Below are positions 1 through 34,753 of a stretch of 34,753 nucleotides of DNA, piece after piece. The translations under genes and the position numbers were made by a program. Origin of the DNA: Gammaproteobacteria bacterium (GTDB lineage Bacteria; Pseudomonadota; Gammaproteobacteria; SZUA-229); contig JAPHRB010000136.1 in assembly GCA_026197015.1 (NCBI GenBank), forward strand, positions 1 to 34,753, written 5' to 3'. Below the pieces are notes generated by a model. The model ran no database searches. It was not told the DNA's origin and saw only the letters and a program-made list of their open reading frames with translations. Positions within the stretch are counted from its first letter, which is position 1. Every line of letters begins with the position of its first letter.

Positions 1-171
1 AATTACCAGAATTTCACGAATATTGGCGAGCATCAATGTCGTAAGTGGATAATAAATCATTGGTTTGTCAAAAATGGGTAGTAATTGTTTTGAAATAACC
101 TTTGTAGCTGGATACAATCTTGTCCCGGCTCCTCCTGCGAGTATAATGCCTTTTCTTTTTTTGTTGCTCAT
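1..171 (-). CDS. rfbA: glucose-1-phosphate thymidylyltransferase RfbA/RmlA, 5' part (runs off window start)
   Basis: Manual translation from ATG at 171 (alternative in-frame ATG at 183): [57 protein letters not shown], the RmlA N-terminal signature; directly downstream of rfbB. Confidence 0.95.
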
Positions 172-223
172 TAATGGATCCATCGGTTTAGATTGTTTAT
201 TAGTTGAAGTTAAGTGTAGTTAA

Positions 224-1288
224 CTATTTATAGTTTTTATGAATCCAGTTAAGGTAAGTGCCGCTAGTAATGTTGTTTACCCAGGATTCGTTGTTTAGAT
301 ACCATTGAACGGTTTTGCTTATTCCTGTTTCAAATGTTTCTTTAGGTTTCCAATTTAGCTCGTTTTCAATTTTTGATGCATTAATTGCGTAACGTCGATC
401 ATGTCCTGCGCGATCGTCAACAAAACTAATTAAAGAGTTATAGTCTTTAATTATTGGGTCTTTTGAAGGTTTTGAATAATTAAGAATGTCGCATACGGTG
501 TGAACTATTTCGAGATTTGTTTTTTCATTTAATCCACCAATGTTATAAACCTCGCCTGGATTGCCATCTTTCAGTACTCTTCTGATTGCACTGCAATGAT
601 CGCTAACATATAACCAGTCTCGAACTTGTAATCCGTCACCGTAGATTGGCAATGCTTTCAGGTTAATTGAATTGTGGATGATGAGCGGTATCAGTTTTTC
701 TGGGAACTGGTAGGGGCCATAATTATTTGAGCAATTTGTTGTAATTGCCGGGAAATCATATGTGTGAAAATAAGATCTTACCAGATGGTCGGATGAGGCT
801 TTACTAGCACTATATGGACTATTGGGTTCGTATTTGCTGTTTTCAGTAAAGGCAGCCGCGTTTTTATCAAGTGATCCATAGACTTCGTCTGTTGAAATAT
901 GAATAAAACGAAACTGTTCTTTTTTGTTAATCTCTAGTTTATCCCAGTAGTCGCGACATGACTCCAGTAAACGGAAAGTGCCGATAATATTGGTTGAAAT
1001 AAATTCTTCGGGATTGTGTATTGATCTGTCTACATGTGACTCAGCGGCAAAATTAATAATCGCTCGTGGTTGATGCTTTCGTAGAAGCTCTTTGATTTGG
1101 GCGGTATCTGTAATATCTCCCTTTATAAAATGATATAGTGGGTTATTGGTCAAAGAGCTTAGATTGTCAGGATTTCCCGCGTAGGTGAGTTTGTCAAAAT
1201 TAATAACCTGTTCATTAGATTGCTTTAACCAATCGATTATAAAGTTTGCACCTATGAAGCCAGCACCGCCAGTAACAAGTATCGTCAT
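224..1288 (-). CDS. rfbB: dTDP-glucose 4,6-dehydratase RfbB/RmlB
   Basis: GGAGFIG Rossmann motif, DKLTYAGN, AAESHVDRSI, STDEVYG, YSASK catalytic motif, GHDRRYA. Confidence 0.97.
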   Translation of the reverse strand: MTILVTGGAGFIGANFIIDWLKQSNEQVINFDKLTYAGNPDNLSSLTNNPLYHFIKGDITDTAQIKELLRKHQPRAIINFAAESHVDRSIHNPEEFISTNIIGTFRLLESCRDYWDKLEINKKEQFRFIHISTDEVYGSLDKNAAAFTENSKYEPNSPYSASKASSDHLVRSYFHTYDFPAITTNCSNNYGPYQFPEKLIPLIIHNSINLKALPIYGDGLQVRDWLYVSDHCSAIRRVLKDGNPGEVYNIGGLNEKTNLEIVHTVCDILNYSKPSKDPIIKDYNSLISFVDDRAGHDRRYAINASKIENELNWKPKETFETGISKTVQWYLNNESWVNNITSGTYLNWIHKNYK

Positions 1289-1468
1289 AACGATATATTA
1301 ACCCAAGGGGAATAAGTTTGGGAGATGTTTCAAGGGATGTGTTGTGACTTTATATCATAGAGTGATAATTTATAAAGAGTGGCGATTTATTGGAAGCTGT
1401 AAAGGTTTGAAAAATAATATAGATATTTACTTTTTGTGAAGTCAATAAACTGGAAGGTAATTTAAAAA

Positions 1469-2089
1469 ATGGCTAGAAGCAAATCAAGCGGCAACTGGTT
1501 AAAAGAGCATTTTGATGATGAGTTTGTCAAACAATCTCAAAAAGACGGATATCGTTCGCGAGCTGTTTATAAACTCAAAGAAATCGATGAGAAAGACTAT
1601 TTGTTGAAACCCGGCAGTATTGTTATTGATCTGGGGGCGGCCCCCGGTAGCTGGTGTGAGTATGTTGTGCGTAAACTTAAAGGCAAGGGGCGTATAATTG
1701 CTCTGGACATACTGCCTATGGAGCCTATGGAGGGGGTAGAGATTATAACTGGTGATTTTCTCGAGGATGAGGTGTTTAGTGAATTATTAAATACTTTAGG
1801 ATCTGACAGGCCAGACCTTGTAATTTGCGATATGGCCCCCAATATGAGTGGACAACAGGCTGTAGATATACCAAGAGCCATGTATATGGCAGAGCTTGCC
1901 CTGGATTTATCTCAACAGGTTTTGAAACCCGGAGGGGGATTACTTGTCAAACTGTTTCAGGGTGAGGGTTTCGATGCTTATATCAAACAGATGCGAGAGC
2001 GGTTTAGTCGTGTAGTTATGCGAAAACCAAAAGCTTCCAGACCAAGAAGTAAGGAAGTTTATGGTTTGGCGACAGGATTTAAGGCTTAA
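1469..2089 (+). CDS. rlmE: 23S rRNA Um2552 2'-O-methyltransferase RlmE (FtsJ/RrmJ)
   Basis: [33 protein letters not shown] motifs; precedes ftsH. Confidence 0.97.
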
Positions 2090-2201
2090 TGTAAGACTGT
2101 TTTCGATCGTCACAATTAGAAGGTCAGGGCTATTTGAGCTGGCTTTTAAGCTGTCTGTGTAGTACTTTTATATTAATGTTTAATCTAACCGAGGTGTTGT
2201 C

Positions 2202-4136
2202 TTGAACGACCTGGTCAAAAATCTGATTTTATGGGGTGTGATTGCCCTTATTTTGCTGTCTGTTTTCAGTAATTTCTCCCAACGTGCTAATAAAGAAGCC
2301 GAATTTTCCTATTCTGAATTCATTGCCGATGTTAAAAATGGCAATGTCGCTGAAGTTGATATTGCAGGTCGTAAAATCACGGGTAAAACCCGCGATCTTA
2401 AGTCGTTTACAACTTATAGCCCTGAAACTGACAATCGTTCGATGATTGGTGATTTGCTTGAAAACAACGTCAAAATTGTTGCTAAAGAGCCAGAACAGCC
2501 TTCATTGTTAATGAATATTTTTATTTCATGGTTCCCGTTCCTGTTGTTAATTGGTATCTGGATATTTTTTATGCGTCAGATGCAAGGCGGCGCCGGTGGC
2601 CGTGGTGCAATGTCATTTGGTAAGAGCAAAGCCCGTATGTTGGGCGAAGAAGAAATAAAAACCACATTTGCAGATGTTGCAGGTGTTGAAGAGGCTAAAG
2701 AAGAAGTGGGTGAACTGGTTGAGTTCCTGCGCGATCCGGGTAAATTCCAGAAACTCGGCGGGCAAATACCACGAGGTGTTTTGATGGTAGGTTCTCCTGG
2801 TACGGGTAAAACATTACTGGCAAAAGCTATCGCTGGTGAAGCTAAGGTGCCATTTTTTACTATTTCCGGTTCAGACTTCGTTGAAATGTTTGTAGGTGTT
2901 GGTGCTTCACGTGTGCGAGATATGTTTGAACAGGCGAAAAAACATGCACCCTGCATTATCTTTATTGATGAAATTGATGCGGTAGGTCGGCATCGTGGAG
3001 CCGGTGTAGGTGGTGGTCACGATGAGCGCGAGCAAACATTAAACCAGTTGTTGGTTGAAATGGATGGTTTTGAAGGTAGTGAAGGCGTCATCGTTATTGC
3101 TGCAACTAACCGCCCTGATGTCCTTGACCCTGCGTTATTGCGCCCGGGACGGTTTGACCGTCAGGTTGTAGTGCCGTTGCCAGATGTGCGCGGTCGTGAG
3201 CAGATACTTAAAGTTCATATGCGAAAAGTACCCGCATCAGATGATGTGAAAGCATCTCTAATTGCACGTGGTACACCCGGTTTCTCTGGTGCTGATCTGG
3301 CGAATCTGGTTAATGAGGCGGCATTATTTGCTGCTCGAGAAAACGCCAAAGAAGTATATATGGATCACTTTGAGCGAGCTAAAGACAAAATCATGATGGG
3401 CGCTGAGCGTAAATCTATGGTTATGTCTGAAGACGAGAAGAAGTTGACGGCATACCATGAAGCGGGTCATGCAATAGTAGGGCGTCTGGTTCCGGATCAT
3501 GACCCTGTTTATAAGGTTAGTATTATCCCTCGTGGCCGTGCATTAGGTGTGACAATGTTTTTGCCAACTGAAGATCGCTACAGTTATAGTAAACGCCGAC
3601 TGGAGAGTCAGATCTCCAGTTTGTTTGGTGGCCGTCTCGCTGAAGAAATTATATTTGGTCATGATAATGTGACAACAGGCGCTTCAAACGATATTGAGAG
3701 AGCAACAGATATAGCGCGTAATATGGTTACCAAATGGGGACTTTCTGAAAAAATGGGGCCATTAGCTTATTCTGAAGATGAGGGTGAAGTTTTTCTGGGT
3801 CGCTCTGTAACCCAGCATAAAAACCTGGCAGATGATACGGCTCGCGTGATTGATGAAGAAATACGTGACTTTATAGATAGAAACTATAAACGTGCTGAAG
3901 ATATACTTAACGAGAATCTGGATATTTTGCATTCGATGTCAGATGCCTTAATGAAGTATGAAACTATCGATACAGCTCAAATTGATCAGTTAATGGCGCG
4001 TGAAAAAGTTAGTCCGCCAAAAGACTGGAGTGATAATGATAATAATTCAGGTGCTTCATCGTCTTCAACTAAGGAAGAATCTAAAAAAGAAGACAAAGGC
4101 GACGGCTCTATTGGTGGCCCTGCAAGTCTCCACTAG
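2202..4136 (+). CDS. ftsH: ATP-dependent zinc metalloprotease FtsH
   Basis: TTG start after GAGGT; two TM segments, Walker A GSPGTGKT, Walker [34 protein letters not shown] zinc motif. Confidence 0.98.
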
Positions 4137-4157
4137 TTGATATTGTTTAATTTAGAG

Positions 4158-4189
4158 AAGGGGTGCCTCTGTAGGGTGCCCTTTTTTTT
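4158..4189 (+). terminator. intrinsic terminator after ftsH
   Basis: GGGTGCCT-ctgta-GGGTGCCC stem (with G-U pairs) followed by T8. Confidence 0.7.
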
Positions 4190-4476
4190 GTGGTAACTAA
4201 AAGCCCTGCTTTTCAGTGTGTCCATAGGCGTTGGAAAAATATTGCTTTTAAATATTATTCATGTGAAAAAACATTTATGTCTGAAGTTTTAAATGTGACA
4301 TGGTTTTTGTAAATTATATGGATTGTAGAGAGATAATTTAATACCCGTTAAGTTACTGGGTAATTGAACTCGGTAAAAAAGCAGGCGTTCCATATAACAG
4401 AAATATCTTTACCGGTGATTATTGTTTTGATGTTATTTTATTTAACGAAAAGTAAGAGTTAGATTTTTATAAAATC

Positions 4477-5301
4477 ATGAGTCATATTTTATCTTTGTGT
4501 GAAACTGGAAAGTCTGTAGTTATGGGTATATTAAATACCACTCCAGATTCGTTTTCAGACGGTGGTCAGTTTGTAGCTGTCGAGTCTGCATTGGCACAAG
4601 CTTTGAAAATGCAGCGTGAAGGTGCTGATATAATTGATGTGGGAGGGGAGTCAACTCGCCCTGGCGCAAAAAGCGTTTCTACAGCTGATGAGATTAATCG
4701 CGTTATTCCTGTAATTAAGGCAATTCGTAAACAAAGCGATGTGCTTGTTTCAATTGACACCAGTAAAGCGGAAGTCATGAGAGAAGCCGTAGAAGCCGGT
4801 GCAAATATTATAAACGATGTAAATGCTTTACGTGCGCAAGGCGCATTAGATGTCTGTGCTCAATTGGCTGTTCCTGTTTGTATAATGCATATGCAGGGTG
4901 AACCGAGAACCATGCAGGCTAAACCAGTATACGATGATGTGGTTGATGATATAAAGCAGTTTTTCGAGTTGCGAATTGAAGCGTGTATTAAAGCCGGAAT
5001 TAAAAGGCAGAATATAATATTAGACCCGGGTTTTGGTTTTGGTAAAACGTTAGAGCATAATTTGCAACTTTTAAAAAGACTGGGTGAATTTCAGGTGTTT
5101 GAATTACCTGTTCTGGTCGGTTTGTCTCGTAAAAGCATGTTAGGTAAAATTTTGAATGAGTCAGCAGCAGGTAATCGGCTGTATGCCAGTGTTGCGGCAG
5201 CGGTTCTGGCTAGTGTAAATGGAGCGAGTTTGTTTCGAGTGCACGATGTTAAAGCAACAGTGGACGCGTTAAAAGTTTGTGATGCTTTGAATGGTATGTA
5301 A
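4477..5301 (+). CDS. folP: dihydropteroate synthase
   Basis: MGILNTTPDSFSDGG, IDVGGESTRPGA, DPGFGFGK, SRKS, RVHDV motifs. Confidence 0.97.
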   Translation: MSHILSLCETGKSVVMGILNTTPDSFSDGGQFVAVESALAQALKMQREGADIIDVGGESTRPGAKSVSTADEINRVIPVIKAIRKQSDVLVSIDTSKAEVMREAVEAGANIINDVNALRAQGALDVCAQLAVPVCIMHMQGEPRTMQAKPVYDDVVDDIKQFFELRIEACIKAGIKRQNIILDPGFGFGKTLEHNLQLLKRLGEFQVFELPVLVGLSRKSMLGKILNESAAGNRLYASVAAAVLASVNGASLFRVHDVKATVDALKVCDALNGM

Positions 5302-5398
5302 TTATATCGCTTGCTTGTCGGCTTGTTGCTTCATTTACGTCTATATTTAGCTAATGATGAGAGTCTGAATAACTAGAAAATAATTTATGGAAATTTGA

Positions 5399-6751
5399 AT
5401 GGCAAAAAAATATTTCGGAACTGACGGTATTCGTGGCCGTGTTGGTCAGGGGCAGATGACACCTCAGGCTGTTATGAAACTTGGTTGGTCAGTGGGTAAG
5501 GTGCTTGCAAGCCATGGTAATAGTCTTGTGGTCATAGGTAAAGATACACGTATATCGGGTTATATGTTTGAAGCTTCGCTTGAAGCAGGTTTATCAGCGG
5601 CAGGTGTTGATTCAAGAATACTTGGGCCAATGCCAACTCCGGGTATCGCTTATCTAACACGAACATTACGTGCTTCTGCCGGGATAGTGATTTCTGCCTC
5701 ACATAATCCGTTTTATGATAATGGTCTTAAGTTTTTCTCTGCAGAAGGCAGCAAATTACCAGATGAAATTGAAAATGAAATTGAAGAAATGTTTGAGCAG
5801 GAGATGGAAATAGTTGATTCAGCTGCCTTAGGCAAGGCTGAGCGTATCGAAGACGCGCAGGGGCGTTATATAGAAGCCTGTAAGGCAACTATTCCTATTG
5901 GAACATCTTTTACGGGCATTAAGGTGGTGTTAGATTGTGCAAATGGGGCAACCTATCACATTGCCCCTAATGTATTTGCTGAGCTTGGGGCAGAAGTGAT
6001 TACGATTGCTGATAAACCGAATGGAATCAATATTAATGAAAATTGTGGTTCTACTTATCCAAACACCTTAGCGGCCGCTGTGTTGCAAAATCGTGCTGAT
6101 ATCGGAATTGCTTTTGATGGTGATGGCGACCGCCTAATGATGGTTGATAGCAAGGGCCAGATTATAGATGGTGATGAGATACTTTATATTATTACCAAAG
6201 CCAGGCTTGCAGCCGGTGAGTCGCAGGGTGGTGTTGCGGGTACTATGATGAGTAACCTGGGGCTTGAACTAGCAATTAAACAGTTAGGCCTGGAATTTGT
6301 GCGTACAAACGTTGGAGACAGGTATGTAATGGAGTGCCTGAGGGATAAAGGCTGGTCTCTAGGGGGTGAAAACTCAGGACATATTATTTGTCTCGATAGA
6401 ACGACAACCGGAGATGGTATTGTTTCCGCGTTACAGGTAATGGCATATCTTGCTGATTCCGGTTTGACTTTATCCGAAGTTTTATCAGATATGACAATGA
6501 TGCCGCAAATACTCATAAATGTACCTTTGCCGATAAACACCAACCCTATAGGTGAGCCTAAGGTGAAACAGGCTGTTGAAGACGTTGAGAAGCAGTTAAA
6601 TGGCAGGGGGCGGGTATTATTACGTGCATCGGGGACAGAGCCATTGATAAGGGTTATGGTAGAAGGTGAAGAAGAAAAGCAGGTTACTGCATTTGCTCAG
6701 CAAATAGCAGATGCGGTATCGGCCTCAGTGGCTCATGCTAATCCGGCTTAG
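5399..6751 (+). CDS. glmM: phosphoglucosamine mutase
   Basis: [15 protein letters not shown] phosphoserine loop, DGDGDR metal loop, GENSGH, RASGTEP; folP-glmM synteny. Confidence 0.97.
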
Positions 6752-6773
6752 TTTGTAAATTACAAATCTTCGT

Positions 6774-6821
6774 AAAAGCGAGCCTTCCCCCCGAGCATTC
6801 CAATGCGAGGCTCGCTTTTTT
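6774..6821 (+). terminator. intrinsic, probably bidirectional, terminator after glmM
   Basis: 12-bp perfect inverted repeat AAAAGCGAGCCT / AGGCTCGCTTTT ending in T6. Confidence 0.75.
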
Positions 6822-6855
6822 GTGCATTTTTGACTCGTGAGAAATAACGAATGAC

Positions 6856-6884
6856 TTGCGACTTTCCTCATGCCCCATTAGAAT
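6856..6884 (+). promoter_or_regulatory. candidate sigma70 promoter for tpiA-secG
   Basis: TTGCGA-17 bp-TAGAAT followed by GC-rich ACGCCC, 37 nt upstream of the tpiA ATG. Confidence 0.55.
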
Positions 6885-6921
6885 ACGCCCATCATAAAAA
6901 AACACTAATATCGGAGTTAGT

Positions 6922-7674
6922 ATGCGTAAGCCAATGGTAGCCGGCAACTGGAAAATGAATGGTTCCTGTGAGTCTGTAAAAACACTTGTTGAAGGTATCA
7001 AAGAAGGCATGGGATTAGTTAATACTGCAGAAGTTGTGGTTTGCCCACCTGCTGTTTTTATCCCCCGTGTATCGGGCGCAGTTGATGGTACCGATATTAA
7101 AGTTGGATCACAAAATATTTGTGATGCAGATAAAGGCGCATTTACCGGTGAAATTTCTGGTGAAATGCTCAAAGAAATTGGTTGTGAATATGCAATTGTG
7201 GGTCACTCTGAGCGCCGTGCGCTGTATGGTGAAAATGACGAATTAGTTGCAAAACGCTTTGCAGCAGCCCGTCGAAATGGATTGAAGCCAATTTTTTGTA
7301 TTGGTGAAACACTTGAAGAACGTGAATCAGGTGTCACAAACGATGTTTGTTCTCGTCAAATAGATGCGGTTATCGCGCTAGAGGGTGTTGAGGCGCTTGC
7401 TGATGGCGTTATTGCGTATGAGCCTGTATGGGCAATAGGCACAGGAAAAACAGCTTCGCCTGAGCAGGCGCAGGAAGTACATGCATTTATTCGTGGCAAG
7501 ATAGCGGCTTTAAATGCTGATGTGGCTGCAGGGTTGCAAATTTTATACGGTGGCTCTATGAATGCAGGAAATGCAAAAGAGTTAATTGGTCAGCCTGATA
7601 TTGATGGTGGCCTAATCGGCGGTGCTTCTTTAACGCCTGCTGATTTTCTAGCAATCTGCCGGGCGGCGGGTTAA
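6922..7674 (+). CDS. tpiA: triosephosphate isomerase
   Basis: AGNWKMN, GHSERR, AYEPVWAIGTG, YGGS, GGASL motifs. Confidence 0.98.
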   Translation: MRKPMVAGNWKMNGSCESVKTLVEGIKEGMGLVNTAEVVVCPPAVFIPRVSGAVDGTDIKVGSQNICDADKGAFTGEISGEMLKEIGCEYAIVGHSERRALYGENDELVAKRFAAARRNGLKPIFCIGETLEERESGVTNDVCSRQIDAVIALEGVEALADGVIAYEPVWAIGTGKTASPEQAQEVHAFIRGKIAALNADVAAGLQILYGGSMNAGNAKELIGQPDIDGGLIGGASLTPADFLAICRAAG

Positions 7675-7687
7675 GGGTAAATAATAA

Positions 7688-8116
7688 GTGATTTCTATTC
7701 TTCTTGTAATTCATGTTTTACTGTCGTTGACTATTATCGGCCTGATAATGCTGCAACGAGGTAAAGGTGCTGATGCTGGTGCCTCTTTAGGTGGCGGCGG
7801 TTCTTCGGGCTCGGTTTTTGGTGCTCGAGGTGCGGCGAACTTTTTAAGTCGTACAACAGCTATTTTAGCAGCGGCTTTCTTTACCACCAGTTTAGCGTTA
7901 GCGTATTTCTCATCTAATCTGCAGACCGCAAGCAGTGTTGAAAGTGGTTCAGTATTAGATCAGCCAGCAGTATTGCCCGCAACAGATATGCCGTTACCTT
8001 CTGAGGTGCCTGCAGCTGATATGCCAGCACCTGTAGAATCCGCACCAGGTGGCGATATACCCGCATCTGAATCATCAACTACTACCCCTGCTAGCGAAAT
8101 ACCCGCTGCAGAATAA
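7688..8116 (+). CDS. secG: preprotein translocase subunit SecG
   Basis: GTG start; TM-LQRGKGADAGASLGGG...FGARGAANFLSRTTA-TM; tpiA-secG-tRNA-Leu synteny. Confidence 0.95.
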   Translation: MISILLVIHVLLSLTIIGLIMLQRGKGADAGASLGGGGSSGSVFGARGAANFLSRTTAILAAAFFTTSLALAYFSSNLQTASSVESGSVLDQPAVLPATDMPLPSEVPAADMPAPVESAPGGDIPASESSTTTPASEIPAAE

Positions 8117-8123
8117 TAGTTTT

Positions 8124-8189
8124 ATCGCGACTTTCAGGTTTGTTCCTACAGTTAAACCTCAAATGTAGGAGTGCTCTTAGAGTCGCGTT
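8124..8189. repeat. degenerate GTAG-type REP doublet (GTAG ends facing inward), possibly acting as the secG terminator
   Basis: Minus-strand TGTAGGAACAAACCTGAAAGTCGCGAT (8150-8124) and plus-strand TGTAGGAGTGCTCTTAGAGTCGCGTT (8164-8189) share TGTAGGA...AGTCGCG; followed by TTTTTGTTT. Confidence 0.5.
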
Positions 8190-8224
8190 TTTGTTTCTAT
8201 ATTAAAAAGGGGTGTTGTGGGTGA

Positions 8225-8331
8225 GTTGCGACCGATTGCACTCAATGTGCAATCGCAGCGCGACGAACGCGCAACAGGAAGTTGCGCCGGGCATGCTCAA
8301 AGCGCAGAGAGGACAGGAGTCCGAACGCCCG
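8225..8331 (+). ncRNA. putative structured RNA upstream of tRNA-Leu with AGGA-loop hairpins
   Basis: Perfect hairpins CGATTGCAC/GTGCAATCG, GCGCAAC-AGGAA-GTTGCGC and GGAC-AGGA-GTCC, the last enclosed by CGGGC/GCCCG; GC-rich island in an AT-rich spacer. Confidence 0.4.
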
Positions 8332-8355
8332 TGAAGATAGTTAAGTATAAAACAC

Positions 8356-8441
8356 GCCGATGTGGTGAAATTGGTAGACACGCTACCTTGAGGGGGTAGT
8401 GAGCCTTGCTCGTGCTGGTTCGACTCCAGTCATCGGCACCA
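8356..8441 (+). tRNA. tRNA-Leu(GAG)
   Basis: GCCGATG/CATCGGC acceptor stem, D loop AATTGGTAGA, anticodon arm CTACC-TTGAGGG-GGTAG, long variable arm GAGC-CTT-GCTC, GGTTCGACTCC T arm, encoded CCA. Confidence 0.97.
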
Positions 8442-8450
8442 TTTTAAGTT

Positions 8451-8484
8451 ATTCCTGATGAGTTATATTTTTAACCATCAGGAA
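8451..8484. terminator. hairpin between convergent tRNA-Leu and chemoreceptor gene
   Basis: 9-bp perfect inverted repeat TTCCTGATG / CATCAGGAA with AT-rich flanks. Confidence 0.5.
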
Positions 8485-8499
8485 TTAAATAAACTTAAG

Positions 8500-10545
8500 T
8501 TAAACTTTAAACTTGCTTGCTACAGTATGTAGATTAGTACTTAACTGAGCAAGGTCAGCGCTTGCTGATGTTATTTGTTTGGAACCAGCTGCTGTTTCAT
8601 TTGAGATATCAGAAATATTTGTAATATTACGGTTTATTTCTTCTGCTGTCGCACTTTGTTCTTCTGCAGCGCTGGCTATTTGAATGCTCATGTCATTTAT
8701 CTGTTCTACGGCTTTAGATATGGCTCCTAAAGATGTGCCGGCTTTTGATGCTTGTTCAACTACGGCTTGTATTTCTTTACGGCTCTTGTTCATGGCATTA
8801 ACTACATTTCTTGAACCACTTTGTAGTTTTTCTATGACCTGATTTATCTCTTCAGTTGATTTCTGTGTGCGACCTGCCAGTGTTCTCACTTCATCTGCAA
8901 CAACAGCAAAACCGCGACCCTGTTCACCCGCACGTGCAGCTTCAATGGCTGCATTTAAGGCGAGTAAATTAGTTTGTTCAGCCACACTTTTAATAACATC
9001 AAGAACAGCATTGATGTTGTCGCTATCCTGCTCTAATTCGTGAATACTATCAGCCGTGCCATCTAAATGCTGAGCAAGTTCCTGAACTGCAGTGATAACA
9101 TCATCAACATCTTTTTTCCCTTGTACTGTTTCTGTATTGGCTTCTTCTGCTGCGTTAGCAGTGCCTGAAATGTTTCTACTGACTTCAAGCACTGTTGAGC
9201 TCATCTCATTCATTGCTGCAGCTACTTGTTCCGTTTGAGACTGTTGCTCAAGAATTCTGTCGCTAGTTTGTTGGGAAGTGGCGGACAGTTCTTCTGACGC
9301 GCTAGCAACCTGATTTACAGAGTTTGTGATTTGTTGGACAATGTTACTAATCCCATTAGACATTTCATTGATAGCAGCGGATAGTTCAGTAAGTTCATCG
9401 TTTCCACTTAGTTTTAATTCCTCACCAGTAAGGTCACCATTAGCAATACTTTTAGCTCGGTCGACGACTGTAGTAAGTCGAGAAGTAATCATGCGGCTAA
9501 TAAGTACTGAAATTACAATACCTAGTCCTATGCTAATTAATGATCCCAGTATTAATACTGTTTTCATTGATGTGTTTTCTTTATTTAGTAAAGCTTTATC
9601 AATACTGGCTAGTTTGTCCTGTGATTCACGCATTTGTTTTAATATTTGCATGATGCTTTTAGCTTTTGGTGCGGCTTCTGTTTCTAGCCAGTAATTGGCC
9701 AGATTCCAGTTTTTAGCTGAGCGTAATGAAAACATTTTTGCAGGTAATGGTGCGAAACTTGCTCTTGAGGTTTTATAGTTATTCCAGAATGTTTTTTGTT
9801 TTTCATTAAATAAACTACTTATTTTAGAAATTTGTCCAAATCGAGCTTCATTTACCTTCCATTTTGATTTGAAGTTATTTGCAAATGTCATATCACCAGT
9901 AAGCAGGTATGCTCGAATATTCGCCAGGCCAAGAGCAAATGAGCCTCTGCTATCGGCAAGTAGTTTCAATAAGTGTTTGCGTTGAGTGGTTGCGGGTAAA
10001 TATGATTCTTCATTGATTAATGAAGTTATCGCATTAATGACCTCTTTAGCTTTTGGTGCTGCTTCTGATAAGAGTAAATTAAATGAAGGTATATTTTCGG
10101 AGGTGTGAGAAATATCTTCTATTTTCTGTTGCTTCTGGCGAAATATGCTTATATGTTTTTTTACTTCATTGAGTCTGTTAATGTTTTCAGGATTTGTCCA
10201 ATGAGAGGAGAATTCATCCATCTGATTAATGGCTGTATCAATAAGCTCCCAACCTCGCAATCGTTCAGCTTTGAATTTTTGAGCGCTGACTTCGTTTTCG
10301 CCAAGAATCATGTAACCACGTAGTCCGGCCAGAGTAAGGTGTATCCCATCTGATATCTGTAAGCCCGCAAGTACGCTTGGTAGGCGTAAATCAACTAATC
10401 TATGCTGTACTTTCTGTGTGTTGTTTAAGGAGGTTAAGCTATTAATGGAGGCTAATGCGGTTAAAATTAGTATCAGACCGAAGCCCGCAAATAGTTTATT
10501 TTGAATTGTTATTTTTATAGGTCTACCATTAAAAAAATTTATCAC
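8500..10545 (-). CDS. methyl-accepting chemotaxis protein with large periplasmic sensor, HAMP and signalling domain
   Basis: TM1 ([17 protein letters not shown]), periplasmic domain of roughly 290 aa, TM2, HAMP (IANGDLT...DELTEL), hairpin tip [36 protein letters not shown]; exact start (GTG 10545) uncertain. Confidence 0.95.
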
Positions 10546-10859
10546 GCTAAAGCATCATCCAGAATATTGGGTTAAAAGCTAAATATTAGCCTTATAAATA
10601 ATAACCTTAATTAAAGTATGTATTATGATTTTGTCAAATTAAATGACAGATTTATCAACTTTCATTAATGTGATGTTTTTATTGAGCTTTATTTAAATTA
10701 GATTATTATTAATCACTAATGCATTTGTTTTTTTTATGATTTAAATACAATTCGAAATTTTATTGAGTAGTGGCTAGAGGGTATTATTTGTTTTTGGTAT
10801 TATAATAAGCTTCACTTATCGTGAGATACACATAATATGTGATGACATGAGCATATTTA

Positions 10860-10889
10860 TTGACTAAAGTCAGTGCTGCAAACCATAAT
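10860..10889 (+). promoter_or_regulatory. candidate nuo promoter with an FNR/CRP-family-like dyad over the -35
   Basis: TTGACT-18 bp-CATAAT; TTGAC-TAAA-GTCAG dyad at 10860-10873. Confidence 0.4.
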
Positions 10890-10932
10890 AAGAGCTTTGC
10901 CTCGTCATTATTGACTGTGAGAAAACAATAAA

Positions 10933-11292
10933 ATGCTCGAAAATTACATACCTGTTTTAATTTTTATTGCTGTTGGTTTATTCGTTGGTGTCGCTATGAT
11001 TGCGCTGGGCGGATTTATTCTTGCTCCTAGCAAACCTGATGAAGTAAAAAATTCCCCTTATGAATGCGGTTTTTCTGCATTTGAAGATGCACGTTTGAAG
11101 TTTGATGTGCGCTTTTATCTGGTTGCAATTCTGTTTATTATTTTTGATCTGGAAATTGCATTTCTATTCCCCTGGGCTATTGTGCTTGAGGATATTGGAA
11201 TATTCGGCATAGTGGCTATGGGAATATTTCTTGGAATACTGGTAATTGGATTTATATATGAGTGGAAAAAAGGGGCGCTAGAATGGGAATAG
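10933..11292 (+). CDS. nuoA: NADH-quinone oxidoreductase subunit A
   Basis: [36 protein letters not shown]. Confidence 0.97.
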
Positions 11293-11765
11293 AAGGCATT
11301 CTGGACAAAGGTTTTGTCACCACGTCAGTTGATAGCGTTGTTAACTGGGCACGTACCGGTTCAATGTGGCCAATGACGTTTGGTTTGGCATGTTGTGCGG
11401 TTGAAATGATGCAGGCTGGTGCCTCCCGTTATGATCTTGATCGATTCGGTATTATTTTCCGTGGTTCACCTCGACAGTCTGATGTAATGATTGTTGCCGG
11501 CACCTTAACGAATAAAATGGCTCCTGCGTTACGTAAAGTGTATGACCAGATGCCGGAGCCGCGTTGGGTTATATCCATGGGGTCATGTGCTAACGGCGGT
11601 GGTTATTATCATTACTCCTATTCAGTAGTCAGGGGCTGCGACAGAATTATCCCGGTAGATATTTATGTGCCAGGTTGCCCGCCAACGGCAGAAGCATTGA
11701 TTTATGGAATAATTCAATTGCAAAATAAAATTAAACGCACTTGTACTATTGCTCGACAGGCTTAA
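11283..11765 (+). CDS. nuoB: NADH-quinone oxidoreductase subunit B
   Basis: [29 protein letters not shown] (N2 ligands); start moved to ATG 11283 overlapping the nuoA end. Confidence 0.97.
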
Positions 11766-12490
11766 TGAATATGACGGCAATTGAAAAACTATCAGAGCAA
11801 CTTGATCAGGTTTTTACTTCTAAATTACAAAGTAAGAAACTGGAGCTGGGTGAGATTACTATTGAAGTAAGCGCAGATGATTATTTAACGGTTTGTAAAC
11901 AACTGCATGATAATGAGTCTTTTGCTTTTGAAATTCTTATTGATTTATGCGGTATAGATTATTCCGCTTATGGTCAGGACGAATGGAAAACGGATGCCTC
12001 TGCAAATGGTTTCAGTCGGGGTGTAGAGAGTGCTCAGCATGGCCGTTTAAAATTTGGTGATGAGTTGCCCGAAAACGAAAATAGCGGCAAACGCTTCGCG
12101 GTTATAGTGCATTTATTATCGATTAAAAATAATCAACGGTTACGCGTTCGAGTATTTGCTGAAGATGATGCGTACCCTGTTGTTAAGTCAGTAGTTGATA
12201 TCTGGAATGGTGTTAACTGGTTTGAACGTGAAGCGTTTGATTTATTCGGTATCCATTTTGATGGGCACCCTGATTTACGACGCATTCTCACCGATTATGG
12301 TTTTGTGGGTCACCCCTTTAGAAAAGATTTCCCTTTATCGGGTAACGTTGAAATGCGTTATGACGAAGAGCAAAAACGTGTTGTATATGAACCGGTGAGT
12401 ATTGAACCTCGAGTACTGGTTCCACGTGTCATCAGAGAAAATAAAAAACATCAAAACCTGTCTGCTAATGAACTGGAAAGTGAAGATTAA
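11765..12490 (+). CDS. nuoC: NADH-quinone oxidoreductase subunit C
   Basis: [40 protein letters not shown]; TAATG coupling to nuoB (alternative ATG 11771). Confidence 0.96.
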
Positions 12491-12492
12491 AC

Positions 12493-13746
12493 ATGCCTGA
12501 AATTCGCAACTATACATTGAATTTTGGCCCTCAGCATCCAGCAGCCCATGGCGTATTACGTTTGATACTGGAAATGGATGGAGAGGTTATTCAGCGAGCA
12601 GACCCGCATATTGGTTTGTTGCATCGAGCAACGGAAAAGCTGGCTGAGTCAAAACCTTATAATCAAAGCATTGGTTATATGGATCGTCTCGATTATGTTT
12701 CCATGATGTGTAATGAACACGGTTATATTTTGGCATTAGAAAAATTACTTGGTGTAGAAGTCCCTGAACGTGCGCAATATATTCGCGTTATGTTTGATGA
12801 AATCACCCGGCTTTTAAATCATTTGTTATGGATTGGTGCTCATGGTTTAGATGTGGGGGCGATGACAATGTTTTTATACGCTTTCCGTGAACGTGAAGAT
12901 TTAATGGATGTATACGAAGCGGTTTCTGGCGCACGTTTACATGCTACTTATTATCGTCCGGGTGGAGTCGCGCGTGACCTGCCTGATTCAATGCCTCAAT
13001 ACAAAGCATCTAAATGGCACAGTCAGAAAGAAGTTAATAGATTAAATGATACCCGTAGTGGTTCATTGCTTGATTTTATTGAAGACTTTACAAAACGTTT
13101 TCCAACTTATGTAGATGAGTATGAAACGCTATTAACCGATAATCGAATCTGGAAGCAGCGTTTAGTTGATATTGCGATTGTTTCACCCGAGCGTGCGATG
13201 CAATTAGGTTTTACGGGTCCCATGTTACGTGGTTCTGGTGTTGAGTGGGATTTACGAAAAAAACAGCCTTATGCTGTCTACGATAAAATGGATTTTGATA
13301 TTCCTGTGGGTACCAATGGTGATTCTTATGATCGTTATCTGGTGCGCATGGAAGAGATGCGACAGTCCAATAGAATTATCAGGCAATGCGTAGACTGGTT
13401 AAGAGTAAACCCCGGCCCAGTACTGGCGCAGGATCATAAAGTAACGCCACCCAGCCGTAAAGAAATGAAAGGTGATATGGAATCGTTGATTCATCACTTT
13501 AAATTATTTACTGAAGGTTTCTGTTTGCCAGAAGGTGAAGCTTATGGTGCAGTTGAGCACCCTAAGGGGGAGTTTGGCGTTTATTTAAATTCAGATGGTG
13601 CGAATAAGCCTTACCGGTTAAAAATTCGTGCCCCGGGTTTTGCCCATTTATCAGCATTAGATGAAATGACCCGCGGACACATGTTATCTGATGTGGTTGC
13701 GGTAATTGGAACACAAGATATCGTATTTGGTGAAATAGACCGATGA
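12493..13746 (+). CDS. nuoD: NADH-quinone oxidoreductase subunit D
   Basis: [40 protein letters not shown]. Confidence 0.98.
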
Positions 13747-14237
13747 GTACAGACGAACAAGTTTTATCAGCACATACATTAGAAGAAATTGCAGAGTGGG
13801 AATCTCGATACCCGCCTGAGCATAAAAAATCTGCATTGCTGGCTGCTTTGACTGCGGCGCAACATCAAAACAAAGGTTTTTTAACTGTGCCTATAATGGA
13901 CGCAGTAGCGAAAAGACTGGAGTTGTCAAAAATAGAAGTTTATGAAGTGGCTAGCTTCTATTCAATGTATGAATTAAACCCGGTTGGTAGAAATAATGTA
14001 GCAGTCTGTACCAATGTCTGTTGCATGCTGATGGGGTCGGATACGATTGTAAGTCACCTTGAAAAAAAGCTGGGTATTAAATTAGGTGAAAGTACAGATG
14101 ACGGTCGGATCTATTTAAAAGTTGAAGAAGAATGTCTTGCAGCTTGTGCCGGTGGCCCAATGATGCAGGTTAATCATAAATATTATACTGAGCTCACTAT
14201 TGATAAAGTAGATGAGATCATTGACGGGCTGGATTAG
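13743..14237 (+). CDS. nuoE: NADH-quinone oxidoreductase subunit E
   Basis: [15 protein letters not shown]...ECLAAC 2Fe-2S ligands; ATGA overlap with nuoD. Confidence 0.96.
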
Positions 14238-14253
14238 ATTATGGTGATTGGGC

Positions 14254-15540
14254 ATGGCTAACGAAGTTTGCTACGCAACGCTGCAATTTGAAAGCGAGCA
14301 ATGGTCCTATGAAAACTATCTAAAGGTAGGCGGTTATCAGGCATGGAATAAAATCCTTGAGGAAAAACTGTCACCAGAAGATGTTATTGAAATTGTAAAA
14401 GCCTCGGGTTTGCGTGGTCGTGGTGGAGCAGGTTTTCCTACCGGATTGAAATGGAGCTTTATGCCGCGTAATGCACCGGTGCAGAAATATATTGTGTGTA
14501 ATTCAGATGAATCTGAACCGGGTACCTGCAAAGATAGAGATATTTTACGATTTAACCCCCATGCACTAGTTGAAGGTATGCTTATTGCGGGTTACTGCAT
14601 TGGCGCCACGGTTGGTTACAACTATATGCGCGGTGAGTTTATGGATGAGGTTTATGAGCGCTTTTCAGATGCCGTTAAAGAAGCTTATGAGCATGGCTAC
14701 TTAGGTAAAAATATTAATGGCTCAGGTGTTGATTTTGATTTGTATCCAACACTTGGTGCTGGCGCTTATATTTGTGGTGAAGAAACTGCCTTATTAGAAT
14801 CATTAGAAGGTAAAAAAGGTCAGCCAAGATTCAAACCGCCATTCCCGGCTAATGTCGGTTTGTATGGTAAACCGACAACCATAAATAATACTGAATCATT
14901 AGCATCTGTGCCAAGCATTGTGCGTGAAGGCGCTGAATGGTTTAAGGCTTTTGGTGTTGAAAATTCCGGTGGGACTAAATGTTTTTCTGTTTCAGGCCAT
15001 GTGCAAAAACCCGGTAACTTCGAAGTAAATATGGGGCTGCCATTTAAGGAATTATTAGAACTTGCTGGTGGTGTTACTGAAGGGAGACAGTTAAAAGCGG
15101 TTATTCCCGGTGGCTCTTCGGTGCCTGTTGTGCCAGCAGAAATTATGCTTGAAGCCAATATGGATTACGACTCAATTACTAAAGCGGGTTCTATGTTAGG
15201 TTCCGGTGCGTTAATCATAATGGATGACAGCACCGACATGGTAAAAGTACTGCAACGTTTATCACGCTTTTATTTTTCTGAGTCCTGTGGTCAATGTACA
15301 CCTTGTCGTGAAGGTACAGGCTGGTTGTATCGAATGCTGACACGTATTGTTGAAGGCAAAGGTGAACTTGAAGATTTAGATCGACTAGATGATGTTGCTG
15401 CAAAAATTGAAGGCCGTACCATTTGTGCATTGGGTGATGCCGCCGCTATGCCGGTAAGAAGTTTTATTAAACATTATCGTGAAGAATTTGAATACTACAT
15501 TGAACACAAGTGTTCCATGATCGACGGAGCGGGCAAATAA
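14254..15540 (+). CDS. nuoF: NADH-quinone oxidoreductase subunit F
   Basis: [47 protein letters not shown]; start moved to ATG 14254. Confidence 0.97.
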
Positions 15541-17912
15541 TGTCAGAAGATATCGTTACATTTACCGTTGATGATGTTGAGCTAACTGCACCGAAAGGTT
15601 CAATGTTGATACAGGCAACGGATAAAGCGGGAATTCATATTCCGCGTTTTTGTTATCATGAAAAATTATCAGTAGCCGCTAACTGTCGTATGTGTCTGGT
15701 TGATGTTGAAAAAGCTCCTAAACCTATGCCTGCTTGTGCCACGCCAATTATGGAAGGCATGATTGTTCATACACAATCGGCTAAAGCGGTAGAAGCACAA
15801 AAATCAGTAATGGAGTTTTTATTGATTAATCATCCGTTAGACTGTCCTATTTGTGATCAGGGCGGTGAATGTGAGTTACAGGATTTATCTGTGGCTTACG
15901 GCGGTGATCATTCTCAGTACACAGATATTAAACGTGTTGTGTTTGATAAGGATATTGGTCCATTAATTCAAACAGAATTAACGCGTTGTATTCAATGTAC
16001 TCGATGTGTACGTTTTGGTGAAGAAATTGCAGGCATGCGTGAACTGGGTATGACTGATCGTGGAGATCGTGCGGTAATTGGTACGTTTATTTCCAAGAGT
16101 GTTGACTCAGAAATGTCTGGCAACGTGATTGATATATGTCCGGTCGGCGCATTAACTGCAAAACCTTCAAGGTTTAGTGGTCGCTCATGGGAGATGATGC
16201 AACATGCAGCTGTATCTCCGCATGATTCAGTAGGTTCAAATTTATTCCTGCATACCCTCGATGGTAAAGTAAATCGTGTGGTGCCTCGTGCAAACGAATC
16301 CATTAACGAAGTATGGATTTCAGACCGTGATCGTTTTAGTTATCAGGGGTTGCACTCAGACGATCGTGCTACTCGGCCAATGATGAAGTTAAATGGTGAG
16401 TGGATAGAAACAGACTGGAATACGGCGCTCAAATATGCCGTTGATGGTTTACAGGCAGTTATTAAAGAAAACTCAGCTGATGAGTTAGCGTGTTGGGTAT
16501 CTCCAAATGCAACCGTAGAAGAACAATTTTTAGCGCAAAAATTAATGCGTGGTTTAGGTAGTAATAACATTGACCACCGTTTAAGACAAACAGATTTTAC
16601 CGATCAGGATTTTGCACCAGTAATGCCCTGGATTGGTAACGATATAGAGTCTATAGAACGTCTGGAAGCCATTTTATTAGTGGGTTCTCATGTGCGTAAA
16701 GAACAGCCGCTTATAGCTCATCGTTTTATAAAAGCCTCTAGACATCATCAGGTGAAAATTTCTGCTGTTAATCCACGTAAATTCAATTGGCGTTTTAAAA
16801 TCAGCAATGAATTAATATCATCGGCAGAAGGTATGGTTGAAAACCTCGCGGCAATTGCTAAAGCGGCTGGTGCGGAGCAGGTAAATGTATCTGAACTTAT
16901 CAACAGCTCTGTTGTTGATGAAAGCCATAAAGCTATTGCTGAAGAATTAAAAACAGCAGGTAGTGTGGCGACTATTTTCATCGGAAATATTGCGGTACAA
17001 CATCCGCAGTTTTCAACGTTACGCGCTTTAAGTCATGCAATAGCAAAACAAACAGGTGCAACTCTGGCTTACTTGCCAGAAGCGGCAAATGTGGCTGGTG
17101 CCTGGTTAGCGGGAAGTCTGCCGCACCGTTTTGCGGGTGGATCAAGAACTAATTCTGCAGGCGCTAATATCGCAGAGATGGTGGCCTCTCCAAAGAAAGC
17201 GTTAATATTGTTTAATATAGAGCCAGAGTTTGATGTCGCCAACCCGGCGAAAGCGATGGATGCAGTTGATGCCGCTGATTTTAAAATCGTTATAAATAAC
17301 TATGCCAGCGAAACGATGAAAGATTATGCGGATGTAATTTTGCCTCTAGCTGCTTTTAGCGAAACCTCAGGTACTTATGTTAATGCTGAAGGTTTCTGGC
17401 AAAGTTTTAAAGGTGCTACCTCTGCTTTAGCTGAGTCGCGACCTGGCTGGAAAATTTTACGTGTGCTTGCGAACTTAATGAAAGTTGATGGTTTTGAATA
17501 TATGTCTTCTGAAGAAGTGCGTAATGAAGTGAAAGAGCAATGTCGTGATATTCAGTTAGATAATACTCTGGCAGGAGATTCGCCGGTTGCCGATGTTCCA
17601 GAAACGAGCGGTTTACAGCGTGTTGGCGATGTTTCGTTATATGCAGTAGATTCACTGGTTAGGCGTTCTACAGCATTACAGCTGACGAAAGATGCAGATC
17701 AAAATCATGTGGCAATTAATTCCGTGTTGGCTGCAAGATTAAAACTTGAAGAAGGTGATAGAGTATCGGTTACTCAGTCTGGCCATTGTGAGCTGACGGA
17801 TATTAAAATTGATAATGCAATAGCTGATGATTGTGTCTGGTTAGCTGCATCTGAGGAGTTAAGTATTCAAATGGGTACGACCTATTCACCGATTGAGTTG
17901 GAGAAGGCCTGA
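15540..17912 (+). CDS. nuoG: NADH-quinone oxidoreductase subunit G
   Basis: [46 protein letters not shown]; TAATG coupling to nuoF. Confidence 0.97.
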
Positions 17913-17914
17913 TT

Positions 17915-19012
17915 ATGGAGTGGTTATTCTCATTAGCACCTGATTTTATGGTTGATTTCTGGAACTGGTTACCTCAGTGGATACAGGTGTTAGCTGAGAA
18001 CCTGTTATACATTGTTTTAATTATGGTTCCACTGATGTTGTGTGTTGCTTATGTAACCTATGCCGAAAGAAAAATAATCGGTTATATGCAGGTTCGTTTA
18101 GGTCCCAATAGAGTAGGGCCCAAGGGCTGGTTACAACCAATAGCTGATGCTATAAAATTAATGTTTAAAGAAGTTATTATTCCGACTAACTCGAACAAAT
18201 TTTTATTTTTATTCGCACCCATATTAACGCTTGGCCCTGCATTGGCTGCCTGGGCAGTTATTCCTTTTTTCGAAGGTGTGCAATTATCAAACCTGAATGC
18301 AGGCCTGTTATATATCCTGGCACTCACTTCAATGGGTGTTTATGGTGTCATTATTGCCGGTTGGGCCTCGAACTCAAAATATGCAATTCTGGGCGCGCTC
18401 AGATCGGCTGCGCAGGTAGTGGCATATGAAATTGCCATGGGTTTTGCTCTGGTAGGTGTATTAATGGCCAGCGGTAGTTTAAATCTGGGGGATATTATTG
18501 CGCGTCAGGAAGGCGGTTTTATGAGCTGGTTCTGGTTGCCGTTATTGCCTTTACTTGCTGTTTATTTTATATCGGGTGTTGCTGAAACTAACCGTGCACC
18601 TTTCGATGTTGCCGAAGGCGAGTCAGAAATAGTAGCAGGTTTCCATGTGGACTATTCCGGTATGGCCTTTGCGGTATTCTTTCTTGCTGAATACGCTAAT
18701 ATAATACTTATTGCAGCCCTCACATCTCTGATGTTTTTCGGCGGCTGGATGTCACCTTTTGGCTCTATGGCTGATCATGCTCTATTAGGTGATGGTACGC
18801 ACTGGTTTATTTTAAAAACCATGTTCTTTATCTATATGTTCCTCTGGTTCCGGGCTACCTTCCCAAGATATCGTTATGATCAAATTATGCGTCTGGGCTG
18901 GAAAGTTTTTATTCCTGTAACGATTGTCTGGTTAGTTGTTGAAGCTGTAATGGTTGTAATGCAAGTTGGCCCATGGGCTGTAGATACAGCAGCAAGTGTG
19001 GCGGGAGCATAA
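17915..19012 (+). CDS. nuoH: NADH-quinone oxidoreductase subunit H
   Basis: [41 protein letters not shown]. Confidence 0.97.
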
Positions 19013-19015
19013 AAA

Positions 19016-19510
19016 ATGACAATGAGAACGATTAAATATTATTTAAAAAGTTTTTTATTCCTGGAATTAGTTAAAGGTTTGATGGTGACGGGTGGTTACC
19101 TCTTTAAAAGAAAGATCACCCTGCAATACCCGGAACAAAAAACGCCAATTTCACCTCGTTTTAGAGGATTGCATGCGCAACGACGTTACGCAAATGGTGA
19201 AGAGCGCTGCATTGCATGTAAGTTATGTGAGGCGGTATGTCCCGCATTAGCAATTACTATAGATGTTGAAGAGCGTGATGATGGTACGCGACGCACATCA
19301 AAATATGATATCGATTTATTCAAATGTATTTATTGCGGCTTTTGTGAAGAGGCCTGCCCCGTTGATGCAATTGTAGAAACGGATGTTTTTGAATACCACT
19401 TTGAAAACCGTGGTGAAAACATTATGACAAAAGATAAATTGCTAGCTGTTGGTGATAAATATGAAGAATCAATAGCCGCAAATCGTGCAGCAGACGCTCC
19501 CTACAGATAA
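19016..19510 (+). CDS. nuoI: NADH-quinone oxidoreductase subunit I
   Basis: Two 4Fe-4S motifs [12 protein letters not shown] and [12 protein letters not shown]. Confidence 0.97.
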
Positions 19511-19580
19511 TGTAGGTTCGAATTTATTCGAGCGGTTAAAGTTTTTAATATCGTAATTTGCAAATAAATTGGCACCGACA
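19511..19580. repeat. GTAG-type REP inverted doublet (REPIN-like), second copy degenerate
   Basis: TGTAGGTTCGAATTTATTCGAGC (19511-19533; GTAG plus palindrome) and reverse-complement copy TGTCGGTGCCAATTTATTTGCAA (19580-19558); 16 of the first 20 positions identical. Confidence 0.6.
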
Positions 19581-19602
19581 AAGAAAGAATTAATAGAAAA
19601 TA

Positions 19603-19642
19603 ATTTGCGTTTATTCGCGTGTATTTGCGGACAAACTGCTTT
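19603..19642. repeat. solo right arm of the 10-bp-periodic intergenic element also found between infB and rbfA
   Basis: ATTTGCGTTTATTCGCGTGTATTTGCGGACAA matches the reverse complement of 31425-31456 at 29/32, followed by ACTGCTTT. Confidence 0.8.
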
Positions 19643-19664
19643 TAATACTTAAGTGGAACAACAC

Positions 19665-20285
19665 ATGACATTTTTTGAAGTCGTCTTTTATGCTTTTTCT
19701 ACCCTAATGGTAGTCGCTGCATTGGGCGTAGTTAGTGCGCGAAACCCTGTACATTCAGTGCTTTTTCTGGTGCTTACATTCTTTGCAAGTTCAGCTATCT
19801 GGTTACTACTGGAAGCAGAGTTTTTAGCTATTACGCTGGTACTGGTTTATGTTGGCGCAGTAATGGTGTTGTTCCTGTTCGTTGTTATGATGCTGGATAT
19901 TAATGTAACCCGCATGCGCGAAGGTTTAATGCGTTATGCGCCATTTGGAATAGCTATTGCTATTTTATTAATCGTGCAAATGGTAATGGTTGTTGGGCCG
20001 GAGCATTTTGGTTTGCTGGCATTCCCTGTGCCTGAATCTCATGCGGCAGATTATAGTAATACTAAAGAGTTAGGGCGTGTTCTTTATACTGATTATGTAT
20101 ATGCGTTTGAACTCGCATCAGTGATTTTGTTAGTTGCGATTGTTGCGGCAATTACATTAACAATGCGTCGTCGCCCAAATACCCGGTATCAAAAGCCGGG
20201 TGCACAAATGAAAGTATTAAAAGAAGATCGTTTGCGGATTATAAAAATGAAGTCGGAAACTATTGAGCCGGAGAATAAGCAGTGA
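19665..20285 (+). CDS. nuoJ: NADH-quinone oxidoreductase subunit J
   Basis: [15 protein letters not shown]...[25 protein letters not shown]; ATG 19665 preferred over GTG 19653. Confidence 0.96.
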
Positions 20286-20587
20286 TCCCTTTATCTAGTT
20301 ACCTCATTCTAGGCGCGATACTTTTCTCAATTAGTATTGCAGGTATATTTATTAATCGAAAAAATGTCATCGTGCTTCTAATGTGCATTGAATTAATGTT
20401 ACTCGCGGTTAATATAAACTTTATCGCTTTCTCGCATTTTTTAGGCGATACGGCAGGTCAGGTATTTGTTTTCTTTATTCTCACGGTAGCTGCAGCTGAA
20501 GCAGCCATTGGTCTTGCGATTCTCGTTGTCGTATTCCGTAACCGACAGACAATAAATGTGTCTGAACTGAATACGCTTAAGGGTTAG
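20282..20587 (+). CDS. nuoK: NADH-quinone oxidoreductase subunit K
   Basis: [20 protein letters not shown]; GTGA overlap with nuoJ. Confidence 0.97.
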
Positions 20588-20591
20588 AAAG

Positions 20592-22553
20592 ATGGATATG
20601 GAACTCATTTATTTAGCAATACCACTAGCTTCTTTATTCGGTGCCATTATGGCTGGATTTTTTGGCAAAGCTATTGGTCGGTCTGGCGCGCATACGGTTA
20701 CGATTGCCGGTGTAGCTAGCTCATTTATTCTGTCACTTATGGCATATAACCATATTGTATTGCAGGCTGGTGATATTTATAACCAGACGGTCTATACATG
20801 GATGGTGAGTGATGGTTTACGATTTGAAGTCGGTTTTTTAGTAGACAAGCTGACAGTAATGATGATGTGCGTAGTAACCGGTGTATCGTTAATGGTGCAT
20901 ATTTATACCATTGGTTATATGCGTGATGATCCTGGTTATCAGCGTTTCTTCAGTTATATTTCACTGTTTACGTTTGCCATGTTGATGTTAGTTATGTCGA
21001 ACAACTTCTTTCAGCTGTTTTTTGGCTGGGAAGCAGTTGGGCTGGTTTCTTATTTACTGATTGGTTTCTGGTATAAAAAAGAAACGGCGATATATGCAAA
21101 CTTAAAAGCATTTTTAGTCAATCGTGTTGGCGACTTTGGTTTTATTCTGGGTATTGCAGCGGTTGTGATGTACGCAGGTAGTCTTGATTACAAAGAAGTA
21201 TTTGCGGCAGCCCCGCAAATATCAAACCAGGTTTTAGATATTGGTTTTGGTGAGTGGTCAGTCATCAGTGTCATCTGTATATTGTTGTTTATTGGCGCTA
21301 TGGGTAAATCAGCACAAGTGCCATTACATGTCTGGTTGCCTGATTCAATGGAAGGCCCAACGCCTATTTCTGCATTAATCCATGCGGCAACAATGGTTAC
21401 CGCAGGTATTTTCATGGTGGCACGTATGTCGCCATTATTTGAGTTTTCCGAAGCTGCATTAACCTTTGTTATGATTATTGGTGCTATTACTGCCTTATTT
21501 ATGGGGCTAATTGGTATCGTTCAAAATGATATTAAACGAGTGGTTGCTTACTCAACACTTTCACAACTGGGTTACATGACAGTTGCTTTAGGTGTTTCAG
21601 CTTACTCTGCAGCCGTGTTTCATTTAATGACCCATGCATTTTTTAAAGCGCTTTTATTCTTAGGCGCAGGATCCGTCATTATTGCTATGCATCACGAGCA
21701 GGATATGCGCAAGATGGGTGGTTTGAGAAAATACATGCCAATTACCTGGATAACATCTCTAATCGGCTCTCTTGCGCTGATAGGGTTCCCTGGGTTCTCA
21801 GGTTTCTTCTCGAAAGATTCAATTATTCTTGCGGTAGGGGCGTCAGATTTGCCCGGTGCAGATATTGTTCACTGGATGGTTTTAGCGGGTGTATTTATTA
21901 CAGCCTTTTACTCTTTCCGTATGTATTTTTTGGTGTTTCATGGTAAAGAGCGTATGGATGAACACACTAAAGAGCATCTTCGCGAAACACCCTGGGTGGT
22001 TACTGTTCCATTAATCGCACTAGCAATACCGTCAGTAATTATTGGCTGGATGACCATTGAACCAATGTTATTTGGAAGTTATTTCGCTGATGCAATCGTT
22101 GTGCATGAGTCAAATAATGTTATGGCAACATTGAAAGAAAGCTTCCATGGTCAGTGGGCGATGGTTGAGCATGGAATATTTTCATTACCATTTTTATTGG
22201 CTTTGTCAGGTGTAGGTTCTGCCTGGTATATCTATATGAAAAATCCACAGATTGCAGATAAGGCTCAACAAAAGTTTTCGTTTATTCACACGATGCTGGA
22301 GAAAAAATACTGGATCGATGAGCTTTACGTAAAAGTATTTAGCGATGGCAGTCGTGTTTTAGGCAAGGGATTCTGGAAAGCAGGTGATGTAGCAATAATA
22401 GACGGCCTAATTATAAATGGTTCAGCAAAAGTTGTCGGCTGGTTTGCAGGGGTCGTGCGTCATGTGCAAACCGGCATGCTTTATCACTATGCATTTGCAA
22501 TGATTTTGGGTCTGGTTGGGTTGTTATATCTATTTGCTAATCCAGCAAGCTAA
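20592..22553 (+). CDS. nuoL: NADH-quinone oxidoreductase subunit L
   Basis: GWEAVGLVSYLLIGFW, GKSAQVPLHVWLPDSMEGPTPISALIHAATMV, THAFFKA. Confidence 0.98.
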   Translation: MDMELIYLAIPLASLFGAIMAGFFGKAIGRSGAHTVTIAGVASSFILSLMAYNHIVLQAGDIYNQTVYTWMVSDGLRFEVGFLVDKLTVMMMCVVTGVSLMVHIYTIGYMRDDPGYQRFFSYISLFTFAMLMLVMSNNFFQLFFGWEAVGLVSYLLIGFWYKKETAIYANLKAFLVNRVGDFGFILGIAAVVMYAGSLDYKEVFAAAPQISNQVLDIGFGEWSVISVICILLFIGAMGKSAQVPLHVWLPDSMEGPTPISALIHAATMVTAGIFMVARMSPLFEFSEAALTFVMIIGAITALFMGLIGIVQNDIKRVVAYSTLSQLGYMTVALGVSAYSAAVFHLMTHAFFKALLFLGAGSVIIAMHHEQDMRKMGGLRKYMPITWITSLIGSLALIGFPGFSGFFSKDSIILAVGASDLPGADIVHWMVLAGVFITAFYSFRMYFLVFHGKERMDEHTKEHLRETPWVVTVPLIALAIPSVIIGWMTIEPMLFGSYFADAIVVHESNNVMATLKESFHGQWAMVEHGIFSLPFLLALSGVGSAWYIYMKNPQIADKAQQKFSFIHTMLEKKYWIDELYVKVFSDGSRVLGKGFWKAGDVAIIDGLIINGSAKVVGWFAGVVRHVQTGMLYHYAFAMILGLVGLLYLFANPAS

Positions 22554-22639
22554 TTGCTTTCTCTTTAGAAAGCCTGAAAGTATAAAAAAATACGAATGAA
22601 AATATACATAATGAAAAATAACATCAGGATTAAATCATA

Positions 22640-24166
22640 ATGTTTGCAGGTTGGCCCCTTCTAAGTCTGCTCGTCTGGTTGCCAATTATTGGTGGCGTAG
22701 CAGTGTTACTGTCTGGAGATAAAGGTGGTTCAGAAGGCTCGCGTCGTCTGGCACTTATTATTTCAGTTGCAACGTTTGTATTGAGTCTTGGTTTATATAC
22801 CAACTTCGATAGTGCAACATCTGCAATGCAGTTTGAAGAACGATTTGAGTGGATAGGTGATTTTAATATCTACTATCATCTGGGTGTAGATGGAATATCT
22901 ATGCCGTTGATTATTTTAACCACCTTTACAACAATTCTGGTTATTCTGGCTGGTTGGGAAGTTATACAAAAAAGAGCATCACAGTACATGGCCGCTTTCC
23001 TGATAATGGAAGGTTTAATGATTGGCGTTTTCTCCGCTCTCGACGCCATGTTTTTCTATGTGTTCTGGGAAGCCATGTTAATACCCATGTTTGTAATTAT
23101 TGGTGTATGGGGTGGTCCTAACCGGGTTTACGCAACGATTAAGTTCTTTATTTATACCTTTTTCGGCTCCGTGTTTATGCTGGTGGCAATGATTTATATG
23201 TATTACCAGTCAGGTAGCTTTGCAATACTAGATATGCATAACCTGAATCTTGGAATGACAGAGCAGACTCTAATTTTCTTCGCGTTTCTCGCCGCCTTTG
23301 CCGTGAAAGTGCCTATGTGGCCGGTACATACCTGGTTACCTGATGCGCACGTCGAGGCACCAACGGGTGGCTCAGTGATACTGGCCGCCATTATGCTAAA
23401 GATTGGTGGTTATGGTTTTGTTCGATTTGCCTTACCAATTACACCCGATGCAAGCATGTCTTATGACTGGTTGATTATTGCCATGTCGCTGATTGCGGTG
23501 GTTTATATCGGTTTCGTAGCGTTGGTGCAAAGTGATATGAAAAAGTTGGTTGCTTACTCATCTATTGCACATATGGGTTTTGTAACACTAGGTCTGTTTT
23601 CGGTTTTTCAAATATTAAATAATCCTGCCAATGTTGATATTACGGGTGCTGTTTTAGCGATTGAAGGTGCAATGGTGCAAATGATATCTCACGGCTTTAT
23701 TTCGGGTGCAATGTTCCTCATGATAGGGGTGTTATATGACCGTATGCACAGCCGAGAAATTGCAGATTATGGTGGCGTCGTAAATACCATGCCTGTTTTT
23801 GCCGCGTTTGCTGTTTTCTTTGCAATGTCTAATGCGGGTTTGCCTGGTACGTCCGGTTTTGTAGGTGAGTTCATGGTTATTCTTGCGGTATTTAAAGCTA
23901 ACTTCTGGATTGCATTCCTCGCAGCAATAACTTTAATACTGGGTGCAGCGTACACACTTTGGATGGTTAAACGTGTGTTTTATGGTGAAGTTACAAATGA
24001 GAATGTAAAAGCGCTAAAAGATTTAAATCAACGTGAACTTTTAATTATGTCGATACTCGCTGTATCGATATTAGCTCTGGGCTTATACCCTGCGCCGCTG
24101 GTAGATGTAATGCATGTTTCTGTGGATAATTTGTTACAGCATATTACTCAGTCAAAACTGCCTTAA
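22640..24166 (+). CDS. nuoM: NADH-quinone oxidoreductase subunit M
   Basis: GVDGIS, FWEAMLIP, AVKVPMWPVHTWLPDAHVEAP, GLPGTSGFVGEF. Confidence 0.98.
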   Translation: MFAGWPLLSLLVWLPIIGGVAVLLSGDKGGSEGSRRLALIISVATFVLSLGLYTNFDSATSAMQFEERFEWIGDFNIYYHLGVDGISMPLIILTTFTTILVILAGWEVIQKRASQYMAAFLIMEGLMIGVFSALDAMFFYVFWEAMLIPMFVIIGVWGGPNRVYATIKFFIYTFFGSVFMLVAMIYMYYQSGSFAILDMHNLNLGMTEQTLIFFAFLAAFAVKVPMWPVHTWLPDAHVEAPTGGSVILAAIMLKIGGYGFVRFALPITPDASMSYDWLIIAMSLIAVVYIGFVALVQSDMKKLVAYSSIAHMGFVTLGLFSVFQILNNPANVDITGAVLAIEGAMVQMISHGFISGAMFLMIGVLYDRMHSREIADYGGVVNTMPVFAAFAVFFAMSNAGLPGTSGFVGEFMVILAVFKANFWIAFLAAITLILGAAYTLWMVKRVFYGEVTNENVKALKDLNQRELLIMSILAVSILALGLYPAPLVDVMHVSVDNLLQHITQSKLP

Positions 24167-24193
24167 AACAGCTGATTTATAAATAGAGAATTA

Positions 24194-25633
24194 ATGATGA
24201 CATTAGAAATGCTTAATCTTTCAATCGCCATGCCAGAGTTATTTTTACTCGCACTTGCATGTACAGTTTTAGTGGTTGATGTTTATCTGAAAGATGAAAG
24301 ACGTAATGTAACCTATGTGTTATCTCAGTTCGGTCTGATTATTACCCTGATTTTAATTTCACAGCAGAGCCCACAGTCACGCGAATTAGCTTTTAATGGT
24401 TTGTTTGTAAACGACCTGTTAGCGACAGTTTTAAAATATGCGGCTGTATTACTGGTGGCGGTTGTTTTTGTGTATTCTCGTCGTTATCTGCAGGATCGTA
24501 ATATTTTTAAAGGTGAGTTTTACGTACTTGGACTGTTTGGTTTGCTTGGTATGATGGTAATGATTTCATCAAATCATTTTCTCTCAATGTATTTAGGTCT
24601 TGAACTTCTTTCCTTGTCACTTTATGCCATGGTTGCTTTTGATCGAGAGAACCCTAATGCAGCAGAAGCGGCAATGAAATATTTTATTTTAGGCGCCATA
24701 GCTTCAGGAATGTTGTTGTACGGTATGTCTATGGTTTATGGCATGACCGGTTCATTAAATATTGTGGAGGTTGCTGTTGCCCTTGACCAAATAGAAGGCA
24801 ACAATATAGTTCTTATATTTGGTCTGGTCTTTATGGTAATAGGCCTGTCATTTAAATTGGGTGCCGTACCTTTTCATATGTGGATTCCCGATGTTTATCA
24901 TGGCTCTCCAACTACCGTTACCAGTTATATTGCAAGCGCACCAAAAGTGGCCGGTTTTGCAATGATAATTAGATTGCTTGCAGAAAGTATGGGTAGTTTG
25001 CAAACAGACTGGCAGGGAATGTTCATTATCATGGCGGTCCTTTCGATGATAGTTGGTAATGTCATTGCTATTGCACAAACAAATTTAAAGCGTTTATTTG
25101 CCTACTCAACTATTTCTCATGTAGGTTTTATTATGCTTGGTTTATTGGCGGGTAATCAGGAAGGTTACTCGGCTGCTATGTTTTATACACTTACTTATGC
25201 GTTAACATCTTTAGGTGCTTTTGGCGTGATTATTCTGTTAACTCGTAAAGGGTTTGAGGCTGAAAACATTGATGACTTTAAAGGCTTGAACCAACGCAGC
25301 CCCTGGTTTGCATTTATAATGTTAATCATTGTTTTCTCAATGGCGGGTGTTCCACCAACGGTTGGTTTCTGGGCAAAACTGGCAGTGCTTAAAGCCGTAG
25401 TAAATATAGATATGTTATGGCTGGCACTGCTTGCTGTATTCTTTTCTATTATTGGTATATTTTATTACCTGCGAATTGTCAAAGTTATGTATTTCGACGA
25501 TGCGCTGGATAAGAGTGAGATTAACTGCTCTCGTGATATGCAAATTGCACTTAGTGCGAATGGCTTGTCCGTATTGCTGTTAGGGTTATATCCAGCGGCG
25601 CTTATGTCTATTTGTATTGCTGCATTTGCTTAA
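24194..25633 (+). CDS. nuoN: NADH-quinone oxidoreductase subunit N
   Basis: GLELLSL, EAAMKYF, FKLGAVPFHMWIPDVY, AGVPPTVGFWAK. Confidence 0.98.
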   Translation: MMTLEMLNLSIAMPELFLLALACTVLVVDVYLKDERRNVTYVLSQFGLIITLILISQQSPQSRELAFNGLFVNDLLATVLKYAAVLLVAVVFVYSRRYLQDRNIFKGEFYVLGLFGLLGMMVMISSNHFLSMYLGLELLSLSLYAMVAFDRENPNAAEAAMKYFILGAIASGMLLYGMSMVYGMTGSLNIVEVAVALDQIEGNNIVLIFGLVFMVIGLSFKLGAVPFHMWIPDVYHGSPTTVTSYIASAPKVAGFAMIIRLLAESMGSLQTDWQGMFIIMAVLSMIVGNVIAIAQTNLKRLFAYSTISHVGFIMLGLLAGNQEGYSAAMFYTLTYALTSLGAFGVIILLTRKGFEAENIDDFKGLNQRSPWFAFIMLIIVFSMAGVPPTVGFWAKLAVLKAVVNIDMLWLALLAVFFSIIGIFYYLRIVKVMYFDDALDKSEINCSRDMQIALSANGLSVLLLGLYPAALMSICIAAFA

Positions 25634-25738
25634 AAATTTCAAAATCCCTGTTTTAAACAAAGACTGGTGTTTGAATTAAATTAATGTTCTATATGATTTG
25701 CCAGTTATTTAAAGACATCTGATTTAATATATTGGCAT

Positions 25739-26449
25739 TTAGAATTTCTTTGTAGCTTTTATCAGTGCCGCTCTTCTAATGAACTCTATTTCACCGCTTG
25801 CTTTCATGTCCTTGAGAATGGGGGTGATTATAGGTATAAGGTGCCGATTTTTTTTATGTACAAAATGATAGAGTTTAAGCCTTTCAAGGGGATTACTTAT
25901 TGCTTTTATATCATGATATTTTTTTTGATATATAAGATTAATACTGGCTAGTTTGGGGATAACGATAATTTCTGTCTGATCTGATTGTAAAAGCAGTAAT
26001 GCTTCTTCCAATGTTGCAACAAAATTTCTATCAAAATTTTTTGTTCCCGTTTCTATAAATTTAGCTCCCTTTACAATAGTTAGTTTATGTTTACGCAGGT
26101 CGTCCCAGTTATTAATGAATAAAGATGTGTTTTTGCTAAAAGCTACAGCCTCTACTGAAATGATTGAAATAGGTATTTTTTTTAAATTGGGTGAGAATTG
26201 AGTTATTGCGCTTATGCGAGCAATTTCCCCATCGGTTTCTCCAGCGTTAGAACGTTGTAAAGATTCCTGTAGATTTAAAAAGAGTGGGGTTATGTTTATA
26301 CCTGCTTTTTTATAGGCTTTTACTAAAATTTCGGCGGCAATTATATGCGCCATATTGTCTTTGCCGCCTGAAAAAGTGTAACTTTCTGCATTTACTATTA
26401 GCGGGTTGAATAAGAGGGCGTAGAATAGAACGCTGAAAATTTTCTTCAT
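25739..26449 (-). CDS. putative periplasmic solute-binding protein (polar amino-acid/family 3-like), orphan
   Basis: Signal peptide MKKIFSVLFYALLFNPLIVNA-ES; RSNAGETDGEIARI, WDDLRKHKLTIVKG, LYHFVHKKN and LKDMKASG resemble family-3 binding proteins; no permease or ATPase nearby. Confidence 0.65.
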   Translation of the reverse strand: MKKIFSVLFYALLFNPLIVNAESYTFSGGKDNMAHIIAAEILVKAYKKAGINITPLFLNLQESLQRSNAGETDGEIARISAITQFSPNLKKIPISIISVEAVAFSKNTSLFINNWDDLRKHKLTIVKGAKFIETGTKNFDRNFVATLEEALLLLQSDQTEIIVIPKLASINLIYQKKYHDIKAISNPLERLKLYHFVHKKNRHLIPIITPILKDMKASGEIEFIRRAALIKATKKF

Positions 26450-26532
26450 AGCTCTATTTTAGAGCTAATCAAAAGGTTTTGCCTTTAATTTAATATTTAA
26501 TTGAGTGATTGAAGTAATCTATTATATTTGCC

Positions 26533-26561
26533 TTGCAATAAGTCTTTGATATCTGTAGTAT
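26533..26561 (+). promoter_or_regulatory. sigma70 promoter of the tRNA-fMet-rimP-nusA-infB operon
   Basis: TTGCAA-17 bp-TAGTAT followed by TCGCTCC, 14 nt upstream of the tRNA. Confidence 0.65.
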
Positions 26562-26575
26562 TCGCTCCAAGTTGA

Positions 26576-26652
<77 letters not shown>

Positions 26653-26691
26653 AATTTTAGTAGGTTGATAAGTTGTTGATCCGCAGGGGTC

Positions 26692-26776
26692 TTCGGCTTA
26701 TGAGCCCAACGAGTAGTCGGTCTCATGGTGTAGTATCTGTGGGAAGGTCGCAGATTCAAATCCTGCCCCGGCTACC
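26692..26776. repeat. tRNA-fMet-derived repeat: inverted anticodon arm plus direct copy of the 3' half
   Basis: 26692-26713 is the reverse complement of 26599-26620 at 20/22; 26743-26776 matches 26618-26651 at 31/34. Confidence 0.85.
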
Positions 26777-26791
26777 CAATATTTCTAAGAG

Positions 26792-26817
26792 AGGCCCCGT
26801 ACATCGGGGCCTTTTTT
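26792..26817 (+). terminator. intrinsic terminator/attenuator between tRNA-fMet and rimP
   Basis: AGGCCCCG-tacat-CGGGGCCT followed by TTTTT; analogous to the metY-rimP terminators of E. coli. Confidence 0.85.
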
Positions 26818-26881
26818 ATGGCTCGATACGGGTGTAAAATCCCAGTGGTTTAAAATCTAACAGTAAGGGTAACTATCAAGC

Positions 26882-27328
26882 GTGAGCGACATCTGGTCAA
26901 TTATTGAACCTGTAGTAGAAGGCATGGGATATGAGGTAGTAGATATCGAATATCGACCACACCCGACAGATGGATTATTACGTATATATATTGATGGCCC
27001 GAATGGTATCGTGCTTGAAGACTGTAGCGCAGTTAGTCTTCAAATTAGCAGTGTTCTAGATGTAGAAGACCCCATCCCGGGGCAGTTTAATTTGGAAGTA
27101 TCATCTCCGGGTATGGACCGGCCATTACGTAAAATCGCTGATTTTGTGCGTTTTACGGGATCAACTGTAAAAATTAAATTAACCGTGCCCACACTTGAAG
27201 GGCAAAGAAATTTTACAGGCAAGTTAAAGGGTATTGAGAATGAAGATGTCGTTCTTGAAATGGATGGAGAGACCCATTATCTAGCCTTAGACTCAATCGA
27301 TAAAGCGCGGATCGTTCCGCAGTTCTAG
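26882..27328 (+). CDS. rimP: ribosome maturation factor RimP
   Basis: GTG start; [31 protein letters not shown]; precedes nusA. Confidence 0.96.
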
Positions 27329-27363
27329 GTAACGCCTGGACACACGGGTTTTTGGAGCCAGAC

Positions 27364-28869
27364 ATGAATAAAGAAATTCTTTACGTAGTAGATGCCGTCT
27401 CAAATGAGAAGGCAGTAGAAAAGGAAATCATTTTTGAGGCGATTGAAGCGGCCTTAGCTACGGCCAGCCGTAAAAAACAAGGTAAAGATATTGAGGTTCG
27501 CGTAAGTATTGACCGTGAAACAGGCGCTTATGATACTTTTCGTCGCTGGGAAGTGGTTGAAGAGATGGAAAACGGTGGTCTTGAGTTTCCGTTAAAGCAA
27601 ATTACATTAGAAGCGGCGCAAATTGATGAACCGGATATTGAATTAGGCGGTTATGTTGAAGAAGAAATTGAATCCGTTGAATTTGGTCGAATTGCAGCAC
27701 AAACAGCAAAGCAGGTTATAGTTCAAAAAGTTCGTGAAGCTGAGCGTGCTCGTGTTGTCGAAGCCTTCCAGAGCCGTGTTGGTGAATTGATTATGGGCAC
27801 GGTTAAACGTGTCGAGCGCGGTAATATTTATCTTGATTTAGGTGATAATGTTGAAGGTTTTATACCCCGTGAAGACGTTATTCCTCGTGAGGCGGTACGT
27901 CCGGGTGATAGATTACGTGGTTATCTAAAAGAAGTGCGCTCTGAAGCTCGTGGCCCTCAGTTATTTATCAGTCGTACAGCTCCGGAGTTTCTGGTTGAGT
28001 TGTTCAAGCTTGAAGTGCCGGAAGTCGGGCAGGATCTGATCGAAATTATTTCTGGTGCCCGTGATCCGGGGTCTCGCGCCAAGATAGCGGTTAAATCAAA
28101 TGATCCACGCATGGACCCTGTTGGTGCCTGTGTTGGTATGCGTGGTTCGCGAGTTCAGTCGGTATCAAATGAGCTAGCAGGTGAGCGGGTAGATATTATT
28201 CTCTGGGATGATAATCCTGCGCAATTCGTTATTAATGCGATGTCACCAGCTGAAGTGTTATCTATTGTCGTTGATGAAGATGCTCACTCAATGGATGTTG
28301 CTGTCGAAGATGAAAAGTTATCTCAGGCAATTGGTAAAGGTGGTCAGAATATTCGTATGGCCAGCCAGTTAACTGGCTGGAACCTGAACATAATGTCAAC
28401 CGATGATATGGAAGAAAAATCAGAGGCTGAAGGTAAGGTTCTGGTTGAACTGTTTATGGAACAGCTTGACGTAGATGAAGATGTTGCAGTTATTCTGGCA
28501 GCTGAAGGTTTCTCTAGTATAGAGGAAGTGGCCTATGTACCAGAAAGTGAATTCCTGAATATTGAAGAATTCGATGAGGATATTGTTGAAGAGCTTCGTG
28601 GCCGTGCAAGAGATGCATTATTAATGAAAGCAATTTCACAGGAAGAGTCTGTTAATGAGCCTCAGAAAGATTTGCTTGAAATGGACGGTATGAATACTGA
28701 TCTTGCAAAAATGCTGGCATCGAAAGGTGTTTGTACGATGGAAGATTTAGCAGAGCTCGCCATTGATGAGTTGCAGGAAATTGAAGATATGTCTGAAGAG
28801 AGTGCTAGCGCATTAATTATGACCGCGCGTGCACCCTGGTTTGAAACTGAAGAAGAGACAAGCCAGTAA
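27364..28869 (+). CDS. nusA: transcription termination/antitermination factor NusA
   Basis: MNKEIL start (ATG 27364 after GGAG), [23 protein letters not shown]1/KH motifs ARDPGSRAK and [11 protein letters not shown], acidic C-terminal repeats. Confidence 0.98.
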
Positions 28870-28889
28870 CCCTGGGGAGGAACTAGAGA

Positions 28890-31412
28890 ATGTCACAAGT
28901 TACAGTTAAGCAGCTCTCCGAGGTCGTAGGTGCACCGGTAGAGCGATTATTAGAACAATTAAAAGATGCAGGCATAGTGGTTGCTGATGCTGATTCGGAA
29001 ATAACCGATGAGCAGAAGTTTAAGTTACTTGATCATTTGCGTAATAGTCATGGTAAGAATACGACTGCGACTGCAGGTAAAGGCAAAATTACACTTAAGC
29101 GTAAATCTACGGCTTCTTTAAAAAGCTCGGGTAGTAAAGCCGTTAATGTAGAAATTCGTAAAAAACGTAGTATCTCAAAACTAGGTGACTCAGAGTCGAC
29201 TGATGATGAGAAAGAAAAAGAAAAGGCCGATATTCAGCGTTTAATGGCTGAAAAAGAAGCTCGTGAAGCAGAACGTGCAGAAGCAGAAGTTGCCGCAATA
29301 GAAAAATCTAAAGAAGCGGCAAAGCAGCGTGAAGACGATGAACAGGCGAAAAAAGAAGCAGCAGTAAAATCGCGTATTGAAGCAGAGCAGCAGGCAAAAG
29401 TTGTGGCTAATGCAAAAGCGCGTGGTGCTGCAAAAGCTGAAGCATCTACGGCGCCAGGTTCTGATGATCGTAACAAGGGGGCGCAGAAAGCAACCGCTAA
29501 AGGTCATAATAAAGGCGATACTCGTTATGGCAGAAAAGAACTACATGTTGCTTCAGGTAAAAAGGCCCGCGGAAAAAAACAAAGCCGTAAAGTGTTAGCA
29601 ACACAGAATGCAGAAGCAAAACATGCGTTCGAAAAACCAGTTGAAAAAATTGTTTATGATGTGGATGTCCCTGAAACTATTAAAGTTTCAGATCTTGCTA
29701 TCAAGATGTCTATGAAAGCCGGTGAGATGATTAAAACAATGATGACGATGGGGGTTATGGCCACCATTAATCAGGTTATTGATCAGGAAACGGCAATTTT
29801 GATTGTTGAAGAGCTGGGTCATAATGCAGTGGCATCTTCTGCCGATGATCGTGAAAATACATTATTGGCGTCAGCAGGAGACGAGTTGCATGATGAGCAG
29901 CCACGTCCACCTGTAGTGACTATTATGGGTCATGTTGACCATGGTAAAACGTCTCTACTCGATTATATTCGCCAGGCTAAAGTTGCATCGGGCGAGGCGG
30001 GTGGTATTACTCAGCACATCGGTGCATACCATGTTGAAACAGATAAAGGTGTTATCACCTTTTTAGATACACCGGGACATGCCGCGTTTACATCAATGCG
30101 TGCCCGTGGTGCTCAGGCAACTGATATTGTTATCCTGGTTGTTGCTGCAGATGATGGTGTTATGCCGCAAACAATTGAAGCAATACAGCATTCTAAAGCA
30201 GCTGGTGTGCCTTTGATTGTAGCTGTTAACAAAATTGATAAAGAAGGTGCAGACCTTGATCGAGTTAAGACGGAACTGGGAAGTCATGAAATTATTCCTG
30301 AGGACTGGGGCGGCGAAAATATTTTCGTTAATGTTTCCGCTAAAACTGGAGAGGGTATCGATGATTTACTCGAGGCCATTAGTTTAACAGCTGAAATGTT
30401 AGAATTTAAGGCACCTACTAAAGGGCCTGCTCAGGGTATTGTTGTTGAGGCGACACTGGATAAAGGTCGAGGTGTTACGACAACCGTTCTTGTTCAAAAA
30501 GGTAGTCTGAAAAAAGGCGATATTTTGTTAGCGGGTAATGAATACGGTCGTGTTCGTGCATTATTTGACGAAAATGGCAAACAGATTGATGAAGCCGGGC
30601 CTTCTATACCGGTAGTGGTATTGGGTTTGTCCGGTACACCTTCTGCAGGTGATTTAACTCAGGTAATGGCTGATGAGCGAACTGCGCGTGAACTAGCGGG
30701 TAGTCGAAGTCATAAAGAACGTGATGTTAAGTTTGCTGCACAACAACAGGCCAAGTTAGACTCTCTGTTTACTAATCTGGGTAAAGGTGAAGTTAATTAC
30801 CTGAATATTCTGCTTAAAGCAGACGTACAAGGCAGTCTTGAAGCGATTAAAGAATCATTGTTCAAACTGGCAGCTGATAACGAAGAAGTTGATGTGGCTA
30901 TTATTGGTTCTGGCGTAGGTGGTATTAATGATACTGACATCAGCCTGGCAGCTGCATCTAATGCTGTTGTATTTGGTTTTAATGTGCGAGCAGATGCCGC
31001 GGCAAGAAAATCTGTAGCTGAACGCGGTGTTGATATGCGTTATTACAGTGTTATCTACGATTTAATAGACGATGTTAAACAAGCGTTAACCGGAATGCTT
31101 TCTGCGGAATACCGTGAAGATATTATTGGTCTGGCTGAAGTTAAAGATGTATTTAAATCACCAAAGTTTGGTTTAATTGCCGGCTCAATTGTAACGGAAG
31201 GTACTATCAGGAAAGATCAGCCAATTCGTGTTTTACGTGATAACGTAGTTATTTATGAAGGTGAGCTTGAGTCACTTAGACGTTTCAAAGATGCGGTTGA
31301 AGAGGTTAGAAGTGGTACAGAGTGTGGCATCGGTGTTAAGAATTATAACGATGTTAAAGTTGGTGACCAGATAGAAGTCTTTGAACGTGTTGAAGTCGAG
31401 CGGACTTTGTAA
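28890..31412 (+). CDS. infB: translation initiation factor IF-2
   Basis: [38 protein letters not shown]. Confidence 0.98.
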
Positions 31413-31424
31413 CTTATAAGCATA

Positions 31425-31566
31425 TTGTCCGCGAATAAACGCAAATAAACGCAAATAAAAAATAAACACAAATACTTTGGTTTATGCGCCTGTGGCGCAT
31501 TTCACCTCACAGATGTTTTGATTTTGTTTGCGTTAATTCACGTCCATTTGCGGAGAAATTGCTTTT
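31425..31566. repeat. non-coding inverted-repeat element with 10-bp-periodic arms and central hairpin (MITE-like)
   Basis: Left arm TTGTC-CGCGAATAAA-CGCAAATAAA-CGCAAAT (31425-31456); right arm 31526-31557 complementary at 24/32; central ATGCGCC-TGT-GGCGCAT; trailing ATTGCTTTT. Confidence 0.8.
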
Positions 31567-31594
31567 GCTTTAAAAACAGACAGATTATTAATTA

Positions 31595-31963
31595 ATGCCA
31601 AAAGAATATTCCCGATCACAGCGTATGGCCGAACAGGTTCGTAGAGAACTTGCTGAACTAGTGCGTGATGAAATTAAAGATCCCCGTGTAAACTGGGTGT
31701 CTTTTACAGCGGTTAGAGTTAGTCGCGATTTAAGCAATGCAGTCATTTACTTTACTGTGCTCAATGATGATGAACGTGAGCAGGCTGAAGAAGGTTTGAA
31801 TAAAGCGAGTGGTTTTATTCGTAGAGAACTAGGTAAACGTATTCGATCACGTATCGTGCCATCTTTAAGGTTTGTTTATGATGAAAGTATTGAACGCGGC
31901 ACTTCAATGGAATCATTAATTGCTAAAGCACGTTCTAGCGATGCGGATGCATCTGACGATTGA
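31595..31963 (+). CDS. rbfA: ribosome-binding factor A
   Basis: SRSQRMAEQVRRELA, KDPR, VSRDLS, ASGFIR, PSLRFVYDESIERG. Confidence 0.97.
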   Translation: MPKEYSRSQRMAEQVRRELAELVRDEIKDPRVNWVSFTAVRVSRDLSNAVIYFTVLNDDEREQAEEGLNKASGFIRRELGKRIRSRIVPSLRFVYDESIERGTSMESLIAKARSSDADASDD

Positions 31964-31965
31964 TT

Positions 31966-32066
31966 TTTTGATATAGAGACACGGAGGCACAGAGAAAAGC
32001 GGTTTTACTGTTTTGCGTCTAGCGCAAATAATAAAATAAGCACTGTGTCTCGCGTCAAAAGCTTTT
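31966..32066. repeat. degenerate inverted-repeat element with an 8-bp-periodic arm and central hairpin
   Basis: TTTTGA..AGAGACAC-GGAGGCAC-AGAG left arm; CACTGTGTCTCGCGTCAAAA right arm (reverse complement TTTTGACGCGAGACACAGTG); central TTTGCG-TCTAG-CGCAAA; trailing GCTTTT. Confidence 0.55.
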
Positions 32067-32077
32067 AGGTTTTACAC

Positions 32078-32983
32078 ATGGCTCGTAAAAAGAAAGGTCG
32101 CGCCGTTCATGGCGTTGTACTTCTAGATAAACCATTAAAAATTTCCTCCAATCATGCGTTGCAGCGAGTAAAACGTTTGTTTGATGCAAATAAAGCAGGT
32201 CATACTGGTAGCCTGGATCCTCTGGCGAGTGGTATGTTGCCAATTTGTCTGGGCGAAGCGACTAAAGTATCGGCGTTTCTACTGGATGCAGATAAAACCT
32301 ATCGATTCAAATGCCAGTTAGGATCAAAAACGGCTACAGGTGATGCAGAAGGTGAGGTAATAGAAAGTCGACCTTTTGAGCATATACAGTTAGCGGATAT
32401 TGAAAAGTACTTGCCTGAGCTGACCGGCGATATTATGCAGGTGCCGCCAATGTACTCTGCATTAAAAAAAGATGGCCAACGTTTATATGATCTGGCGCGT
32501 CAGGGAATAGAAGTTGAACGTAAAGCCAGACCGGTAACAATTTATACATTAGAGCTGATATCGTTTGAAAATGGTGAAGTTGAGTTAGAAACAAGGTGTT
32601 CTAAAGGCACTTACGTACGAACTTTGGCTGAAGATCTGGGTGAAAAACTGGGCTGTGGTGCCTATGTTACGGAGTTAAGGCGTACATCAGTAGGGCCATA
32701 TAAATCTCAAATGTTAACCATGGATCAGTTAATGGAAATTGCTGAAAGTGGTTTTGCTGCATTAGATGATGTGATGCTAGATATAGACAGTGGTATTGAA
32801 GACTGGCCGATAGTGGAGCTTGATGCAGATAGTGCTTATTATATTAAGCTGGGTCAGCCGGTACAGATAGCGCGTGCTCCGACAGAAGGTTTAGTACGGG
32901 TTTATGATGGTGATCAGTTTATCGGTATTGGGAATATTCAGGATGATGGCCGGGTTGCCCCGAAACGCATGATGAATTTGTAG
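32078..32983 (+). CDS. truB: tRNA pseudouridine(55) synthase
   Basis: LLDKP, KAGHTGSLDPLASG, QVPPMYSALK, CSKGTYVRTL. Confidence 0.98.
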   Translation: MARKKKGRAVHGVVLLDKPLKISSNHALQRVKRLFDANKAGHTGSLDPLASGMLPICLGEATKVSAFLLDADKTYRFKCQLGSKTATGDAEGEVIESRPFEHIQLADIEKYLPELTGDIMQVPPMYSALKKDGQRLYDLARQGIEVERKARPVTIYTLELISFENGEVELETRCSKGTYVRTLAEDLGEKLGCGAYVTELRRTSVGPYKSQMLTMDQLMEIAESGFAALDDVMLDIDSGIEDWPIVELDADSAYYIKLGQPVQIARAPTEGLVRVYDGDQFIGIGNIQDDGRVAPKRMMNL

Positions 32984-32996
32984 TGGACTGAACATC

Positions 32997-33041
32997 TCCA
33001 TCGGGAAAAGGGCGCAAAAAGCGCGACCTTTCCCCGATGGA
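32997..33041. repeat. long GC-rich hairpin after truB
   Basis: TCCATCGGGAAAAGG / CCTTTCCCCGATGGA (14/15) capped by GCGC-AAAAA-GCGC; no U tract. Confidence 0.6.
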
Positions 33042-33128
33042 TAAGTGCCAGAACAGTGTAATATGCTCTTAGATAGAATAATTATGCCAAATCCCTGAAT
33101 AATCAGGGTTTAAGGCGAACAAAAGCTT

Positions 33129-33156
33129 TTGTCGCACCCCTAAACCGTGATAAAAT
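33129..33156 (+). promoter_or_regulatory. candidate rpsO promoter
   Basis: TTGTCG-16 bp-TAAAAT with extended -10 TGn and GC-rich CCCGC discriminator. Confidence 0.55.
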
Positions 33157-33201
33157 CCCGCTTCAATTTTTGAGGCAAACATAAAGTCAGGAGTTTTGAC
33201 A

Positions 33202-33471
33202 ATGTCAATGACAGCTACAGCTAAGGCTGAAGTAGTATCTAAACATGCACGTGCTGAAGGCGATACAGGATCACCAGAAGTACAGGTAGCCCTGTTAACT
33301 ACACGTATAGTGCAGCTTACAGAGCATTTTAAAGAACATAAGCAAGATCACCACTCTCGTCGCGGTCTTTTACGCATGGTAAACCAGCGTCGTAAACTAC
33401 TAGACTATTTAAAGTCTAAAAATACAGATCGTTATAAAGATCTTATTGCAAATCTTGGTCTACGTCGTTAA
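33202..33471 (+). CDS. rpsO: 30S ribosomal protein S15
   Basis: [33 protein letters not shown]; ATG 33202 with AGGAG Shine-Dalgarno gives 89 aa. Confidence 0.98.
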
Positions 33472-33510
33472 CGTTAGCCAACAATTAAATAGATAACTAG
33501 GGTATAACCT

Positions 33511-34753
33511 GTGACAGCAATTAAAAAATCGTTTCAATTTGGGGATCATAACGTAACTATCGAAACCGGCGAGATTGCTCGTCAGGCTTCAGGTGCCGTT
33601 ATGGTAGATATGGATGGTACTGTTGTTCAATGTACCGCTGTAGCTGTAAAAGGTGGAGAGCCTCGGGATTTCTTCCCATTAACTGTTAATTATCAGGAGC
33701 GTACATATGCTGCTGGTAAAATTCCAGGAAGCTTCTTCAAACGTGAAGGTCGTCCATCAGAAAAAGAAACACTGACTAGTCGCCTCATCGATAGACCTAT
33801 CCGTCCTTTATTCCCTAAAGGTTATACCAATGAAGTTCAGGTTATTTGTACAGTAATGTCACTTAACCCGGAAATCGATCCTGATATCGCAGCCTTAATT
33901 GGTACATCAGCAGCGCTCGCTATATCTGGTGCGCCCTTTGCGGGCCCAGTTGGCGCGTGTCGTGTTGGTTACAAAGATGGCGAATACATCCTGAACCCAA
34001 CATACAGTCAACTTGCTGAATCGCAACTTGATTTAGTTGTTGCTGGTACTACTGATGCAGTACTAATGGTTGAATCAGAAGCTGATCAGCTTTCAGAAGA
34101 AGTGATGTTAAATGCGGTTATGTTTGGTCATGAAGCATTTCAGGTCGTTATCAAATCTATACAGGAATTAGCAGACGAAGTCGGCACTCCAGCAATCGAG
34201 TGGACTGCACCAGTTGTTAACGAAGACTTAAACAAGCAGGTTGCTGATGCAGTAACAGCTGATTTAACAACGGCTTACCAGATTTCTGAAAAGCTGGATC
34301 GTTACGCGGCTGTTGATAAAGTTCGCGATGCGGTTGTTGACAAATTAGTATCAGATGACGGTTTCACTAAAGATGAAGTCAAAGGTGCATTTGCTAAAGT
34401 AGAGAAATCAATCGTACGTGGCCGTATCATTTCAGGCGATCCACGTATTGATGGCCGTAAACTTGATGATGTTCGTGCTATCTCTGTTCGTACAGGTGTT
34501 TTACCGCGTACTCATGGTTCAGCATTATTTACACGTGGTGAAACTCAGGCATTAGTTGTTACAACACTTGGTACTTCACGTGATGCGCAAAAAATTGATG
34601 CATTAGAAGGTCAGATTATCGACAACTTTATGTTGCATTATAACTTCCCTCCTTTCTCGGTAGGTGAAGCAGGTCGTGTTGGTACGCCAGGTCGTCGTGA
34701 AATTGGTCATGGTCGTTTAGCAAAACGTGGTGTTTTAGCGTGTATGCCAACAA
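33511..34753 (+). CDS. pnp: polyribonucleotide nucleotidyltransferase (PNPase), 5' part (runs off window end)
   Basis: GTG start, manual translation [30 protein letters not shown]...[50 protein letters not shown]...[14 protein letters not shown]...[11 protein letters not shown]...[10 protein letters not shown]; absent from the ORF track because it is truncated. Confidence 0.97.

Follow-up and report, generated by a model that had tools for sequence, protein, structure and literature searches.

A gene-less foldback repeat between infB and rbfA that shares its arms with a GxxExxY nuclease gene cassette

Populations of REP/REPIN repeats that accompany a single-copy RAYT gene have been described as REPtrons (10.1101/2022.05.22.493013; PMC3116915). 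As portrayed in a further study, RAYT is a single-copy gene that occupies a fixed intergenic space and is flanked by its own repeats, which decay after the gene is lost; the same study reports a sister strain that retains a large REPIN population after RAYT loss (10.1101/2021.07.10.451892). Judged by analogy, REPIN/RAYT is the closest known system to the repeats described here, one of which lies between infB and rbfA of a gammaproteobacterium. In both systems, short palindromic doublets outside genes number in the tens to hundreds (33 loci versus one intact enzyme gene in the genome studied here, G000), a single enzyme gene is located within its own repeats in the same intergenic space across relatives (carA|carB in nine genomes), and each enzyme clade has its own type of repeat. 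Unlike in REPIN/RAYT, the enzyme is a PD-(D/E)XK nuclease of ~125 aa and not an HUH/Y1 transposase (PF01797), and the repeats around the Y1 genes of these genomes are different ones. In place of a single REP of 20-40 nt, each arm consists of 8-11-nt units in a tandem array, and the gene is situated inside operon junctions.

Partial resemblances to other systems exist. Eukaryotic foldback (FB) transposons have long inverted arms composed of short tandem subrepeats; most copies are gene-less, a few are coding, and flips and internal deletions are frequent. Arms made of subrepeats, mostly gene-less copies, flipping and internal deletions are shared by FB transposons or MITEs and the present family, which differs from them in that it is bacterial and much smaller, apparently has no associated DDE transposase and shows no evident target duplication. 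Free-standing homing genes, such as seg and mob of phages, lie between conserved genes, and PD-(D/E)XK enzymes such as I-Ssp6803I are found among homing enzymes. A small nuclease gene placed exactly at a tight conserved junction, its sporadic occurrence across lineages and sharp divergence boundaries are common to homing genes and the GxxExxY system; homing genes, however, have neither a dispersed population of gene-less repeats nor arms built as unit arrays. The intervening sequences of 23S rRNA that contain an ORF, as in Coxiella and Leptospira, carry a small selfish ORF of the S23p/PF05635 family and are excised by RNase III. They likewise place a small ORF between inverted arms and a long stem in a host transcript, whereas the copies described here lie between protein-coding genes, their ORF belongs to PF13366 and not to PF05635, their arms consist of tandem units, and many gene-less copies are dispersed.

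The window, i.e. the whole stretch of DNA that was analysed, is 34,753 nucleotides long and represents contig C93 of G000 (2.35 Mb in 175 contigs, 39.4% GC, 74.9% complete). The spacer between the infB stop (31412) and the rbfA start (31595) measures 182 bp. The original prediction of a ~140-bp element in this usually short spacer was borne out, the element extending from 31418 to 31566 (~150 bp). It is palindromic, begins 5 nt past the infB stop codon and has A/T-rich ends. The features are the following:

28890..31412, plus strand: infB (IF-2), upstream flank; ORF, TIGR00487 with E 2.6e-250
31595..31963, plus strand: rbfA, downstream flank; ORF, TIGR00082 with E 1.1e-32
31418..31566, no strand: whole gene-less foldback element of type 1; nhmmer profile match 31418-31570, E 4.5e-23
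31418..31429, plus strand: left outer end AAGCATATTGTC, a class B end (AAAAGCAnnnnTGTC); from the sequence
31430..31459, plus strand: left arm of three tandem 10-nt units CGCRAATAAA (CGCGAATAAA, CGCAAATAAA, CGCAAATAAA); from the sequence and a repeat search
31484..31500, no strand: central GC-rich hairpin ATGCGCC-TGT-GGCGCAT with a perfect 7-bp stem; from the sequence, the alignment and relatives
31523..31552, minus strand: right arm of three inverse units, on the minus strand CGCAAATGGA, CGTGAATTAA and CGCAAACAAA; from the sequence and a repeat search
31553..31566, plus strand: right outer end GAGAAATTGCTTTT, a class B end; from the sequence

The third unit of the left arm, initially thought to be partial, is complete, and a fourth, degenerate unit adjoins it at 31460-31474. 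The right arm is partly decayed, with two of its three units degenerate. The repeat search revealed a direct family with 10-nt spacing and the expected inverted complementary arms, which match over 26 nt at 81% and over 63 nt at 71% complementarity. The central hairpin was also found as foreseen; alignment and comparison with relatives identify it as a module common to the gene-less elements of types 1 and 2. Class B ends account for ~20 of the 65 arm ends genome-wide. As RNA, the element is predicted to fold into one long hairpin (-53.9 kcal/mol, z -4.9) in which 31418-22 pairs with 31562-66; the DNA fold has -33.2 kcal/mol (z -4.8). For either fold, none of 200 shuffles equalled the element.

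A second copy is located in the same window between nuoI and nuoJ:

19511..19652, no strand: nuoI|nuoJ spacer of 142 bp with a half-decayed copy, its left half eroded; from the sequence and the spacers of relatives
19603..19643, minus strand: preserved arm of this copy (three units, 19603-19629) and class B end GACAAACTGCTTTT (19630-19643); 32-mer match, nhmmer match 19596-19648

The 29/32 match to the arm that had been noticed between these two genes was recovered at 19603-19634 on the minus strand, where the arm 32-mer recurs with three mismatches; no match is expected according to 100 shuffles. The assumption that the copies belong to a dispersed family and are not a local accident was confirmed by 33 loci in G000 and by tens to hundreds of arm matches in at least 13 relatives. 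In G000, the two-unit pattern yielded 86 matches with up to two substitutions and 72 with up to one mismatch, whereas the reversed pattern, used as a control, gave 10. The shuffles (none expected) and this control rule out chance or low complexity as the source of the arm matches. Twenty arm pairs in plus-then-minus order were extracted from G000, and the 17 short pairs among them were aligned. Their consensus consists of an A-rich outer end, two to four units, a AAAATCAAAAGC stretch, a GC-rich hairpin (TGTGCCGCAGGCACA or ATGCGCCnnnGGCGCAT), two to four inverse units and a T-rich outer end. The 62 matches obtained with an nhmmer profile of the family merge into the 33 loci, 21 of which comprise at least 110 bp; the other 12 are half elements or arms of longer cassettes.

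All 33 loci lie between long ORFs, in line with the proposed intergenic bias; two are spanned only by ORFs of 121-126 aa, which we regard as spurious. Co-directional genes flank 20 loci and convergent genes nine, no locus has divergent flanks, and four are at contig ends. Since no copy lies between divergent genes, every copy is situated just 3' of at least one gene. The preference measured here is for positions just 3' of genes in general, rather than specifically for junctions in essential operons, as had been suggested. A few classes of outer end, each T-rich when read outward (TTTTCTTTTTCTT, GACAAnnnTGCTTTT and GTTTCCCCTGCyTTTGAC), cover the 65 arm ends. Arm complementarity scored 23.8 within elements versus 21.7 between elements, and 321 of 10000 permutations reached the observed value; in the infB|rbfA copy, the arm score within the element was 23 versus 23.0 to the arms of other elements. 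What is conserved in the arms is the unit sequence or family consensus and not a pair-specific compensation, and arms held to a consensus fit the recognition of the units by a protein. The insert between infB and rbfA is one of dozens of gene-less copies of this repeat.

The same arms enclose a gene. The connection of periodic inverted arms with GxxExxY (TIGR04256) proteins that the original prediction had put forward proved correct for this gene and for 67 of 79 wider loci (see below), and the arm pair around a nuclease ORF that was to be sought in the genome and its relatives was found in G000 itself. At C109, between carA and carB, an arm pair 466 bp apart tightly encloses an ORF of 129 aa with the motif GFLESVY. 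The layout of the cassette is AAGAAAAAGAAAA-(CGCAAATGAA)3-[129-aa ORF]-(TTCATTTGCG)3-TTTTCTTTTTCTT. The ORF reached 133.3 bits with TIGR04256 (cut-off 35; E 4.9e-39) and 133 bits with PF13366 (cut-off 22; E 8.4e-39). The same arrangement is present at carA|carB in eight relatives. G000 contains this one intact gene of the family; its other family match, between trpG and trpD, is broken by one TAA and a frame change and is flanked by different periodic arms with 9-nt units (GCCGCAGAGACTCGGAGGTCGCAGAGG).

Of 31 related genomes, 12 have a family match, and the genes form two clades. Clade 1 (G[TVA]GFLE) always has CGCAAATRAA arms and always lies at carA|carB; intact copies are present in G000, G002, G003, G004, G005, G009 and G017 and broken ones in G008 (one TAG) and G016 (TGA and a shift). 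Clade 2 (GPGLLE) is associated with the units CACAGAGGA/CACGGAGGT, CGCAGAGAC or CGCAAAG. Residues E21, D60, E70, K72 and Q84 are invariant in 11 nuclease sequences, and dN/dS was 0.06-0.20 in the seven pairs with a computable dS. Judging from these sequence comparisons, the catalytic motif is intact and under purifying selection, and the protein looks functional. An AF2 model of the nuclease, examined for a restriction-endonuclease-like fold, is of moderate confidence (pLDDT 74). Foldseek with this model gave no match at E<=1e-3, and a PDB sequence search with the family profile found no relative; the top Z values of VIA-align, 5-6.9, mostly went to PD-(D/E)XK proteins (AF1548, Hjc, Bax1, R.SwaI) and are below the trust level of the tool. 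The infB|rbfA element had been regarded as a gene-less derivative of such a nuclease-associated element. Its family membership was upheld, arms and ends being shared with the cassette, but its derivation is less certain: the gene-less copies possess a central module (the GC hairpin and the AAAATCAAAAGC stretch) that is absent from the gene cassette, and they are therefore not simple deletion derivatives.

Arms were counted in the 31 related genomes with the two-unit pattern of type 1, allowing at most one mismatch. The seven genomes with an intact clade-1 gene contained 72 (G000), 267, 108, 92, 79, 77 and 109 (G017) matches, and those with a broken gene 84 (G008) and 14 (G016). Genomes with no clade-1 gene had 245 (G007), 42 (G015), 27, 21, 17, 3, 2, 2 and 1 matches, and 0 in the other 13. 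Arms of type 2, made of CRCRGAG units, numbered 235 in G012, 100 in G015 and 95 in G028, which are the genomes whose intact clade-2 gene carries such arms. In the 28 others, 72 type-2 matches occurred in G002, which has no clade-2 gene, and at most 19 elsewhere (19, 9 and 5, then no more than 1); the broken clade-2 genes of G000 and G004 go along with 5 and 9 matches. The arm counts follow the matching intact nuclease gene in two separate arm/nuclease pairs, whose distributions differ within one family; G007, G008, G015 and G002 are exceptions, and the related genomes are non-independent. In G007, which has no GxxExxY match, carB is missing as well, and the whole locus has therefore been lost. 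The decay upon loss or breakage of the gene recalls REPIN/RAYT (relics or empty sites in G001 and G011, 14 matches in G016, and 5 and 9 type-2 matches in G000 and G004, with 245 in G007 and 84 in G008 as exceptions), as does the large population that G007 keeps after gene loss. Arms that occur with no matching gene, in G007 (245), G015 (42 of type 1) and G002 (72 of type 2), speak against maintenance of the population by the nuclease.

A comparison of orthologous junctions revealed how these sites vary. The infB|rbfA junction is polymorphic among 25 genomes, as would be expected of the mobile-like element that had been proposed: type-1 elements occupy it in G000, G002, G005 and G009, with a degenerate one in G001; G004 (with flanks 96% identical) and G011 have a type-2 element, G003 and G007 a small plain hairpin of 53 bp, and 11 further genomes a spacer of 0-32 bp, which brings those with 0-53 bp to 13 of 25. 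At nuoI|nuoJ (20 genomes), the decayed copy is common to G000 and G004, remnants are present in G002 and G010, and ten genomes have 0-24 bp. The carA|carB spacer extends over 500-552 bp (833 bp in G003) in the nine genomes with the cassette, which span three genera, and over 0-66 bp in 13 of 22; it is 5 bp in G001 and G011, which belong to the same genus as G000. Junctions as tight as these (0-66 bp) in many relatives identify the elements at the three sites as insertions.

The comparison was extended to six more sites of G000 and their counterparts in five relatives. At one of them, each of the six genomes has an element, which is of type 1, of either of two type-2 kinds or degenerate. Elsewhere, elements have the reverse orientation in G004, lack 42 internal bp or are shrunk to one unit per arm, and G001 and G011, which have no gene, show empty sites or eroded relics at orthologous positions. 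Type 2, the sister type with 9-nt units, replaces type 1 at some fixed sites. Between G000 and G004, seven of nine shared sites differ in their element, with flanks 92-98% identical; the arm type is swapped at two of them, the element is flipped at two and deleted or shrunk at two, and the seventh holds a strongly diverged gene cassette. At site C108-2, the allele of G004 resembles that of G011 and the allele of G001 that of G008, a sharing that could reflect inter-species recombination rather than transposition. A metagenome contig that is 96.5% like the window has an infB|rbfA element that is shorter by one 10-nt unit. Joints that skip the infB|rbfA spacer were seen in other metagenome runs, in less similar contigs, and are weak evidence.

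No consistent direct repeat indicative of a target-site duplication was found when filled and empty alleles were compared at carA|carB, nuoI|nuoJ and four other sites, where the flanks of the empty relatives, 73-89% identical, have diverged too far for boundaries to be placed exactly; at one site, the empty allele already contains the T-rich 'end'. That neither a target-site duplication nor exact boundaries can be defined also counts against maintenance of the repeats by the nuclease. In the cassettes of G000 and G004, identity falls to 47-82% precisely from the stop of carA to the start of carB, with flanks at 85-100%, and dS of the nuclease gene is 1.37 versus 0.19-0.33 for carA and carB. 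Cassettes so much more diverged than their flanks fit poorly with strict vertical descent, in which they differ from REPIN/RAYT; the divergence points to a replacement of the cassette or to local hypermutation. In the nuclease tree, G004 groups with G003/G005 (support 80/82), but the protein is short and an AU test leaves G000 and G004 as sisters unrejected (p 0.153); it is therefore the dS contrast that argues for horizontal replacement.

The association of gene and arms extends far beyond these genomes. A profile scan of genome contigs yielded 557 GxxExxY relatives. The best 80 of these 557 loci stem from Pseudomonadota, Bacteroidota, Planctomycetota, Verrucomicrobiota, Chloroflexota, Acidobacteriota, Spirochaetota, Myxococcota and others. 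Both flanks were available for 79 of the best 80, and 67 of these 79 have inverted arms around the gene that score above the 95th percentile of a shuffled-partner control. Across phyla, the arms are composed of tandem 8-11-nt units with the core CRCNRAK, and each nuclease clade is paired with its own arm unit. The closest relatives outside the studied genomes, among the best 80 of 557, are those of Ca. Thiodiazotropha (60-64% identity), which carry the same GTCCGCAAATGAACGCAAATG arms. One chromosome of a member of the Phycisphaeraceae contains 305 arm matches (control 3) and three GxxExxY genes.

It was considered whether the hairpin repeats are primary, as terminator-like or RNA-structural sequences that spread by recombination or another route, and the GxxExxY gene a selfish homing-type passenger in one element with no part in the spreading of the gene-less copies. 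Such a relationship would account for the central module that the gene-less copies of types 1 and 2 have as their own, for the presence of the cassette at one junction (carA|carB) in nine genomes of three genera and its absence from the closest outgroups G001 and G011, for the sharp boundaries and the dS of the G000/G004 cassette (1.37 vs 0.19-0.33 in the flanks), which resemble a homing-type replacement, and for the 245 arm matches that G007 keeps without the gene. We nevertheless consider it unlikely that the gene is a mere passenger: each nuclease clade has its own arm unit across phyla, arm abundance tracks the intact cognate genes in two independent pairs, genomes in which the gene is missing or broken have decayed arms, and the near-single consensus of the arms of all copies would be left unexplained. 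If, on the other hand, the copies were REPINs or MITEs of the usual kind and owed their movement to a conventional transposase, be it a RAYT/IS200-type Y1 enzyme or a DDE IS with matching ends, the Y1_Tnp (PF01797) matches in G000 (2), G007 (8), G004 (7) and G002 (5) would offer candidates. None of the six Y1_Tnp loci examined, however, has type-1 or type-2 arms within 1.5 kb, the Y1_Tnp copy of G000 has its own different inverted repeat, G017 combines 109 arm matches with no Y1_Tnp match, and no target duplication is evident. Of all the readings weighed here, a conventional transposase, surveyed with PF01797, has the slightest probability.

Host selection for an RNA-level device, either a bidirectional terminator/attenuator or an RNase III processing or stabilising hairpin that resembles rRNA intervening sequences and regulates rbfA-truB, would agree with the long stable fold (-53.9 kcal/mol, z -4.9), with the A-rich and T-rich tracts that flank the stem on most copies, with the location of the copies 3' of genes and never between divergent genes, and with the small hairpin in the same spacer of G003 and G007, which are free of the element. 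The GC-rich base of the element's long hairpin abuts T-rich ends; an intrinsic terminator consists of a short GC-rich stem followed by a U tract. A scan with the terminator consensus gave no site in 31000-32000, and the terminator/promoter scan gave no feature in the infB|rbfA spacer. An Rfam scan of the window found two tRNAs that reached the gathering score and no match for the element. Further arguments make such a device improbable as the main role of the element: the asymmetric centre is unbiased relative to transcription (three with and five against at co-directional sites), flipped copies occur in close relatives, many relatives have an empty infB|rbfA site, arm complementarity is not kept pair by pair, and the link to the nuclease gene finds no explanation. 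An RNA effect can coexist with a nuclease-based explanation as a side effect. Finally, a nucleoid protein or regulator of the host might bind to the unit arrays, the copies being conserved regulatory modules and not mobile DNA. The 10-nt period of the units and the conservation of the arms as unit sequence, not as complementary pairs, would suit this proposal. It is very improbable in view of the differences between close relatives at orthologous sites, where a copy in one may be missing, swapped or flipped in another, of the lack of any copy in a divergent promoter region, of a unit period that ranges from 8 to 11 nt across the family, and of the GxxExxY gene as the only gene that co-occurs with the arms.

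In the preferred explanation, the infB|rbfA element is a gene-less and presumably non-autonomous copy within a dispersed family of foldback repeats whose arms are probably the cognate repeats (CGCRAATRAA) of a GxxExxY PD-(D/E)XK nuclease, in a partnership similar to that of REPIN and RAYT. A population maintained by the nuclease is favoured because the same arms and ends surround the gene, the population comprises 33 loci, arm counts follow the gene and decay without it, and the layout is general across phyla. We infer that the nuclease would act on the arms: it may recognise the unit arrays, as a duplex or as an extruded hairpin, and cut at or near the array ends. A point against this is that, to our knowledge, a PD-(D/E)XK nuclease alone performs no strand transfer. 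Host repair and replication would then copy, replace, flip, shrink or delete the sequence between the outer ends. By this route, gene-less copies may spread to positions just 3' of genes, and the repeats would be kept near their consensus, as REPINs are by RAYT transposases. The infB-rbfA transcript would, as a side effect, contain an imperfect hairpin of ~60 pairs flanked by A-rich and U-rich tracts, which probably serves as an attenuator, processing site or stabiliser; an effect of this kind is likely because relatives that are free of the element have a small hairpin at the same position. In E. coli, a partial terminator follows infB.

A wider interpretation, to which we give somewhat less than an even chance, is that GxxExxY nucleases and unit-array foldback repeats constitute a phylum-spanning, unrecognised class of mobile or semi-domesticated DNA in bacteria. 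A lone nuclease, without a transposase or recombinase, would drive copying and a site-specific replacement of cassettes at gene junctions and terminator positions, homogenise hundreds of hairpins per genome and rewrite spacers such as infB|rbfA. A literature search with the family names and arm words, covering openly accessible papers and the main texts of preprints, found no published account of a pairing between repeats and a GxxExxY nuclease, and the entry for PF13366 in a survey of PD-(D/E)XK families gives its function as 'Unknown' (PMC3424549). PF13366/TIGR04256 is a large family that is distributed over many phyla, for which the flanking arrays provide the first candidate DNA substrate. 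For genome annotation, the repeats explain over-long spacers in tight housekeeping operons, as in infB|rbfA, nuoI|nuoJ, carA|carB and trpG|trpD. If the nuclease maintains the repeats, it would represent a second, mechanistically unrelated solution to the lifestyle of REPIN/RAYT and a new route by which hairpins enter the operon junctions of bacterial genomes and are exchanged there, which would affect termination, the processing of mRNA and breaks in assemblies.

In the infB-rbfA spacer, the left arm of the foldback element at window position 31430 has one 10-nt unit fewer in a metagenome contig (run X1, record 1) that is 96.5% like the window. Since the same element differs by one unit in so similar a contig, the number of units is variable between close relatives.

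At several loci of the source genome the arms of type-1 elements, which consist of 10-nt units (CGCRAATAAA), are adjoined by the palindromic repeat GCCCTGAAAGGGCGAAGCGCAGGAGCGCG (contig C94, ~5020-5052; C110, ~7280-7310; C173, ~19000), an arrangement that suggests nested or composite elements. On C110 the type-1 arms enclose a segment within which two palindromes, beginning TTCCACGCGGAA and TCCCACGCGGGA, were found and no credible ORF. In several genomes a further module, TTGACGTGCAkGrAkGyACTAAT..., is repeated inside or beside type-1 elements.

C110 6945-7279 (locus L002): 335-bp segment between type-1 arms
C25 1708-1867: 160-bp variant of the C110 segment
C59 ~10840 and C99 ~868, source genome: the module
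L013 (infB-rbfA of related genome G009) and L020 (infB-rbfA of G005): the module

The trpG-trpD junction of the source genome carries a broken gene of the GxxExxY nuclease family, with arms of 9-nt units on both sides. The same clade-2 pseudogene occupies this junction in the related genome G004, and in G015 the GxxExxY genes located there are intact or partial.

C38 13179-13504 (L005 1501-1826): broken clade-2 GxxExxY gene with one TAA and a frame change

The source genome also contains a Y1_Tnp (PF01797) ORF, surrounded by an inverted repeat (GGGGTCAGGTCTTGCAT / ATGCAAGACCTGACCCC) that is different from the type-1 and type-2 arms and of which tandem copies follow downstream. ORF and repeat probably constitute a separate REP/RAYT-like system. 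Matches to Y1_Tnp number eight in G007 and seven in G004.

C115 13919-14239 (L212): Y1_Tnp ORF with one TGA

In other genomes, nuoI-nuoJ and infB-rbfA hold palindromic inserts unrelated to the foldback family.

G008, nuoI-nuoJ (L220): unrelated palindromic insert, CTCCCCTC...GGGGGAG
G024, infB-rbfA (L032): unrelated palindromic insert; the spacer measures 196 bp and contains repeats of its own

Two other structures were observed in the window. Just 3' of a tRNA gene and before the nusA-infB operon, an inverted 23-nt copy (26691-26713) is 91% complementary to the anticodon-arm region of the tRNA (26599-26621), 69 nt beyond which it lies. A hairpin located between an ORF that ends immediately before it, at 32983, and the ORF 33196-33471 resembles an ordinary terminator and does not belong to the foldback family.

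Window 26576-26649: tRNA gene
Window 32992-33046: hairpin with 24-nt arms, 83% complementary, and a 7-nt loop

The 5' region of carB had no match in the whole genomes (68-100% complete) of four relatives, G006, G007, G010 and G014; some members of the family may have lost carAB.
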